Shown piece after piece: positions 1-64,000 of a DNA stretch of 64,000 bases. The DNA comes from an uncultured Clostridia bacterium (GTDB taxonomy: Bacteria; Bacillota; Clostridia; Oscillospirales; CAG-272), in NCBI GenBank assembly GCA_947630625.1, contig CANRIL010000008.1, positions 10,901 to 74,900 on the forward strand, read 5' to 3'. A program made the translations under genes and the position numbers. How positions within the stretch are numbered: position 1 is the stretch's first letter; each line of letters opens with the position of its first letter. The notes under the pieces are model-generated. The model ran no database searches and had not been told where the DNA came from. It saw only the letters and a list, made by a program, of their open reading frames with translations.

Positions 1-1041
1 TTCGCCCGACTGCGAGATCGCGATGACGAGCGTTCTTTCGTTAAGTATCGGGCTTGCGTAACGCAGCTCGCTCGCGAGCTCCGCCGTCGTCGGGATGCGG
101 CACAGCGACTCGATCACATATCTGCCGACAACTCCGGCGTGATACGCGCTGCCGCACGCCGTGATCACGATGCGGTCGATTTTCGATATATCAAGCGATT
201 CGAGCCCTTCCGGCGAAAATTTTCCTTCCTTGAGTCTCGGATTTATCGTCGCCTCAAGCGCCCTCGGCTGCTCCATTATCTCCTTGAGCATGAAGTGCTC
301 GTATCCGCCCTTTTCCGCCGCCTCGGCGTCCCACGTCACCTTTTCATATGTGGGTCTGACCTTTGCGCCGATCGAATTGTAGATCGTGACGCCGTCCGGC
401 GTCACCTTCGCGAACATTCCGTCGTCAAGATGAATGATATTTTTTGTATGGCTTATAAACGCGGTCACATCGGACGCGAAATAATTCTCGCCCGCGCCGA
501 TGCCGATGATGAGCGGGCTCATATTGCGCACGGCGAACAGCGTCCCCGGGAAGTCCGAGCAGACGATCCCGAGCGCGTATGACCCTTCAAGGCGCGAGGT
601 CGCCTTCATGACAGTATTTTTGAAGTCGCCGTCGTAGTAATAATCGAGCAGATTGACAACTACCTCGCTGTCCGTCTCACTCTGAAACTTCATTCCGTGG
701 CGCGTCAGCTCTTCGCGCAGCGCCTCATAATTCTCGATTATGCCGTTATGCACGATCGCGAATTTTCCGTCGGCGGACGCATGTGGATGCGCGTTCGTAT
801 CGGTGGGAGCACCGTGCGTCGCCCACCGCGTATGCCCGATGCCTGATGTTCCCGGCAGCTCGTCTCCGATCTTTTCGTCGAGCACGCTTATCCTTCCCTG
901 CGACTTCACGGTCCTTATGACATTTCCGTCGCAGACGGAAACTCCCGCCGAATCGTAGCCGCGATATTCAAGCCGGCGCAGCCCCTCGATCAGGATCTCC
1001 CGCGCTCTTCCTTTTCCCGTGTATCCGATTATCCCGCACAT
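1..1041 (-). CDS. glmS: glutamine--fructose-6-phosphate aminotransferase, 5' part (runs off the window start)
   Basis: My translation of the minus strand from the ATG at 1039-1041 gives MCGIIGYTGKGRAREILIEGLRRLEYRGYDSAGVSV...GIGHTRWATHGAPTDTNAHPH. This is the Cys2 class-II amidotransferase N-terminus with the GlmS-type LEGLRRLEYRGYDSAG motif. AGGAGG lies 11 nt upstream. Absent from the ORF track because the window edge truncates it. Confidence 0.85.
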   Translation of the reverse strand, partial: MCGIIGYTGKGRAREILIEGLRRLEYRGYDSAGVSVCDGNVIRTVKSQGRISVLDEKIGDELPGTSGIGHTRWATHGAPTDTNAHPHASADGKFAIVHNGIIENYEALREELTRHGMKFQSETDSEVVVNLLDYYYDGDFKNTVMKATSRLEGSYALGIVCSDFPGTLFAVRNMSPLIIGIGAGENYFASDVTAFISHTKNIIHLDDGMFAKVTPDGVTIYNSIGAKVRPTYEKVTWDAEAAEKGGYEHFMLKEIMEQPRALEATINPRLKEGKFSPEGLESLDISKIDRIVITACGSAYHAGVVGRYVIESLCRIPTTAELASELRYASPILNERTLVIAISQSGE

Positions 1042-1115
1042 GATTCTATGTTCCTCCTGAAACGTCGTTTACATCGCCGCGGGCGCGTTTTTCGCGCCCG
1101 CGGCCTGTTTTTTCA

Positions 1116-2531
1116 TTATATGTTGATCTCGGCGCTTGCGCCGCCGACTCCCTGCAGCATCGGGGAGAGCCTGTTCAGATATGCCGTGACCTGTTCCGGG
1201 CAGCGGCCGATATATAGCGACGGTTCTAGCACCGCCTCCATCTCCGCCTCCGTCATGCCGAACTCCGGATGCTTTGCAAGCTCCGCGAGCAGTCCGCATT
1301 CCTCGCCGTTCTTCATCCTCGCGGTCGCCGCCATCGAGCACTCGCGGATGATCTCGTGGATCTCCTGCCTGTCTCCTCCGCGCTTGACGCCTTCCATCAT
1401 GAGGTTTTCTGTCGCGATGAACGGCAGATATTTTTTCACCTCGGCTTCGATGATCTTTTCATTGACGTGCAGCCCGTCGGTGACGTTTGCGGCGAGGCGG
1501 AGCACCGCGTCCGCGCACAAAAATCCTTCCGGGAGCGAAATGCGGCGGTTTGCCGAATCGTCAAGCGTCCGTTCGAGCCACTGCGTCGACGCCGTCATCG
1601 CGGCGTTCGCCGCGTCCGCCATGAGATAACGCGAGAGCGAACAGATACGCTCGCACCTCATCGGATTGCGCTTGTACGCCATCGCGGACGAGCCGATCTG
1701 ATTCTTCTCAAACGGTTCCTCGACCTGCCTGTCGTGCTGCAAAAGCCTTATGTCGTTCGCCATCCTATACGCGCTCTGCGCGATCGACGAGAGCACGTTG
1801 AGTATCCTCGAATCAGCCTTTCTCGGATACGTCTGCCCCGAGACATCAAACAGGCGGTCAAATCCGAATTCGTCCGCTATCATGCGGTTCATGCGGTCGA
1901 TTTTGTCCGTGTCGCCCTCAAAGAGCTCGCAGAAGCTCGCCTCAGTCCCGGTCGTGCCGCGGCATCCGAGAAATTTCATGTTGTCGATCACAAAATCGAG
2001 TTCCTCAACGTCCGACACGAAATCCTGCATCCAGAGCGTCGCCCGCTTGCCGACAGTGACGAGCTGCGCGGGCTGATAATGCGTATATCCGAGCGTCGGC
2101 AGCGCCTTATATTCGTCGGCAAAGACCGAGAGATTCTTTATCACCGAAAGAAGCTCGGAACGAAGATATTTAAGTCCGTCGCGGTAGATTATGAGGTCGG
2201 CGTTGTCCGTCACATAGCAGCTTGTCGCGCCCAGATGTATGATTCCCGCCGCGGATTTTGCAACGTCGCCGTAAGCGTGAACGTGCGCCATAACGTCATG
2301 ACGGAACTTGCGCTCGTATTCGTCTGATACCGCGTAGTCTATATCGTCAACGTGCGCCTCAAGATCGGCGATCTGCTCCTCCGTTATCGGCAGACCGAGC
2401 TCATGCTCCGCCTTCGCAAGTGCGATCCAGAGACGCCGCCACGTCACGGTTCGCGTGTCGCGCGAAAACAGGCGCAGCATATATTCGGACGCGTACCGCT
2501 GCGACAGCGGGGATTCGTATTTATCGTTCAT
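1116..2531 (-). CDS. purB: adenylosuccinate lyase
   Basis: 471-aa ORF with an N-terminus YESPLSQRYAS... and the lyase signature GSSAMAYKRNP. Length is typical of PurB. Confidence 0.93.
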   Translation of the reverse strand: MNDKYESPLSQRYASEYMLRLFSRDTRTVTWRRLWIALAKAEHELGLPITEEQIADLEAHVDDIDYAVSDEYERKFRHDVMAHVHAYGDVAKSAAGIIHLGATSCYVTDNADLIIYRDGLKYLRSELLSVIKNLSVFADEYKALPTLGYTHYQPAQLVTVGKRATLWMQDFVSDVEELDFVIDNMKFLGCRGTTGTEASFCELFEGDTDKIDRMNRMIADEFGFDRLFDVSGQTYPRKADSRILNVLSSIAQSAYRMANDIRLLQHDRQVEEPFEKNQIGSSAMAYKRNPMRCERICSLSRYLMADAANAAMTASTQWLERTLDDSANRRISLPEGFLCADAVLRLAANVTDGLHVNEKIIEAEVKKYLPFIATENLMMEGVKRGGDRQEIHEIIRECSMAATARMKNGEECGLLAELAKHPEFGMTEAEMEAVLEPSLYIGRCPEQVTAYLNRLSPMLQGVGGASAEINI

Positions 2532-2557
2532 TTTTCAAGTATCCTTTATATTTATGT

Positions 2558-3832
2558 TTATCTCACAATGATGCTGTCGCGTTCCGCGCCGACGGAGACA
2601 TAACCGATGCGGCACCCTATCTCCGACTCGATATAGAGCACGTATTCGCGCGCCGCTTCCGGCAGGTCTTCCCACCGGCGGACGCCTGAAATATCCGTTT
2701 TCCAGCCGTCCATATATTCGATCACGGGCTTCGCGCTGTCAAGCAGCGCGGGGAACGGGAACCTGTCGACGATCTCCCCGTCTATCATATAATGCTTGCA
2801 GACCGGTATCTTTTCCATATATGAGAGCACGTCGAGCTTCGTGAGCGCAATATTCGTCGCCCCCTGCACCTCGACGCCGTACCGCGTCGCAACGATGTCG
2901 ATCGGACCTACGCGGCGCGGGCGTCCCGTCTTTGCCCCGTATTCTCCGCCGGCCTCGCGCAGACGTTCCGCCTCGTCACCGAACCACTCCGCCGTGAACG
3001 GACCTTCGCCGACGCAAGTCGAATACGCCTTTACAACGCCGATGACCTCGTCGACTTTGAGCGAGGGGCAGCCGCACCCGATAGGCGCATATGCCGCGAG
3101 CGTATTCGAGGACGTTGTATAGGGGTGAATGCCGTAGTCGATATCGCGGAGCGAGCCGAGCTGCGCTTCAAAGAGGATATTCACACCTTTGTCCCGCATT
3201 CCGGCGAGCAGCAGCCCCGTGTCGCATATATACGGCTTGATGCGCTCGCAATATTTGTCAAGCCACATATCGAGCATTTCCATAGTATAGCCCACGGCGC
3301 CGTAGACGCGCGTGAGCGTGAGATTTTTCCATTCCAGAAGGTCGTGTAGATGCTCGCGCAGACGCTCCGGATAAAGGAGCTCGCCGGCAAGTATCGTCTT
3401 CTTTGCGTATTTATCCGAATAAAACGGCGCGATCCCCTGCTTTGTCGAGCCGAACTGCTTGTCCGCAAGTCTTGCCTCCTCAAGCCCGTCGAGCTCGCGG
3501 TGCCACGGCAGAAGGATCGAAGCGCGGTCGCTGATCTTAAGTTTTTCCGGCGTCACGTAAACGCCCTTTTCGGCAACGTCGTCGATCTCCGCACAAAGAT
3601 TCTCGGGGTCGACGGCAACGCCGTTTCCGAGAATGTTCACAACTCCGTCGCGGAATATGCCCGACGGCAGAAGATGGAGCGCGAATTTGCCGTATTCGTT
3701 TATGATGGTGTGTCCGGCGTTTCCGCCGCCCTGATATCTGACGACGGCGCCGCAGCTTTCGGTGAGAAGGTCGACCATGCGCCCCTTGCCTTCGTCTCCC
3801 CAGTTGATACCTACGATTGCGAAATTAGCCAC
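2558..3832 (-). CDS. purA: adenylosuccinate synthetase
   Basis: Motifs NWGDEGKG, GGNAGHT and GSTKQGIAP. The longest ORF reaches 3886 (GTG). N-terminal homology (M/V-ANFAIVGINWGDEGKG) favours the GTG at 3830-3832. Start is uncertain. Confidence 0.9.
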   Translation of the reverse strand: MANFAIVGINWGDEGKGRMVDLLTESCGAVVRYQGGGNAGHTIINEYGKFALHLLPSGIFRDGVVNILGNGVAVDPENLCAEIDDVAEKGVYVTPEKLKISDRASILLPWHRELDGLEEARLADKQFGSTKQGIAPFYSDKYAKKTILAGELLYPERLREHLHDLLEWKNLTLTRVYGAVGYTMEMLDMWLDKYCERIKPYICDTGLLLAGMRDKGVNILFEAQLGSLRDIDYGIHPYTTSSNTLAAYAPIGCGCPSLKVDEVIGVVKAYSTCVGEGPFTAEWFGDEAERLREAGGEYGAKTGRPRRVGPIDIVATRYGVEVQGATNIALTKLDVLSYMEKIPVCKHYMIDGEIVDRFPFPALLDSAKPVIEYMDGWKTDISGVRRWEDLPEAAREYVLYIESEIGCRIGYVSVGAERDSIIVR

Positions 3833-3944
3833 TTTTTTGTTCCGTACGCACGGCACATCCGTGCGCCCTTTCTGTTTTGCGCGCACGGCAGCCGCCGCGC
3901 GTCGGCTTTTTTGGGTTTTGCACCTTTAAAGGCACACCGCTTTT

Positions 3945-3973
3945 ATTATACAGCATATTTGCGCTTTCCGCAA
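3945..3973 (-). promoter_or_regulatory. candidate sigma-A promoter for purA-purB (TTGCGG-17 nt-TATAAT)
   Basis: On the minus strand, -35 TTGCGG is at 3973-3968, followed by a 17-nt spacer ending in TG, then -10 TATAAT at 3950-3945. It lies about 110 nt upstream of the purA start. Confidence 0.45.
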
Positions 3974-4082
3974 TACAAAAAAACGATTTGTGCCGGTTGC
4001 TTTTTTGCGCAATATTTTGTTGACCTGCCGGCAAATATAATTTCGGAAGACAAGCGGTTTTGCCGGGCAAGTACGGCGAGCC

Positions 4083-4730
4083 TTACGAGTCCTTATACGT
4101 CTTGATGATTATCTCGGCGACCTCGCGCTTGCGAATGCACCGCTCCATCGCCTGCCGCTCGATATAACGGTGCGCCTCCGCTTCCGTCATCTTGAGGTTG
4201 TCGATCAAAAGCCACTTCGCGCGGTTCACGAGCTTCATGTCCTCGAGCTTTTCTTCGGCCGAGGCCGTCGCGCTGCGCAGCCTGCGCTGGCGCTCCGCAA
4301 TCGCGCACATGAAGTCCGCCGCCTGCTCCATCATCGGCACCGTGACGGGCTTTCTGACAGCCAGCACGCCGTGCGTGCGGACGCTGTCGCGGACGGATCC
4401 ATATTCGCACGCGGCGACGAGCAGCAGCACGACGGCGCCGCTTTCAGCCGCGTCGACCGCGAGGCTTCGGGCGTCTTCGTCGTTATGCTGCGCGTTTATA
4501 AAATACATCTCGTATACTCTCTCCCGCGCGGCGGCGCGCGCCTCTTTCGGGGACGACACCGAATCGACCGGCGCGAAAAGACCGCTCGGCAAAAGCTCCG
4601 AAAGCATGCCGAACAGCTTGTCTGACTGTGAAACGACGAGCGTGCTGTATATGGTCTTCCCCTCCCTCCGGGCGCCAGGCGGCGCGTCTATATTCGATAG
4701 TATATCACATAAACCGGCGTTTTGCCACAA
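4083..4730 (-). CDS. ANTAR-domain RNA-binding antiterminator with pseudo-receiver N-domain (AmiR/NasR-like)
   Basis: The C-terminus EEKLEDMKLVNRAKWLLIDNLKMTEAEAHRYIERQAMERCIRKREVAEIII is a clear ANTAR helix pattern. The N-domain has receiver-like strand order but lacks the acidic pocket (LVVSQSDK instead of DD). Coordinates give the maximal TTG ORF; the real start is probably near 4652 (see findings). Confidence 0.8.
   Translation of the reverse strand: MWQNAGLCDILSNIDAPPGARREGKTIYSTLVVSQSDKLFGMLSELLPSGLFAPVDSVSSPKEARAAARERVYEMYFINAQHNDEDARSLAVDAAESGAVVLLLVAACEYGSVRDSVRTHGVLAVRKPVTVPMMEQAADFMCAIAERQRRLRSATASAEEKLEDMKLVNRAKWLLIDNLKMTEAEAHRYIERQAMERCIRKREVAEIIIKTYKDS
4699..4707 (-). promoter_or_regulatory. 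extended -10 element TGATATACT upstream of the ANTAR gene
   Basis: Minus strand reads TGaTATACT. It lies inside the 5' end of the maximal ORF and about 30 nt upstream of a GGAGGGAGGGG Shine-Dalgarno. Confidence 0.4.
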
Positions 4731-4927
4731 TATTTTTTTGAATGTCAGGTTTTATCAAGCAAAAAATTATAGATCACCCCCCGTGCCCGACCGCGAATTC
4801 TGCGCATGACTTGAAAAGCCGCGCGCGATGTAGTAAAATTTTTTTATAAAACGGTGAAATGATCGCGCGATTTTTGCGAGTATATGTTATGAAGGACAAA
4901 AATATTTTCCGAAGGCGGTGATGACAA

Positions 4928-5488
4928 CTGGACGATTCAAAAATAGTCGAACTCTTCTGGCGGCGCCGGGAGGAGGCTATACATGAACTTTCGGACAAAT
5001 ACGGCGGCATACTCTCGCGCGTCGCGGTGAACATCTTAGGCGACCGCATGGACGCGGAGGAATGCGTCAACGACGCTTACCTCGCGTGCTGGAACTCGAT
5101 CCCGCCGGAGAGCCCGCAGCAGCTGCTCTCATACGTATGCAGAATAGTTCGGAACATATCGATCAGCCGGCACAGAAAAAATACGGCGTCGAAGCGGAAA
5201 TGCACGAAATATGACAAGGCGCTTGACGAGCTTGAGGTCTGCCTCGCCTCACCTGACACGGTCGAGGGCGCCGTCAGCGAAGAGGCGCTCTCCAAAGAGA
5301 TCAACAGTTTTCTGGAACGCCTTGACGCCGAGACGCGCGTAATGTTTGTGCGAAGATACTATTATTCCGACACAATATCCGACATCGCGAAGATAACGCG
5401 GATGTCAAATAACGCGGTATCGCTCAAGCTGTTCCGCGCCAGAGAAAAGCTCAGAGAATATCTGACGGAAAGGGGGTACCTCGGATGA
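4928..5488 (+). CDS. ECF-type sigma-70 family RNA polymerase sigma factor (paralog 1)
   Basis: The region 2/4 pattern (EDAEECVNDAYLACWNSIPP...; C-terminal HTH ISDIAKITRMSNNAVSLKLFRAREKL) aligns residue for residue with the sigma at 24599-25156. The track ORF starts at GTG 5027, but homology continues in frame back to CTG 4928 (LDDSKIVELFW versus MDDRKIVDLYW). Confidence 0.85.
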   Translation: MDDSKIVELFWRRREEAIHELSDKYGGILSRVAVNILGDRMDAEECVNDAYLACWNSIPPESPQQLLSYVCRIVRNISISRHRKNTASKRKCTKYDKALDELEVCLASPDTVEGAVSEEALSKEINSFLERLDAETRVMFVRRYYYSDTISDIAKITRMSNNAVSLKLFRAREKLREYLTERGYLG

Positions 5489-7689
5489 ACCGGGAAACGA
5501 TTTCAAACGTGATCGGCAAAATCGATCCCGCATATATAGCTGAGGCGGGGGAATACCGCGTCAGCCGGGAGGAAACGCGCGACGGTCGCATCCTCAACTA
5601 TATCGCAGCGGCGTGCGCGGTCGTCGTGCTGATCGTCGCCCTGCCGCTCATCTCAAAGTTCGTGTTCCGCGGCAAAACCCCGGGGAACGTCCCCGGCGAG
5701 ACCGGCGACGGACTTGGCTCCGAGGTCACCGTACGCCCCGAAGACACCGATGCTCCGAGTGATGTGCTCAGCGACACCGTTGACCTTTACAGCTGCATCA
5801 CGCAGGACGACCTGAACCGTGTGTCGAACGGGATGATGTATGAAGACGTAAAATCAACGCTCGGCTGCGCCCCGTGCGCCGTCAGCAGAGGCGAAACGCT
5901 CATTTTGCGCTATATGCTCGACGGCCGGAACGCTTTCGCTGAGATAGCGATGGAGAAAAACAGCGTCTCTTACTATATCGTCACCGGGATCGGACAGGTG
6001 CTTTGCAGCGGCGGCACGGAGCCCGCTTACGACCTTTCGGGGTTTGCCGATGCGGGGGAAAAACTGGCGCTGACTCTTGCAGCGCGGTACGATTCTGACA
6101 TATTCGACATCGACGCTTCATTGATCAGTTTTACCTTCGAAAACGGCCTCGACGAAGAAGTGCGCGTCGATCCCCTTTATATGCTCGAAAAACGGATCAA
6201 TTCCGATTCGACGGATAACGATGAATGGCTCGCGGTCGATTATGACGAAAGCGCCGTCCAGTCAGGGCAGACCGCGGTCGCGCCGGGAGAAACGGCAAAG
6301 CTGACGCTCACTGTCCGCAGCCTCTACGGCTATCTGTCCCCCGGCAGATACAGGCTGACCGCCGTCGCCGACGGCGAGGACGCCTCATACGCCGTGACGA
6401 TAGAATTTTCGATATCGAATAATGCCCGGGCGCTGCTCGCCGAGGCGACAGATTATGATCCCGAATGCAGGATCACATCGGCGGCTGCCGACACAATAAA
6501 GAGCGGGACGAAATTGCAGCAGAACATCGCATCATACGGCCTGCCGGCACAAATTCTCAGCCTTGATCCCTTGACGGTGCGCTACATCGTCGCCGGGGAC
6601 AAAGAAGGCGTCGACATCGAATACAGTTACCCGGCAAAAGATCAGGTGTCGTATATCGCCGTCCGCGTCACGCGGCGGGAGGCGGAAGAAATTGACCGTC
6701 TCACCTCGGATTCGGTCTATGATTTTTACAATTTCTATGTCAAGCGCCTTGGCGTCACTGTCGATGATATAAATAAATATATCGGGGAATCAAACAGAGA
6801 TATCGGAAACACCGCGCTCTACAAAACAGACGGCGGCACGCTTTCCCTCGTGTATGGCAGCATTACGAACGGCGCAAATTCCTCCGTTGTCTCCGAACTG
6901 AGATATTCAAGCATCAGGCAGGCGGAGGAAGAAAAAATCGCCTCGTCAGTAAAGAAAAATATGCCGTTTGACGCGGTGATAAAGAATTTCGGGCTGCCGG
7001 ACAAAGTAAAGCTTTCTTCCAGGCTCTACGAACAATATGTCACGGAGATATACTATTTCTTTGAATCGGGCAACGCGGCGATCGTAAGCGTCAAAAACGA
7101 CGCTAACGGCACTCCTCGCGTTTACGATATCAGGATTCGCGCTCAGGATGCTATTTTCGATTATCCGAAAATCGATGAGGAAACTGTCGAACAGGTCATA
7201 CCGCGCATCATGCCCGGAATGACGGAAGCTGAGGTGAACGCATACCTCGGCAGCCCGCGCATGATCTTAGCGAGAACGGACGCGCCGTTAACGCGGGAGG
7301 CACGTCATTTTTGCAGCGACGGCTCGATGTTCGTCGTACTGTACCGGAATTCTGACGGGAAGGAGCGCACCGTCGCGGGAGTGTCGCTCGTCGGCGACAG
7401 CGGCGCTTCATGCCTCGATTTATCGTGCGTCATAAGCATGTGCGGCAGCGGCAGCGTCGTCTCGCATGAAGAGATAAACCAGGTAACAGGCGGGACGACG
7501 CTTGAAGAGATCGTTGAAAAATTCGGAGTGCCGACGAAATTTGAAGGGCGCATCGACGACAAATATACGTTCAGCTACGCGCTCGCTGACAGGAGCATCA
7601 GCATCCATATCACGTTCAGGATGAGGTTTTATATTGAAGACGGCGCAATGCGCGCCGTGCTTGAAGTCGTCGACAAATATTATTTATGA
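5485..7689 (+). CDS. putative anti-sigma factor / membrane-anchored protein with large repeat-containing extracytoplasmic domain
   Basis: Its start overlaps the sigma stop (ATGA). A short cytoplasmic N-terminus (ISNVIGKIDPAYIAEA) is followed by one TM helix (ILNYIAAACAVVVLIVALPLI) and about 670 aa outside, containing six copies of a ..(T/S)xxE(V/I)xxxxGxP.. module. Confidence 0.6.
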   Translation: MNRETISNVIGKIDPAYIAEAGEYRVSREETRDGRILNYIAAACAVVVLIVALPLISKFVFRGKTPGNVPGETGDGLGSEVTVRPEDTDAPSDVLSDTVDLYSCITQDDLNRVSNGMMYEDVKSTLGCAPCAVSRGETLILRYMLDGRNAFAEIAMEKNSVSYYIVTGIGQVLCSGGTEPAYDLSGFADAGEKLALTLAARYDSDIFDIDASLISFTFENGLDEEVRVDPLYMLEKRINSDSTDNDEWLAVDYDESAVQSGQTAVAPGETAKLTLTVRSLYGYLSPGRYRLTAVADGEDASYAVTIEFSISNNARALLAEATDYDPECRITSAAADTIKSGTKLQQNIASYGLPAQILSLDPLTVRYIVAGDKEGVDIEYSYPAKDQVSYIAVRVTRREAEEIDRLTSDSVYDFYNFYVKRLGVTVDDINKYIGESNRDIGNTALYKTDGGTLSLVYGSITNGANSSVVSELRYSSIRQAEEEKIASSVKKNMPFDAVIKNFGLPDKVKLSSRLYEQYVTEIYYFFESGNAAIVSVKNDANGTPRVYDIRIRAQDAIFDYPKIDEETVEQVIPRIMPGMTEAEVNAYLGSPRMILARTDAPLTREARHFCSDGSMFVVLYRNSDGKERTVAGVSLVGDSGASCLDLSCVISMCGSGSVVSHEEINQVTGGTTLEEIVEKFGVPTKFEGRIDDKYTFSYALADRSISIHITFRMRFYIEDGAMRAVLEVVDKYYL

Positions 7690-7781
7690 TAAACTGCATA
7701 AATGACATGCTGCGCGTTCGTTTTGTGACAGATCACACGTTTTATAGGCGATGAAAAATCAAATTTGTGCAATATCACAGA

Positions 7782-7810
7782 TTGACAAATTGCATTTGTT
7801 GACGTATAAT
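7782..7810 (+). promoter_or_regulatory. consensus sigma-A promoter of glnA (TTGACA-17 nt-TATAAT)
   Basis: TTGACA at 7782-7787, an exact 17-nt spacer, then TATAAT at 7805-7810. It lies 100 nt upstream of the glnA ATG. Confidence 0.75.
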
Positions 7811-7819
7811 GACGATGTC

Positions 7820-7867
7820 GAAGGCAAAGGCGTCTTCCGGGGAACCGGAGGGCGCCTTCTCTTCATT
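7820..7867 (+). promoter_or_regulatory. glnA 5' leader: terminator-like 12-bp hairpin with a competing upstream hexaloop hairpin (candidate attenuator)
   Basis: The stem 7829-7840 / 7845-7856 (GGCGUCUUCCGG-GGAA-CCGGAGGGCGCC, two G-U pairs) is followed by UUCUCUUCAUU. The alternative hairpin 7820-7825 / 7832-7837 with loop AAAGGC shares the 5' arm of the large stem. Confidence 0.45.
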
Positions 7868-7909
7868 ATGAGCCAAAATAAAAATGAAACGGGGAACGAC
7901 TGAACAACT

Positions 7910-10009
7910 ATGAAAAACATTCCTGAATACTTCGGAAAACTCGTGTTTGACGACAGAGTGATGAAATCAATGCTCTCGGCGAAGGTGTACGCCTCGCTGA
8001 AGCGCACCATCGACGAGGACGCGCCGCTCGATATCTCGATCGCGAACGCCGTCGCCGACGCGATGAAGGAGTGGGCGACGAAAAACGGCGCCACGCACTA
8101 TACGCATTGGTTCCAACCCCTGACCGGCGTCACCGCCGAAAAGCACGACAGCTTCATCTCGCCCTCTCCGGACGGCGGCGTCATCATGGAATTTTCAGGC
8201 AAAGAGCTTATAAAGGGCGAGCCCGACGCGTCCTCATTCCCGTCCGGCGGTCTGCGCGCGACGTTTGAGGCAAGGGGCTACACCGCATGGGACCCGACAT
8301 CATACGCGTTCATCAAGGGCAACACGCTCTGCATTCCGACTGCGTTCTGTTCATACGGCGGCGAGGCGCTTGACAAGAAGACGCCGCTTCTGCGCTCGAT
8401 GGAGGCGCTCAACCGGCAGGCGCTCCGCATACTCAAGCTCTTCGGTCACGACGATGTAAAATACGTCAGATGCGAAGTCGGGCCTGAGCAGGAATATTTC
8501 CTCATAGACAGAAAGCTTTATGACCAGCGCCGCGACCTCATCTTCACGGGGCGCACGCTGTTCGGCGCGATGCCTCCGAAGGGGCAGGAGATGGACGACC
8601 ATTATTTCGGCGCAATAAAGCCGCGCGTCGCCGAATATATGGAGGATTTGAACGAAGAGCTCTGGAAGCTCGGAATCTACGCGAAGACGGAACACAACGA
8701 GGTCGCGCCCGCGCAGCATGAGCTCGCACCGATCTATTCAACTACGAATATAGCGACAGACCACAACCAGCTTACGATGGAGATCATGCAGAAGGTCGCG
8801 GCAAAGCACGGGCTCGTATGTCTTTTGCATGAAAAGCCGTTCGCCGGTGTGAACGGAAGCGGCAAGCACAACAACTGGTCGATCTCGACCGACACGGGCA
8901 TCAACCTGCTGAAGCCGGGCGATACTCCTTATGAAAACGCCCAGTTCCTGCTCTTCCTCTGCGCCGTCATCAAGGCTGTCGACGACTATCAGGACCTTCT
9001 CCGCCTCGCCGTTGCCACGGCAGGCAATGACCACCGCCTCGGCGCGAACGAGGCTCCGCCCGCCATCATTTCGATGTTCCTCGGCGATGAGCTCGACGCC
9101 GTGCTCGACGCGATCGAGAACGACCGCCCGTATGCCGGTTCCGAGAAGAAGACGCTGACGCTCGGCGTCGACGTTCTGCCCGACTTTGCGCGCGACACGA
9201 CAGACCGCAACCGCACCTCGCCCTTCGCCTTCACGGGCAACAAATTCGAGTTCCGCAGCGTCGGCTCGTCAAATTCGATCGCCTGCGCGAACATCATGCT
9301 GAACGCCGCCGTCGCCGAATCGCTCCGCATTTACGCCGACAGGCTTGAGGCAGCCGAAGACTTTGAGGCGACCTTGAACGGCATGATAAAGAAGACGATC
9401 AAGGATCACAGGCGCATAATCTTCAACGGCAACGGCTACGATGAATCTTGGGTGCGCGAGGCCGAGGCGCGCGGACTCTGCAATTACCGCACAACGCCCG
9501 ACTGCATGCCGCACCTGCTCGACGATAAAAACGTCGAGATGCTCACAAGACACGGGATATATTCCCGCGCCGAGCTCGAATCGCGCTGCGAGATCATGCT
9601 CGAAAACTACTGCAAGACAGTAAAGATAGAGGCAAACGCGATGGTCGATATGGCGAGAAAGCAGATACTTCCCGCCGTTGAAAAATACGCGGCGAGCGTC
9701 GCCGAAGCGGCTGCGTCAAAGCGCGCCGTTGTTCCGACGCTTACATGCGGATACGAAAGCAAACTCGTGTCGAAGCTGTCCTTGCTGATAGATCAGATCG
9801 CGGAGAAGACGGATGTGCTCGAAGTCGCCATAATGAACCTGAAGGACGAGTCGATAAAGAACATCATCGACGAGTCGTGCGCGATACGCGACACCGTGCT
9901 CTGCGCGATGAGCGAGCTGCGCGCCGTCGCCGACGAGGCGGAAACGCTGACGGCGGAGGAGTTCTGGCCTTTCCCGACTTACGGCGACCTGCTCTTCGGC
10001 GTAAGATAA
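7910..10009 (+). CDS. glnA: glutamine synthetase, type III
   Basis: 699 aa, the characteristic GSIII length. The N-terminus is [16 protein letters not shown] and the GS catalytic core is present ([36 protein letters not shown]). Confidence 0.92.
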
Positions 10010-10038
10010 AATATCTAAGATAAAATATCAAAAAAACA

Positions 10039-10080
10039 CGGGGGAGCCGATGTTTCAACGGCTCCCCCGAATTTGTTTTA
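10039..10080. terminator. bidirectional rho-independent terminator
   Basis: CGGGGGAGCCG-9 nt-CGGCUCCCCCG, flanked by an A-run upstream and a T-rich run downstream. It sits between convergent genes. Confidence 0.8.
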
Positions 10081-10172
10081 TTTAAGGAATACGCGATAAA
10101 TCTAAACTTACGTCTCGCAAAAATGTTTTTTCAGCGCTTTGCAGGCTGCGGGATTGCCGCGCTTATGATTTG

Positions 10173-10940
10173 TTACTCGCCCTTGCGGCGGATCATGGCA
10201 CAGCCGAGAACGGCTGCCATCACCGTTATCAGAGCGGCAGAACCCATGACGGAACCGCAGCCGCCTTCGCTGTTCTCACTGCCGCCGTTCGTGTTCGCCG
10301 TCGTTCCGGCGCCGTTGTTGTTCTCAGCGGGAGCCTTCGTTGCGGCGTCTGTTTCGGGAGCATCCGTTGCCGGGGGCTCAGTCTCAGCCTCTGTCTCAAC
10401 GGGCAGCGTCGCGCCTTCGGCAAGGTAGAAGTTGAGCGTGATCGACTCTACGTTCGGCGTCTTGATCTGATCGTTGTCAAATTCAGCGGGAGCCGCGATG
10501 CGGACCGTATGCTTGCCGGCGGTTACGTTTTCAAACGTTTCGCTGACAGTGTTGAACATTCCCCAGTCGCTTGTGCTCGGGCATGTGACCTTGCGCATGT
10601 CCTCGTCAAACGTGAGCTCCATGTGACGGTCGCCGCTCGCCGCGTAGTAGACATCGACAACTACCTTTGCGCAGTCAGCCGGGACATCAAAGATATAGTC
10701 GAACCATGCGCCCTCGGCAGTCGCATTGTCAAGCGGCTTGAGCGCGACGGCGCCCTCTGCACCGGTCGAATCCTTCTGGAGCGCCAGGTTAGCGTTTTCG
10801 CCGTAGGCATCGTAAAGCCTTGCAAGGCAAAAACCGGTGCTGTCCGGCTTCTCTTCGTCTTCCGCCATGATGCAGACGGAAAGAAGCGAAACTGCTGTCA
10901 GCAGAGACATGAGAACGCAAAAAATTCTTCTTATTGTCAT
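10173..10940 (-). CDS. secreted beta-sandwich (carbohydrate-binding-module-like) protein with unusual C-terminal membrane anchor
   Basis: Start chosen at ATG 10940, which has GGAGG 11 nt upstream. It has a signal peptide (MTIRRIFCVLMSLLTAVSLLSVCIMA), a roughly 150-aa globular domain and a T/E/P/A-rich linker. The C-terminus is GGCGS + hydrophobic helix + RRKGE. The CBM assignment is tentative. Confidence 0.55.
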   Translation of the reverse strand: MTIRRIFCVLMSLLTAVSLLSVCIMAEDEEKPDSTGFCLARLYDAYGENANLALQKDSTGAEGAVALKPLDNATAEGAWFDYIFDVPADCAKVVVDVYYAASGDRHMELTFDEDMRKVTCPSTSDWGMFNTVSETFENVTAGKHTVRIAAPAEFDNDQIKTPNVESITLNFYLAEGATLPVETEAETEPPATDAPETDAATKAPAENNNGAGTTANTNGGSENSEGGCGSVMGSAALITVMAAVLGCAMIRRKGE

Positions 10941-11130
10941 AAATAAAAATTCCTCCATATGTGATGACAATATATTTCTTTATCTATTCTACCCCTATTC
11001 CGCGATGTTAACAATGTCATTTTCTTAATTTTATGCGCCGTAAAAATGTGAAATCCTTATATCGGCTTGATTTTTCGGTTCGTTTGCGCTATAATGGAAC
11101 AGTGAGAGAGTCAGCGAAAGGAGAATCTTT

Positions 11131-11907
11131 GTGTCAGCCCCTGTAAATATAAGCTATTATAGATACCGCTCGACGGAATTTATAACGGATGTGCCCGAAT
11201 CAAAGCTGACATCTGCCTACATGGTATTCGTGATCGAAGGCAGCCTTCTATACTATGTGAACGGCGAACCGGTCACGGTTGGCGCCGGTCAGGCGCTTTA
11301 TCTCCCCTCAGGCGTCAGCCGCCGAAGGGATGAATGTAAATCATCGGTCAAATATTATTCGATGCTCTTCACCGGAGGCGCGGATGAGGACACCGACCGC
11401 CTCCGCACCGTCTTCACATATACGGGCATGCCGGAGATAATGTGGTGCGTCTCGCTTATTGACAGGTCGTACGTCGCGCGTTACTACGACGGAAACGCGA
11501 CGGAGCGCCGCATCTCTCTCCTCTTTTCCCTGCTCCTGAATTTATGCGCGGAGGCGTCCGGCGGCGAGACGCACAACCAGTACGTAGAAGCGATAATCAG
11601 CTACGTCAGGGAAAATTACAAGACAAAGATAAAGATCTCCGACATTGCGGAGAGCATCCACCTGAACCCCGCCTACTGCTCGACGCTTTTCCGCCGCAGC
11701 ACCGGCATGACGATCGGACAATTTATCACCAAGTATAGGCTCGACATCGCGCGCGAGGAGCTCGGCGCGGGCAGCACCGTGCGCGAAGCGGGCGAGGCAG
11801 TCGGCTTTACCGACCCATACAACTTCAGCAAATGGTTCCGGCAAAATGCCGGTATGCCGCCGAGCGAATTCCGCCTGCGTTCGGGCGGAAGCCGACGGAA
11901 GCGTTGA
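11131..11907 (+). CDS. AraC family transcriptional regulator (cupin + HTH)
   Basis: C-terminal double HTH: ISDIAESIHLNPAYCSTLFRRSTGMTIGQFITKYRLDIAREEL...GFTDPYNFSKWFRQNAGMPPSEFR. GTG start. Confidence 0.88.
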   Translation: MSAPVNISYYRYRSTEFITDVPESKLTSAYMVFVIEGSLLYYVNGEPVTVGAGQALYLPSGVSRRRDECKSSVKYYSMLFTGGADEDTDRLRTVFTYTGMPEIMWCVSLIDRSYVARYYDGNATERRISLLFSLLLNLCAEASGGETHNQYVEAIISYVRENYKTKIKISDIAESIHLNPAYCSTLFRRSTGMTIGQFITKYRLDIAREELGAGSTVREAGEAVGFTDPYNFSKWFRQNAGMPPSEFRLRSGGSRRKR

Positions 11908-11928
11908 TGTTATGCAATTGTAAAACTA

Positions 11929-11972
11929 ATCGGGCATTTTCAGCTGCATTTGCCGAAAATGCCCGATTTTTG
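11929..11972 (+). terminator. rho-independent terminator after the AraC-family gene
   Basis: 13-bp stem AUCGGGCAUUUUC / GAAAAUGCCCGAU followed by UUUU. Confidence 0.75.
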
Positions 11973-11987
11973 CCCGAATATAAGGAA

Positions 11988-13277
11988 TTATCCGATGCCG
12001 AGCTTTTTGTCGCTCGGCTTGTTTTTCGTCCTTGCGCTCGTCTTTCCTTCGGGTGTGATCTCGCCCGCGGAGATAAGCGCGTGCTTTGTCAGCGCCGGTC
12101 CGACAAGTTCATAGACAAGTACCGAAAACAGAACGACGTTGCGGACGCTTGCCCCGTCCGAGAGCTCTACCGCCGTCATCGCCATGCCGAGGGCGACGCC
12201 CGCCTGAGGCAGAAGCGTGATGCCGAGGTTGCGCCTGATCGTCTGGCTGCACTTTGTCGCGGTGCAGCAGATATATGCGCCCGAATATTTTCCGAGCGAG
12301 CGGAAGATTATGTATACGACGCCGATAAGGAGGACGAGCGGATTTGAGAGTATCTTCAGATCGAGCTCGGCTCCCGAAAGCACAAAGAAGAGGACGAACA
12401 GCGGCGCTGTCCAGCCGTCGACACGGCTCATCAGCTCTTCCGAGAAATCGCAGATGTTGCAGAACAGTGTGCCGCACATCATCAGGACGAGCAGCAGGCT
12501 GAACCCGACGTGCAGGCCGCCGATGTCAAATTCCATCATCGAAATTCCGATTGCAAGAAGCACAAAGCCGATCGAAATAGATAAGCGTTTGCTGCGTGAA
12601 TGGAAGAATTTTTCGACGAAGTGCAGCGCGACGCCGATCAGAGCGCCGAGAAGTATCGACAGCGTGACCTCGATTATCGGTTCAAGAATGACCGTCGCGA
12701 CGCTGACGTGTCCGCTCTCAAGCACGCGGGCGATCCCGAATGAGACGGAAAACAGCACGAGTCCCACGGCGTCGTCGATCGCGACGACAAGCAGCAAAAG
12801 CTTCGTCATCGGGCCGTCCGCCTTATACTGGCGCACGACCATAAGCGTCGCCGCCGGTGCGGTCGCGGCGGCTATCGCGCCGAGGGTGATCGCGGATGAG
12901 AGAGAGATCGTCGCCGGGCTGATGAAGTGGAGCGCTATCAGCGCGCAGTCGACGAACACAGTCGTTATGACCGCCTGGAAAATACCGATCAAAATCGCGC
13001 GGGCTCCCATCTGTTTTATCTGTTCGACACGGAATTCGTTTCCGATAGTGAACGCGATAAAACCGAGCGCCGTCTGCGAAATGAGGTTGAACGCCTCGAT
13101 CTGCTCTTCCGAGGCAAATCCGATTCCGGGCACCTTAAACGCGCCGATTATGTAGGGTCCCAGCAAAAGACCCGCGACAAGATAAGCGGTCACTGCCGGA
13201 AGGTTGAGCTTTTTCGCGATGCGCGACATAAGCAGCCCGCCAAGAAGCGCGACCGAAAGCTGTATCAGTGTTGTCAT
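11988..13277 (-). CDS. cation:proton antiporter (Na+/H+ exchanger, CPA family)
   Basis: 429 aa, polytopic. The N-terminus LLGGLLMSRIAKKLNLPAVTAYLVAGLLLGPYIIG is typical of the sodium/hydrogen exchanger family. Confidence 0.8.
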   Translation of the reverse strand: MTTLIQLSVALLGGLLMSRIAKKLNLPAVTAYLVAGLLLGPYIIGAFKVPGIGFASEEQIEAFNLISQTALGFIAFTIGNEFRVEQIKQMGARAILIGIFQAVITTVFVDCALIALHFISPATISLSSAITLGAIAAATAPAATLMVVRQYKADGPMTKLLLLVVAIDDAVGLVLFSVSFGIARVLESGHVSVATVILEPIIEVTLSILLGALIGVALHFVEKFFHSRSKRLSISIGFVLLAIGISMMEFDIGGLHVGFSLLLVLMMCGTLFCNICDFSEELMSRVDGWTAPLFVLFFVLSGAELDLKILSNPLVLLIGVVYIIFRSLGKYSGAYICCTATKCSQTIRRNLGITLLPQAGVALGMAMTAVELSDGASVRNVVLFSVLVYELVGPALTKHALISAGEITPEGKTSARTKNKPSDKKLGIG

Positions 13278-13390
13278 GCTTTTTCCTCTGAACTGACGTT
13301 TAGATTTTTACCATCCCGACATTATATACCACATCTCTCTCAAATGCAATACTATTACGCAAGGTTTTCGCATCAGTTTTTTTTAACTTT

Positions 13391-14860
13391 TCAGAACTCG
13401 AGCGAGCGCAAAAACTGCCGCTCGAAGCGGGGGGAGCCGGACAGCTCTGTATAAACGGCGTCGGCGGCAAACCTCGCCTCAACTTCGCGAAGCTCCGGAC
13501 GGGTTAGCATCAGCTCCGCCCCGCGAAGCGCGCCGTTTCCGATGAAACGGACATTCCCGGCGAGCTCTTGCGGGATCAGCCCTATCCGCGCGCACGAACG
13601 CGCCGACAGCCCCGCCGCAAATCCTCCCGAAACGTAAAGAGGCAGCGCGCGCGGCACCCCCTCTGAGGCGATATCGAGCGCCGCCCTGATCGCCGCCTTG
13701 GCGAGCATCAGCGCGCGAATATCGTCTTGCGTTATAACGACGGTGTCCGTCAGCCGGAACGGCTCCGCAAGCGTCCCGCCCCTATCTATCGTGCCGAGCG
13801 CCAGCATGCACGCGGCGGCGTCGATCAGCCCGCTGCCGCAGACCCCGCGCGCCTCCCCGCCGCCGATAACGTGACAGCGCACCTCGCCCGCATTTATCGT
13901 GACCGAATCTATTGCACCTGCCTCCGCCCGCATGCCGCATGAGATTCCCGCCCCCTCAAGCGCGGGACCCGCGGCCGCCGAACAGACCCGCAGCGTCTCC
14001 CCGTCGTAAACGGCGACCTCGCCGTTCGTCCCGAGGTCGCAGAGGATGAAGCCGCCGTCCGCAGTTTTACTCCATCCGTCCGCAGCCTCGCTCCCGCCGT
14101 ACATGACCGCAATCACCGCCGCCATCGCGTCAGAACCGAAAAATCCGGAAACGCAGCGCGGCAGAAATATGTTTTCGCCGCTCGCAATATAACCGCCGAA
14201 AAGCTCCCGCGGAACAAACGGCGCGCGCCCGATAGGGCTCGGGTCGACGCACGCAAAAAGCGACATCATGACAGTGTTTCCGACAGCGACGCACGGCGCC
14301 CCGCCGTCCGCGCCGAGTTTACCGCGCAGCATGTCCGCGCACCCGCGGACAAGAGACGACATTTCCGACACGTCCGTCTTCCCTTCCGAGACGGCGCTGA
14401 TCCGGGAGATAACGTCGGCGCCCCATACCGATTGCGGATTGGATGACGATGATGTGCGCACACGCTCACCGGTCAAAAGATCGACGAGCGACGCCTCGAC
14501 CGTAGTCGTCCCGATATCGAGCGCAACGCCGAATTCCCTCGTCGGCTCAGCCAACATTTCAGACGCATAAACGGATTTGTCCCCCTCGCCGACTAACACC
14601 TCCGCGTCGCCGACAGCACGCGCGCGGCACGCGAGGCGCACGCCGCCCGAAATCAAATCCCCAAGCCGTTCGCGCTCAAGCTCGTCCGGCTCCGACAGCG
14701 CGCCCGCCGCTTTGACGCGGCAGCCGCCGCACCTTCCCTCGCCGCCGCACGGCGCGTACAGCGCGGCTCCCGCACAGCGCACAGCCTCGAGCAGCGTCAC
14801 GCTTTCGGGAAACGAAAGCTCTCGCGAATTATTTTCAAAATGAACCGTTATCTTTATCAT
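13391..14860 (-). CDS. ASKHA-fold protein with N-terminal 2Fe-2S ferredoxin domain (RACo-like corrinoid activation / DUF4445 family)
   Basis: Start at MIKITVHF (14860). Plant-type ferredoxin cysteines are present (CGGEGRCGGCRV...C), followed by the ASKHA phosphate-1 motif LDIGTTTVEASLVDL. Confidence 0.75.
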   Translation of the reverse strand: MIKITVHFENNSRELSFPESVTLLEAVRCAGAALYAPCGGEGRCGGCRVKAAGALSEPDELERERLGDLISGGVRLACRARAVGDAEVLVGEGDKSVYASEMLAEPTREFGVALDIGTTTVEASLVDLLTGERVRTSSSSNPQSVWGADVISRISAVSEGKTDVSEMSSLVRGCADMLRGKLGADGGAPCVAVGNTVMMSLFACVDPSPIGRAPFVPRELFGGYIASGENIFLPRCVSGFFGSDAMAAVIAVMYGGSEAADGWSKTADGGFILCDLGTNGEVAVYDGETLRVCSAAAGPALEGAGISCGMRAEAGAIDSVTINAGEVRCHVIGGGEARGVCGSGLIDAAACMLALGTIDRGGTLAEPFRLTDTVVITQDDIRALMLAKAAIRAALDIASEGVPRALPLYVSGGFAAGLSARSCARIGLIPQELAGNVRFIGNGALRGAELMLTRPELREVEARFAADAVYTELSGSPRFERQFLRSLEF

Positions 14861-15064
14861 AATTACCGCCAAAAATAGTAAGAGGCACGCGCAAAACCGC
14901 GCGGCGCGCACAAATATATTTTACCTCAGCCGCAGTAAAACCGCAACCGGAAAATCTCTTTTGACTTTTTTTATATGTCGGTGCTCCAAACTACTTGCGG
15001 GGAGCCCTGTGATATGATATACTGTCAGCATAGACGACAAAAAAACATAAGGAGAAATAAATCA

Positions 15065-18010
15065 ATGTCCCGAAACATAAAAAGCTCCGCGGAGCTGACC
15101 GCGATGCCCGCCGCATACGAGCTCGTGCATGAGGAATATATCGACGATATATCGAGCTGCGGCCTCATTCTGCATCACAAAAAATCGGGCGCGCGCGTCT
15201 GCGTCCTCTCGAACGACGACGAAAACAAGGTCTTCTGCGCCGGATTCAGAACGACGCCCGAAAACAGCACCGGCGTGCCGCACATCATCGAGCACACTGT
15301 TTTAAACGGCTCGAAGCACTTCCCGTCCCGCGATCCGTTCATGTCGCTCGTCAAGGGTTCGCTTCACACGTTCCTCAACGCGATGACGTACCCGGACAAG
15401 ACGATTTTCCCCGTCGCAAGCTGCAACGATCAGGATTTCAAGAACCTGATGCACGTCTACCTCGACTCTGTATTTTATCCGAACATTTACAGCCGCCGCG
15501 AAATCTTCATGCAGGAGGGCTGGCATTACGAGCTCGAGTCCCCCGAGGATGAACTCAAAATAAACGGCGTCGTTTACAGCGAGATGAAGGGCGCGCTCTC
15601 TTCTCCCGATTCGGTCATTTTCGAGAACATACAGCAGAAGCTGTATCCCGACAACACGTACGGCGTCAACTCCGGCGGAGACCCCGATCATATTCCGGAG
15701 CTCACATATGAAGATTTTCTCGATTTTCACCGCCGTTATTATCATCCCGTAAACAGCTACATCTATTTATACGGAAACATGGACGTTGAAGAGCGTCTCG
15801 CGTGGCTCGACGAGAACTACCTCTCGCATTTTGACAAGATCGAGCTCGATTCGCACATCGACCCGCAGCCGCGCTGGGGCGGCGTCCGCGAGGAGGAGGG
15901 CTTCTACTCCGTCGGCGCGGGCGACAGCACCGAGGGCAAATCATACTTCGGCGAGGCGTACCTGCTCCCGTCGCTCTCGCAGACGGACTCCGCCGCGTTC
16001 GAGGCTCTCGCGGACTCACTCATCTACTCGCCGGGCGCGCCCGTCCGTCAGGCGCTTCTCGACGCAGGGCTGTGCCGCGACATCAGGGGCGGCCTTCTCG
16101 ACCAGATGCTCGAGCCGTCGTTCGCCATAGTCGCCAAAGAGGCAAACGGCAACGACCGCGCGCGCTTCTTTGAAACCGTCGAGAGCACGCTCCGCCGCGT
16201 CGTAAAAGACGGCATCGACAGAAATTCCCTGCTCTCGTTTATAAATTCGAGCGAGTTCCGCTGGCGCGAGGCGGACTTCGGCAGCATGCCGAAGGGCCTT
16301 ATCTACATTCTGAATTCGCTTGCCACCTGGCTCTACAACGAGGACGCTCCGTTCGACGCGCTCCGTCTCGACAAGGTCTACGCCGAGCTCCGCGCCCGTC
16401 TCGACAGCCGCTATTTCGAGGAACTCATCGAGAAATACATCCTCGGCTCCGACCACACGCTCCGCTACACGCTCACCCCGGAGCCCGGCCTTGTCGACAA
16501 GCAGGACGCGAAACTCCGCGAAAAGCTCGCCGCATACAAGGCGTCGCTCAAAAAAGAGGATATCGACAGAATAGTCGCCGACACAAAGGGTCTGCGCGAA
16601 TATCAGTCGGCGCCGCCGACGACGGAGGAGCTTTCCTGCATACCGTCGCTCTCCCGCTCCGACATCTCACGCAAGGCAAAGCCGTTCTACAACACGGAGA
16701 CGACCGTCGGCGGCGTGCCCGCCGTCCGTCACGAGCTCGATACGCACGGCGTCGCCTACATCCGCCTCTACTTTAAGGCGGACGGCATCCCGACCGAGCT
16801 TCTTCCGTGCACGGGTCTGCTCGGCGCCGTCCTCGGCGCGGTCGACACCGAAAAGCACAGCTACTTCGAACTCTCAAATGAGCTCGGCATCCACACGGGC
16901 GGCGTATATTTCGACTTCGGGACGAATCCCGTCTCCGGCAAGACGGACGAATACCGCTTCGGAGGCAGCATAACGATATATGCGCTCTCTGACAAGGTCG
17001 GCCGCGCGATGGAGCTTGCGGGCGAGATCATCGGAACGTCGAAGCTCGACGACAAAAAGCGCCTGCGCGAGATAATAGGCGAGGTGCAGTCGAGCCGCCT
17101 GACGAGCATTTCCGGCAGCGGAAACTATTACGGCGCGCTTCGCGCACAGTCGTATTTCTCAAAGACCGCCGTCGTCAACGACCTGCTCGGCGGCATCGGC
17201 GGGTATCTCGCCTTAAAGGAGGCCGCCACCGACACGGACGCCGGCGCGGACGAGATAATAAGGAAGCTGAAAGCGGCGATGTCCTTCATCTTCCGCCCGG
17301 AGAACCTGCTCGTCAGCGTTGCCGCAGACGACGAGGCTGTGGCAGGGCTCGCCTCAGCGATGCCCGCGTTCCTTTCGAACCTCCGCACCGATGAAAAGCC
17401 CACTGGCGTCTCGGAGGTCGTACCTGTGAAGAAGAACGAGGGCTTCATGATCCCCTCGGCGGTCAACTATGTCACGCGCGCGGGAAATCTCTTCGCCGCG
17501 GGTCACAAATACAGCGGCGTCCTCAAGGTGCTGACGAATTCGCTCCGCATCGACTATCTCTATCAGGAGATCCGCGTCAAGGGCGGCGCTTACGGTCAGT
17601 CGTGCTCATTCGACCCGGTCACAGGTAATGTCACGTTCTCATCATACCGCGACCCGCAGCTCCGCGCGACAGACGAGGTCTACCGCAAGACCGCCGACTT
17701 CGTCCGCACCATGGCTCCGAACGAGCAGGAGCTCACGAAGCTTATAATCGGAACGTTCTCGTCCCTCGATTTCCCGCAGACCGCCCGCCAGGTCGCGTCC
17801 GGCTCGATGACGGCGTACCTCTCCGGCAGAAAGCTTGAGGACGTGCAGCGCGAACGCGAGGAAGCGCTCGACGTGACCGTCGAAGAGCTCCGCGCCGAAG
17901 CCGGGATGATCGACGACGTTATAAAGCAGGGTTACGTCTGCACGATCGGAAACGAGGCAAAACTGCGCGAATGCGCCGACATGTTTGACAACCTCGTCTC
18001 CCTCTCATAA
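15065..18010 (+). CDS. M16C (PreP-like) insulinase family zinc metalloprotease
   Basis: The inverted zinc motif HIIEHTVLNGS (HxxEH) and a length of about 981 aa fit this family. Start chosen at ATG 15065, which has AAGGAG upstream. Confidence 0.88.
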   Translation: MSRNIKSSAELTAMPAAYELVHEEYIDDISSCGLILHHKKSGARVCVLSNDDENKVFCAGFRTTPENSTGVPHIIEHTVLNGSKHFPSRDPFMSLVKGSLHTFLNAMTYPDKTIFPVASCNDQDFKNLMHVYLDSVFYPNIYSRREIFMQEGWHYELESPEDELKINGVVYSEMKGALSSPDSVIFENIQQKLYPDNTYGVNSGGDPDHIPELTYEDFLDFHRRYYHPVNSYIYLYGNMDVEERLAWLDENYLSHFDKIELDSHIDPQPRWGGVREEEGFYSVGAGDSTEGKSYFGEAYLLPSLSQTDSAAFEALADSLIYSPGAPVRQALLDAGLCRDIRGGLLDQMLEPSFAIVAKEANGNDRARFFETVESTLRRVVKDGIDRNSLLSFINSSEFRWREADFGSMPKGLIYILNSLATWLYNEDAPFDALRLDKVYAELRARLDSRYFEELIEKYILGSDHTLRYTLTPEPGLVDKQDAKLREKLAAYKASLKKEDIDRIVADTKGLREYQSAPPTTEELSCIPSLSRSDISRKAKPFYNTETTVGGVPAVRHELDTHGVAYIRLYFKADGIPTELLPCTGLLGAVLGAVDTEKHSYFELSNELGIHTGGVYFDFGTNPVSGKTDEYRFGGSITIYALSDKVGRAMELAGEIIGTSKLDDKKRLREIIGEVQSSRLTSISGSGNYYGALRAQSYFSKTAVVNDLLGGIGGYLALKEAATDTDAGADEIIRKLKAAMSFIFRPENLLVSVAADDEAVAGLASAMPAFLSNLRTDEKPTGVSEVVPVKKNEGFMIPSAVNYVTRAGNLFAAGHKYSGVLKVLTNSLRIDYLYQEIRVKGGAYGQSCSFDPVTGNVTFSSYRDPQLRATDEVYRKTADFVRTMAPNEQELTKLIIGTFSSLDFPQTARQVASGSMTAYLSGRKLEDVQREREEALDVTVEELRAEAGMIDDVIKQGYVCTIGNEAKLRECADMFDNLVSLS

Positions 18011-18036
18011 TTGCAGAATCAAAACTAATTCAAAAA

Positions 18037-18066
18037 CAGCCCCCGCGCGCGGGGGCTGTTTAATTT
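18037..18066 (+). terminator. rho-independent terminator
   Basis: CAGCCCCC-GCGCGC-GGGGGCUG followed by UUUAAUUU. Confidence 0.8.
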
Positions 18067-18370
18067 ATCCGTCGGACATCTGCCGCTTTACCGTGATGAC
18101 AAAATAATAATGCCGCAGGCGCCGCCCAACGGGCAAATAAACCGGCGCACCCGGGAAAGGAAAAGGAGAAAACGAGTGCGCCTTCGAGCATCAACTATTT
18201 AGTTTTGCTATGTATATATTATACTCTCTTTTGACGAAATGTAAATACCTTTTAAGAAAAATCGTCGAATTATACAACAATATTTTGTTGCATTCGTCAA
18301 CTTTGCACAAATGGGCTCTCGAAAGTCAGCGCACACGTTCTTAAAAAAATCGAGATTTGTTATTTTGTTG

Positions 18371-18399
18371 TTGCAGTCGGAGCGATTATATTGTATAAT
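18371..18399 (+). promoter_or_regulatory. sigma-A promoter of the GH43 gene (TTGCAG-17 nt-TATAAT)
   Basis: TTGCAG at 18371-18376, a 17-nt spacer, then TATAAT at 18394-18399, inside an AT-rich 260-bp island. Confidence 0.6.
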
Positions 18400-18446
18400 A
18401 TCGGTAAACAACAAAATTACATCAAGAAAAAAAGGAACAAAAGACC

Positions 18447-19520
18447 ATGAAACGAATCATCGCGCTTCTCCTGGCACTAACGATCCTATCCTTCTCGATC
18501 ATCTCCTGCGGCCCCGGCGAACCCAAAGAGACGGAAGGCAGCACCGCAGCAAACGTCCCGTCCGGCGAGGCAACGGGCGAACCGCAGAACACTGCCGGAG
18601 ATCCCGGCAGCAGCACCGAGGATGAAGAATATTTCGGATATCTTTTCGCGTACTTTGTCGGCAACGCTCCCGAACAGGAGCGCATATACTTCGCCCTCAG
18701 CCGCGACGGTTATCACTTCTCGCCTCTGAACAACAATAACCCCGTCGTCATCTCCCAGAGCGGCACGAAATGCGTCCGCGACCCCTACATATTCAAGGGA
18801 CATGACGGAGCATACTACATGGTGGCAACAGACATGCGCTCCGAGCTCGGATGGTCGAGCAACCGCGACCTCATAAGCTGGCGCTCCGAAGACCTTGTAA
18901 CGTGGGAAGACGAAACAATAATTAAGATCGACGGCGAGTACGGCACGACGATGAATACGACGCGCGCGTGGGCTCCGCAGGCGATCTGGGATGAAGACAG
19001 AGGCGAATACATGATCTATTTCGCACTCTGCTCCGAATTCACAAACGGGCGGACGATAATGTATTATGCTTACTCCCCCGACATGAAGACCCTCTCCACG
19101 ACTCCGAGGCAGCTTTTCGCCCCGACAAACGGGCATGACGCCATAGACGCCGATATAATTTATGAAGACGGGCTTTACTATATGTTCGTCAAGGACGAAA
19201 CATCGGGCGGAATTTTGCTTATGACATCGGATAATCTGACGGGCGGCTATTCCTGGGAAGACGCGAAGCTCGTCTCGCCTCCCGGCCTTGCGGTCGAGGG
19301 CTCGAGCACATACAAGCTCATAGACGGCAGCGGCTGGCTGCTCATTTCGGACGCATACGGCAGCGGATTCTTCACGATGGCGCACACGCCCGACCTCGTC
19401 AACTTCACTCAGCTTGACCAGTCACAGTTCAAATTCAATTCGTTCACACCGCGCCACGGCAGCGTCATCCCGATAACGATGGAACAGTTTGAAACTCTGA
19501 GGCAGGCAAGATGGAATTAA
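18447..19520 (+). CDS. glycoside hydrolase family 43 lipoprotein (arabinan/xylan-active type)
   Basis: Lipobox LSFSIISC. GH43 five-bladed-propeller motifs are present: YLFAYF...FALSRDGYHF, RDPYIFKGHDGAYYMVATD, WAPQAIWDE, EG(S/P). Confidence 0.82.
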   Translation: MKRIIALLLALTILSFSIISCGPGEPKETEGSTAANVPSGEATGEPQNTAGDPGSSTEDEEYFGYLFAYFVGNAPEQERIYFALSRDGYHFSPLNNNNPVVISQSGTKCVRDPYIFKGHDGAYYMVATDMRSELGWSSNRDLISWRSEDLVTWEDETIIKIDGEYGTTMNTTRAWAPQAIWDEDRGEYMIYFALCSEFTNGRTIMYYAYSPDMKTLSTTPRQLFAPTNGHDAIDADIIYEDGLYYMFVKDETSGGILLMTSDNLTGGYSWEDAKLVSPPGLAVEGSSTYKLIDGSGWLLISDAYGSGFFTMAHTPDLVNFTQLDQSQFKFNSFTPRHGSVIPITMEQFETLRQARWN

Positions 19521-19580
19521 GCGCTCGCGCGTGAGCGCCCCCGGGCGCTCTTCCATATTGAAAGGAAAAGGAACTTTATC

Positions 19581-20591
19581 ATGGATTTTATAAAAAGCGT
19601 ATGCAAGCGCTACTTTATCGACGCGATGAGCGCCATGGCAAAGGGGCTTTTTACATCGCTCATAATCGGAACTATTATCGGTCAGTTTGCAAAGATCGAG
19701 GTGCTGTCGTTTCTCTCCCCGCTCTCTGAAGCTCTGTCCGCGAAATCCCCCGTCATAGGCGCCGCGATAGGCGTCGCCGTTGCGACGGGGCTCGGCGCAA
19801 AACCGCTCGTCGTTTTTTCCGCCGCCGCGACCGGCGCGATCGGGTATATATACGGGCAGCCTGTCGGCGCTTATCTCGCCGCAGTCGTAGGCAGTGAGAT
19901 CGCCTCGCTCGTCGTATCGAAGACAAAGCTTGACATAATCGTGACGCCGCTCGCCTCAATTCTGACAGGCGGCCTTCTCGGAGTATACGTCGGTCCCTAC
20001 ATCAGCGCCGCGATGAGCGCGCTCGGCGGATTTATAAATTCGGCGACCTCCTATGCGCCGATACCGATGGGAATCGTTATATCCGTAATCGTCGGCATGG
20101 TGCTGACGGCGCCTATCTCCTCGGCGGCACTCTGTATAATGATCGGCATTGACGGAATTGCCGCAGGCGCTGCCGCCGTCGGCTGTTCGTGCCAGATGAT
20201 AGGATTCGCCGTCGCCTCTTATCGCGACAACGATATCGGCGGCTCCCTTTCGATCGGCGTCGGCACGTCGATGCTCCAGTTCCACAACATTCTGCGCCAC
20301 CCGCAGATCTGGCTCGCGCCGACGCTCGCCTCCGCGATCCTCGGCCCCGTCTCGACCGCGCTTCTAAAAATGACGAACACCGCAACGGGCGCAGGCATGG
20401 GTACATCCGGCCTTGTCGGTCAGTTTGGCGCATACGAGGCAATGGCGCCGTCGTTCGGTTCCGTTGTCACGCTGATCGAAATTCTGGCGATGCACTTCAT
20501 TCTGCCAGCCGTTCTGACGCTGATGTTCGACTATACTTTCCGCCGCATCGGCTTTATAAAACCCGGCTACATGAAGCTGCAGGCGAATTGA
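19581..20591 (+). CDS. PTS EIIC-like membrane protein (PfoR / COG3641-type)
   Basis: 336 aa, polytopic and glycine-rich. The N-terminus KRYFIDAMSAMAKGLFTSLIIGTIIGQ matches what I recall of the PfoR-type EIIC family. No EIIA/EIIB is nearby. Confidence 0.6.
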   Translation: MDFIKSVCKRYFIDAMSAMAKGLFTSLIIGTIIGQFAKIEVLSFLSPLSEALSAKSPVIGAAIGVAVATGLGAKPLVVFSAAATGAIGYIYGQPVGAYLAAVVGSEIASLVVSKTKLDIIVTPLASILTGGLLGVYVGPYISAAMSALGGFINSATSYAPIPMGIVISVIVGMVLTAPISSAALCIMIGIDGIAAGAAAVGCSCQMIGFAVASYRDNDIGGSLSIGVGTSMLQFHNILRHPQIWLAPTLASAILGPVSTALLKMTNTATGAGMGTSGLVGQFGAYEAMAPSFGSVVTLIEILAMHFILPAVLTLMFDYTFRRIGFIKPGYMKLQAN

Positions 20592-20618
20592 ACGGTTCGC
20601 AAATATCGGACACAGAGC

Positions 20619-20660
20619 AAAAAAATCGGGGGAGCCCTTCTTTCGGGGCTCCCCCTTTTA
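20619..20660. terminator. bidirectional rho-independent terminator
   Basis: GGGGGAGCCC-8 nt-GGGGCUCCCC with an A-run before and a U-run after. It sits between convergent genes. Confidence 0.8.
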
Positions 20661-20672
20661 ATATGTCCTTTA

Positions 20673-22889
20673 TCAGAAGTCCGGCAAGAGATGATCTCTG
20701 CTCTCCGTTATAGCGTCGAACGCCTCATCGTGCGTGGCGTTTTTCACATCGTAGACAACGTCTTCAAGCTTTGCCTGATTGCCGATGAACAAAGAAGTTG
20801 CGTATACGGTCGAAAAACCTGTCCCTTTAAGCTTTCCCGGATCAACTTCCTCCGGCACGTCGATAACGAGATTCGAACCGCCGTGCCCCGAGAGAACGGA
20901 AAGGTCGGTAAGCGGGTTTCCGTCAAGGAACAGCCCGTCGTACTTCACCGCGGGAAGCTTTTTTATATCTGTCAGCTTGTTGTCTGTGAAGATGTATACG
21001 ACATACGACGTACCGGAGCTTATTTTTCCGAGATCGGGCAGCGACGTGAGCAGATTGCCGGACACGTCGAGCGAATAGACCTTTGGCAAGCCGGCGAGCG
21101 CGCTTATGTCGGTCAGCTTGTTTTCGCTCACAACGACCGTCTTAAGACCGGCGTTTGCTTCGATCCCGGCAAGGCTCGTGAGCGAGCAGCCGGAAGCGTA
21201 GAGAGATGTCAGCTTTGTGCTTCCCTTCAAAAACGACAGCGAATCGACCGATTTTACGCCGCTCAAGTTCAGCTTTTCGAGCGTGTCCTTGCTTGCGGAT
21301 AACGTGTCAACTCCACGGCATTCGGGATTTCCGCTGATGTCCACGGTTTTGAGCTGTTCGCAATACTTTATCGGTTCGAGCGTCGTCAGCTTGTTGTCAG
21401 AAAAGTCGACGCGCTGAAGATATATAAGACCTGTGATGGGGGTGAGATCGGAAATCGAATTTCCTTCCGCGTAAAGCTCATTTACGGTCTGCATCATCTC
21501 AAGACCGGAGAGCGAGGTAAGCCCGCATTTACTGATGTCGAGTCCGCTGAGCTTCTTCCATTCGGAAATTCCATCAAGCGACGCAATATCGTTCCCTGTT
21601 AACGAAAGCTGAAATATGTTTTCGGGGTGAGCGATCTCCGGAATTTTCGTAAGCTCGTTGTCAGGCAGATAAATATATGAAAGGTGCTCGCCGCCGATGC
21701 CGCGCACCATTTCGTCCGTGACGCCGCAGTTCTGTATTCCGAGCATTTCAAGCAGCGGCATGTTGTTTATAAAATCGAGCTCATCGATCCCGGTGCAGTT
21801 TACAAACCCGAGATTTTCAACGTTCTCCATCGCGCCGAGCTCGGAGACCGCGCCCTTCTCAAACACGCAGTCGGTGAACATGAGCTCGCCGCATTTTTTA
21901 AACGTCGCGAGTTTTCTGACCTGCGGGACGCTGAGCGTAACGCCTGATATGAGCTGCCCCGGCTCGTCGTCCTTATAAGTCTGCCCGCCGAGCACGAGGT
22001 CGCCTTTTATTTCTTCATACGTCGTCCCGCCGTCCGTTTCAGGCTGCGTTTCAGCGTCTGTGCCGCTCGCATCCGTCTGCTCCTGTGTTCCCCCTGCGCT
22101 TCCCGCCGTCGAGCCGCCACCCTCCGTGGAACCGCCGGGGCTGTCCGATCTGAACATACCCGCGACCGCAAAAGAGAGAACGATAACAACTATGACCGCG
22201 AGCGACGCGGCGATCGCGATGACGGCGCGCCGATTCCGCAAAATCGACGATGGTTCGCTGCCCTTGGCTTTTTCAGGCGATTTTTTCCCCGCCCCGCCGA
22301 CTTGTCCGGCAGACTTTTCACCTTCTTCGCGGGTCGGAACACGCTTTTCCGGCATGCCGGGCGCTGCCTCCGGCTGAGAGGCGGAACCCCCTTCCGGTGC
22401 CGTGACATTTTCCGTTACATGCACTGTCGGCTCGGCCATGCGGCAGCTGTCAAGCATTACGACTCCGAAAAGCTTGTCGAAAAACTCACGTTCGCTGCTA
22501 TACTTATATTTATGTATCGACTGATATGTCGAGAGCTGCATATCCATGCCCGGCGACATTGCGACGGGCTCAAGGATAACGGAGATGAAGTCGAGGTCGT
22601 GCGAGATCGCGAAATTTATCTCCCTGCGGCAATTCTTCGACGCGAGCGAATTTTCCGACACAAACGCAAGGCAGACGCGGCACCGCCCAAGATGCTCCGC
22701 GATCGATTCCGGCCATTCCGATCCGGGGTCTATCCCTTCGTCGTACCAGAAGCGGTACCCGCACTCCTTCATATGCCGGAGGATCGGGAAAACAGCGTCT
22801 GTATCCTTATGGCTGTAGCTTATGAAAATATAGTCCTCGCTGCCGCCGTATGGGATTATGCGGCTTGTCGCGTTTGAAATGTCGCCCAT
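20673..22889 (-). CDS. TIR domain - single TM helix - leucine-rich-repeat ectodomain protein
   Basis: TIR_2 pattern YIFISYSHKDTDAVFPILRHMKECGYRFWYDEGIDPGSEW...LAFVSENSLASKNCRREINFA. RNRR + AVIAIAASLAVIVVIVLSFAVAGMF is the only TM segment. After it come about 15 tandem 22-aa LRRs (for example LSGLDISKCGLTSLSGLEMMQTVNELYAEGNSISDLTPITGLIYLQRVDFSDNKLTTLEPI). Confidence 0.85.
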   Translation of the reverse strand: MGDISNATSRIIPYGGSEDYIFISYSHKDTDAVFPILRHMKECGYRFWYDEGIDPGSEWPESIAEHLGRCRVCLAFVSENSLASKNCRREINFAISHDLDFISVILEPVAMSPGMDMQLSTYQSIHKYKYSSEREFFDKLFGVVMLDSCRMAEPTVHVTENVTAPEGGSASQPEAAPGMPEKRVPTREEGEKSAGQVGGAGKKSPEKAKGSEPSSILRNRRAVIAIAASLAVIVVIVLSFAVAGMFRSDSPGGSTEGGGSTAGSAGGTQEQTDASGTDAETQPETDGGTTYEEIKGDLVLGGQTYKDDEPGQLISGVTLSVPQVRKLATFKKCGELMFTDCVFEKGAVSELGAMENVENLGFVNCTGIDELDFINNMPLLEMLGIQNCGVTDEMVRGIGGEHLSYIYLPDNELTKIPEIAHPENIFQLSLTGNDIASLDGISEWKKLSGLDISKCGLTSLSGLEMMQTVNELYAEGNSISDLTPITGLIYLQRVDFSDNKLTTLEPIKYCEQLKTVDISGNPECRGVDTLSASKDTLEKLNLSGVKSVDSLSFLKGSTKLTSLYASGCSLTSLAGIEANAGLKTVVVSENKLTDISALAGLPKVYSLDVSGNLLTSLPDLGKISSGTSYVVYIFTDNKLTDIKKLPAVKYDGLFLDGNPLTDLSVLSGHGGSNLVIDVPEEVDPGKLKGTGFSTVYATSLFIGNQAKLEDVVYDVKNATHDEAFDAITESRDHLLPDF

Positions 22890-22943
22890 CAAAAAAGTCT
22901 CCGTTTCCGCTTTGACTGTCGGGCAGTTTGCCCTTATGTTAAT

Positions 22944-22952
22944 ATAATATCA
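22944..22952 (-). promoter_or_regulatory. extended -10 element (TGaTATTAT) upstream of the TIR-LRR gene
   Basis: Minus strand reads TGATATTAT, about 55 nt upstream of the ATG. A perfect 16-nt palindrome GTTTTTTGCAAAAAAC lies at 22975-22990. Confidence 0.4.
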
Positions 22953-23130
22953 CAAAGCAGCCCAAAAAAACAGTGTTTTTTGCAAAAAACGTTTTACTCC
23001 GCTGACATTTTCACATCTGTGACGGTGGAAATGGCAGTTTTCAGTCAGGCGATTCCGCAGGCGCATCCCGTCGGCGGCTTCAAAATCTTTGCCCGGTTTG
23101 CAAAAGCAATAAAATCAAGCGCCGCCGGTT

Positions 23131-24093
23131 TTAGAAAATTCCCGGCACAATGACCGAAATAATGAACCCGACGGCAAACGAGACGACGTTCGCCGTCAGC
23201 GCGTAGACAACGGCGACCCACGGAGCCTTCGGCTTTTCTTTCTTTGAGAGCCTGTGCAAGAGCAGCCCGAAAATGACGGCTTCGAGCGCGAACACAAGCA
23301 GCTCGAGCGCGATATACATGACCGCGAACAGAAGCTCGCCGGAACTATAATTTATCACGTTTAAAAGGACGTTCAGTATTATCTGAGTTAAGCCGTTTAC
23401 TCCCGCGATCAGTGCGAGCTGCCGCCGCTCGCGGTAGCCGAACGGGAGCGCGATGAGCATCTCGACCGCGAACGTCAGGATTATCCGCAAAAACAGCGAT
23501 ATCAGCTCCCATTTGAAATTATACGACCTCTCAGCCGAAAGCCACGCGTCGTACCGCTCGTTCCCGCTCTGCTCCTCGTCGAATTCGACGCCTCCGATGC
23601 TGACGCCTTCCATATTGACCGTGTAATAGCTGTCAAACGCGTAATGCTCACACGCGCCGCTGACCGCGAACGTCCCGCTTTCCGGGAAATACAAAAGGAT
23701 CTTGAAGTCATGCGGCGGATAGTATCTCCACGCGAGCTCCTTTGTCTCGTCAACGCGCCAGCCCTGCTGCAAAAAGTAGTATCCGTCCTCGTCCTCGTAG
23801 CGGACAAACGCGAGCCATGTGTCGCGGTCAAGGTCTTCGTACCAACCGTATTCCTCGTTGAACGCTTCATCGAGCACTTCAGGATCGTCAAGTGTATCAG
23901 GGTCGCCCTCCCACGCGGAGGCGGGTCCCGTGCTCTTATTTTTCGACAGCAGCGTACCGTAGCAAAGCTCGTCGCCGAGTCCTTCAAACGTCACGACGAC
24001 GGACGGCTTCGGTCCCATATCGGCGCTGACGTTCACCGTAAACAGCAGCAGCGCCGCCGCGCATATCAGAATTGAAAATAACCGTTTGTTCAT
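23131..24093 (-). CDS. hypothetical membrane protein (signal peptide + acidic extracytoplasmic domain + about 4 C-terminal TM helices)
   Basis: Signal peptide MNKRLFSILICAAALLLFTVNVSA. The extracytoplasmic domain is D/E/W/Y-rich and the C-terminal third is hydrophobic. It is the third gene of the ECF sigma operon. I recognise no family. Confidence 0.5.
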   Translation of the reverse strand: MNKRLFSILICAAALLLFTVNVSADMGPKPSVVVTFEGLGDELCYGTLLSKNKSTGPASAWEGDPDTLDDPEVLDEAFNEEYGWYEDLDRDTWLAFVRYEDEDGYYFLQQGWRVDETKELAWRYYPPHDFKILLYFPESGTFAVSGACEHYAFDSYYTVNMEGVSIGGVEFDEEQSGNERYDAWLSAERSYNFKWELISLFLRIILTFAVEMLIALPFGYRERRQLALIAGVNGLTQIILNVLLNVINYSSGELLFAVMYIALELLVFALEAVIFGLLLHRLSKKEKPKAPWVAVVYALTANVVSFAVGFIISVIVPGIF

Positions 24094-24101
24094 GATCTAC
24101 C

Positions 24102-24602
24102 TCATTTCAATCGAATCTCACAAAGGTCTGTTTCGACGGAATAATATTCCGCCACGGTCATGCGGAGCGAATCGAGCAGCAGCCGCTCGCTCCCGATGTC
24201 CCCGGTCACGCTTATGATATAGCGCGCCTCGGCATCATTTCCTGTCTCCCCGTCGGGATCAACACGGCTGACCTCGATCTTCACGCTTTCGGCAACGCCG
24301 TTTTTCTCGCGCCAATACTGAACTACTTCATCGATGGAAATCTCACTGCCTTCGAGCGTTTCCGTCGACAATGTCCCGTCGCTGAAAACATATACTGTAT
24401 ATATGTCAGGCTGCGCTGTCGGCGGCTCGGCGTCGGCGCGAAATGCAAGCGCGAACACAATCGGTACGGCGACACAGAGCAGAACGAACGCCGCGGCCAT
24501 ACCAGCCCACAAAATCACGTACTGGCGGACTCTCACGTGTGCCGACGCGATATAACCGTCGTCCGCCTCGCCGACCGCTTCGAGAATATCAAGCGAATTC
24601 AA
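24102..24602 (-). CDS. putative anti-sigma factor (single-pass membrane protein)
   Basis: The TTG start at 24602 overlaps the sigma stop (TTGA), with AAGGAGGG 6 nt upstream. The N-terminus NSLDILEAVGEADDGYIASA resembles that of the 5485 protein. One TM helix (YVILWAGMAAAFVLLCVAVPIVFALAF). Confidence 0.6.
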   Translation of the reverse strand: MNSLDILEAVGEADDGYIASAHVRVRQYVILWAGMAAAFVLLCVAVPIVFALAFRADAEPPTAQPDIYTVYVFSDGTLSTETLEGSEISIDEVVQYWREKNGVAESVKIEVSRVDPDGETGNDAEARYIISVTGDIGSERLLLDSLRMTVAEYYSVETDLCEIRLK

Positions 24603-25156
24603 ATCAATCCCTCCTTTTCTAACGTCAACCGCAGCTTTTTTCGCGTCCTTGCGAGCATCGACTTGACGCGGCTCTCGGAATATCCGAGCCGCTCGCATAT
24701 AGTCTTGATCGAGTCGAGATACCAGTACCGGCAGAGAAAGACCTGACGTTCATAATCCGACAGCGAACGGACAAACGCCCTCATCACGTCGGCAAGCGCC
24801 TGCCTGTCAAGCTCGCTTCCGGTCGTGTCCGCGGACACAACGCATTCGTCAAGCTCCCCGAGCGCAAGTACGATCTCGCCGCCCCCGCGCTTTTCGGCGG
24901 AGCGGCGGCGCCATTTGTCGATCGAGATGCGGCGCGTTATCTTGCCGAGAAACGTCGAAAGTATGCTCGGCTTATGAGGCGGCATGCTGTTCCATGCGGA
25001 AAGGTACGTGTCGTTCACGCTTTCCTCGGCGTCCTCCCTGTCAGACAGCACGCCGAACGCGATCGAGTAGCAGTATCCGCCGTATTTTTTAGATGTTTCC
25101 TCGATCGCAGTCTCCGACCGCGCCCAGTAGAGATCGACTATTTTTCGGTCATCCAT
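24599..25156 (-). CDS. ECF-type sigma-70 family RNA polymerase sigma factor (paralog 2)
   Basis: MDDRKIVDLYWARSETAIEETSKKYGGYCYSIAFGVLSDREDAEESVNDTYLSAWNSMPPHKP..., with a C-terminal HTH. Start chosen at ATG 25156, which has GGGAGG about 8 nt upstream. Confidence 0.85.
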   Translation of the reverse strand: MDDRKIVDLYWARSETAIEETSKKYGGYCYSIAFGVLSDREDAEESVNDTYLSAWNSMPPHKPSILSTFLGKITRRISIDKWRRRSAEKRGGGEIVLALGELDECVVSADTTGSELDRQALADVMRAFVRSLSDYERQVFLCRYWYLDSIKTICERLGYSESRVKSMLARTRKKLRLTLEKEGLI

Positions 25157-25261
25157 CCGTTCCGCCTCCCATCGGTTTATACTGAAGAGCCCCTTCACCT
25201 ATATACTCGCAAAAAATCATTCACCGGTCGCATATTTCGCAAAAAAAATTTTTTCAATTAC

Positions 25262-25270
25262 AGTATATCA
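25262..25270 (-). promoter_or_regulatory. extended -10 element TGATATACT upstream of ECF sigma paralog 2
   Basis: Minus strand reads TGaTATACT, about 105 nt upstream of the sigma ATG. Confidence 0.35.
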
Positions 25271-25335
25271 TAACCGCATTTAAAGCTCAAGAAAAAAGCG
25301 CCGCCAAACCGGCGTCCGGCAGGCGGGGGAAAGAT

Positions 25336-25562
25336 GTATCAGCGAAAAAAGGCAGTCCATTTGAGGAAAAGACGTGTCAACGAAAAAAGCTATCCATTTG
25401 AGAAAAAGACGTGTCAGCAAAAAAGGCAATCCATTCGGAAAAAAAACAAGTCTTCGAAAATGGCAGTCACTTCGGGAAAAGTCGTGTCAGCAAAAAAGTC
25501 CATCCGTAAAAAACGCGTCAGCGAAAAAAGGCAGCCCTTTGCGAAAAAGGACTGCCTTTCGG
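25336..25562. repeat. degenerate A-rich tandem repeat, six units of 31-39 bp plus a partial seventh
   Basis: Units at 25336-25373, 25374-25410, 25411-25449, 25450-25483, 25484-25514 and 25515-25550. Consensus GTGTCAGCGAAAAAAGGCAGTCCATTTGAGAAAAAGAC. A partial unit ACTGCCTTTCGG follows. Confidence 0.85.
25524..25559 (-). terminator. rho-independent terminator of ackA (formed by the last repeat unit)
   Basis: Minus strand: AAAGGCAGUCC-UUUUUCGCAAA-GGGCUGCCUUU followed by UUUCGC. It lies 25 nt downstream of the ackA stop. Confidence 0.7.
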
Positions 25563-25584
25563 TTATGATTCTTTTAAAGGTAAA

Positions 25585-26844
25585 TTACTTACCTGAAACG
25601 ACTCTTTCAGTGTCGCGCGCTATTGCCAGCTCCTCATTTGTGGGGATGACGTAGACCTTGACGCGGGAATCGGGCGTCGACAGTTCGACGTTATTCGGCT
25701 GATGATGCGTCTTTGCATTGACCTCGCGGTCGATCTTGATGCCGAAGAACTCCATGTTCGAGCAGGCGCGGTCGCGGAGCTCGGGATTGTTTTCGCCCAT
25801 ACCTGCGGTGAATACAACGGCGTCGAGTCCGTTCATCGCGGCGGTATATGAGCCGATATACTTCTGGACCTGATATGCCATAAGCGAGGTCGCAATTCTC
25901 GCGCGGTGCTTCTGCTCCTCGGTCGCCTCATACGGTTCGCCCGTCATCGTGAAGCCCTTTATCGCCGCCTCGAGGTCACGGCTGTCAGACGAGAAGCCGG
26001 AAAGTCCGAGATATCCGCACTTCTTGTTCATGTATTCGTTCATCTCTGCCGGCGTAAAGCCCTCTTTTTCCATGATATACGTCACGGCGGAGGGGTCGAC
26101 GGAGCCGCAGCGCGTTCCCATTACAAGACCGTCAAGCGGCGTGAAGCCCATGCTCGTATCGACGCATTTTCCGCCGTCTACCGCGGTAATTGACGCGCCG
26201 TTTCCGATGTGGCAGGTCACTATCTTCAGCTCTTCTATCGGTTTGCCGAGTATTTTAGCCATCTCGTTCGCGACGAAGCGGTGAGACGTGCCGTGCGCGC
26301 CGTATTTGCGGAGGTTGTATTTCTTGTACATGTCATATGAGAAGCCGAACATATACGCCTTCTCCGGCATGGTCTGGTGGAACGCCGTATCAAACACGAG
26401 TACCTGCGGCTTATGCGGCATGACCGAAAGACACCCCTCAACTCCCATGATGTGCGCGCCGGTGTGAAGCGGTGCGAAATCATAGCAGAGCCTGAGCTTT
26501 TCAAGAACTTCGTCGTTCAGAAGCACGCTGTCGAAGAAATAAGGACCGCCGTGGACAACTCTGTGACCGACAGCTTCAATTTCATCCATATCCTTGATGC
26601 AGCCGAATTCGGGATTCGTCAGATAGTCGATGACTATCTTCATCGCGACGGCGTGATCGGGGAGCGAATATTTAGCGACGTACTTTTCGCCGTTTACCTT
26701 GTGTTCGATCTGCCCTTCCGAACCGGCGGGGTCGCCTATACCAATGCGCTCGCAGATACCCTTCGCGAGCACGTCTCCGTTTGTCGTTTCGAGAAGCTGA
26801 TATTTGAGTGAGGAGCTTCCGGCGTTGACAACAAGTACCTTCAT
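25585..26844 (-). CDS. ackA: acetate kinase
   Basis: MKVLVVNAGSSSLKYQL... N-terminus, HRVVHGG, and a length of 419 aa. Confidence 0.93.
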   Translation of the reverse strand: MKVLVVNAGSSSLKYQLLETTNGDVLAKGICERIGIGDPAGSEGQIEHKVNGEKYVAKYSLPDHAVAMKIVIDYLTNPEFGCIKDMDEIEAVGHRVVHGGPYFFDSVLLNDEVLEKLRLCYDFAPLHTGAHIMGVEGCLSVMPHKPQVLVFDTAFHQTMPEKAYMFGFSYDMYKKYNLRKYGAHGTSHRFVANEMAKILGKPIEELKIVTCHIGNGASITAVDGGKCVDTSMGFTPLDGLVMGTRCGSVDPSAVTYIMEKEGFTPAEMNEYMNKKCGYLGLSGFSSDSRDLEAAIKGFTMTGEPYEATEEQKHRARIATSLMAYQVQKYIGSYTAAMNGLDAVVFTAGMGENNPELRDRACSNMEFFGIKIDREVNAKTHHQPNNVELSTPDSRVKVYVIPTNEELAIARDTERVVSGK

Positions 26845-26975
26845 TTTATACCTCTGTTTTATTTTTTTGCATCACCGCGCAAATCAATGTTTGACAAACC
26901 GGCGCGGAGCATATATCATTATACTATAACTGATACGAAAAGGTCAAGCATGCTTTGAAAGAATCGGTAAATATT

Positions 26976-28178
26976 ATGCGGGATTTTGTCTACATTATCG
27001 CGGAATTCAATCCTCCGCACAACGGACACGCGTACCTTGTCGGCGAGGCTCGCCGCAGATTTCCGGACGCCTCGATCATAGCGATCATGAGCGGACATTT
27101 CACGCAGCGCGGCTCGCCCGCCGTCACGGACAAATTTACGCGCGCCCGCGCGGCTGTCGCCGTCGGGTGCGACCTCGTGCTGTCGCTGCCGTTTCCGTTC
27201 TCATCGTCGTCGGCTGAAAATTTCGCCGTCGGCGGCGTCGCCGTCGCCTCAGCAATTGCCGCCGCTTTCCCGTCCGAACGTCACACGCTCGTTTTCGGGA
27301 GCGAATGCGGCAGCACGCCGGCGCTCTGTGAGGCGGCGCGCCGCATCTCCGGGGAAGGATACAGGAGCGCACTCTACAGCGCCGCCAACGGCGGTCACAA
27401 CGCGCGCGACATGCGCGCCGTTTATGCCTCGCTCTACGGCGAGGATGAAGCCCGAATACTTGACGGCGCCAACGACGCGCTTGGGATCGAATATATCCGC
27501 GCGATATCATACATCGGCGCAAATATAGCGCCCGCTGCCGTTCGCCGCGTCGGCGCCGCGCACGACGGCGATCCCATAGGCAGCACATCTTCGGCGTCAT
27601 ACATTCGGGCGCTGCTTTCGCAAAATGACAGCATCGCGTGGACATACGTCCCCGCATCCGTTCGCGATATTATCTCCTCCAGCGCGCACGGCACGGTCAG
27701 TGAAAAGCGCGTCGGCGCGGCGATCCACGCGATCCTTCGCATGACCGACCCTGAAACCGCTGACGGATTTTACGAATGCGGCGGCGGTGTCGGCAGGCGG
27801 CTCGTCCGCGCGGCTTCCCTATCCGGGGATTATGACAGCATGATGTCGCTCGCGGCGACGAAGCAGTACACAAACGCCCGACTGCGCCGCGCCGCGCTTA
27901 TGGCAGCCGCCGGGATCGACAAAAAAGACATCGCCCCGACGCCTCTGTTTACCCAGCTTCTCGCCGCAAACGATGTCGGCACCGCCATTCTGCACTGCTG
28001 CCGCGGGGACTTGCCCATACTGACAAAACCGGCGGACATTGAAAAGCTGCCGGAACGCGCACGGGAGCAAGCCGCGCTCGACGCGCGCGCCGACGCGCTA
28101 TTCACGCTCGGATTCAACCCGCCGCTCCCAGCAGGGTCGTTCACAAAATCGACCCCGTATATCGAAAAGGGCATATGA
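26976..28178 (+). CDS. tmcAL: tRNA(Met) cytidine acetate ligase (YlbM/UPF0348 nucleotidyltransferase)
   Basis: IIAEFNPPHNGHAYL (HxGH nucleotidyltransferase motif) and a length of about 400 aa. ATG 26976 is preferred over TTG 26955. Confidence 0.8.
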   Translation: MRDFVYIIAEFNPPHNGHAYLVGEARRRFPDASIIAIMSGHFTQRGSPAVTDKFTRARAAVAVGCDLVLSLPFPFSSSSAENFAVGGVAVASAIAAAFPSERHTLVFGSECGSTPALCEAARRISGEGYRSALYSAANGGHNARDMRAVYASLYGEDEARILDGANDALGIEYIRAISYIGANIAPAAVRRVGAAHDGDPIGSTSSASYIRALLSQNDSIAWTYVPASVRDIISSSAHGTVSEKRVGAAIHAILRMTDPETADGFYECGGGVGRRLVRAASLSGDYDSMMSLAATKQYTNARLRRAALMAAAGIDKKDIAPTPLFTQLLAANDVGTAILHCCRGDLPILTKPADIEKLPERAREQAALDARADALFTLGFNPPLPAGSFTKSTPYIEKGI

Positions 28179-28182
28179 ATTT

Positions 28183-28223
28183 TGTGGGAGAGCCGTTTTT
28201 CCGGCTCTCCCACATAAAATTTT
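28183..28223. terminator. bidirectional rho-independent terminator
   Basis: 13-bp stem UGUGGGAGAGCCG / CGGCUCUCCCACA with loop UUUUUC and tail UAAAAUUUU. It sits between convergent tmcAL and aph. Confidence 0.8.
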
Positions 28224-28246
28224 CCCCGGAATCATTGATTTCCGTT

Positions 28247-29032
28247 TCAGCCGAAAACCTCCGCTGCCGCGACGACTCTGAGCATACCGGGCTCGACCGC
28301 ATCACGCCCGTAAGCGTCCAAAAACCGGCTCCCGTACCGGTCTGTCTTAAGATTGTACCAAAGCGACCAGACGCCCCAGAAGAGATCAATATGCCGATCC
28401 CCGACGCCGCCGTTCCCCACATCAATAAAGCCGGACAGCTTCCAATTTTTCAAAACAATATTCGGAAGGCAATAGTCGCCGTGGAGCAGAACGTCCCTAT
28501 GAAATAAGTCCTTCCCCTCACAAAAGACACGATATGCTTCGTCTGCGTTTTTGTAACCGAAATTCTCAGCCGACTCAGATTTATCATACTGTCCCGTGCG
28601 GTAATTGTGCTCGACCAGCGAAATATACGAGTCTATCCTGTCCTTGACCGGGCAATCGCCGAAATCGGTTTCGTGCAGCTTTCTCAGCTCCTCCGCCAAA
28701 GCGTCGCATAGGCGCGCCGGTTCAGACAAATATCCAGCCCACGTGCAGTCCTCGCCCGGCAAAGCGGCGGTAAGAAGCCAGTCCCTGTCGCGCGATGTAT
28801 AATTCAAAACCTCAGCGCCGATTTCTTTGGAATGAAAATATTCCGTCATAGCGGCTTCCTTTTCAAGTTCGCCCTTGCCTGAAGATTTCAAATAGTACCC
28901 GCCGTTTTTGTCGATGAAATAAACAGAGGCAGCGTCCGAACAGGAGCTGTCGTAAATTTTCGCATCGGCAATAAACCGGCAGATCTCCGGCGGCACGCCG
29001 TCCGGAAGCTTTGAGATCAAGACTTTTCTCAT
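28247..29032 (-). CDS. aminoglycoside 3'-phosphotransferase family protein (APH(3')-like)
   Basis: Catalytic loop LLHGDYCLPNIVL, then GFIDVGNGGVGDRHIDLF, with the same spacing as in APH(3') enzymes. Start at ATG 29030-29032 overlaps the upstream stop (TGATG). Confidence 0.8.
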   Translation of the reverse strand: MRKVLISKLPDGVPPEICRFIADAKIYDSSCSDAASVYFIDKNGGYYLKSSGKGELEKEAAMTEYFHSKEIGAEVLNYTSRDRDWLLTAALPGEDCTWAGYLSEPARLCDALAEELRKLHETDFGDCPVKDRIDSYISLVEHNYRTGQYDKSESAENFGYKNADEAYRVFCEGKDLFHRDVLLHGDYCLPNIVLKNWKLSGFIDVGNGGVGDRHIDLFWGVWSLWYNLKTDRYGSRFLDAYGRDAVEPGMLRVVAAAEVFG

Positions 29033-29610
29033 CAATATTTGCCCTCGCTCCCGCTTTGCCTCTCCCATTCTTTTTTCAGGATGGCGTACTGCACCGTATT
29101 TTCATAAAGCGGCGTCCCGTCCGGATCATTGACAAAGGAGATAAACTCCAAAAACATCCCTTCCTGCCGCATTCCAAGCCGTTCACACAGCTTCCTGCTC
29201 GGCTTGTTGTCTTCTTCGGTATACGCGTAAAGCCGCCTCATCTTTTTCTCGTAGAACAGATAATCAAAGTAGGCATGCACCGCCTCAAACGCATATCCCT
29301 TTCCCTGATAATCAGGATGCAGCATCCAGCAGGGGCTCGCCGTGTCGCCGTCTTCCTCCGCCCCGGTGAACAGCTCCCCGATAACCTTTCCGCTCTCTTT
29401 CAGGCAGACGGCAAAATAGTTTTCTTCCGGGCGCTCATGCAGACGCCCGATCTCCTTGCGGACATCGTCCGCCTCCGCCGGCTTCATATCCTGAAAGCAA
29501 TGAACGGTCTGTGCGGAAAGGAGCGCAAACACGTCCTCTGCGTCGTCCGCCTGAAACGGTCTTAAAATCAATCGTTCTGTTTCGATTTTTTGTGTTTCGC
29601 AATGATCCAT
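29032..29610 (-). CDS. GNAT family N-acetyltransferase (RimJ/RimL-like)
   Basis: IETERLILRPFQADDAEDVF..., QGKGYAFEAVHAYFDYLF, and NKPSRKLCERLGMRQEG. Start chosen at ATG 29610 (MDHCETQK). Confidence 0.8.
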   Translation of the reverse strand: MDHCETQKIETERLILRPFQADDAEDVFALLSAQTVHCFQDMKPAEADDVRKEIGRLHERPEENYFAVCLKESGKVIGELFTGAEEDGDTASPCWMLHPDYQGKGYAFEAVHAYFDYLFYEKKMRRLYAYTEEDNKPSRKLCERLGMRQEGMFLEFISFVNDPDGTPLYENTVQYAILKKEWERQSGSEGKY

Positions 29611-29724
29611 ACTGTGATCTCCCACTAAAAACAACCGCCGAGCCTTCACCACTCGCGTTTCGACAGCCGTCCGTTTTGTCGGCTGAAATTTTACCGATAA
29701 ATAATGTACGGTTTTAAAATTCGG

Positions 29725-29803
29725 ATATAAAGATCGGCAGCGCAGAAAGTTTTTTTCTTTCTGCGCTGTCATTTGCCTTTGCCGACGCCTATTTAGCGTC
29801 GGC
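29725..29803 (-). terminator. two hairpins downstream of infB (the second is terminator-like)
   Basis: Hairpin A: 29781-29788 / 29796-29803 (GCCGACGC/GCGUCGGC). Hairpin B: a 12-bp stem 29738-29749 / 29757-29768 (CAGCGCAGAAAG/CUUUCUGCGCUG), followed on the minus strand by a U-rich tail. Confidence 0.6.
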
Positions 29804-29827
29804 TTTCGAGGCTTTTCGCCATATAAT

Positions 29828-32674
29828 TTATCTTTCGACCTCTACCATCTGGAAGCATTCGAGAATGTCGCCTTCCTTGATGTCGTTGAACCGTTCGAGG
29901 CCGATGCCGCATTCGAAGCCCTGCGCCATCTCGCGCCTGTCCTCCTTGAAGTGGCGGAGCGAGCTGATCTTGTCCTCGAAGATCACAACGCCGTCCCGGA
30001 CTATGCGTATCTTCGCATTTCTGACGATCTTGCCGTCCGTGACGTAGGAGCCCGCGATCGTTCCGACATTCGGAACGTGTATCGTCTGTCTGACCTCAGC
30101 GTGACCGAGCAGTTCTTCACGGTATTTGGGCGCGAGCATGCCCTTCATCGCCGCCGTGATCTCCTCTATGCACTCGTAAATGACGCTGTATGTCCTGATT
30201 TCGACGCCCATTCTGTCCGCCATATCGAGCGCCGCCTTGTCGGGACGGACGTTGAAGCCGACGATGATCGCGTTCGACGCCGCAGCGAGCTGCACATCCG
30301 ATTCGATTATGCCGCCGACGGCGGAATGTATGATCTCGATCCGTACCTCGTCGTTTGAGATCTTCTGGAGCGAGGACTTGACAGCCTCGGCGCTGCCGCG
30401 AACGTCCGCCTTGACGATAATATTGAAATCCTTGACGCCTGATTCGATCTGCGCGAACATTTCAGAGAGGTTGGCGCGCGCGTTCGCGCGGAACGTCTCT
30501 TCCTTCTCCTTCGCGCGGCGCTGGTCAGCCAGCTCGCGCGCCATGCGCTCATCCTCGACCGCGCGGAATTCATCTCCCGCGGAGGGCACATCGGCAAGAC
30601 CTGTGATCTCGACCGGGACGGAAGGACCCGCGTCGCGCAGGCGCTTTCCGTTCTCGTCCGTCATAGCGCGGACTCTGCCGACGGACGTTCCGGCGATCAC
30701 GATGTCGCCCGAATGGAGCGTTCCGTTCTGGACAAGCACCGTCGCGACGGGACCGCGGCCACGGTCAAGCTTTGCCTCTATTACAAGTCCGCTCGCACGG
30801 CGGCGCGGATTTGCCTTATATTCCTGCATCTCTGCGATCAGAAGGATATCTTCGAGCAGCGTATCTATACCCATCTTTGTGACGGCGGAAACGGGGACGC
30901 ACATCACGTCTCCGCCCCAGTCCTCGGGCAGAAGGTCGTATTTCGTCAGCTCCTGCATGATGCCGTCGGGGTTCGCGCCGTGTTTATCCATCTTGTTTAT
31001 CGCGACGATTATCTGAACTCCTGCCGCCTTCGCGTGGTTGATCGCCTCTATCGTCTGTGGCATGATACCGTCGTCGGCGGCGACGACGATTACGGCAATA
31101 TCAGTCGCCATAGCGCCGCGCAGACGCATCGCCGTGAACGCCTCGTGACCGGGAGTATCAAGGAACGTGATGCTCTTGCCGTTTATCTCGACGCGGTAAG
31201 CGCCTATATGCTGCGTGATGCCGCCCGCCTCACCGGCTGTAACTCTCGTATGCCTGATCGCGTCGAGCAGCGATGTCTTGCCGTGGTCGACGTGACCCAT
31301 TACGCAGACGACGGGGCTGCGCTCGACAAGGTCCTCGTCGCTGTCTTCCTCAGTCGAGAAGAGTTGATCCTCGATCGTCACCACGACCTCGTGGACTGCC
31401 TTCGCGCCAAGTTCCTCCGTTATGATGTACGCCGTATCAAAGTCGATAGTCTCATTGACGGTCGCCATGATGCCGTTCATCATGAGCTTCTTTATGACCT
31501 CGGACGCCGTTATCTTAAGCCTGCCGGCAAGCTCGCCGACCGTGATCTCGTCCGGTATCTCTATCGTCAGCTGCTGACGGCGCGCGCGCTCAACTTCCTC
31601 CTTGCGGATTTTGTCCATCGCGCGCTTTTCCTTATCGCGGTCCTTGCCGCTGACGCTCTTGTTGTTCTGCTTTTTGAGCTTCTGCTTGGTCTGAACGTTT
31701 TCGTCGCGGTCGGAAACGTAGCTCTGAAGCTTTTCATCATATTTGGAAAGGTCGACCGAGCTTGAACGCGTGTCTACGATGCGCGTCGCGCCCGTGCGCT
31801 GGCGAGCAGCGCCCTGCGTTTCCTTCTTAGGCTTTGCGCCTCCGGCAGCGGCGCCCTCGGTGGGCGTCCAGGGTCCGCGGTTCTTTTTCGGCGCTTCGAC
31901 TCTGCCGCGGCCGAGAACGGTCCCCTCTGCCTGAGGCTTCGGTTCCTCGCGGCGCGGGGCGGGTCTTTCCTGCTGGCGCTGCTTTGATGCGTCTTTGCCG
32001 TCGCCCTTTTCCCTTACGTCTTTTCCGCTCTGCTGCTTCTGCTGCCCCTGCTGTTTTTCGTCGCCGCGCTTCTGCTGCGCGCCCTGCTGCGGTTTCTTGC
32101 CCGGAAGGACAGGCGTGCCGCGGCCGTTTTTGCCCGGAAGAACGGGCGTCCCGCGCGTCGGCGTCGTTGTCGACTGTGTGGGCGCAGACTCCGTTGTCTT
32201 TGTATCCGCCGCCGGCTTCGGCTCAGTCTTTTCCGCCGGTTTCGCGCCCTGTGATTCCGCGGGCTTCGGCTCATGTCTTTCGTGCTTCGGCTCCTGTTTC
32301 TCCGCCGGTTTTGCCTCAGGCTTTTCTGCCTGCTTTGACTCCGGCTTCTTCTCAGGCGCGGTCTTTTTCTCCTCCGCCTTCGCAGATTCGCCTTCGGTCG
32401 GCGCAGCATCGGCTTTTTCTGCCTGCTCGGCGCTCTTCTTCGGGGTCTTTCTCGGAATTGTGGCCTCGCCCCTCACATATTCATCAAGATTCGTTATCTG
32501 ATTTTCCCTTGTGATACTCTCGATGAACAGGTTGAATTCAGCCGGTTCAAGGATCGCCATATGAGTCTTGCCCTCAAGACCCACGCTCGCAAGAAGGTCA
32601 ATGATATCCTTGCTCTTGATGTTGAAGTCCTTAGCCAGACGGTTGATCCTGTAGGTCGTGGCTTGCTGTGCCAT
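29828..32674 (-). CDS. infB: translation initiation factor IF-2
   Basis: G-domain [28 protein letters not shown]. The K/E/P/A-rich low-complexity N-terminal third is typical of IF-2. Confidence 0.95.
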
Positions 32675-32719
32675 ATAATTCCTCCGTATAGTACAATTGC
32701 CTATATAACTTTATCTTTT

Positions 32720-33052
32720 TTATTTCGCCGCATCCCCGCCGTCACCGTAAAACGCTGACCTCGCGGCGGAGGCAATGCCCGTGTCCGTTATTATCACCGC
32801 CGCGACGAACCCCGTCTTGCCGACAGCGTGCGCAAGCGCCTCGCCGTCAACGGGGAGCCGGCATAGCTCCGCGCCGTAAAACGCGCATTTATCGGAAAGC
32901 CGCTTCTCGGTCGACGCCGAGATACCGCGCGCGGCGAACACAACGCCTCCGTGGATGCGGCGCAGCGCGTCGCACACGGCGGGAGTACCCATCGCGAGCC
33001 TGCCCGCTTTCCGCGCGAGCCCGATATACCGAATCGCGCCCTCACCCATCAT
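32720..33052 (-). CDS. ylxQ: L7Ae/L30e family RNA-binding protein YlxQ
   Basis: About 110 aa, GLARKAGRLAMGTPAV pattern, located between ylxR and infB. Confidence 0.8.
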   Translation of the reverse strand: MMGEGAIRYIGLARKAGRLAMGTPAVCDALRRIHGGVVFAARGISASTEKRLSDKCAFYGAELCRLPVDGEALAHAVGKTGFVAAVIITDTGIASAARSAFYGDGGDAAK

Positions 33053-33338
33053 TTTCTATCTCAAGCCGGAGCCTATCCGCTATTTCGTCCGGAATACTAA
33101 CTCCGAGATTGCGCGCGAGCTGTCCCTTCTTGACCGCCTTTGAAAGGCACGACGATGAGCGGCATATATATGCGCCTCTCCCGGACTTTTTTCCGGTCAG
33201 ATCGACCGAAACGTCGCCCTCCGGCGAACGCACCACGCGTATGAGTTCAGCCTTAGGCTTCGTCGCCCCGCAGCCGATGCAGCGGCGCTCTGGCATTTTC
33301 TTTTTTGCGGGTGCGCCTTTGTCTGCCAAGGAAGCCAC
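33042..33338 (-). CDS. ylxR: YlxR/RnpM family (DUF448) RNA-binding protein
   Basis: RRCIGCGATKPKAELIRVV...GRGAYIC motif, directly downstream of nusA. Confidence 0.85.
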   Translation of the reverse strand: MASLADKGAPAKKKMPERRCIGCGATKPKAELIRVVRSPEGDVSVDLTGKKSGRGAYICRSSSCLSKAVKKGQLARNLGVSIPDEIADRLRLEIENDG

Positions 33339-33343
33339 CGCCT

Positions 33344-34366
33344 TTAATTGTCGCTCTTGATGTCTATCTTAAATCCGGTCAGTCGTGCGGCGAGACGGGC
33401 GTTCTGCCCTTCCTTGCCGATGGCGAGCGAGAGCTGATCGGCGTCGACATACACCTTTGCCGAGCGCTCGCCCTCGATCTCAACCGCGTTGACGTTTGCG
33501 GGGGCAAGCGCCGCCGCAATGTATTCGCACGGGTCCTCGCTATAGCGGACGATATCTATCTTTTCGCCGCCGAGCTCGTCAAGGATCGTATTTATTCTCG
33601 CGCCGCGGTTGCCGACACACGAGCCTACGGCATCAACGTCGGGGTCGCGGGAATATACGGAAATCTTTGTGCGCGAACCTGCCTCGCGGCAGACGCTTTT
33701 CACCAGAACTACGCCGTCGGCGATCTCCGGTATCTCAAGCTCGAACAGCCGCTTTACAAGGTTTGGATGCGTCCTTGAAAGGATCACTATCGGTCCCCTC
33801 GTCTCGCTCTTGACCTCGGAAATATAAACCTTTATGCGGTCGCCGACCTCGAACTGCTCACCTGGTATCTGTTCCTCGCGGACAAGAACGGCCTCGCTCG
33901 TGCCGGTGTTCACGACGACGGAACCGTCCGGGTCGACCTTTGTGACCTGCGCCGTGACAATCTCCTCACGCCGCGTCTCATATTCTGCGCGCACCTGCTT
34001 GCGCTCTTCCTCGCGGATGCCCTGGATTATGACCTGCTTCGCGGCCTGCGCCGACAGGCGGCGGAAATTCTTCGGCTTCATCTCGACTTCGCAGATGCCG
34101 CCGAGCGCGCTCTTCTTCGAGATCTTGCGCGCGTCCTCAAGGGATATCTGCGTCGTCGGGTCTTCGACCTCCTCAACTATCTCGAACTGCTGGTACATCT
34201 TGATGTCGCGCTTATCCTCGTTTATCGCGATGCGGCAGTTCTCGCCGCCGACCTCGCGCTTAAAGGCGGATAAAAGCGCCGCCTCGATGCGCTCAAGCAT
34301 ATATTCCTTCGGTATTCCCTTTTCCTTTTCAAGCGCCTCAAGGGCTGAAAAAAGCTCGCTGTTCAT
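33344..34366 (-). CDS. nusA: transcription termination/antitermination factor NusA
   Basis: N-terminus ELFSALEALEKEKGIPKEYMLERIEAAL, followed by an S1 domain and two KH domains (IGKEGQNARLAARLTG). Confidence 0.95.
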   Translation of the reverse strand: MNSELFSALEALEKEKGIPKEYMLERIEAALLSAFKREVGGENCRIAINEDKRDIKMYQQFEIVEEVEDPTTQISLEDARKISKKSALGGICEVEMKPKNFRRLSAQAAKQVIIQGIREEERKQVRAEYETRREEIVTAQVTKVDPDGSVVVNTGTSEAVLVREEQIPGEQFEVGDRIKVYISEVKSETRGPIVILSRTHPNLVKRLFELEIPEIADGVVLVKSVCREAGSRTKISVYSRDPDVDAVGSCVGNRGARINTILDELGGEKIDIVRYSEDPCEYIAAALAPANVNAVEIEGERSAKVYVDADQLSLAIGKEGQNARLAARLTGFKIDIKSDN

Positions 34367-34402
34367 AGAATTTTTTTACCTTTCGTCCGTGTTTCGTACC
34401 GG

Positions 34403-34894
34403 TCAGTCGTCAAAATCGTAGACCGTTTTTATGAGCGCGCATTCGCCGCGCGGAATTTCGTATATCGCCCCGTCGTCGGCGGTGAGAGTTATCTTGTCCG
34501 CCTCCGCGTCGTATGCGGAGATCTCTCCCGTGACAGCCTTTTTTCCGTCCTTCGGCGCGAAGAATCTCACCTCAACGCGCTCGCCCGTGCCGGTGAACTC
34601 GACTATGTGGCGCGGCAGACGAAGCTCACGCTCGATCCCAGGGGAGGAAACCTCAAGGTTGTACGCGTTCTCGATAGGATCAGCTTCGTCAAGCACGGGG
34701 TCTATCGCGCGGTGCACGCGCTCGCAGTCCTCGATCGTTATGCCTTCGAATTTGTCAATAGTGACGCGGAGGTAATACGAAGGACCTTCCTTTTCGTATA
34801 CGACATCCCAGAGATCGTATCCGAGCTCCTCAACGGTAGGTCTGATGAGCTCTTCAACTATGCCTGCGATATTCTTTTTCTGATTTTTCGCCAT
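34403..34894 (-). CDS. rimP: ribosome maturation factor RimP
   Basis: IVEELIRPTVEELGYDLWDVVYEKEG...YLRVTID pattern. Start at ATG 34894. First gene of the nusA-infB operon. Confidence 0.88.
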   Translation of the reverse strand: MAKNQKKNIAGIVEELIRPTVEELGYDLWDVVYEKEGPSYYLRVTIDKFEGITIEDCERVHRAIDPVLDEADPIENAYNLEVSSPGIERELRLPRHIVEFTGTGERVEVRFFAPKDGKKAVTGEISAYDAEADKITLTADDGAIYEIPRGECALIKTVYDFDD

Positions 34895-34933
34895 GATCTC
34901 AGTTTTCCCTCTTTGACGGGCTGACGGAAATTT

Positions 34934-34961
34934 CAAAAACAAAGAGCGGGTCGCCCCACTC
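34934..34961 (-). terminator. leader terminator/attenuator upstream of rimP-nusA
   Basis: Minus strand: GAGUGGG-GCGA-CCCGCUC followed by UUUGUUUUUG. It lies between the promoter at 34990-35018 and the rimP SD. Confidence 0.55.
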
Positions 34962-34989
34962 TTCATCCGCTCTCTCCATACTTCGCCTA

Positions 34990-35018
34990 ATTATACCATA
35001 CAAAAAGGGCTTTTGCAA
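34990..35018 (-). promoter_or_regulatory. promoter of the rimP-nusA-infB operon (TTGCAA-17 nt-TGgTATAAT)
   Basis: Minus strand: -35 TTGCAA at 35018-35013 (in the loop of the upstream terminator), a 17-nt spacer containing TG, and -10 TATAAT at 34995-34990. Confidence 0.55.
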
Positions 35019-35026
35019 GCCCTTTT
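35003..35026. terminator. symmetric (bidirectional) terminator hairpin
   Basis: AAAAGGGCUU-UUGC-AAGCCCUUUU. Confidence 0.65.
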
Positions 35027-35282
35027 CGTGATTTATTTTATAAACTTCGGTATGTTTTTTCTGATGCCGGCGCACGCTGCCGCATGTCTGCATGCCGTTA
35101 GTACGCAGCATTGCGTAGAGCCGTGCATGACGCCGCATATCCGCATACCGTTCGTATCGAGCGGAAGTCACGAGCCGCGCGTTTCAGATCCCGCCGCCGG
35201 GAAAACGGCAGCCGTATCCGTTAAAGAGCAGAAGCGTGAAACAATTCCGAGCGCCGTCGTCCGTGAAGCGCACGGCGCGGAA

Positions 35283-36398
35283 TCATTTCCCGCCGCCGTC
35301 AGGCGAATCAAAGAGGGAGGCAAGAATATCGACCGTTTCAGCCGCGCGCGCCGCCATCGCCTCCGCGCGCGCCGTCACCGACCCCGCAAGTTCACCCCGC
35401 CGCTCTATCACGTCATCTGCGGCACGGCAGAGCTCGTCCGCCCCCGCGTCAAGTCCGACGCACGGAACATTCATCTCCCGGCAAAGCGACTCGACCTTTT
35501 TGTCGTATGAGACGCCCACCATCGGCGTGCCCGCGACGGCGGAGAAGATCAGAGTGTGGAGCCGCATTCCGACTGTGAGCTCCGCACGTGAAAGGATCGC
35601 ACGCGCGTCCGCAGATGAGAGCGGCGCGCGCCTTATATATACGGGAACGCCTGCGTGCCCCGCTATTCTTTTTGACGTGCGCATATCGCACGGCAGCTGC
35701 ATCGGGACAAGCAGCGGCGCGATGCCGTGTTTCTCCCACAAATGGCGGCATAGCGCCGACGCCGCCTCGCAATATTCCGTTTTCCCCGATTTCCACGGTC
35801 TATACGAAATGACCGCGTACTTCATGCCGTCAGGCACGCCCGAATCGACATGACCGCCTTCCCCGTCAGGCTCGCCGTTCAAAAGAAACGCCGTGTCCGC
35901 CGTCACCGTGACGCGCCCCATAGGAACTCCGATCTCCTCCGCCAGCCTTGCCGAATCGCGGTCGCGCAGCGTTATCGCGTCAACGCGTGACAGCACTTCT
36001 GCCGCCCCTCTCCTGCTCGACTCACGCAAAAGAGGCCCGAGACCGTTCGCAAACAGCATCGTTTTCATCCCGTGCCGCTCAGCCGAACGCAAAAGCCAGA
36101 GATAATAAAGCAGCGAACGGTGGCTCGTCACATCCTGTATCAGGCTGCCGCCGCCAAAAAGGAACACTCCGCCGCGCGAAAACTCGCCGTTTATCGCCGC
36201 GGCGTTATACCTGTGCCGCGCGCGGACGCCGTAAAGCTTATGCGTCTTTTTCGGCTTCATCGAGAGCACCGTGACCGTTTTGCCGGGCAGACGGCGCTTT
36301 ATTTCCGACAGAACGATTGATAAAAGCGCCTCGTCTCCGCTGTTGGCGAATCCGAGATAGCCCGCGATAACGATATCCGACACCGCTGTGTCCCCCAT
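35283..36398 (-). CDS. csaB: polysaccharide pyruvyl transferase CsaB
   Basis: IVIAGYLGFANSGDEALLSIVLSEI N-terminal motif and a length of about 370 aa. Start chosen at ATG 36398 to avoid overlap with the upstream gene. Confidence 0.82.
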   Translation of the reverse strand: MGDTAVSDIVIAGYLGFANSGDEALLSIVLSEIKRRLPGKTVTVLSMKPKKTHKLYGVRARHRYNAAAINGEFSRGGVFLFGGGSLIQDVTSHRSLLYYLWLLRSAERHGMKTMLFANGLGPLLRESSRRGAAEVLSRVDAITLRDRDSARLAEEIGVPMGRVTVTADTAFLLNGEPDGEGGHVDSGVPDGMKYAVISYRPWKSGKTEYCEAASALCRHLWEKHGIAPLLVPMQLPCDMRTSKRIAGHAGVPVYIRRAPLSSADARAILSRAELTVGMRLHTLIFSAVAGTPMVGVSYDKKVESLCREMNVPCVGLDAGADELCRAADDVIERRGELAGSVTARAEAMAARAAETVDILASLFDSPDGGGK

Positions 36399-36435
36399 TT
36401 TTTCATTCGGTACGCCGGACGCGCCCGGCGCTTTT

Positions 36436-38463
36436 TTATTTATCAGCCAGAGACGCCGCTTTGCCGACGCGCCCGTCATAAATGCGCGTCAGGATCATAT
36501 CGGCAAAAAATACAGCCGCCGCCGTCAAAAGACCGATCAAAAGCCCGTTTAATACCCTGCCGTACTGTATCCTCACGTCCGTGAAAACGTGGCAGAACGT
36601 GTTCATCACTGACGCGGGCAGAATCGCCGCACCGACAGCCGAGATCCACGGGATGAGCTTCCCCCCGCGGCAAAAGTGACGCGCGAATAGCACGATGCAC
36701 GGATACGCTACGATAAATTCCTTCGTCCTCGGACGGGCGGCAATATTGTCCGTCATGAAATTTCTCATTGCAGCCTCGACCGCGCTTATAGAATTCACGT
36801 TCCCGCTGCGCCTGATGTATATGAAGCTGACGAGGGCGAGCGCGGCGGCGGCGACGCACCACCAAACGCTGACCTTTGCCGTCATCGCAGCTTTGATATC
36901 TCCGGGAAGCGCGCCTTTTTCGTGTACGAACATGACATAATATGATGCCGCCGCGAATATGAGCGGCGCATAAAGCGAGAGCTTGATGCCGCGAAAGATA
37001 TCGTTGTTCACATAATAGTCGAGCCCCGAGGTCAGCGACGCCATGACAAATCCTCCCGCCATGACGACGAAGAGCATGACGGCAGCCGTCCCCCCGGCGA
37101 CGGCGAGCGCGCCGAGATGCCTGCCGAACTGCTTTACGAACGAGAACGCAAGCGCGACAGCGAGACACGGCATGACGAGCGCAAGCGCCGTCGGATATAA
37201 AAGCACAAGCGAGCGCGGCATTATAAACGATGCCCCGAACGCGCACGCGGACACTGCCAAAGCCGCAGCCGTATACGGCGCGCCGCCAAGGCCGAACAGC
37301 GCCGCAAGCGCCGCGAACGCGCACAGCGCCGTGAACGATGCCGCGAGCGCCGGGACGTGCTTTCCCGTCTCGTATGAAAACGAAACCTCCCCCTCAGTCG
37401 AAAATCCGAGTTTTGAAAGGTGGTCAACAGTCTCCTCGACGACGCGCACCGTGTCGTCTGCAAGTTCCTCGCTCGACTTGCCGCCGAGCGCAAGCTGCGT
37501 CACGGTGACGAACCTTATATTTCGGTCGAGTATCGAGTTCATGTAATTCCTGAACCTGAACATGTAGCCGGTTTCATCCGCCTGAGAGTGGTCATACGTC
37601 TCATACGAGCGCATCACCCTCCCGTCGGCAGCGTCAAATATCTCGTCATACCCGATGGGGCGTACATTTGAGAGCTGGTCGTCATTCTCGGTGACGACGA
37701 GCGTCAACCCGCCCCTGACGAGCGACACGATACCCTCGACGTTTTTCTTCGCCGCCTCCGTGCCGTCCTTGCTGAAGCTGTCCTTTTTCAAATTGAGGTA
37801 TCTGACGTTATATTTTTCGATCAGCTCCGCCATTTTGTCGATATATCCGGTCGAACCGTGCGCACCGGCGCGCAGCACAAGCGCGATGTCGAGCCCGTGA
37901 GCGTGGATCAGCGAAAGCGCGTCCTCATCGTAACCGACCGGAATATCGTAAGTTTCAAGCCCCGGATCGAAAAACACATACACTGCCGCGTCCGCCGCGT
38001 GGCCTGCCTTGATATAATCGGCATTTGTATAATAGAGCGGCAGCCATTCGTCGAGCCGCGCCTCTATATTTTGGCGTTTGACTATAAAGACGTGTGAATT
38101 GTATTTAAGTCCGGAAACGCCTTCAAGCAGCGTCTCGACCTCGGCTCCCTCCGTATCGTAGCGATGGCGGACATCGTGATATCGGAGCCCCGTTATGTCC
38201 CCGCGCGAGACGAGGATATTCATAGCGTCCTCCGGGAGGGATACGACGGTGGCGCCCGCAGCCTTGAATTTGTCGAGGTATCCCGGCAGGCTCTCTTCGC
38301 TCTGCCGGTTTTTCAGGTCGGAATACAGCACAGATAATTTGACCGTCCTGTTTGCCGATTCATTTTTGACGCGTGTCAAAAATTGCGGGATCAGGCAGAG
38401 CGCAAGCGCAAAGGCAGTCGCGAGCAGCACCGCGCACGTAATAAATGAGCGTGATCTCTTCAT
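36436..38463 (-). CDS. large membrane protein commonly linked to csaB (DUF5693-like; tentative)
   Basis: 675 aa with an N-terminal TM, a roughly 330-aa extracytoplasmic domain and a polytopic C-terminal half. It has a 4-nt overlap with murJ. The family name is from memory and not verified. Confidence 0.5.
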   Translation of the reverse strand: MKRSRSFITCAVLLATAFALALCLIPQFLTRVKNESANRTVKLSVLYSDLKNRQSEESLPGYLDKFKAAGATVVSLPEDAMNILVSRGDITGLRYHDVRHRYDTEGAEVETLLEGVSGLKYNSHVFIVKRQNIEARLDEWLPLYYTNADYIKAGHAADAAVYVFFDPGLETYDIPVGYDEDALSLIHAHGLDIALVLRAGAHGSTGYIDKMAELIEKYNVRYLNLKKDSFSKDGTEAAKKNVEGIVSLVRGGLTLVVTENDDQLSNVRPIGYDEIFDAADGRVMRSYETYDHSQADETGYMFRFRNYMNSILDRNIRFVTVTQLALGGKSSEELADDTVRVVEETVDHLSKLGFSTEGEVSFSYETGKHVPALAASFTALCAFAALAALFGLGGAPYTAAALAVSACAFGASFIMPRSLVLLYPTALALVMPCLAVALAFSFVKQFGRHLGALAVAGGTAAVMLFVVMAGGFVMASLTSGLDYYVNNDIFRGIKLSLYAPLIFAAASYYVMFVHEKGALPGDIKAAMTAKVSVWWCVAAAALALVSFIYIRRSGNVNSISAVEAAMRNFMTDNIAARPRTKEFIVAYPCIVLFARHFCRGGKLIPWISAVGAAILPASVMNTFCHVFTDVRIQYGRVLNGLLIGLLTAAAVFFADMILTRIYDGRVGKAASLADK

Positions 38464-40007
38464 TTTTCCGCCTCCCCGACACCTGCATCAGCTTCCGTAT
38501 CCATGTTCCCTTCCCCTTCTCTCACATTTTTCATGTCCGATAAAAGCGATCTCAAAAGCCCGACCGCAAACAGCGCGCCAAGATAGACGGCACCGCACAC
38601 CGCGAGCGGCAGAATGAACGCCGCGCGGTCTGCGCAGACCCCCGGCATAAACGCGCGGAACAAAAAATACATCCCCAGCGCCAGCGCGCCCGCAAATAGA
38701 ATTCGCCCCGCGTCCGCCGCAAGCTTTTTTGTGAAAAATCCGCCGATGACGCGGCTAACCCTATATGTGATGAACGCCGCGTACAATGTAAGTATGACAG
38801 TCGTCGAGACGGCGACGCCGTAGATACCGAATTTTTCCGAAATAAGTCTGCCCGTCGCGAGCTTCACCGCGGTGACGGCGACGACGCTTGAAACCGTATA
38901 CACGTACCGCGACGAGAGATAAAGTATTTTTGAAAACAGTTCCTCCGCGATATAGCCGAACACGCTGAAGCTGTATATGACGAACATCACCGCCGTCATC
39001 GCGGCGGCTTCGCTGTCAAAGCTGCCGCGCTCCCAGATCAGCGAGATCACGTTTCTGCCGAAAACGGAGGCGACAAGCAGGTACGGCACGAATATCACGA
39101 GCATTATGGTTATGATCATGCGCACGAGCCGGCGCACGTAATCAAGCTTCCCCTCCTCAAAATTTTTCGAGATCGCGGGGAAAATAACGCTCGACATCGC
39201 GACGACGAAAACGCTCGAAACCGTTAAAAACAAGTTCGACGCGTAATTGACGGACGCGATCGCGCCCTCGCTGCCGCTGAATATCCGCCTGTCTATGATG
39301 AAGCAGAGCTGGAATACCATGTTTGATACAAAGATCGCCGCCGTCTCGCCGCCGCTCCCCGTCCGCCCGACACGCTCTGCGGCGCGCAGGAAGAACCTGT
39401 ATCCGTGCTTATAAAACGACGGGAGCTGAAATAGTATGTGTAGCCCCCATCCGACCGTCGTCGCTATGCTGACGCCGACGATGTCCGGCTCGCCGAAAAG
39501 CAGCCGCGCGATTATGAGGACGTTGAACGGCAGGCTGACTATCGACGGGATAAAGAATACGCGGCTGTTCTGTAGGATGCCGGAAATTATATATGCGACG
39601 ACGACGAAAAACAGCGATGGCAGCATAATATACGTTATCCTGACGGCGAGCGGAAAATAATCCTCTCTCAAGTCAGGCAGAAGCGCGCGCGTCAGCTGCG
39701 GCGCGAAGATATAGAGCACAGCCGTGGCGGCAATGACCCACAGCGACACGCGCCTGATGAAATGCGCCGCGTAAGCTCGCTGGCGTTCGGCGCCGCTGTT
39801 TTCGGGCTTATTCAGATTCTTTATAACGAGCGTCTGAAGCGCTGTTCCGATGCCGGTGAAAATCAGCGTCACGACGCCGAAAACGCCGAAATATACGTCG
39901 CTTTCAACGGACGTGCCGAACTTCGCGCCGAATATCACGTCCCGGACAAAGCCGAGCGCCTTCGCGAGCAGTATGCCGAGGGTGACGATGAAATACGTCA
40001 GGCTCAA
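38460..40007 (-). CDS. murJ: lipid II flippase MurJ (MviN family)
   Basis: LAKALGFVRDVIFGAKFGTSVESDVYF N-terminal signature. 515 aa, about 14 TM helices. Confidence 0.88.
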   Translation of the reverse strand: MSLTYFIVTLGILLAKALGFVRDVIFGAKFGTSVESDVYFGVFGVVTLIFTGIGTALQTLVIKNLNKPENSGAERQRAYAAHFIRRVSLWVIAATAVLYIFAPQLTRALLPDLREDYFPLAVRITYIMLPSLFFVVVAYIISGILQNSRVFFIPSIVSLPFNVLIIARLLFGEPDIVGVSIATTVGWGLHILFQLPSFYKHGYRFFLRAAERVGRTGSGGETAAIFVSNMVFQLCFIIDRRIFSGSEGAIASVNYASNLFLTVSSVFVVAMSSVIFPAISKNFEEGKLDYVRRLVRMIITIMLVIFVPYLLVASVFGRNVISLIWERGSFDSEAAAMTAVMFVIYSFSVFGYIAEELFSKILYLSSRYVYTVSSVVAVTAVKLATGRLISEKFGIYGVAVSTTVILTLYAAFITYRVSRVIGGFFTKKLAADAGRILFAGALALGMYFLFRAFMPGVCADRAAFILPLAVCGAVYLGALFAVGLLRSLLSDMKNVREGEGNMDTEADAGVGEAEK

Positions 40008-40543
40008 GTCCCGTGCCCTCCTTCTTTGCCGCCGCGTTTTGCTTCATCGCCCTTTTTGAAAACGAAGACGCGGCTGAACACGTAATTGCAGATCATGACG
40101 ACGACGGACGCCGCCGCCTTCGCGCCGAGGTCTGCAAGATTCAGCCCGTGAACGTCCGAGAGCGACGGCAGCAGCCACAAAAGCGCCACGGAGCCCGCGA
40201 GAGTTATCACATAATCGAGCCCAAGCGTCAGAAGTCTGCCCGCCGCGAACGAGACGAGCTGGCGGTATATGTTCGCGCTTCTGTCGCTGTCGGTGAACAC
40301 CCACGCCCGGTTGGTGAAAAACGCGAACAGCACGGCGCACAGCCAGGAGATGAGCTGAGCCGCCGTGTAAACGGCGATATATGCGCCGCCCGTCTCGTCC
40401 GGTTCGACGCCGAAAACGGCGCGCCCGGCAGCCATCACCGCGTAGTAGACGCCAAAGCTGACGACTGTCGTGAGTACGCCGAAAATTATATACATTATTA
40501 TCTCGCGCCGCAAGCCGCGCGCGCGGCTGTCCTGCTCTTTCAA
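40004..40543 (-). CDS. GtrA family membrane protein
   Basis: EIIMYIIFGVLTTVVSFGVYY...FFTNRAWVF, four TM helices, and a 4-nt overlap on both sides. Confidence 0.82.
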   Translation of the reverse strand: MKEQDSRARGLRREIIMYIIFGVLTTVVSFGVYYAVMAAGRAVFGVEPDETGGAYIAVYTAAQLISWLCAVLFAFFTNRAWVFTDSDRSANIYRQLVSFAAGRLLTLGLDYVITLAGSVALLWLLPSLSDVHGLNLADLGAKAAASVVVMICNYVFSRVFVFKKGDEAKRGGKEGGHGT

Positions 40544-41142
40544 TTTTCCATCTCCGATATGATCTTTCTGTATTCCTCAAGCGTCAGCAATACGTTTAAA
40601 GCCGACAAAAACGCGTTCGGCGTCATGCCCGGCGGAAGCCCGAGGCGCTCCGCGAGCGCGTCCCGCCTTGCCCCCGCCCCGTCGCTGCCGGAAAGCCCGT
40701 CAAGATAGAGGTCGCGTTTCTTTATCGGCTCGCCCCTGACGGTATCTTTTCCGCCCTCGACCGAGAACGGCAGGAGGATTTTATAAAGCGTATCGACATC
40801 AATGCCCTCGACGCCGAGCGTCCCCGCACGGGACGGCGCTTTTTTGCGCTTTTCCTTCCCTTTTATCTTGGGGATATAAAGCTGCGTCACCGCGTCCTTC
40901 GGCAAAGCCGAGGTGATATACCCGCGTATGACCGTGCCCGCCCCGTCGCTGTCCGTCAAAAGCAGTATTCCCGACGGAGCCGCAAGCCGCCTGATGAGCG
41001 CGAGCGTTTCCCGGCTGTTGAAAATGGCGAATCCCCCCGTCGTTATGACAGTGCCCGAAACAAAGCTGAGCAGCTTTTCTTTATCGTATCTGCCCTCGAC
41101 GATCACGGGTCTGTCGAGGTGCAGCGTCTTATATTCCTTCAT
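40540..41142 (-). CDS. rnmV: ribonuclease M5 (Toprim domain)
   Basis: VIVEGRYDKEKL...ILLLTDSDGAGTVIRGYI Toprim motifs. Start at ATG 41142. Confidence 0.82.
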   Translation of the reverse strand: MKEYKTLHLDRPVIVEGRYDKEKLLSFVSGTVITTGGFAIFNSRETLALIRRLAAPSGILLLTDSDGAGTVIRGYITSALPKDAVTQLYIPKIKGKEKRKKAPSRAGTLGVEGIDVDTLYKILLPFSVEGGKDTVRGEPIKKRDLYLDGLSGSDGAGARRDALAERLGLPPGMTPNAFLSALNVLLTLEEYRKIISEMEN

Positions 41143-41167
41143 GAAATTTGATCCCGCGTCAAAAAAT

Positions 41168-42223
41168 TCAGCTCCGCGCCCCGATCGAGCAGATGAGGCG
41201 TTCGAGCACGGAATACCCGCCACCCGACGATTTCAGGAGCCTGTCCGCCTCGGCGCACGCGAGCATGGCGCGCTCGATCTCCCCGCTGTCGCGGGACGAC
41301 GCCGCCCTCATATAAAGCTTCGCCTTGTATTCGTGCATGCCGAGCCGCGCCGCGACGGACGCGGGCGTGCCGCCGCCGGACGCGATCAGCTTCACGGAGA
41401 GTATATCTGCGATCACGCGGGCAATTCCCGAACTGATTATGATCGGCTCAGTCCTTCGCCTGCGCTCCTCTTCGAGCGCCGCGAGCGCGTCGTCACGTCT
41501 GCCGTCAAGGATCGCGTTTGAGAGTGAGAACGCGTCGTATTTGTCCGCCCGGCAGCAAACCGCCTCAACGTCCGCGGCTGTGACGCGGCTTTTCCCGCCG
41601 CCCTTGACATAAGCCGTCAGCTTGTCTATCTCGATCGAAAGAACGGTCATATCCGTGCCGGACACGGTCAGAAGCGCGTCCGCCGTGTCGTGCTCAGGCG
41701 TCAGTCCCGAATGCGTGAAGTGGCGCTCGATCCAGCGCCGGAGCTGAGCCGGCGTCGTCACCGGAAAATACACGACGCTGACGCCGTCAAGCGCCGTCAG
41801 CTTCTTATAGATCGCGGACGGGCGCTTCGGCGGAGTTCCGAGATCAAGCATTCCGGGCGAGATGCACCACAAAACAAGGTTGTCCTCGTATGCGGCGGCA
41901 GCGGTGAGCGCGCCGCAGAGCGCGTCCATGTCGGCGGCAGAAAGCGCGGACGGCGTTTCGACCGCGACCTCGATGAGCTTTTTGCCGAGGGCGCTCATCA
42001 TCGGCGGCGTCGCCGCGGAATCGATTATCGCCTCCGCGTCAGACGATGACGAATATGTCACGGTCATGTAATTGTACGATTCAAGCTCATCTTCAAGATA
42101 TGGCGCGCGGGCGCGGCGGCGGTAGTGGTTTATGAGATAACCCTCGTCTCCGCAGAAGATAAATACGCCGCCGCGCCCGGATTTTTCGATATTTTTATAT
42201 TCGGCCTCGGTAAGTAAAGACAT
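41168..42223 (-). CDS. holA: DNA polymerase III subunit delta
   Basis: About 350 aa, with VFIFCGDEGYL near the N-terminus and a helical C-domain. Start at ATG 42223, overlapping the upstream gene by 29 nt. Confidence 0.7.
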   Translation of the reverse strand: MSLLTEAEYKNIEKSGRGGVFIFCGDEGYLINHYRRRARAPYLEDELESYNYMTVTYSSSSDAEAIIDSAATPPMMSALGKKLIEVAVETPSALSAADMDALCGALTAAAAYEDNLVLWCISPGMLDLGTPPKRPSAIYKKLTALDGVSVVYFPVTTPAQLRRWIERHFTHSGLTPEHDTADALLTVSGTDMTVLSIEIDKLTAYVKGGGKSRVTAADVEAVCCRADKYDAFSLSNAILDGRRDDALAALEEERRRRTEPIIISSGIARVIADILSVKLIASGGGTPASVAARLGMHEYKAKLYMRAASSRDSGEIERAMLACAEADRLLKSSGGGYSVLERLICSIGARS

Positions 42224-42833
42224 TTTTGACCTCCGATTCCACGTCATCTATAACCGTGACCTTCACGGCAACTCGGTTGAACTGCACAGGCCCCGCCTGC
42301 GTTTCGACCATATATGTCATGTTTAGCTCGCCCCCGTCCGCCGTCAGCCTGTTGTCTACGCGCTTTGCCATCGTATAGATCAAAAACGGCGCCGCCCCGC
42401 TCGCGTTGTACGCGCACGTATGCCTGACGCCGCGCTCGATCACGAGCGTTGAGCAAACATACCCTCTGCGCGTTATGGTGACTATTCCGGGCGAGTCCAT
42501 GTCAAACGAGATCGATGTGACGGCAGATCCCATCCCCGTGACCTCTTTCGGCTCGCGGTACCTGACCTCGAGCATGTTGTCGTTTATGAACAGCTCTCCC
42601 TCTGTGTAGACTTCGGTCGCGTCGTCGTCCGATTCAAATATCTCGCGCATAAAATTCGTGAGCGCGTCCGCGTCCTTCGAGGTAAAGCTGTCGTCCCCGC
42701 CGCCGATCATGTCTCCGATTTCGCCCGCCTCGCCGATCATTTCCGCAAAATAGCAAAATGCCTCGCTCGCGTCGGGCTCTATCTCGTGGAACCGCGACTC
42801 GACGCGGACGCCGACCTTTTTTCTGTCTGTCAT
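42195..42833 (-). CDS. hypothetical protein (possibly DUF1934-like beta-barrel)
   Basis: 212 aa with an acidic N-terminal half. The C-terminal half has alternating beta-strand pattern (VTSISFDMDSPGIVTITRRGYVCSTLVIERG...NMTYMVE). Family assignment is weak. Confidence 0.35.
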   Translation of the reverse strand: MTDRKKVGVRVESRFHEIEPDASEAFCYFAEMIGEAGEIGDMIGGGDDSFTSKDADALTNFMREIFESDDDATEVYTEGELFINDNMLEVRYREPKEVTGMGSAVTSISFDMDSPGIVTITRRGYVCSTLVIERGVRHTCAYNASGAAPFLIYTMAKRVDNRLTADGGELNMTYMVETQAGPVQFNRVAVKVTVIDDVESEVKNVFTYRGRI

Positions 42834-43104
42834 ATTAACGACGGTCCTTCCCCGGCTGTCGCCGAATCATCGGATTTTCGTAATGCAAATAAGTCCCGGC
42901 GCGCAAAAAAATCATGCGCCGCCGTACTATTAAATATATCACAAAGCGCGTGTCCTTGTCAACGTATCAGCCCGTCGTCAGCGCGGCTTTTCGTTTTTTG
43001 TTTTCGCACGTGTCGGGATTTTTCGCAAGCCTCCGGCGTGTCAATTTTTTGGCATAACGCCCGGCTCGTGAATGAAACCGTCGCCTCCGCGGGAAAATAA
43101 GCGC

Positions 43105-43584
43105 ATGAAGTTCATGAAAAAAATATTATCACTCCTCTCCGTCCTTCTCACCGCGTGCGTCGTCTCGTGCGCCGTATCCGCAGCGAAAAACGACCGCGTC
43201 CCATCGCGGAATTACGGCACATATGCCGCCGCAGCCTGCAATTTTAAATTTGCTTCCTCGACCGGCGATGAGACGCTGAAGATGCTTTCATTTTATATCG
43301 GCGGCTTTGAGCCTGCCGGCGACTTATCTTCAATGACGGCGGTCGGCGCCGTTATCCTTAATAGATGCGCGGACAACAGATTTCCGGACACAGTCTCGGC
43401 AAACGGGGCCTCCCTCGGCATTCTGCCGACGATGTCTCCGAGCCCGATGGCAGAGTACGCCGCGATGCTCGCCCTCTCCGGCGTTGATCCAACGTCAGGC
43501 GCGCTCGCATTTTATAAAAAGGGCGAGCTCCCGCCCGGAAAAAGTGTCGTCTACTCAGCCTCAGGCATTGATTTTGTAAAGTGA
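43105..43584 (+). CDS. cell wall hydrolase, SleB-domain-like, secreted
   Basis: Signal peptide MKFMKKILSLLSVLLTACVVSCAVSA. The pattern AVGAVILNRCADNRFPDTV resembles the Hydrolase_2 (SleB) core. Confidence 0.6.
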   Translation: MKFMKKILSLLSVLLTACVVSCAVSAAKNDRVPSRNYGTYAAAACNFKFASSTGDETLKMLSFYIGGFEPAGDLSSMTAVGAVILNRCADNRFPDTVSANGASLGILPTMSPSPMAEYAAMLALSGVDPTSGALAFYKKGELPPGKSVVYSASGIDFVK

Positions 43585-43624
43585 AGCAAAAAACTCTTGA
43601 GATAAGACCGCCGACTAATAAAAT

Positions 43625-43664
43625 CGCTCCCCGACGCATAGCTTGCCGGGGAGCGTTTAATTTT
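43625..43664. terminator. rho-independent terminator between convergent genes
   Basis: CGCUCCCCG-13 nt-CGGGGAGCG followed by UUUAAUUUU. Confidence 0.7.
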
Positions 43665-43674
43665 CAATATGGAC

Positions 43675-44082
43675 TCAGGCTGCCGTCGTTCCCGAGGGCT
43701 CTGCTTCTGTGCCTTCAGGCGCTTCTGTACCTGTGCCTTCCGGTTCCTCTGTTCCGGTTTCTTCGGGTTCCGAAGTGCCCGTGCCCTCGGCGGCGTTCGT
43801 CGATGCGGAGTTGTTGTTCACAACATCGTTGAAGTTGACCTGATCCTGCATGACATACATAACAAGAACGATGATGACAAAGACGATCGCGATGATGACC
43901 GTGAGCTTTGACAGACGGCGGCTCATGGTCGAGCCCTTCTGCTTGCCGAAATACGTTTCGGCTCCGCCGGAAATCGCGCCGGAAAGCCCATGCTTCTTGC
44001 TGTCCTGCATAAGCACCGCAACAACAAGGAAAACTGCCGAAACCAAAAGAAGTATGCCGAGAACTATCTGTACCGTATTCAT
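43675..44082 (-). CDS. secG: preprotein translocase subunit SecG with extended acidic C-terminal tail
   Basis: MNTVQIVLGILLLVSAVFLVVAVLMQDSKKHGLSGAISGG...TVIIAIVFVIIVLVMYV is the SecG two-TM core. It is followed by a tail of about 58 aa rich in E/T/G/P. Confidence 0.85.
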   Translation of the reverse strand: MNTVQIVLGILLLVSAVFLVVAVLMQDSKKHGLSGAISGGAETYFGKQKGSTMSRRLSKLTVIIAIVFVIIVLVMYVMQDQVNFNDVVNNNSASTNAAEGTGTSEPEETGTEEPEGTGTEAPEGTEAEPSGTTAA

Positions 44083-44414
44083 TAAAATATATCCTCCCGA
44101 AAAAGCACAATTAAAGGAGCGCACCGTGCGCGCGCTATGATATTCTATCATGTCTTTTCAAAAAAATCAATAGCATTTTCAATTTTTTCGCGGATTTTTC
44201 CGGTCAGTTTCCGTTCTCATCCTTCGGGCGCTGTCTTATGCGCATGCCGCACATCGTTTAACGCGCGCGGATATCGCCGGGCGTGTCCGTTTTGATATTG
44301 AAAGGCAGCCATAAAAATATATAAAGCAGATATCGGGCGGGCAATAGCCGCGTGTCCGGAAGCATGCCCGCCCTCTCTCCTCAACGTTCGTCATTTTAAA
44401 ACCCGCCTGCGGCG

Positions 44415-45893
44415 TCAGGATGAGACGTTCTGACGGAATGACCTATAATTGTCCCTTTCATATAAATAAGTGAGCTCTCCGCTTTCGATATCGTAAAGCA
44501 CAAACATCACGAACGTCCCTTCCGACATCGAGGGGAGCCCAGACTGTTTCGGGTCTGTGACCGTCCCGTGCAGGAAAAGCGTGTCCTCATCCCACACCGT
44601 AATATAGTCGATCTCGAAGCCCTTGTCGGAGAAATCATCGACCACCTTCGTCTTGCCGGTCGACGCGTCCTTTGAAATAATGCGCATGTCCGCGTCGACT
44701 GTGTACTGCACATACCCGTCGTATGAAGCGCTGGGGCGGCTTGGTATTTTCCTGACTCCGATCATCTCGTCTTCTTCGGTGTCAAGCGCATAATACTTTT
44801 TGTCAAGATACGTTATCTCTTCTTTCTCGCTGACCATGCTTTCGGAACTGTTCATTTCCGCATATAAGCCGTCATCGAGCCCGTACCCGATATAAGCGAA
44901 GCATTCGTTCATTTTGAAACGATGCCAGATGTCTCCTTCCTTGTAGTCCTCGTCCGGGATCTTATAAACCGCGAACGCCTCAACATCCGAAAAGTCGGGG
45001 TTCGCCCTCTTCAACGTCCAGCTTCGTTCGTTCGTCATATAGCCGGGATAAAAGTACATTTTACCGTCGTATATCCCGACAAAAGTCAGCCCAGGCGCAT
45101 CTCCCTTACTCGGGACGTACGTTCCCGTGATCTCTCCTGAGTCGGTGTCTACCATATATAAAATACTTGTGCCCTCTTTGGGATCATCTTCGTTCGACGA
45201 CACGTAAAGCGTCCCGTTATAATATGCGAGTATCTGCGAAAATCTGTGTCCGCGCGCCACAAGCCTGCGCTCTCCCGTATCAATGTTGATCTCGAATATC
45301 GCGCATTCATTGTGGTCGATGCTGCTGAACGTGGCGACCGAAACGCCGTCGATCTTGCACAGCGCAAGCTGCGTCACGGTGTAAAGCACTGTCTTTTCCC
45401 CGTCCGATGAATCAAGCGTCTCGTTAAAGCCGATGCCGACCGCCGGACACTGAAAATCGCTGTGCGTGCAGTTCTCGTCGCGGCAGATAGGCACAAATCC
45501 CGCATCGGGGTTTAAAACGTCAAGGCACTGCATGACGTAATATGCGTCGTTGCCGACGCCGACCTTTTCAGCTTCGAACACGTACCGCTCCGAATGAAAG
45601 CTTTTTGCCGTGACGGGACCAGGATCGGAATAAAAAACGTCCGCCTTCGCGGAAAAATCGCTCGGCTTCTTCGCGAGTATCTCATCAAGTATAGCTTGTC
45701 TTCTCTTGTTTCCGTCTTCGTCCACGGTCGGTTCCGTTATGTCCGCGTCGTAAGCCGTCCATGCGACGACGCCGCCTATGTACGTTTCCCCCGGCCGCTG
45801 CTCGCCATCCTGTCTTTTCGGAAACAGCAAAAGCACGGTCACGATCACGCACAGAAGCGCCGCTGTCAAAATGATTATAACGGATCTTTTCAT
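44415..45893 (-). CDS. hypothetical N-terminally anchored extracytoplasmic protein
   Basis: Start at ATG 45893, with AAGGTGG 10 nt upstream. One TM helix (VIIILTAALLCVIVTVLLLF) is followed by about 460 aa rich in Y/D/G with beta-propeller-like periodicity. I recognise no family. Confidence 0.5.
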   Translation of the reverse strand: MKRSVIIILTAALLCVIVTVLLLFPKRQDGEQRPGETYIGGVVAWTAYDADITEPTVDEDGNKRRQAILDEILAKKPSDFSAKADVFYSDPGPVTAKSFHSERYVFEAEKVGVGNDAYYVMQCLDVLNPDAGFVPICRDENCTHSDFQCPAVGIGFNETLDSSDGEKTVLYTVTQLALCKIDGVSVATFSSIDHNECAIFEINIDTGERRLVARGHRFSQILAYYNGTLYVSSNEDDPKEGTSILYMVDTDSGEITGTYVPSKGDAPGLTFVGIYDGKMYFYPGYMTNERSWTLKRANPDFSDVEAFAVYKIPDEDYKEGDIWHRFKMNECFAYIGYGLDDGLYAEMNSSESMVSEKEEITYLDKKYYALDTEEDEMIGVRKIPSRPSASYDGYVQYTVDADMRIISKDASTGKTKVVDDFSDKGFEIDYITVWDEDTLFLHGTVTDPKQSGLPSMSEGTFVMFVLYDIESGELTYLYERDNYRSFRQNVSS

Positions 45894-46107
45894 ATATATC
45901 ATGCCACCTTTTAATTAAATGCCGGCACATCCCCGCAAAGGCTCGCAAAAGCGCTCCGCGTAAATGTTTATTTTAATATTATACCGTCTATATAATAGAT
46001 AGTCAACTTTTTTTCCCGCACCGCAACGCTTAGGGAGAAAAATTTTCGCGCCGCAGCACTCGAATGTGCCGCGGCGCGGTCTTGTTTATAGATAAAATAT
46101 TATCGCC

Positions 46108-47055
46108 TTAAAATACAGTCTCGATCACGCGGTCACAGCAAGCGGGGGAATACCGCCATGAATCAATATGGCTGACCGTTTCCGTGTCGATAAAGTACCG
46201 CGGCGGCGAGACATCACGCAAAAGCTCGCCCCTGTACGCCCCGACGACTGCGAGTTTGACTTTCATTCGCTCGGGAACGATGCTCTTTATGTAAACGGCG
46301 GCGCTGCCGCCGACCGTCACATCATCGTGCGGCTCCGCGAGCCCGGTCAGATTCGGCGTCAGCTCAACGAATATCCCGTAGCTTTCGACGGAGCGGACGA
46401 TCCCGGCAACCGTCTGTCCGGGGGAAAACATCGCCGCGTTTTCCTCCCACGTGCCGCACAGCTCGCGGTGCGTCACGCTGATCCTCCCCAAGCCGTCGAT
46501 CCCCCTGACGACGACGTGTATCCGCGAGGAAACAGGCATCCGCTCACGCGGATGCGAGATGCGCGAAACGGAGATCGCGTCTACCGGCAAAAGCGACGTG
46601 ACGCCGCAGCCGATATCGACGAACGCGCCGAACCGCTCAAGGTGCGTCACCTTCGCGGGGATTATGTCGCCGGGGATGAGGTCGGAGATATAATTTTTCA
46701 TGCACATCTCCTGCGCCGCCCTCCGGGAGAGATACGCGACGGGCGGCGTCGCCGTCATGTCGACGCGCTGAACAACAAACGAAACAGCCCTGCCGACGCG
46801 TGTTATGACGGCGATGTTTTTGACCTCCTCCCCGACCCCGGTGAGGCTGACATCCTCCCGTCTTATGATCCCGACGACACCGCCGAGATCGACGCGCAGA
46901 CTGTAATCGTCGCTGTCGCACATGACGGCAGGCGCCTCGCAGATCGCCCCCGTCTCCATCGCACGCAGCAGTCCCGAAGGGGATGAAATATACGCCCTGT
47001 TCTCCGCGCTGCCGGTCCTGTATCCTTCCGGAAGATAATTCTCCATGCCTTTCAT
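46108..47055 (-). CDS. S1 RNA-binding domain protein
   Basis: Two clear S1 motifs: GDIIPAKVTHLERFGAFVDIG...LLPVDAIS and GQTVAGIVRSVESYGIFVELTPNLTGLAE. Confidence 0.75.
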   Translation of the reverse strand: MKGMENYLPEGYRTGSAENRAYISSPSGLLRAMETGAICEAPAVMCDSDDYSLRVDLGGVVGIIRREDVSLTGVGEEVKNIAVITRVGRAVSFVVQRVDMTATPPVAYLSRRAAQEMCMKNYISDLIPGDIIPAKVTHLERFGAFVDIGCGVTSLLPVDAISVSRISHPRERMPVSSRIHVVVRGIDGLGRISVTHRELCGTWEENAAMFSPGQTVAGIVRSVESYGIFVELTPNLTGLAEPHDDVTVGGSAAVYIKSIVPERMKVKLAVVGAYRGELLRDVSPPRYFIDTETVSHIDSWRYSPACCDRVIETVF

Positions 47056-47149
47056 GTCATATCCTTTCTTTTATCACGATTCCGCTTTATCCTATGCGTC
47101 CGGTGATAAGGATTATGACAGCATCTTCATCCCAGGAAGGACGCCGCTT

Positions 47150-48463
47150 TTATTCGTAGGCTGCGCATTTTGAAAATTTCTGCGCCGCGAATCTGCAGAT
47201 CGAGGCAAATATCAAAAGCAATGTCACGCCCGTCATGACATACGTCCTGTCGATGTAAAACTTCACGGTTCCACCGTAGATCCAAACGTTGACCGAGGAT
47301 AAGATCACGAGCACGCACACAGAAAAGAAGATCAAAAACGCGCATTCGATCATCGGCTTCGGCTTGCCGCGCAGCTTTACGGCGTACACTATCGGAAAAA
47401 CGACCGAAAGCGCCGCGGGAACAAACGCGAGCCAGTTCAGCACGTCGGAAAGGACGCCGGAAGGGCGCATTGCAAACGCTGCCTTTGAGCCGAGAAATAT
47501 TATTATTGCACATATGATGATCAGGCTCTCTGCCCACCGCAGCCGACGCATTTTGATATCGGTTTCAGGCGCGTGTTTTTCCCCTGCCGTGAACGGCGCA
47601 TACATAAAACTATAGCAAAGATATAGAACCGCAAGCGGGCACAGAAGCGAAAACATAATTTCTATGAAAGCGGGATAACGGTCAAACTCTGTCACCGTAT
47701 TTTCTTCCGGGTCGGCCGTCACGCCGCCGACATTATCTCCTTCAATTAAAATTCCGGGGTCCGTTCCCTGATTTGCATATATATGCGTTTCCGTCAGCTG
47801 TAAGGAAGTGATAAAGACAAACCACAGAACTAAAAACAGCAGCGCAAACACCGCAAAAGTCCATCTGAATGATTCCAAGGCCGCCTGCCTTCTGTCCTCC
47901 GCTCCGCCCGCGTCAACAGCCTCCCCGCCAAACGTCTCGCGCGCACGAAACAGAGCGAGCACCGTTATGACGGCGGCGGCTATGTCAAATATCAGCATAG
48001 CGAGCACGCCGATAAGCGTGATCCCTCCCTGAAAAAACGTCCCGACGAGAAACATGACCGCGACGCCGACGACGATCAGCGCCATTGAAATTATAGCCGA
48101 TGTCCGAAGCCTGCCGACCGTGCGCCTGAGCATCGCAGCGGCGCGCCGTTCGCCGCGCTCCTTTGCCCGCGCCTCCGCGCGGAGGCCGTCGTCCGCCCTG
48201 TCTTCAAATTCATCGTTCCCTTCATTTTGACGGCGCGCCGGTGTATATGATACTTTTGGCTCCCCGCGCAGTATCTCATCGCACGTGACGCCGAAAATCT
48301 CCGCGATCGCCGGGATCAACAATAGATCGGGCATCGTTTCGTCGCGCTCCCAGCGCGACACCGCTTTACTTGAAACGTTAAGTTTGTCCGCGAGCTCCTG
48401 CTGCGTCATTCCGTTTGCCCTGCGGAGCGCCGCGATGAAGCTGCCGATCGATTTTCTTTCCAT
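47150..48463 (-). CDS. XRE-family HTH regulator fused to a polytopic membrane domain
   Basis: N-terminus IGSFIAALRRANGMTQQELADKLNVSSKAVSRWERDETMPDLLLIPAIAEIFGVTCDEIL. At least six hydrophobic helices follow. Confidence 0.8.
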   Translation of the reverse strand: MERKSIGSFIAALRRANGMTQQELADKLNVSSKAVSRWERDETMPDLLLIPAIAEIFGVTCDEILRGEPKVSYTPARRQNEGNDEFEDRADDGLRAEARAKERGERRAAAMLRRTVGRLRTSAIISMALIVVGVAVMFLVGTFFQGGITLIGVLAMLIFDIAAAVITVLALFRARETFGGEAVDAGGAEDRRQAALESFRWTFAVFALLFLVLWFVFITSLQLTETHIYANQGTDPGILIEGDNVGGVTADPEENTVTEFDRYPAFIEIMFSLLCPLAVLYLCYSFMYAPFTAGEKHAPETDIKMRRLRWAESLIIICAIIIFLGSKAAFAMRPSGVLSDVLNWLAFVPAALSVVFPIVYAVKLRGKPKPMIECAFLIFFSVCVLVILSSVNVWIYGGTVKFYIDRTYVMTGVTLLLIFASICRFAAQKFSKCAAYE

Positions 48464-48804
48464 AGATCATTCCCTCCGTTTTGTGTGTTCGGCGGCGGGT
48501 CTTTCCCACCGTCATGAGTCAATTATACATAGAGCGAGACAAAAAAACACAGCCCGTATCTCGCGAATTTTGTCTCGGAAAGTGAGAATCGGACGTTTTT
48601 GTGAAGCTTTGATTGCTTATTTTTCCAAATTTAGGTTTAACGCACGCTCAACCGCTGCCGCACGGCGGAAAAGCCGCATCAAATCAGCCGTCAATATCGG
48701 GTCTGCGTCAAAGCCGCATCAAAAGCTGTGCTTTTGTGATCGTCGAGCCGAACCCACGATCATATTTTACCATATCAGCCGCATGAAATTCAAAATATCG
48801 GGAC

Positions 48805-48832
48805 GAAAAAAGAGAACGGAAAACCGTTCTCT
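48805..48832 (-). terminator. second rho-independent terminator downstream of the tRNA
   Basis: Minus strand: AGAGAACGG-UUUU-CCGUUCUCU followed by UUUUUU. Confidence 0.65.
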
Positions 48833-48851
48833 CCGCCATGCACGTATAAAG

Positions 48852-48877
48852 AAAAATCGGGGGACAGCGCCCCCGAT
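48852..48877 (-). terminator. rho-independent terminator of the tRNA gene
   Basis: Minus strand: UCGGGGG-CGCUGU-CCCCCGA followed by UUUUU. Confidence 0.7.
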
Positions 48878-48886
48878 ATTCATTTG

Positions 48887-48960
48887 TGGGCCATCAGGGA
48901 CTCGAACCCCGGACCGACCGGTTATGAGCCGGTTGCTCTAACCAACTGAGCTAATGGCCC
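48887..48960 (-). tRNA. tRNA with anticodon CAT (probably lysidine-type tRNA-Ile2; elongator tRNA-Met not excluded)
   Basis: The 74-nt minus-strand sequence GGGCCATTAGCTCAGTTGGTTAGAGCAACCGGCTCATAACCGGTCGGTCCGGGGTTCGAGTCCCTGATGGCCCA folds as a cloverleaf. The stems are 7-bp acceptor, GCTC/GAGC D stem, ACCGG/CCGGT anticodon stem with loop CTCATAA, and a T arm with GTTCGAGTC. No encoded CCA. It lacks the three G-C pairs of an initiator anticodon stem. Confidence 0.9.
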
Positions 48961-48978
48961 TTTTCATAACGCTTAAAT

Positions 48979-49007
48979 AGTATAATACATTCGAGGCTGT
49001 TTGTCAA
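48979..49007 (-). promoter_or_regulatory. sigma-A promoter of the tRNA gene (TTGACA-17 nt-TATACT)
   Basis: Minus strand: TTGACA at 49007-49002, a 17-nt spacer, then TATACT at 48984-48979. It lies 18 nt upstream of the tRNA 5' end. Confidence 0.7.
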
Positions 49008-49096
49008 TACGCAATTTAAAAAAATTTTGAAGCTGAAGCGTCCGTACGAGTGATACGGGAAATTCCGCGGGAGGCGCGCATAGCTGATTTCGTCGA

Positions 49097-49125
49097 TTGA
49101 CGCGCAGGGCTTTTGGGTGTATAAT
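49097..49125 (+). promoter_or_regulatory. sigma-A promoter of the TPR/DUF4037 pair (TTGACG-17 nt-TATAAT)
   Basis: TTGACG at 49097-49102, a 17-nt spacer ending in TG, then TATAAT at 49120-49125. Confidence 0.6.
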
Positions 49126-49158
49126 AGAGAAAATTATTGGCGGAAGGAAGCATGGCAA

Positions 49159-49986
49159 ATGGCAATGGAACTTTTACCCGAGGATTATGCGGAGCCGAGA
49201 TGTCCGCTCTGCGTCCCGCAATATAAAGAAAACGGAAGAAACGTCGTTCGTATACCGGTCGGCCGCGTAATTGAAAAGTACGACGAATACATAGGCATGC
49301 GCGATTCCGACGCGGCGGAACGCCACCTTCTTTACTGGCTTGCAGAAGCGGAGGCGGGCGGCGACTCGCACGGCCGCCTTACGGTCATAAACGAGCTGAT
49401 GGGATTTTACCGCAACACGGAGCGGCGGGACGAGGCGTATAAATACGCCGCGCTCGGGCTTGAGGCGGTCCACGACGACAAGCGCCTCATCACCGCGACA
49501 ACATACATAAACGCCGCCACCGTATATAAATCGTTCGGCGAAGCGTCCCGCGCGTATCCCCTCTTCGTCCGCGCGCGCGAAATTTACGAAGAGCTGCTCG
49601 AACCAGACGATGAACGCCTCGCCGGGCTCTACAACAACATGGCGCTCGCGCTTTCCGACCTCGGCCGCTATAGCGAATGCTACGAGCTCTACCGTCGCGC
49701 GATCGAGATCATGATCGGAAAAGAGCGCGGCACGATCGACGCCGCGATATCATACCTCAACATGGCAAACGCGCGCGAGGCCGAAAAAGGCGCCGACAGC
49801 GCCGCCGGCGACATTGACGACGACCTTGCATGCGCCGAGGCGCTGCTTGAGGACGCCGCCGACCGCCGCGATAAATATTACGCCTACGTCTGCGCGCGCT
49901 GCGCGCCGACGTTCCGCCGCTACGGCATGGAGGATTACGCAAAAACGCTCGAGGCGCGCTCACAAGACATATATGAAGGGGCTTGA
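49159..49986 (+). CDS. tetratricopeptide repeat protein
   Basis: TPR_12-like repeats are present (ATTYINAATVYKSFGEASRAYPLFVRAREIYEE; LAGLYNNMALALSDLGRYSECYELYRRAIEIM). Start moved to ATG 49159, downstream of the predicted promoter, with GGAAGGAAG upstream. Confidence 0.7.
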   Translation: MAMELLPEDYAEPRCPLCVPQYKENGRNVVRIPVGRVIEKYDEYIGMRDSDAAERHLLYWLAEAEAGGDSHGRLTVINELMGFYRNTERRDEAYKYAALGLEAVHDDKRLITATTYINAATVYKSFGEASRAYPLFVRAREIYEELLEPDDERLAGLYNNMALALSDLGRYSECYELYRRAIEIMIGKERGTIDAAISYLNMANAREAEKGADSAAGDIDDDLACAEALLEDAADRRDKYYAYVCARCAPTFRRYGMEDYAKTLEARSQDIYEGA

Positions 49987-50917
49987 GCTCTCCCGCCGGT
50001 TTTATCTTGAGTGCGGCGCGCCGATGCTGCACAGCCGTTTTCCCGAACTTGAGGGTATCCTCGCGGTCGGGCTTTCGGGTCCCGGCTCCGAATGCTTCGG
50101 ATACGACGACGACATATCGCGCGACCACGATTTTGAGCCCGGCTTCTGCATTTTCGCCCCCGACTCGCTGGACAGAAAATCGCTTTTCGAGCTCGAGCGC
50201 GCGTATGCCTCGCTGCCGCGTTCGTTCCTCGGATTTGAGCGATCTGCCGTCGCCCCTGTCGGCGGCAGCCGGCACGGCGTCATTTTGCAGTCCGACTTTT
50301 TCCGGCAGCATACAGGGTCGCCGACGGGCTCGCTGACTCCGCGCGAATGGATGCGCGTCCCCGAATCGTTTCTGGCAGAGGCAACGAACGGCGAGATTTT
50401 CCGCGACGACGCGGGAACATTTTCAGCCGCGCGCAGCTCTCTCCTTCATATGCCCGAATCCGTTCGGCTCAAAAAGCTGGCGGGCAACCTGCTGCTCTCG
50501 GCGCAGTCCGGTCAATATAATTACGGTCGCTGCATCAAAAGGGGCGACACCGCCGCCGCACAGCTTTCGGCGATAGAATTCACCCGCCACGCGATGGCAT
50601 CATGCTTCAATATTTCGGGGCGCTATATGCCTTATTACAAGTGGTCGTTTACGGCGCTCTCCACGCTGCCCGAATTCGCAACACTTGCCGACGCGTTTGA
50701 ATACCTGATAAGCACCGACAACGACAAAAAGACGGCTGCCGTAAAAACAGATGTCATCGGCGATATCTGCCGCACACTTGCCGAACAGACCTCCCGCCTG
50801 ACGAACGCCGCATACAAATGCGAAAACCCCGATCTTGAACGGCTCGCCTACGCCGTGAACGACAAGATAAAAGACACCGATATACGCAGCCTCAACATCC
50901 TTTACGCTGTAGACTGA
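49973..50917 (+). CDS. DUF4037-type protein with degenerate nucleotidyltransferase-fold N-terminus
   Basis: MKGLELSRRFY...AVGLSGPGSECFGYDDDISRDHDFEPGF resembles the GSxxxG...DxD Pol-beta-type NTase motif followed by a helical domain. It has a 14-nt overlap with the TPR gene. Confidence 0.6.
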   Translation: MKGLELSRRFYLECGAPMLHSRFPELEGILAVGLSGPGSECFGYDDDISRDHDFEPGFCIFAPDSLDRKSLFELERAYASLPRSFLGFERSAVAPVGGSRHGVILQSDFFRQHTGSPTGSLTPREWMRVPESFLAEATNGEIFRDDAGTFSAARSSLLHMPESVRLKKLAGNLLLSAQSGQYNYGRCIKRGDTAAAQLSAIEFTRHAMASCFNISGRYMPYYKWSFTALSTLPEFATLADAFEYLISTDNDKKTAAVKTDVIGDICRTLAEQTSRLTNAAYKCENPDLERLAYAVNDKIKDTDIRSLNILYAVD

Positions 50918-50943
50918 AAAATTTTTATATAAGGAGCTCACAA

Positions 50944-51888
50944 ATGACAACAGAAGCAAAAGTTGAAGAAAAGCATGTCCGCACGCCGTTCGGCGCGGCG
51001 AAGCCGATATCCGTGCTGCTCGCCGTCCTGCTCGCGCTGTCGATGCTTGCCGCCTGCATTCTCGGCATACTTCGTTCGACGCTTTCCTCGGACGGTATCT
51101 CACGCATCATCACCGCGATGATGAGCGGCGACTCCGCGATGCTGCCCGGCATGCTGCACGTTTCCGCAGCAGAGGGAGCCGGGGATATCCTCGGCGGCAT
51201 GAGCACTGACAAGATCGTCGACGCCGCATTTGATCTCGGACTTGAAGACATACTTGAGGAATACGGGATCACGCGCGACAATCTCGGCGCGATAATCGAA
51301 CGGTCGACGTTTCGCGAATTTGCCGCGAAAAACGGCTCAAAGATCGCGATGACGTTCCTCGAAGGCGGCAGCGTTTCGGACGCCGTTGACCCGGACACGA
51401 TCGTCAGCTTCGTCCGCGAGAACGAGGATGTAATTTACGACGTGACCGGAAATCGCATCACCGAGGAGCAGTACGAAAAGCTTAAAAACCGTCTGCCCGA
51501 TGTCGTCTCAAAAATCGACAGATCTGTCGGGACCGTCAAGGATACGGTCGGCGTCGGAATTTACGCGTTCCGCGCGATAACGTCTCCCACGTGGTACATA
51601 GCCGCGATCGCCGCCGCCGTCGTTCTGGCGCTGCTGATCCTCGTGCTTCACAAATTCCTGATCGGAAAATCGCTTTCCTATATCGCGGTGCCGACGCTCG
51701 TCGTCGGGATCATAACGCTGCTGACCGCCGCCGTCGTCTTCTTTATCGGCGGCTCCGTAATGGGCGGCGCCCTCTCCGCCGTATTTTCCGCGATCAATGT
51801 CTCAATTCTCATTCGCGCCGCGATCTATACGGTCGTCGGCATCGTGCTGCTTATCGTAAAGCGCCCGCTCGCCGCGCACAATATCTGA
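50944..51888 (+). CDS. hypothetical membrane protein
   Basis: 314 aa with an N-terminal TM (ISVLLAVLLALSMLAACILGIL), a soluble middle part and three C-terminal TM helices. I recognise no family. Confidence 0.5.
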   Translation: MTTEAKVEEKHVRTPFGAAKPISVLLAVLLALSMLAACILGILRSTLSSDGISRIITAMMSGDSAMLPGMLHVSAAEGAGDILGGMSTDKIVDAAFDLGLEDILEEYGITRDNLGAIIERSTFREFAAKNGSKIAMTFLEGGSVSDAVDPDTIVSFVRENEDVIYDVTGNRITEEQYEKLKNRLPDVVSKIDRSVGTVKDTVGVGIYAFRAITSPTWYIAAIAAAVVLALLILVLHKFLIGKSLSYIAVPTLVVGIITLLTAAVVFFIGGSVMGGALSAVFSAINVSILIRAAIYTVVGIVLLIVKRPLAAHNI

Positions 51889-51927
51889 CCGCCGAGAAAT
51901 GCGCGAAAAAATTTCATCATGGCGGCA

Positions 51928-51965
51928 AAGCCGGGATGGGTACGCTTCCCCTCCCGGCTTTTTTG
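51928..51965 (+). terminator. rho-independent terminator
   Basis: AAGCCGGGAuGGG-7 nt-CCCcUCCCGGCUU followed by UUUU. Confidence 0.7.
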
Positions 51966-52055
51966 ATGCTGTAAAACAGCGCGGCGGCATATTTTCATGC
52001 CGCCAGCCGTTTTCTTTGTTATGCTATAGTTTATGAATCGTTCGTTGCCCGTATA

Positions 52056-53126
52056 TCAGAACGGCAGCATTTCTTCCGCCAGCTTCTGCCTTATCAAAAC
52101 GAGATTCGGAACGAGAACGTCCATGCCGCGTATCTTCGCGCTCGTATACGTTCCCGACGAGGGGATGGAAAATGTCTTCACTTCCATCGAGCTGACCTTC
52201 GGCAGCATCTCAGCCAGAAGACCGAGCACCTGAGATTTCGTCATATCGGTGGCAAGCTTCGGCAGGATCTCGTCGGCTATATTTTTCAGCTCGCCGACGC
52301 TTGCATCTTTGAATTTCTTGAACAGCGTCGTCATTATGGTGCGCTGTCTTTCAGTGCGCTTGAAATCCGAATCGATCCTTCTGACGCGCGCGTACGCGAG
52401 CGCCTGCTCGCCCGTCAGGTTGTGAAGCCCCGCCTCAATATCGACGTGTATATAGCTTCTTATATGCTCCGCTTCCTTTTCGGTAACGTCGATCTCAACG
52501 CCGCCGAGGATGTCGATTATGTCTTTGAAGTCGTAAAAGTCGCATTCAAAGCACCCGTCTATCGTCACGCCGAAATTCAGCTTGATAGTCTCCTTCAGCA
52601 GCTTGAATCCGCCGTTTTTGTAGGGCGTATTGAGCCTGTTGTCCTTATAGCCGCCGGGGATCTGGACGTAAGTGTCGCGCAAAAACGAGATGACCGACGC
52701 CTTGTTTGTGTCCGGGTTGACGCTGACGAGCATCATCGTATCGGAAAGACGCCTTTCCGCGTCGCCTGAGCGCCTGTCCTGACCGACGAGCAGGATATTG
52801 ATGAGCTTGTCGTCCTCAAGGTCTGTTATGTCCGCGGCTCCCGGCCACACAATATCTTCGTGGTTGACAACGGGCGGCTCCGTCGCGCTGCCGTTTCCCT
52901 CAATGTCGCCGAGTTCATTTTCCGTGTCAAACTCATCGCCTCCGGGCAGGATGTTTCCCGCCGTATCGTTGGGGTCCACATATTCTATCAGATTCAGGTA
53001 ATGATCTATGATCATATAAAACGCGCCGACGGTGACGGCGATGATCGCAACGATCGTGATCATGACGATCGCCGTCGTCGTGCTCGCGCTCTTTTTTGAT
53101 TTTTTCTTCGCCTGTTTCGATGCCAT
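52056..53126 (-). CDS. LCP (LytR-CpsA-Psr) family cell-wall glycopolymer ligase
   Basis: INILLVGQDRRSGD...SDTMMLVSVNP...VISFLRDTYVQIPG...NTPYKNGG. N-terminal TM anchor. Start at ATG 53126, with GAGGAAA upstream. Confidence 0.85.
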   Translation of the reverse strand: MASKQAKKKSKKSASTTTAIVMITIVAIIAVTVGAFYMIIDHYLNLIEYVDPNDTAGNILPGGDEFDTENELGDIEGNGSATEPPVVNHEDIVWPGAADITDLEDDKLINILLVGQDRRSGDAERRLSDTMMLVSVNPDTNKASVISFLRDTYVQIPGGYKDNRLNTPYKNGGFKLLKETIKLNFGVTIDGCFECDFYDFKDIIDILGGVEIDVTEKEAEHIRSYIHVDIEAGLHNLTGEQALAYARVRRIDSDFKRTERQRTIMTTLFKKFKDASVGELKNIADEILPKLATDMTKSQVLGLLAEMLPKVSSMEVKTFSIPSSGTYTSAKIRGMDVLVPNLVLIRQKLAEEMLPF

Positions 53127-53334
53127 ATATTTCCTCGTATTTGGTACGTTCTGCACATAAAGAGTACACGCATGATATTGTAATACAATAAAACGGAAAA
53201 ATCAACCCGCAAAAATAAACAATTTGTAAACCTTCCGGGAGCCTCAAAATTTTCGTCCGGTCATACTTTACAAAAACGATTTCTTATGTCATAATGATAA
53301 TGTGCAAATAATAAAAAAAGGAGCATCAGACGTT

Positions 53335-53811
53335 ATGGACGAAACCGAACGTTCTATAAATAAATCAGAAACAAACGACAGCCCGGAGGATGCGGAAAAC
53401 GTGAACGCCGCGGCGGAGGCCGAAGACAAAACCGATGAGGACGAGGACGATGCTCTGCTCGAAGACGACGTGAGCGCCATTCGCGCCGCGCAGCGCAAGA
53501 TCCCGTCTCCCGCCGTGGCGCGGCTGACATACAGCGCGTATGCCGAAATGCGCCCGTCGCCGGCTTCAAAATATGCTCCCATGGAGATCTGGGGCTATAT
53601 CGCGCTGCTCTTCTTTACAGCGATCCCCGTTGCCGGGTTCATTGCCGCCGTCGTCGTCGCGCTCGTCTCAAAGAAGCTCGCGCGAAAGCGGCTTGCCACG
53701 GCTGTCGTGATCTTGCGCGCGGTGCTGTTCGCCCTGCTCGCCGCCGCGGCGATCGTCGCCGTCGCCGTATTTCACGTCGACCTTGCCGCCTATGTTTCCG
53801 GGCTTATTTAG
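53335..53811 (+). CDS. hypothetical membrane protein with acidic N-terminus
   Basis: AGGAG lies 11 nt upstream of ATG 53335. An acidic N-terminal segment of about 70 aa is followed by two TM helices. Confidence 0.45.
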   Translation: MDETERSINKSETNDSPEDAENVNAAAEAEDKTDEDEDDALLEDDVSAIRAAQRKIPSPAVARLTYSAYAEMRPSPASKYAPMEIWGYIALLFFTAIPVAGFIAAVVVALVSKKLARKRLATAVVILRAVLFALLAAAAIVAVAVFHVDLAAYVSGLI

Positions 53812-53819
53812 ATAAAACG

Positions 53820-54344
53820 TCACTGAAGGATGATCTTCAATATCTCATCCTCGTCGGGCATATGGCGCGAGAGCGCGTGATTGCTGAGTCTGCGCTCCCC
53901 GCTCACTTCCTTCAGCACCGTTATATCGGGCGGAAGGATGACCTCCTCGTCCGCGTCCGCGAGTTCCACCTCCATAACGGCGACATTTTGCCACGCGGGG
54001 TAAACGTCAATTTCAAAATTATGTCCGCGGTACGGTATCACGTACCGCGTTTTCTTTACCGGCGACGTTCCGACCTCCTGCCGCTTTGAAAGGCGAAGGA
54101 ACTCGTCCTCGTCGATAACGCGTTCATCCTCCTCGGCCGATATGTCCCCGATCCGTTTCTTCGACGTGTACGTGAACACAGCCGCGCCTCCGCGCTCGCG
54201 GCGGCGCACGCGGTCAACATGCCCCGCCTCCGATTCGATATATATCTGCTCTATCTTGTCCCCGCCTGCGCGCGACAAAATTTCCGCGTCCGGCATACTT
54301 ATAAGAAAGCGCCGCTCAGTCTCTATGTGGCCTTTATGTTCCAT
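53820..54344 (-). CDS. CYTH domain protein (triphosphate tunnel metalloenzyme family)
   Basis: The N-terminal IETERRFLI is an ExExK-type motif. Alternating charged beta-strands follow (RVRRRE, FTYTSKKR, EIDVY, VMEVEL). 174 aa. Confidence 0.7.
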   Translation of the reverse strand: MEHKGHIETERRFLISMPDAEILSRAGGDKIEQIYIESEAGHVDRVRRRERGGAAVFTYTSKKRIGDISAEEDERVIDEDEFLRLSKRQEVGTSPVKKTRYVIPYRGHNFEIDVYPAWQNVAVMEVELADADEEVILPPDITVLKEVSGERRLSNHALSRHMPDEDEILKIILQ

Positions 54345-54415
54345 ATTCTTCCCCCAAATTCAGATAACTATCCGGTATTTTATCACGTACACGTTTTCGG
54401 CGCAATACTTTGTTA

Positions 54416-54444
54416 TTGAAAAACAGGACAAAGCGTGATATACT
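54416..54444 (+). promoter_or_regulatory. sigma-A promoter (TTGAAA-17 nt-TATACT with TG extension)
   Basis: TTGAAA at 54416-54421, a 17-nt spacer ending TGa, then TATACT at 54439-54444. It lies 45 nt upstream of ATG 54490. Confidence 0.6.
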
Positions 54445-54489
54445 TTTATAAAAGCATCGACAAAATAATAATTAGGAAGAAAAAACGAT

Positions 54490-55005
54490 ATGAAACGAAA
54501 AATCCTGCCTCTTTTCGCGGCCGCGCTGGCGCTCCTGCTCGCGCTCGCCGCGTGCGCGTCAAATACATACACGCTCGTCTATTACGAAAACGAAAGCCTC
54601 ATGGAAAATTCACTTGACTTCGACATGAAAAACATCCCCGGGCTCGACAACGCCATAAGCTATGCGGCCTCGGACGGCAAGCTCGGAGAGATAACATACG
54701 CTGTCAGCGACAGCGTGAAGGGGGAATCGACTGTCGTCCTGCGGATGTCAAATACGGACTACGCCGAAAAATACAGCCGTGAGAGCGGCTGCGTCGGAAT
54801 CTCATCGCTCACCGCCGACACCGCGCTCGACGAAGAACGCCTCGGTTCCGCGACCGTAAAGTATTATAAGAGCGGCTCCACCGTCTTCGCAGTCTGGACG
54901 CTCGGCGAATACGCGTATTCGGCGTCCGTGACATTCAGGGATGCGTCGTATTTCGCCGGTCACGACGATCTTTACGACTATGTTCTCGCAGTCATATCTA
55001 CGTGA
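54490..55005 (+). CDS. hypothetical lipoprotein
   Basis: Signal peptide with lipobox MKRKILPLFAAALALLLALAAC. 171 aa. Confidence 0.6.
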   Translation: MKRKILPLFAAALALLLALAACASNTYTLVYYENESLMENSLDFDMKNIPGLDNAISYAASDGKLGEITYAVSDSVKGESTVVLRMSNTDYAEKYSRESGCVGISSLTADTALDEERLGSATVKYYKSGSTVFAVWTLGEYAYSASVTFRDASYFAGHDDLYDYVLAVIST

Positions 55006-55015
55006 GGTGGACATA

Positions 55016-56023
55016 ATGGAATATCGCATACTTGGAAAAACGGGGCTTTCCGTCTCCCGGCTCGGATTCGGCGGAATACCGATCCAGCGCACGGACGCCG
55101 AAAGCGTCCGCCGCCTGTTTGATTCGCTCATATCTCACGGAGTCAACTTCATCGACACGGCGCGCGCCTACACCGTGAGCGAGGAATACATAGGAGGCGC
55201 GATAGCCGGACGCCGCGATAAATTTGTTCTCGCGACAAAGAGCATGGCAAAGACGCGCGAGCTCATGGCGGCGGACATAGACAAAAGTCTCGGGCTTCTC
55301 GGCACAGACTATATCGACTTATACCAGCTCCACAATCCATCTTTGGATTCGCTCGATTCGGTCTTCGGCGAGGGCGGCGCGCTCGAAGCGCTGCTTTCCG
55401 CGAAAAAAGCCGGAAAGATCGGGCACATCGGCATAACGGCGCATTCGGCGGCCGTTTTTCGCCGCGCGCTCACGATGGACGAGATCGAGACTGTCATGTT
55501 CCCGTATAACATCGTCGAGGTCGGGGAGACGGAGCTTATCGACGAATGCACCCGCTCGGGCAGGGGCTTTATCTGCATGAAGCCGCTCGCCGGCGGCGCG
55601 ATCCGGGACGCGAGCACCGCGCTCCGCTTTATCGCCGCCAACGATTCCGTCACGGTCATGATCCCCGGCGTCTCGGACGAAAAAGAGCTTGAAGAAAACA
55701 TCAGCGCCATAACGGATGATTCCCCGCTCACGCCGTCCGAGCTCGCCTCAATTTCAGAGATACGCATGGAGCTCGGCGACGCGTTCTGCCGCAGATGCGG
55801 CTACTGCATGCCGTGCACGGCGGGGATCAATATTCCGAGCGTCTTTCTCTTTGACGGATATCTGACGCGCTACGGGCTCGAAGACTGGGGGCGCGACAGA
55901 TACGCGACGCTCAGCGTCAAAGCCTCCGCATGCGTCGGCTGCGGCATTTGCGAGGCGCGCTGCCCATACGGACTGCCGATAAGGCGCATGATGCGCGAAG
56001 CGTCGCAAAGGCTTGACGTATGA
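55016..56023 (+). CDS. aldo/keto reductase with C-terminal 4Fe-4S cluster domain
   Basis: MEYRILGKTGLSVSRLGFGGIPIQ...FIDTARAY...YIDLYQLH. The C-terminus has CRRCGYCMPC and CVGCGICEARCP. Start at ATG 55016, with GAGGTGG upstream. Confidence 0.85.
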   Translation: MEYRILGKTGLSVSRLGFGGIPIQRTDAESVRRLFDSLISHGVNFIDTARAYTVSEEYIGGAIAGRRDKFVLATKSMAKTRELMAADIDKSLGLLGTDYIDLYQLHNPSLDSLDSVFGEGGALEALLSAKKAGKIGHIGITAHSAAVFRRALTMDEIETVMFPYNIVEVGETELIDECTRSGRGFICMKPLAGGAIRDASTALRFIAANDSVTVMIPGVSDEKELEENISAITDDSPLTPSELASISEIRMELGDAFCRRCGYCMPCTAGINIPSVFLFDGYLTRYGLEDWGRDRYATLSVKASACVGCGICEARCPYGLPIRRMMREASQRLDV

Positions 56024-56715
56024 GCCATATACTTTATTCCGACAATGATATCGCCGTCGCCGTGAAGCCGTGCGGCGTCTCGTCCCAGGCGTGCCGGGAC
56101 GGCGCAAGCTTAATAAACATGCTGCGCGAGGATTTGGGGGGCGAAATATACCCAGTCCACCGCCTTGACCGCGAGACATCCGGCATAATAGTTTACGCGC
56201 GCACGCCGGGCGCGGCGCACGCGCTGACAGAGGAGCTTCAGAACTCGAACGTCGAAAAAGTCTATCTCGCAATAACGCTCGGCGCGCCGAGGGAGATGTC
56301 CGGCGAATACCGCGACCTGCTCTATCACGACGCGCGCCGAAATAAATCTTACGTCGTCTCCTGCGCGCGGCGCGGCGTCCGCGAGGCGAGCCTCCGGTAT
56401 AGAACGGTTGAAATTCAGGGCTCCCTATCCCTCGTCGCCGTCCGGCTGCAAACGGGGAGAACTCATCAGATCCGCGTCCAGTTCGCCTCGCGCGGCACGC
56501 CGATTTTCGGCGACCGCCGATATGGCGGCAAACCCGACGATGGCAGATGGGGCGACGTTGGTTCCCCGCCGCCGCACGGGATCGCGCTTGCGTCAGTATT
56601 TCTCTCTTTTTCGCACCCGACGACAGGCGAGCGCATGAGCTTCACTTATCCGCCGTCCGGCTCCGTCTTTGACTGCTTTGACATAGATCAGGCAATGTCG
56701 TCGCTCATATTCTGA
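56020..56715 (+). CDS. RluA family pseudouridine synthase
   Basis: Catalytic motif HRLDRETSGIIVYA, and GRTHQIRVQF. It has a 4-nt overlap with the upstream gene. Confidence 0.85.
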   Translation: MSHILYSDNDIAVAVKPCGVSSQACRDGASLINMLREDLGGEIYPVHRLDRETSGIIVYARTPGAAHALTEELQNSNVEKVYLAITLGAPREMSGEYRDLLYHDARRNKSYVVSCARRGVREASLRYRTVEIQGSLSLVAVRLQTGRTHQIRVQFASRGTPIFGDRRYGGKPDDGRWGDVGSPPPHGIALASVFLSFSHPTTGERMSFTYPPSGSVFDCFDIDQAMSSLIF

Positions 56716-56731
56716 TTCCTTTGGAGCTTTT

Positions 56732-57871
56732 ATGAAGAAACGGTCACAAGCAATTTTGGCAGCTGTCTTAATTGACACGCTGCTTTTCGCCATTTGTCTT
56801 TTATCGTTTGCATACCTGCACCATGTCAGGCGGATGTGGTCGTCCGGCTCGGGCGGCGTCATAATCGTCGGTCAGGCAGGAGAGAACGGCGGCGATGAGA
56901 ACAGCAACGGCAACAGCAACAGCAGCAGCGCCGCGCCCGGCGGCGAAACAAACACAGCGGACGATCCCGCGTCCGCCCCCGCTGACGGAACATCTGGCGG
57001 GACGGAACCCGAAACCGAGCCTGAGCCCGAACCCGAACCGAACAAATTTGAATCTCTTTTCGCGCCGGAGGGCACATTCGAGGTTACCGACTCATACTAC
57101 CGCAGCCACGACATATATATAACTGTAGAAGAGGTGACGGGGCCCGTCCCGGTATCAGACTACATCGCGCGATATTACGTCTACGACGTATATGTCAGGA
57201 ACATCGAGAACCTTTTCGCCGTCGCCGTCATGTCGGAGCACCCGTCCGACGACACCGACCGCGTCCCGTTTGACGACCTTATAGCCGCCGCTGGCTCGCC
57301 GATCGCCGCGATAAGCGGCGACTATTGGGGCTTCAACGCCGATGTCGCCGTGCGGAACGGCGTCCTGCTCCGCAATCGCGGGCGCACCGAAGACGATTTC
57401 TGCGTCATGTACCGCGACGGCAGGATGGAAACTCACCCCGGCTCCGATCTGCCCGGATTTGAGATCACAGACGACGTATATCAGATCTGGAACTTCGGTC
57501 CCTCCCTGCTTGACGACCTCGGCTGTGCGAAAACCGATTTCGGCTCCAAAAACGACATAAAGAACCGCAACCCGCGCTCCTCCATCGGTTACTACGAGCC
57601 GGGGCACTACTGCTTCATCGTCGCCGAGGGGAGGCGCACGATCAAATATAACGGGCAAAGCACATATCTTGCCGGGATAAGGTTCGTCGACCTGTCGGCA
57701 ATATATGAACAGCTCGGCGTCACTGCCGCATATAACTTTGACGGCGGCGATTCAGCCTACGCATACTATAACGGCGAAACGATACGGCAGGACTGGAGCC
57801 GCGCCCACGAGCCCGGCGAAACCCCGCGCAGGATTTACGACATAATCTGCGTCGGGGAAATCGAAAAATGA
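56732..57871 (+). CDS. phosphodiester glycosidase (NAGPA/DUF2233) family protein, membrane-anchored
   Basis: An N-terminal TM and low-complexity linker are followed by AISGDYWGF...NPRSSIGYYEPGHYCFIVAEGR...AYNFDGGDS. Confidence 0.75.
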   Translation: MKKRSQAILAAVLIDTLLFAICLLSFAYLHHVRRMWSSGSGGVIIVGQAGENGGDENSNGNSNSSSAAPGGETNTADDPASAPADGTSGGTEPETEPEPEPEPNKFESLFAPEGTFEVTDSYYRSHDIYITVEEVTGPVPVSDYIARYYVYDVYVRNIENLFAVAVMSEHPSDDTDRVPFDDLIAAAGSPIAAISGDYWGFNADVAVRNGVLLRNRGRTEDDFCVMYRDGRMETHPGSDLPGFEITDDVYQIWNFGPSLLDDLGCAKTDFGSKNDIKNRNPRSSIGYYEPGHYCFIVAEGRRTIKYNGQSTYLAGIRFVDLSAIYEQLGVTAAYNFDGGDSAYAYYNGETIRQDWSRAHEPGETPRRIYDIICVGEIEK

Positions 57872-57885
57872 TTCGCTCCTTTTTC

Positions 57886-57920
57886 GGGAGGCGCTTTATT
57901 CAAAATGCGCCTCCCTTTTT
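57886..57920 (+). terminator. rho-independent terminator
   Basis: GGGAGGCGC-12 nt-GCGCCUCCC followed by UUUUU. Confidence 0.8.
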
Positions 57921-57992
57921 CATGTCGCCATCTCCCCCCTCCGCCGCTTTTCTTAACAATCGCGAAATATTTTTAATATTTTCTAAAAGATA

Positions 57993-58021
57993 TTGACAAG
58001 CGCCCGCATACGTAGTATTAT
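57993..58021 (+). promoter_or_regulatory. sigma-A promoter of the ABC transporter gene (TTGACA-17 nt-TATTAT)
   Basis: TTGACA at 57993-57998, a 17-nt spacer, then TATTAT at 58016-58021. Confidence 0.6.
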
Positions 58022-58090
58022 ATATGCGTACTATTTAGGGTAGTACAGTTGTGACACTATTTTTCATCATGGACGAAAGGAAAAAATATC

Positions 58091-60859
58091 ATGCTGGAAA
58101 CACGAAATTTGCGGAAGGTATATAGACCCAAAAAGGGCGTCCCCGTGGTGGCGCTCGACGGGATAACGCTGAAATTTCCGGAACGCGGAATGGTTTTCCT
58201 GCTCGGCAAATCGGGCAGCGGCAAATCAACGCTTTTAAACCTGCTCGGCGGGCTTGACAAATACGACGACGGCGAGATCATAATCAAGGGAGTTTCGTCC
58301 CGCGACTTCAACCAGGAAAGATTCGACTCGTACAGGAACACATACGTCGGATTCATCTTTCAGGACTACAACGTCCTGCCCGAATTCACCGTCGGCGCCA
58401 ATATCGCGCTCGCCCTCGAACTTCAGGGCAAAAAGGCGACGGATGAGCAGATAAACAAAATTCTTGACGAGGTCGACCTCGCGGGTTACGGTAACCGCAG
58501 ACCGAACGAGCTCTCCGGCGGTCAGCTCCAGCGCGTCGCGATTGCGAGGGCACTTGTCAAAAATCCCGAGATAATCATGGCGGACGAGCCGACCGGTGCG
58601 CTCGACTCGGCGACGGGCAAGCAGGTGTTCGACACGCTCAAGAAACTGTCCACTCAAAAGCTCGTCATAATCGTCTCGCACGACCGCGAATATGCGGAAT
58701 TTTACGCCGACCGCATAATCGAGCTCGCCGACGGGCACGTCATCTCCGATGTCGAATACTCCCGCGAAGGCGTTGACGAATCGGACGCCATCTCATACGA
58801 CGGCGACACCGTCAACATCCCGGCAGGATACCACCTGACGGAGGAAGACAGGCGCGAGATCAACGAATACATAGACAGGCTGCGCGCCGGTACACGCCTT
58901 CACTTCTCCGGGCTTTCAAAGCGGTTCCTTCCGACGGACACCTCGAAAATACCGCCCGCCGACCCGTCGAAATTCAGCCTCATCAAATCGCGCCTGCCGC
59001 TGCACAGCGCGTTCCGGATCGGCGCGAGCGGGCTCAAATACAAGAAATTCCGCCTCGTCATGACGATCCTGCTCTCCGTCGTCGCGTTCGGGCTGTTTGC
59101 GCTCGCGGACACGTTCGGAGCGTATAACCACATCGAGGCGTGCACGAATTCCCTGCTCGAATCGAACGTTCGGTACCTCTCCCTCGTCAAGGCAAAGCAG
59201 TACACGCGCTACGACGGCACGACAGCTTACACGACGGGCTCAATGCTCGATGACGACGACATTTCATCGATCAACCGCGACATGGGCACGCCGGTGTCCG
59301 GCGTCTTCGTTCCGCTGAACGGCATACCCGAATTCGATCAGATGATCGATTCCGAAAGCGAGCAGTATACAGAGAGAGCCGCCGTTCTCGCGAGGTCATT
59401 CTCCGGCTACAGCGAGCTTGACGAAAAAACGCTCTCCGACCTCGGTTACACGCTCGCCGCCGGAAGAATTCCGGCTCCGGGCAAAAACGAGCTCGCGATA
59501 ACGTCATATGTGCTTGAAACGTTCAAAACCGGCGGATTTGCGACCGGAGAGACGAAAAAATCCCCGGAAGGCATGGAAGTTCCCGTATACGACAAAATTT
59601 CCTCTCCCGAAGACATGCTGGGAAGAAAGTGGCGCATCGGCGAGCGCGAATTTGAGATCGTCGGCGTCGTCGATACGAAGCTCGACCTCACCCGCTACGA
59701 TCCTCTGCTCCACAGTGAAATGGATCCGACAATGACGGAACAGCTTGAGCGCCTTGTCCTGTCGCAGGAGCTCGAATACGCGCAGATCTACAGCTTCCAC
59801 TGTCTCGCCTTTGTCGGCGACGGCATGATCAAGACGCTGCTCGAAGACGAGCCTGACGAGATCCCGTTCAGCAATAGCCGTCTCAGTCTCTACGCCGAGC
59901 TTACGGACAACAGCTCCTTCGAGCTTTACCCGGATTTTGCCGGAAAATTTGCCGACATGCCAAAGGACGCCAACATCGTCTGGGCGGACGGCAAGGCGCG
60001 TGACTCGCTCGGCGAGGGTGAAATCATCGTCTCCCCCAGCCTTGTAAATTATTACAAAAGCACAGTGTCCGGCGACACCATCTATATGACATCTATCGAG
60101 CTCACGAAAGAAGACTACGACCTGCTCTTCGGCAGTAAATTCACCGCCAACCTCTGGTCGTTCGGAGGCGCTGACGACGATACATTCGAAAACTGGCACG
60201 TCGTCGGCATATTGGAAAACGTCGATGAGGACTCTGTTTCGTCCTGGTCGATATATATGTCGGACAATGATTTTGAGCGCACGATCGGCTCCGACTACGG
60301 CGACTACACATTCGCCGTCGGCACGATGCCGAAGGCTAAAAACGAGATACGCAAAATCGCCGAGCTCACCAACCGCACCGACACCGAATACCGCTACGAG
60401 ATGAAGAACCCCGTCATCTATGAGCTCGACGGGCTCAACAGTATGCTCGAAGTTCTCTCAAAAGTATTTTTGTGGATAGGCGTCGGATTTGCTGTGTTCG
60501 CCTCCATCATGCTCGCCAATTTCATCGGAACGAGCATCGCTTATAAAAAGCAGGAGATCGGAATTCTGCGCGCGATAGGCTCGCGTTCGAGCGACGTTTT
60601 CAACATATTCTTCGCCGAGGGCTTCATCATCGCCGTCATCAACTTTATTTTGGCGTCTCTCGGCACGCTGACCGCGACGCTTATGATCAATTATTACCTG
60701 CGCATCGGCGCGGGGATACTCGTCACCGTCATCTCGTTCGGCATTCGCCAGGTAGCGCTTCTCATCGTGATCTCGCTCGGCGTCGCCGCACTCTCGTGCT
60801 TCCTGCCCGTGAAGCGCATCGCCTCCAAGCGCCCGATAGACGCGATAAGAGGGAGATAA
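58091..60859 (+). CDS. fused ABC transporter ATP-binding / FtsX-type permease protein (MacB-like)
   Basis: Walker A GKSGSGKST, signature LSGGQLQR, Walker B IIMADEPTGALD. TM1 follows (LVMTILLSVVAFGLFALA), then an extracytoplasmic domain of about 430 aa and three C-terminal FtsX helices. Confidence 0.85.
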   Translation: MLETRNLRKVYRPKKGVPVVALDGITLKFPERGMVFLLGKSGSGKSTLLNLLGGLDKYDDGEIIIKGVSSRDFNQERFDSYRNTYVGFIFQDYNVLPEFTVGANIALALELQGKKATDEQINKILDEVDLAGYGNRRPNELSGGQLQRVAIARALVKNPEIIMADEPTGALDSATGKQVFDTLKKLSTQKLVIIVSHDREYAEFYADRIIELADGHVISDVEYSREGVDESDAISYDGDTVNIPAGYHLTEEDRREINEYIDRLRAGTRLHFSGLSKRFLPTDTSKIPPADPSKFSLIKSRLPLHSAFRIGASGLKYKKFRLVMTILLSVVAFGLFALADTFGAYNHIEACTNSLLESNVRYLSLVKAKQYTRYDGTTAYTTGSMLDDDDISSINRDMGTPVSGVFVPLNGIPEFDQMIDSESEQYTERAAVLARSFSGYSELDEKTLSDLGYTLAAGRIPAPGKNELAITSYVLETFKTGGFATGETKKSPEGMEVPVYDKISSPEDMLGRKWRIGEREFEIVGVVDTKLDLTRYDPLLHSEMDPTMTEQLERLVLSQELEYAQIYSFHCLAFVGDGMIKTLLEDEPDEIPFSNSRLSLYAELTDNSSFELYPDFAGKFADMPKDANIVWADGKARDSLGEGEIIVSPSLVNYYKSTVSGDTIYMTSIELTKEDYDLLFGSKFTANLWSFGGADDDTFENWHVVGILENVDEDSVSSWSIYMSDNDFERTIGSDYGDYTFAVGTMPKAKNEIRKIAELTNRTDTEYRYEMKNPVIYELDGLNSMLEVLSKVFLWIGVGFAVFASIMLANFIGTSIAYKKQEIGILRAIGSRSSDVFNIFFAEGFIIAVINFILASLGTLTATLMINYYLRIGAGILVTVISFGIRQVALLIVISLGVAALSCFLPVKRIASKRPIDAIRGR

Positions 60860-61525
60860 ATGATGGATTCGGAAAATATGCAGGCGCCATCGAAGGAGGA
60901 AATGCCGGACATCAGGCCGCTGAAAAAAGTTTTCTTTATCGCCGCCTGTGCGCTTCTTCTAGCGCTCATCGTCGCCGCAGCCATATCACAGACAGTCTTT
61001 ACCGTCAGCGCCTCTTCCGAGCGCGCGGAGATCACGCAGTCCGACGCGACGTACCCTTCTATCTCGGCGGCAGCGGAGCGGTTTGACAGCGGCAGCGCCG
61101 CCGACTGGGAGCACGCATATTCCTACAATGGAACGCTGCCAAGCGGCGACCCCGGCGACTATACGAGCATATACCTCTATTTCACCGCGGAAAACAAAAG
61201 CTTCCTTGACAGCTATATGCTCGACGCAGCGCTCAAAAGCGCCGGGAAATACAGCGACCGGATACTTTTCTGGTCGGACGCACGCGCCTCGTTTGAAGCG
61301 CCGCTCAGGCGGCGGGAGTCGATACAGTCAAAGTCGTCCGGCGTGTCGTTTTTGGTGCTCGATATCTACTCAGCCGGTCTTTCGGAGGAACAGCTCCGCG
61401 AGCTTGTCCGGGACATCAAAATCGAGGTTTCGGCTTCGGGCAAATTTTTCGGCACAAAGCGGATCGGAGTTTCATATTCGTCATGCGACGCCGTAGTCTT
61501 TGACTACAGCATAACGCAAAAATAG
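60860..61525 (+). CDS. hypothetical N-terminally anchored protein coupled to the ABC transporter
   Basis: The ATG directly abuts the ABC stop (TAAATG). One TM helix (VFFIAACALLLALIVAAAI) is followed by a domain of about 170 aa. Confidence 0.5.
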   Translation: MMDSENMQAPSKEEMPDIRPLKKVFFIAACALLLALIVAAAISQTVFTVSASSERAEITQSDATYPSISAAAERFDSGSAADWEHAYSYNGTLPSGDPGDYTSIYLYFTAENKSFLDSYMLDAALKSAGKYSDRILFWSDARASFEAPLRRRESIQSKSSGVSFLVLDIYSAGLSEEQLRELVRDIKIEVSASGKFFGTKRIGVSYSSCDAVVFDYSITQK

Positions 61526-61538
61526 CCCGTCACCCTTT

Positions 61539-61585
61539 GGGGGAGAAAACTTTTGGGGAAAAGTTTTCTCCCCCATATTTATTTT
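61539..61585 (+). terminator. rho-independent terminator (16-bp stem)
   Basis: GGGGGAGAAAACUUUU-GGGG-AAAAGUUUUCUCCCCC followed by AUAUUUAUUUU. Confidence 0.8.
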
Positions 61586-61597
61586 GGGAAAACGTTG

Positions 61598-61606
61598 TGA
61601 TATAAT
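61598..61606 (+). promoter_or_regulatory. extended -10 promoter element TGaTATAAT
   Basis: TGATATAAT at 61598-61606, about 100 nt upstream of the DUF1385 gene. No good -35 is present. Confidence 0.45.
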
Positions 61607-61707
61607 ATGTATATGTATAAGTATTTTTATGCGGTCAACAGCGTCCGCGCCTCTTTCGGGAACTGCGCGGGCAGACAACATATACGGATGCGGCAAAAGG
61701 AATTTAT

Positions 61708-62868
61708 ATGAGCAGAAATAAAAAACAAAAGAATCCGCGCCTCGGGCGAGTCGGCGGCGAGGCGCTTATAGAGGGCGTCATGATGCGCTGCGGCGAAAAC
61801 GTAGCTATATCCGTTCGCCGTGACGACGGCTCCGTCAATGTGAAAAAGACAAAATACGTCTCGCTCCGGCAGAGGAACAAATTCTTCAATATCCCGATAA
61901 TCCGCGGCGTCGTCAGCTTTATCGAGTCGATGAAAATGTCGTTTTCCTCCCTCTCCGATTCCGCCGAAATGCTTGGGATCGACGAAGAAATGGAGGAGAC
62001 GAAATTCGAGCGCTGGATGCGTGAAAAATTCGGCAAAGGCGTGCTCGATCTCGCGATGTGGATCGGCGGCGCGCTCGGCATAATCCTCGCCATCGGGCTG
62101 TTCGCGCTTCTGCCGACATACCTTGCAAACCTCATCAAGGGCGCTTCCCCGAATCTTGAGCACAGCTGGTTTGTCAGCCTGTTTTCGGGCGTGCTCAGGA
62201 TCGTGATCTTTGTCGGCTACATCTGCCTTGTCTCGATGATGAAGGAGATCCGCCGCACGTTTGAATATCACGGCGCTGAACATAAATCTATCGCATGTTA
62301 TGAATCCGGGCTTGAGCTGACGCCCGAAAACGCAAAGACATGCACGCGGTTCCATCCGCGCTGCGGCACGAGCTTCATCTTCGTCATACTCATTCTCAGC
62401 ATACTGATTTACACAATAGTCCCTTCAACGTGGCCCTGGTACTTTCAGTCGCTTCTGAAAATCGGGATGCTCCCGCTCGTCATGGGGATCAGCTTTGAAT
62501 ATCTGATCTACGCCGGCAAGCACGAAAACGTGCTGACCAAAATCCTCTCCGCCCCCGGACTCTGGATGCAGCGCATCACGACGCGCGAACCTGACTTATC
62601 CGAGCTCGCGATAGCGATCACCTCACTCAAGCTCTCGATGCCCGATGAATTTCCCGATTTCGACCCACAGACATACAGTGAGGCCAAGGGAAAAGCGGCA
62701 GACGGCGGCGCTGAGGCTCACGATGAAAGAGATAACACGGAAGCAAGCGCTGAGGCTTACAATGAAAGCGGTAACACGGAAAACGTCGCTGAGGCTTGCG
62801 AAAGCAGTGATGCTGAAGTCAGCGCTGAACCTTGCGACGAAAGCGGCAGCACGGAGGCAGGCGCTTGA
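61708..62868 (+). CDS. DUF1385 (YqhQ-like) membrane protein with repetitive acidic C-terminal tail
   Basis: RLGRVGGEALIEGVMMR N-terminal signature and HGAEHK. It sits upstream of prmC, as is usual for this family. Confidence 0.8.
   Translation: MSRNKKQKNPRLGRVGGEALIEGVMMRCGENVAISVRRDDGSVNVKKTKYVSLRQRNKFFNIPIIRGVVSFIESMKMSFSSLSDSAEMLGIDEEMEETKFERWMREKFGKGVLDLAMWIGGALGIILAIGLFALLPTYLANLIKGASPNLEHSWFVSLFSGVLRIVIFVGYICLVSMMKEIRRTFEYHGAEHKSIACYESGLELTPENAKTCTRFHPRCGTSFIFVILILSILIYTIVPSTWPWYFQSLLKIGMLPLVMGISFEYLIYAGKHENVLTKILSAPGLWMQRITTREPDLSELAIAITSLKLSMPDEFPDFDPQTYSEAKGKAADGGAEAHDERDNTEASAEAYNESGNTENVAEACESSDAEVSAEPCDESGSTEAGA
62710..62862 (+). repeat. four in-frame tandem repeats (39, 39, 36, 39 bp) encoding AEA(H/Y/C)xES..TE... 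units
   Basis: Units at 62710-62748, 62749-62787, 62788-62823 and 62824-62862. Each starts with GCTGA(G/A)(G/C)CT. Confidence 0.8.
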
Positions 62869-63701
62869 CGCTGCGCGAGCTTTCGCTCCGCCTGTCTGCC
62901 GCCGGGATCGAATCGGCGCTCGCCGACACCGTTTCGCTCGCTTCGCACGTCTCGGGATCATCCCCGGCGTCGCTCTATGCACGGCTTGACGACGAGCTTG
63001 AAGGTGAGGATTGGCTGCCTGAGCTTTTGTGCCTCTCTGAGAGGCGGCGGCTCCGCGAGCCGCTTCAATATATTCTCGGCAAATGGGAATTTTACGGCGA
63101 CGAATACAAGGTGACGCCCGACACGCTGATACCCCGCTCGGAAACGGAGCTGCTCGTCGATTTCGCACTCGCGCAGCTCGCGCGCGGCTCAAGAATTGCC
63201 GACCTCTGCTGCGGCTCCGGCTGCATCGGCATCGCCATATGCCGCCATGCGGACGTTTTCTGCGACAGCGTTGACATTTCATCCCCCACCCTGCGTACGG
63301 CAAAGGAAAATGCCGCCGCCCTCGGCGTCAAAGACAAAATCTCATTTATCCGCGGCGACGTTACGACCGCCCCGCTTCCCACCGGCGCGATATACGACAT
63401 GATCGTTTCAAATCCGCCGTATATCAAAACTTCGGCGATAGAGACGCTTGCCCCGGAGCTTTCCCATGAACCGCGCATCGCGCTTGACGGAGGGGAGGAC
63501 GGGATGAAATTTTATCGCGGGATACTTAAAAATTATTCGCCCTGCCTTGCACCCGGCGGCATGTTCGTCTTCGAGATCGGCTTTGACCTTTCCGAAAGCA
63601 TCACGGCGCTGGCGCGCGAACACGGCTTTTCGTGCGCCGTTTACCCCGACCTCGGCGGGGTGCCGCGCATGGCGGTTTTAAAGCGCGTCGGCGCAAAATA
63701 A
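62865..63701 (+). CDS. prmC: peptide chain release factor N5-glutamine methyltransferase
   Basis: PLQYILGKWEFYG, DLCCGSGCIGIA (SAM motif), and VSNPPYI. The probable TTG start at 62865 overlaps the upstream stop (TTGA), with GGAGG 7 nt upstream. Confidence 0.88.
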   Translation: MTLRELSLRLSAAGIESALADTVSLASHVSGSSPASLYARLDDELEGEDWLPELLCLSERRRLREPLQYILGKWEFYGDEYKVTPDTLIPRSETELLVDFALAQLARGSRIADLCCGSGCIGIAICRHADVFCDSVDISSPTLRTAKENAAALGVKDKISFIRGDVTTAPLPTGAIYDMIVSNPPYIKTSAIETLAPELSHEPRIALDGGEDGMKFYRGILKNYSPCLAPGGMFVFEIGFDLSESITALAREHGFSCAVYPDLGGVPRMAVLKRVGAK

Positions 63702-63726
63702 AAAACATAAGAAGTTAATGACATAA

Positions 63727-64000
63727 ATGAAAATCGAGATATACGACACGACTCTGCGAGACGGCGCGCAAGGCGCCGGTATAAGCTTTACCGACGACAA
63801 CAAACGCGAGATCATTGTCGCGCTCGACGAACTCGGCGTATCATATATTGAAGTCGGAAACGCCGCCTCGCCTGCCGACGCTGCGTTTCTTCGCGGGGCA
63901 GGCAGCCTCGAACTCCGGAATTCGACGCCCGTCGCCTTCTGTGCGACGCGGCGCGCCTGGCAGTGTGCCGCGTCAGACGCATCGCTTGCGTTTGCCGCCG
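63727..64000 (+). CDS. cimA: citramalate synthase / 2-isopropylmalate synthase family, 5' part (runs off the window end)
   Basis: My translation from ATG 63727 gives [44 protein letters not shown], the HMGL-like N-terminus typical of CimA. Confidence 0.75.

Follow-up and report, generated by a model that had tools for sequence, protein, structure and literature searches.

The window, by which we mean the whole 64,000-nucleotide stretch of DNA from an uncultured Clostridia bacterium that was analysed here, encodes on its minus strand a protein that combines a TIR domain, a single transmembrane (TM) helix and a leucine-rich repeat (LRR) solenoid. On balance, we favor the reading that this protein is a type II single-pass receptor of a monoderm gut Clostridia bacterium, with an LRR ligand sensor outside the cell and a catalytically competent TIR domain inside. 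A preliminary description, made from the letters of the DNA, had called it a type II protein with the modules of Toll-like receptors in reverse order, and the domains, the TM helix and the charge bias around that helix show that this is accurate. Residues are numbered from the ATG at 22889, so that the Glu previously given as E91 is E90 here, with its codon (22620-22622) unchanged. The coding sequence and the parts of the protein are as follows:

20673..22889, minus strand: TIR-TM-LRR coding sequence, 738 aa from the ATG at 22889, with its stop codon at 20673-20675 (ORF list and translation)
22440..22862, minus strand: predicted cytoplasmic TIR domain, residues 10-150 (Pfam TIR_2, AF2 model, Foldseek)
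22620..22622, minus strand: codon of Glu90, the putative catalytic Glu, in the motif S84-x-N86-C-R-R-E90 (alignments A1, A2 and A4)
22233..22439, minus strand: disordered, predicted cytoplasmic linker, residues 151-219, ending in RNRR (pLDDT <50)
22152..22232, minus strand: single TM helix, residues 220-246 (Kyte-Doolittle peak 2.99; AF2 helix 220-242)
22008..22151, minus strand: predicted extracytoplasmic disordered spacer rich in S/G/T/E, residues 247-294 (pLDDT <50; composition read directly)
20886..22007, minus strand: predicted extracytoplasmic LRR solenoid, residues 295-668 (Pfam LRRs; AF2 pLDDT >90; repeat register; Foldseek)
20676..20885, minus strand: C-terminal capping alpha/beta domain, residues 669-738 (AF2, confident)

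The open reading frame that had been claimed at 20673-22889 is real, and the ATG used here is also the called start of P0001, a protein with 94% identity. The following elements flank it:

22892, minus strand: alternative TTG start of the coding sequence, giving 739 aa (20673..22892)
22899..22902, minus strand: GGAG ribosome-binding site, 6 nt 5' of the TTG and 9 nt 5' of the ATG (read directly)
22944..22952, minus strand: extended -10-like element TGATATTAT (TGnTATTAT; read directly)
22975..22990, no strand assigned: perfect 16-nt palindrome GTTTTTTGCAAAAAAC, preceding the promoter-like element (read directly)
20628..20655, no strand assigned: bidirectional intrinsic terminator with a 10-11 bp stem, 9 G-C and T-runs on both strands (terminator scan)

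The upstream palindrome is present as claimed, and it may be an operator. The gene had also been credited with an extended -10 element of its own, and this stood in part: TGATATTAT is indeed there, but a consensus scan called no -35/-10 pair at that place. The terminator is strong, lies 3' of the TIR-LRR stop codon and is common to the convergent PTS EIIC gene, indicating that the TIR-LRR gene is monocistronic.

Profile and structure comparisons identified the N-terminal domain as a TIR domain. The Pfam family TIR_2 (PF13676) matches residues 21-128 (E 6.6e-20; 72.3 bits vs. a cutoff of 28), and the AF2 model (pLDDT 88.7, pTM 0.84) has the flavodoxin-like alpha/beta TIR fold, consistent with the bacterial TIR_2 pattern reported earlier in a peptide that occurs verbatim in the protein. 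Foldseek's top matches to the model were TLR15, SARM1, SPARTA and AbTir, with TM-scores of 0.55-0.7, and the best 50 of the 68 PDB matches at E<=1e-3 were all TIR domains. The ThsB and TIR-SAVED models of PADLOC matched the protein weakly (E 1e-3 to 1e-5, with the ThsB models also recorded at E 8.6e-4 to 0.022), and weak matches to Pfam ThsB_TIR occurred in some paralogs only. In alignments of 45-49 homologs, reaching down to approximately 25% overall identity, Glu90 was invariant across 49 homologs, and F22, S24, Y25, H27, W48, D50, G52, E58, W59, E61, S84 and N86 were invariant across 45-49. In Cat1 and in the bacterial TIR 7uxr, Glu90 is matched by the Glu of the catalytic position, at the start of the alpha-C helix, as expected from the earlier claim of a Glu at the NADase catalytic position; the non-catalytic MyD88 has Gln there. 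SARM1, AbTir and plant TIRs use the Glu at this site for catalysis (PMC7075850), but TLR1/2/6/10-type TIRs often have Glu at the catalytic position too (PMC7075850), and TLR15 carries Glu at the position aligned with Glu90, so a Glu there does not prove activity. The Trp of WxxxE, found before the Glu in many NADase TIRs, is an invariant Asn in the TIR-TM-LRR homologs. The TIR domain is probably NAD-cleaving, and NAD+ cleavage or signal production may be coupled to ligand sensing.

One TM helix follows the TIR domain in 119 of 120 homologs. In the window protein, the hydrophobic stretch AVIAIAASLAVIVVIVLSFAVAGMF (residues 222-246, nt 22152-22226) is single by hydropathy, has RNRR just before it and overlaps an AF2 helix at 220-242, which fits the sole hydrophobic helix described previously. 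The absence of a signal peptide was likewise borne out, no 9-residue stretch among the first 30 residues exceeding a hydropathy of 0.56. Charged residues, Pro and Ala are abundant in the linker at 151-219, and its sequence is unconserved (mean column majority 0.25). The S/G/T/E-rich spacer that had been described after the helix is visible in the composition of the sequence, and it possibly spans the cell wall. The earlier description had placed the TIR domain inside and the LRRs outside by the positive-inside rule, and the family agrees: the N-terminal TM flank was richer in K/R in 112 of 119 homologs and poorer in none of the 119 (Wilcoxon p = 3e-20), with K+R of 5.25 in the N-terminal flank vs. 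1.84 in the other. Moreover, PASTA and C-type lectin, which are extracytoplasmic modules, sit C-terminal of the TIR-TM module in paralogs. Both observations therefore support an N-in/C-out, type II topology with the TIR inside and the LRR outside, as predicted from hydropathy, charge bias and domain logic.

The predicted ectodomain was modelled as an N-terminal beta cap followed by 15 repeats of approximately 22 residues each. In the AF2 model, the 15 LRR beta-strands fall within residues 329-665 and recur every 19-24 residues, mostly 22, in agreement with the approximately 15 tandem 22-residue repeats that had been counted by eye, and Pfam LRR_4 matches with E 5.9e-27, with LRR_8 and LRR_EndoS likewise above their cutoffs. 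Neither LRRNT nor LRRCT had a Pfam match in the protein. No Pfam family matches the C-terminal cap (669-738), which is predicted to contain strands at 670-678, 692-700 and 714-717 and helices at 702-711 and 720-729 (AF2).

The TIR-TM-LRR architecture is not rare; it belongs to a large, already deposited but uncharacterised family of 1,157 clusters (50% identity clusters, E<=1e-30), whose members occur mostly in gut and rumen Clostridia and carry generic names only. Paralogs join this TIR-TM module to PASTA, C-type lectin, BspA-LRR or unknown ectodomains, a PASTA match is on record in one LRR homolog, and some genomes contain several or tandem paralogs. Identity to homologs P0002-P0010 is 62-74% in the TIR domain and 37-46% in the LRR, and the tethers are unconserved; this pattern suggests receptor-like evolution, and we counted it in favor of the receptor reading. 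Among species-representative genomes there was no close ortholog (best full-length identity approximately 32-35%), and a metagenome scan returned nothing above 58% identity, with the best match in the TIR part only. In the literature, with subscription journals poorly covered, we found no description of a bacterial TIR-TM-LRR protein or of membrane-anchored TIR receptors in bacteria, consistent with the earlier statement that the characterised bacterial TIR systems are soluble.

Examination of related loci, in which genes are simple ORF calls, revealed a possible partner. Of the 50 related loci with enough flank, 13 have a RyR-domain protein next to the family gene and 37 do not; among LRR-type loci, 8 of 23 have one. 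The channel subtype of this partner has Ion_trans_2 and RyR above the Pfam cutoffs (K+ channel), and the partner RyR domain keeps H, W(+3), D(+17) and H(+22), spaced as are the residues that contact cADPR in phage RyDEP and RyR-Tad (PMC13232231; 10.64898/2026.06.04.730250). Binding of TIR-made cADPR signals by the RyR domain was shown in 2026 (PMC13232231; 10.64898/2026.06.04.730250). The longer subtype A has no Pfam family above cutoff (RyR at just E 0.088), and its homology to subtype B by HMM and BLAST clustering, together with an EH.RW...H.CL motif, suggests that it is RyR-like. We found no RyR effectors of TIR systems described in the literature, in which subscription journals were poorly covered, and a 2025 survey of approximately 30 effector types does not include RyR, a term found nowhere in its text (10.64898/2025.12.03.692087). 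The RyR-domain membrane protein is thus put forward as a recurrent candidate effector in related loci.

The window gene has no such neighbour. The preliminary description had noted that no ThsA, SIR2 or other effector gene adjoins it; we found no SIR2/SLOG, Macro, RyR or other effector near the gene and no ThsA-, SIR2- or RyR-type gene in the whole 64 kb, and neither tblastn nor a six-frame HMM search of the window detected a RyR partner. Foreign origin, which GC content had seemed to hint at, was rejected on compositional grounds: the gene has 54.4% GC vs. 55.9% for the window, and it and both its parts (LRR 51.8%, TIR 52.9%) lie inside the normal spread of the window, whose 1-kb range is 48.8-63.9%. 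The operon of an ECF sigma factor, an anti-sigma factor and a 320-aa membrane protein, whose conservation with the gene it had been proposed to check, was rejected as a partner; it persists in close relatives without the TIR-LRR gene, and a family TIR gene was found in 0 of 80 homologous ECF loci. Strains with P0001 have the same layout with the ECF operon.

In the mechanism that we propose, the internalin-like 15-repeat LRR, held off the membrane by the flexible S/G/T/E-rich spacer, would bind an extracellular or cell-surface ligand, and the catalytically competent TIR domain would hang inside the cell on a disordered tether of approximately 70 residues. Because both tethers are disordered, a conformational relay is unlikely; the ligand would cluster the ectodomains and so bring the TIR domains together. 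TIR NADases form their active site through self-association. Once assembled, the TIR domains would cleave NAD+ and thereby either deplete it directly or yield a signal derived from ADP-ribose, for instance an isomer of cADPR. The adjacent RyR-domain membrane protein or K+ channel would be the likely receiver in roughly one-quarter to one-third of related loci. The window gene stands alone, and it would either deplete NAD+ directly or act through a signal that reaches an unlinked effector. We advance only with considerable hesitation the full pathway, in which a ligand-clustered TIR-TM-LRR, -PASTA or -lectin protein would synthesise a nucleotide of the cADPR type, and this nucleotide would gate a RyR-domain membrane protein or K+ channel. 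The window gene would then be an orphan receptor of this class, depleting NAD+ itself or signalling to a RyR-domain effector at an unlinked site.

It is possible, although somewhat doubtful, that the protein is an anti-phage sensor of the abortive-infection or Thoeris-like type, whose LRR would register, at the cell surface, the adsorption of a phage or a receptor-binding protein, and whose TIR domain would then deplete NAD+ or alert an effector before the DNA enters or during its entry. The bacterial TIR NADases found so far are overwhelmingly defence proteins (10.64898/2025.12.03.692087), and the RyR-domain partner resembles a Thoeris-type signal-binding effector. The diversified ectodomains, and the several paralogs in some genomes, are also as expected of such a sensor. 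The TIR-LRR gene is accessory and sits at a variable spot, being absent by synteny from the same locus in the closest relatives, whose AckA is 93-94% identical, and in Solobacterium loci the family gene adjoins a gene cluster that encodes a RyR-like membrane protein together with NUDIX, TIR and TIR-NACHT proteins. However, the search for defence islands proposed earlier revealed no enrichment of defence genes near family members: only a handful of 134 immediate neighbours match PADLOC models (no family with more than two neighbours, and several models possibly representing the same protein), and the neighbours are mostly housekeeping genes, such as those for RecA, SmpB, Lgt and ATP synthase. 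PADLOC also gives no system-level match for the TIR-TM-LRR protein, and we know of no defence system that detects phage from outside the membrane.

These housekeeping contexts would suit an outside-in sensor with a physiological role, responding to a ligand from the host, the diet, the cell envelope or a neighbouring cell, a reading that we consider unlikely, as we do an NAD-derived output that tunes ion flux or growth and involves no killing. The concentration of the family in gut and rumen Clostridia and the PASTA (muropeptide-binding) and C-type lectin ectodomains of paralogs are in its favor, and those partners that are K+ channels with a RyR domain would be suited to graded signalling. 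The operons of some subfamilies also encode STAS proteins and C39-peptidase ABC exporters, an arrangement reminiscent of peptide signalling. Yet to our knowledge, TIR-based physiological signalling outside conflict systems is not established in bacteria, and a gene whose presence varies between close relatives is more in keeping with a role in conflict.

The structural comparison of the ectodomain raises the question of whether the protein could be an internalin-like surface adhesin, with the TM helix a mere anchor and the TIR domain a non-enzymatic oligomerisation or scaffold module, which we judge to be very unlikely. The best Foldseek match of the LRR part is internalin A (InlA; E 5e-12), ahead of TLR ectodomains, other bacterial LRR adhesins are also close, and the NEAT-LRR model of NCBIfam matches the LRR part partially. 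Many animal TIR domains serve as scaffolds, and Asn replaces the Trp of WxxxE here. The NCBIfam internalin models, however, match only partially, with 58.5 and 63.8 bits vs. cutoffs of 1600 and 1275. The catalytic-position Glu and approximately 20 further residues of the TIR domain stay unchanged across deep divergence, pointing to constraint on an active site, and ectodomains are swapped while the TIR-TM module stays the same. An anchor would have no need of a conserved 150-residue domain on a 70-residue tether, and the association with a RyR-domain partner would be left unexplained. Finally, a reversed topology, with the TIR domain extracellular (an ecto-NADase or a host-directed, Tcp-like effector) and the LRRs cytoplasmic, is most improbable, because although the bacterial TIR proteins TcpB and TcpC act on hosts and cytoplasmic LRR proteins exist (Roco and NLRs, both among the Foldseek matches of the LRR part), the 220-residue N-terminal part has no signal peptide for export, the positive-inside bias favors N-in in 112/119 homologs with 0 reversed, and PASTA and C-type lectin lie on the C-terminal side in paralogs.

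If the protein is a surface receptor with a catalytic TIR domain, as we favor, it would represent the first case in bacteria in which sensing at the surface is linked to NAD-derived signalling or NAD+ depletion; the characterised bacterial TIR systems that we found in the literature all sense events inside the cell. Its architecture converges on that of Toll-like receptors. Being concentrated in gut and rumen Clostridia, the family may influence how bacteria of the microbiome interact with phages, with one another or with the host. The RyR neighbours provide a concrete effector hypothesis, as they keep residues with which phage RyR proteins bind 2'/3'cADPR, and such a partner bears on the old question of RyR Repeat12 domains as cADPR sensors. 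Were the full pathway true, prokaryotes would have an equivalent of TLR-style surface sensing and, at the same time, of the axis that leads from cADPR to the ryanodine receptor in animals.

Like Thoeris, the protein has a TIR_2-type domain with a catalytic-position Glu, and in 13/50 related loci an adjacent RyR domain (PF02026) is fused to membrane or channel modules, so that the partners resemble the membrane effectors ThsF, ThsH and type II ThsA (10.64898/2025.12.03.692087; PMC13232231). Known ThsB proteins, however, are soluble cytoplasmic sensors, whereas this TIR domain is membrane-anchored with a predicted extracellular sensor, and the window gene lacks an adjoining effector, its family shows no defence-island enrichment and its PADLOC ThsB matches are weak. 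With SARM1, SPARTA TIR-APAZ, AbTir and Cat1 it shares the TIR fold, the conserved Glu and an expected assembly-dependent activity, but these use ARM-SAM, Argonaute, coiled-coil or CARF modules in place of an LRR across the membrane, their identity to it is only 12-24%, and Asn replaces the Trp before the Glu here. The Listeria internalins likewise have an extracellular LRR on a monoderm, with 15 repeats of approximately 22 residues and InlA as the best structural match. Unlike class 1 internalins, the protein has no detected Sec signal peptide, LPXTG/GW anchor or Ig-like inter-repeat domain, and it is apparently anchored by a TM helix on its N-terminal side and carries a putative cytoplasmic TIR enzyme domain.

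Plant LRR receptor-like proteins and kinases and TIR-NLRs also join an LRR sensor to an intracellular signalling domain, and plant TIRs produce cADPR-type signals. The surface LRR receptors of plants use kinase domains where a TIR domain is found here, and plant TNLs are cytoplasmic with a central NB-ARC ATPase, which is absent from this protein by Pfam. Tcp-type effectors (TcpB, TcpC) are soluble and host-delivered with a C-terminal TIR domain, in contrast to the N-terminal TIR, TM helix and predicted N-in topology here. [quoted passage not shown] Toll-like receptors, however, are type I proteins that have a signal peptide, N-terminal 24-residue LRRs with cysteine-rich caps and a C-terminal TIR domain and that recruit an adaptor, whereas this protein is type II, with an N-terminal TIR domain, C-terminal internalin-type 22-residue LRRs, no signal peptide, long disordered tethers on both sides of the membrane and an output that would probably be enzymatic, through NAD+ cleavage. 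Independent assembly of the two architectures from shared modules is more economical than common descent.

The product of the window gene is a type II membrane protein: its leucine-rich repeat (LRR) ectodomain, which is internalin-like, lies outside the cell, and a conserved TIR domain that carries a glutamate at the catalytic position lies inside. The open reading frame (20673..22892, minus strand) is real and is the longest of all ORFs in its region, coding for 739 aa if translation begins at a TTG, or 738 aa with the ATG at 22889 as start codon. In ATG numbering the glutamate called E91 in the preliminary description becomes E90, and its codon (22620-22622) agrees. The upstream elements reported there, a TGnTATTAT extended -10-like element (22944-22952) and a 16-nt palindrome (22975-22990), could both be read directly. 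Because a strong bidirectional terminator found by terminator scan (20628-20655) lies immediately 3' of the stop codon, and the gap upstream of the gene is 238 nt, the gene is likely to be a monocistronic unit. The hint of foreign origin from spot GC counts was not borne out, the gene having 54.4% GC compared with 55.9% for the window, in which 1-kb bins span 48.8-63.9%.

Pfam searches recovered both of the expected domains, TIR_2 (PF13676) spanning residues 21-128 (E 6.6e-20; 72 bits, where the cutoff is 28) and LRR_4 (E 5.9e-27), the latter together with LRR_8 and LRR_EndoS. A full-length AlphaFold2 model, with 49 homologs as input and a mean pLDDT of 81.9, divides the protein as follows.

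Domains of the window protein in the AlphaFold2 model
Residues 10-150: TIR domain, confident
Residues 151-219: linker, disordered
Residues 220-242: helix in the model, with pLDDT below 50
Residues 243-294: S/G/T/E-rich spacer, disordered
Residues 295-668: LRR solenoid, pLDDT above 90
Residues 669-738: alpha/beta cap, confident

The 15 beta-strands of the solenoid are spaced 19-24 residues apart (about 22), matching the roughly 15 tandem 22-residue repeats counted by eye, and their register is of the bacterial 22-residue LxxLxLxxNxIxDIxxL type. The best fold match of the ectodomain was Listeria internalin A (E 5e-12), followed by Roco LRR, Leptospira LRR proteins and SHOC2, with TLR ectodomains further down. 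Modelled alone, the TIR domain (pLDDT 88.7, pTM 0.84) gave 68 matches at E<=1e-3 to solved structures, including TLR15, SARM1, SPARTA TIR-APAZ, IL-1RAcPb, TLR1/10/6, MyD88 and AbTir, at TM-scores of about 0.55-0.7. As modelled, long disordered tethers join both the LRR and the TIR domain to the membrane. Identity to the homologs P0002-P0010 is 62-74% in the TIR domain and 37-46% in the LRR domain, and the tethers are not conserved. The family, bacterial proteins sharing this TIR subtype, shows ectodomain swapping and paralog expansion.

As previously described, the N-terminus is not hydrophobic, leaving no signal peptide, and the single strongly hydrophobic segment (residues 222-246, nt 22152-22226) is preceded by RNRR. 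Hydropathy analysis found exactly one hydrophobic helix, always C-terminal to the TIR domain, in 119 of 120 listed homologs; the exception, P0099, has two TIR domains and no transmembrane (TM) helix. Across these 119 proteins the 15 residues before the helix contain on average 5.25 K+R compared with 1.84 after it, the N-terminal flank being richer in 112, equal in 7 and poorer in none (Wilcoxon p = 3e-20). Elsewhere in the family, the TIR module and TM helix are joined to PASTA and C-type lectin domains (L052:7983-9485) or to BspA-type LRR_5 (L033:7986-10625), and a PASTA match is on record for the LRR homolog P0063; many of the C-terminal parts have no Pfam match. PASTA, C-type lectin and BspA-type LRR_5 domains are classical extracytoplasmic binding modules. 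The charge bias, these fusions and the lack of a signal peptide together support the proposed placement of the TIR domain inside and the LRRs outside. One further member (L032:8007-10487) lacks the TM helix and ends in an FHA domain.

The architecture is common and already deposited in databases. A word-indexed search returned 537 proteins at E<=1e-5, and the 120 listed matches were nearly all TIR_2 plus LRR proteins, named only 'TIR domain-containing protein' or 'leucine-rich repeat domain-containing protein'. Species-representative genomes held at least 556 confirmed places, mainly in Oscillospiraceae, Lachnospiraceae, Ruminococcus and Erysipelotrichaceae (Solobacterium), with some in Coriobacteriia and a few, without a TM helix, in Bacteroidales. 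In an exhaustive phmmer search with the TIR domain alone, the matching clusters (50% identity) numbered 1,157 with a threshold of E<=1e-30 and 5,843 with E<=1e-10. A TM helix followed the TIR domain in 69 of 124 new top representatives, 13 of the 69 carrying LRRs and 43 a different tail of 100 residues or more. There are also soluble forms, in which two to five TIR domains stand in tandem. Four soluble homologs (P0121, P0125, P0126, P0154) carry the TIR subtype in 4-5 tandem copies without a TM helix, pre-assembled arrays that may bear on the oligomerisation requirement.

Housekeeping or metabolic genes surround the window gene (PreP-like M16 peptidase, GH43, PTS EIIC, acetate kinase), and upstream on the same strand lie genes for an ECF sigma factor, a probable anti-sigma factor and a 320-aa membrane protein. 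AckA is 93-94% identical to that of uncultured rabbit-gut Clostridia related to Ruminococcus and Oscillospiraceae, a placement among Clostridia that means the envelope should be monoderm. The two closest genomes (loci L274 and L253) keep the order ackA-ECF-(anti-sigma)-membrane protein, then convergent EIIC-GH43, and have no counterpart of window 20593-23167, the TIR-LRR gene with its promoter region. The slot between the membrane-protein gene and EIIC is variable: in the window it is occupied by the TIR-LRR gene, in L274 (5909-6180) it measures about 300 nt, and in L253 (4985-6500) unrelated genes take up 1.5 kb. Of the two L253 ORFs, one (201 aa) resembles the C-terminal part of the membrane protein and the other (253 aa) is histidine phosphatase-like by eye. 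Strains encoding P0001, a 94%-identical protein, share the layout of the window. Because the segment is absent from L274 and L253 and this layout is shared, the gene is an accessory insertion at a variable spot that has become fixed in one lineage. Conserved partnership with the ECF operon is ruled out, since relatives have the operon without the TIR gene, and a family TIR gene was found in 0 of 80 homologous ECF loci and 0 of 79 ackA loci. The operon itself (23131-25198, minus strand) is 64-66% identical to its counterparts and the flanking ackA and EIIC 88-94%, reflecting either fast evolution or replacement. Two of its ORFs (24102-24698 and 24599-25198) share 100 nt, an overlap that probably reflects an anti-sigma start placed too far upstream; the calls on the P0001 contigs are 185 aa and 166 aa.

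To characterize the family neighbourhoods, 134 immediate neighbours from 75 non-redundant loci (longest-ORF calls) were scanned with PADLOC and Pfam. A defence-island setting gained no signal, PADLOC models matching few neighbours and at most two members per family, and Pfam assigned housekeeping functions to most. In Solobacterium MAGs, a cluster divergent from the TIR-TM-LRR gene (L004:1476-9917; also L005, L006 and L021, and similar in L013) encodes a RyR-like multi-TM protein (686 aa), a NUDIX hydrolase, a TIR_2 protein (649 aa) and a TIR-NACHT protein (1249 aa); it looks like a TIR-rich conflict island, an exception to the missing signal. In one TIR subfamily (L017, L032, L033, L037, L051, L057, L067) the TIR gene has ahead of it, in the upstream region of about 6 kb and on the same strand, a gene for a STAS-domain protein of 120-138 aa and, further upstream, two large ABC transporters, of which one contains a C39 peptidase domain; this conserved operon recalls peptide or bacteriocin export.

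The commonest neighbour was a single family of RyR-domain membrane proteins, directly adjoining the TIR gene in either orientation at 21 of 75 loci. Among loci whose flanks both reach at least 2 kb the figure is 13 of 50, and for LRR-type loci it is 8 of 23; these frequencies are approximate because some loci are closely related. Two subtypes were distinguished.

RyR-domain partners adjoining family TIR genes (coordinates within each locus)
L075:3851-5488 (-): subtype B, Ion_trans_2 + RyR
L061:1499-3301 (-): subtype B, Ion_trans_2 + RyR
L027:3722-5269 (-): subtype B, Ion_trans_2 + RyR
L070:6507-7964 (+): subtype B, RyR as sole Pfam match
L063:5789-7510 (-): subtype B
L001:7587-9338: subtype A, adjoins TIR-TM-LRR gene
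L007:2141-3898: subtype A, adjoins TIR-TM-LRR gene
L008:10180-11934: subtype A, adjoins TIR-TM-LRR gene
L009:10107-11981: subtype A, adjoins TIR-TM-LRR gene
L019:1042-3000: subtype A, adjoins TIR-TM-LRR gene
L035:6111-7970: subtype A, adjoins TIR-TM-LRR gene
L071:6054-7922: subtype A, adjoins TIR-TM-LRR gene; others likewise

Of four subtype B proteins scanned (subtype range 485-600 aa), three exceed the Pfam cutoffs both for a K+-channel pore (Ion_trans_2, with the filter TVGYGD; E 1e-11 to KvAP by phmmer) and for a RyR domain at the C-terminus (PF02026; E 2.8e-17 to RyR1 Repeat12 by phmmer), and the fourth, L070, matches RyR alone. Subtype A proteins (584-690 aa) combine 2-4 TM helices near the N-terminus with a C-terminus that is RyR-like but divergent (EHLRW...GW/F...H.CLV.W) and contains an insertion; they matched no Pfam family above cutoff, RyR included. 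The two subtypes stand side by side in L061, L075 and L027. Two 2026 preprints show that 2'cADPR, 3'cADPR and cADPR, products of TIR domains, are bound or cleaved by RyR-domain proteins of phages through His/Trp, a second His and an Asp, namely H75/W78/H100/D117 in RyDEP and H129/W132/H154/D171 in RyR-Tad (PMC13232231; 10.64898/2026.06.04.730250). All five subtype-B RyR domains have H, W(+3), H(+22) and D(+17), exactly this cADPR-contacting spacing, so that the partner could credibly receive, or degrade, a nucleotide produced by the TIR domain, and the proteins of L075, L061, L027, L063 and L070 are candidate nucleotide-gated channels downstream of TIR. In Bacteroidales MAGs, TIR members without a TM helix adjoin proteins of 784-801 aa, one with AAA ATPase and RyR domains (L086:3341-5746) and one matched by the partner-family HMM at E 1e-7 (L056:5598-7952); the TIR-RyR association therefore seems to extend past membrane-anchored forms and past Firmicutes. 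No RyR partner gene was found within the 64-kb window.

Alignments of 45-49 homologs, with overall identity down to about 25%, revealed invariant TIR residues F22, S24, Y25, H27, G44, W48, D50, G52, I53, E58, W59, E61, S84, N86 and E90. Many NADase TIRs have a Trp four residues before the catalytic Glu; the family has an invariant Asn there. When a profile of the TIR domain only was aligned to PDB sequences, the E90 column held Glu in Cat1 (WCWDEL), the 7uxr bacterial TIR (WTEYEL) and TLR15 (CQYEL), and Gln in MyD88. For SARM1, as for TIRs of bacteria and plants, this position is reported to be critical to NADase activity, and Glu is also frequent there in some TLR TIRs without reported NADase activity (PMC7075850). 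The conservation and alignment of E90 make catalytic competence likely, although those TLRs and the Asn in place of Trp temper this.

These observations can be drawn together in a model, on balance the probable one, in which sensing by the LRRs leads to clustering and NAD+ cleavage by the TIR domain. With disordered tethers, a conformational change would not be passed across the membrane, and TIR NADases require self-association; ligand-induced clustering is thus the most plausible activation mode, as in TLR dimerisation and the induced proximity of plant TIRs. The output would be NAD+ depletion or an ADPR-derived messenger, and at paired loci the RyR-domain membrane proteins and channels may act downstream. 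Two versions of this model are considered, tentatively a sensor of phage adsorption and, rather less likely, a sensor with a physiological role that responds to ligands from the host, the envelope or neighbours. That the protein is a non-enzymatic adhesin with an anchor is improbable: the internalin-like ectodomain and the Asn are compatible with it, and the invariant E90 speaks for an enzyme. Reverse topology, set against the flanking charges, is very improbable. Beyond these last two, the rest of the probability lies with models outside those considered.

Among known systems, internalin identity was ruled out, the protein having neither signal peptide nor wall anchor and scoring far below the cutoffs. 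A Thoeris system in the window was also ruled out, with no effector there, although the related loci look like a TIR sensor and effector pair of the Thoeris kind in which both the sensor and effector types are unreported. TIR enzymology is already known; the membrane-receptor configuration and the family-level link to RyR-domain channels are undescribed. A 2025 systematic survey of TIR defence systems has no LRRs in its text and TM helices only in effectors, and in the literature searched, most subscription journals lying outside it, we found no paper describing the TIR-TM-LRR architecture and no report of cellular RyR-domain proteins as TIR-gene partners. The window protein belongs to the TIR_2 family. 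[quoted passage not shown] However, its orientation, LRR type and caps differ, which places it outside the TLR family, and the simplest reading is that the TLR-like layout arose by independent assembly of common modules.
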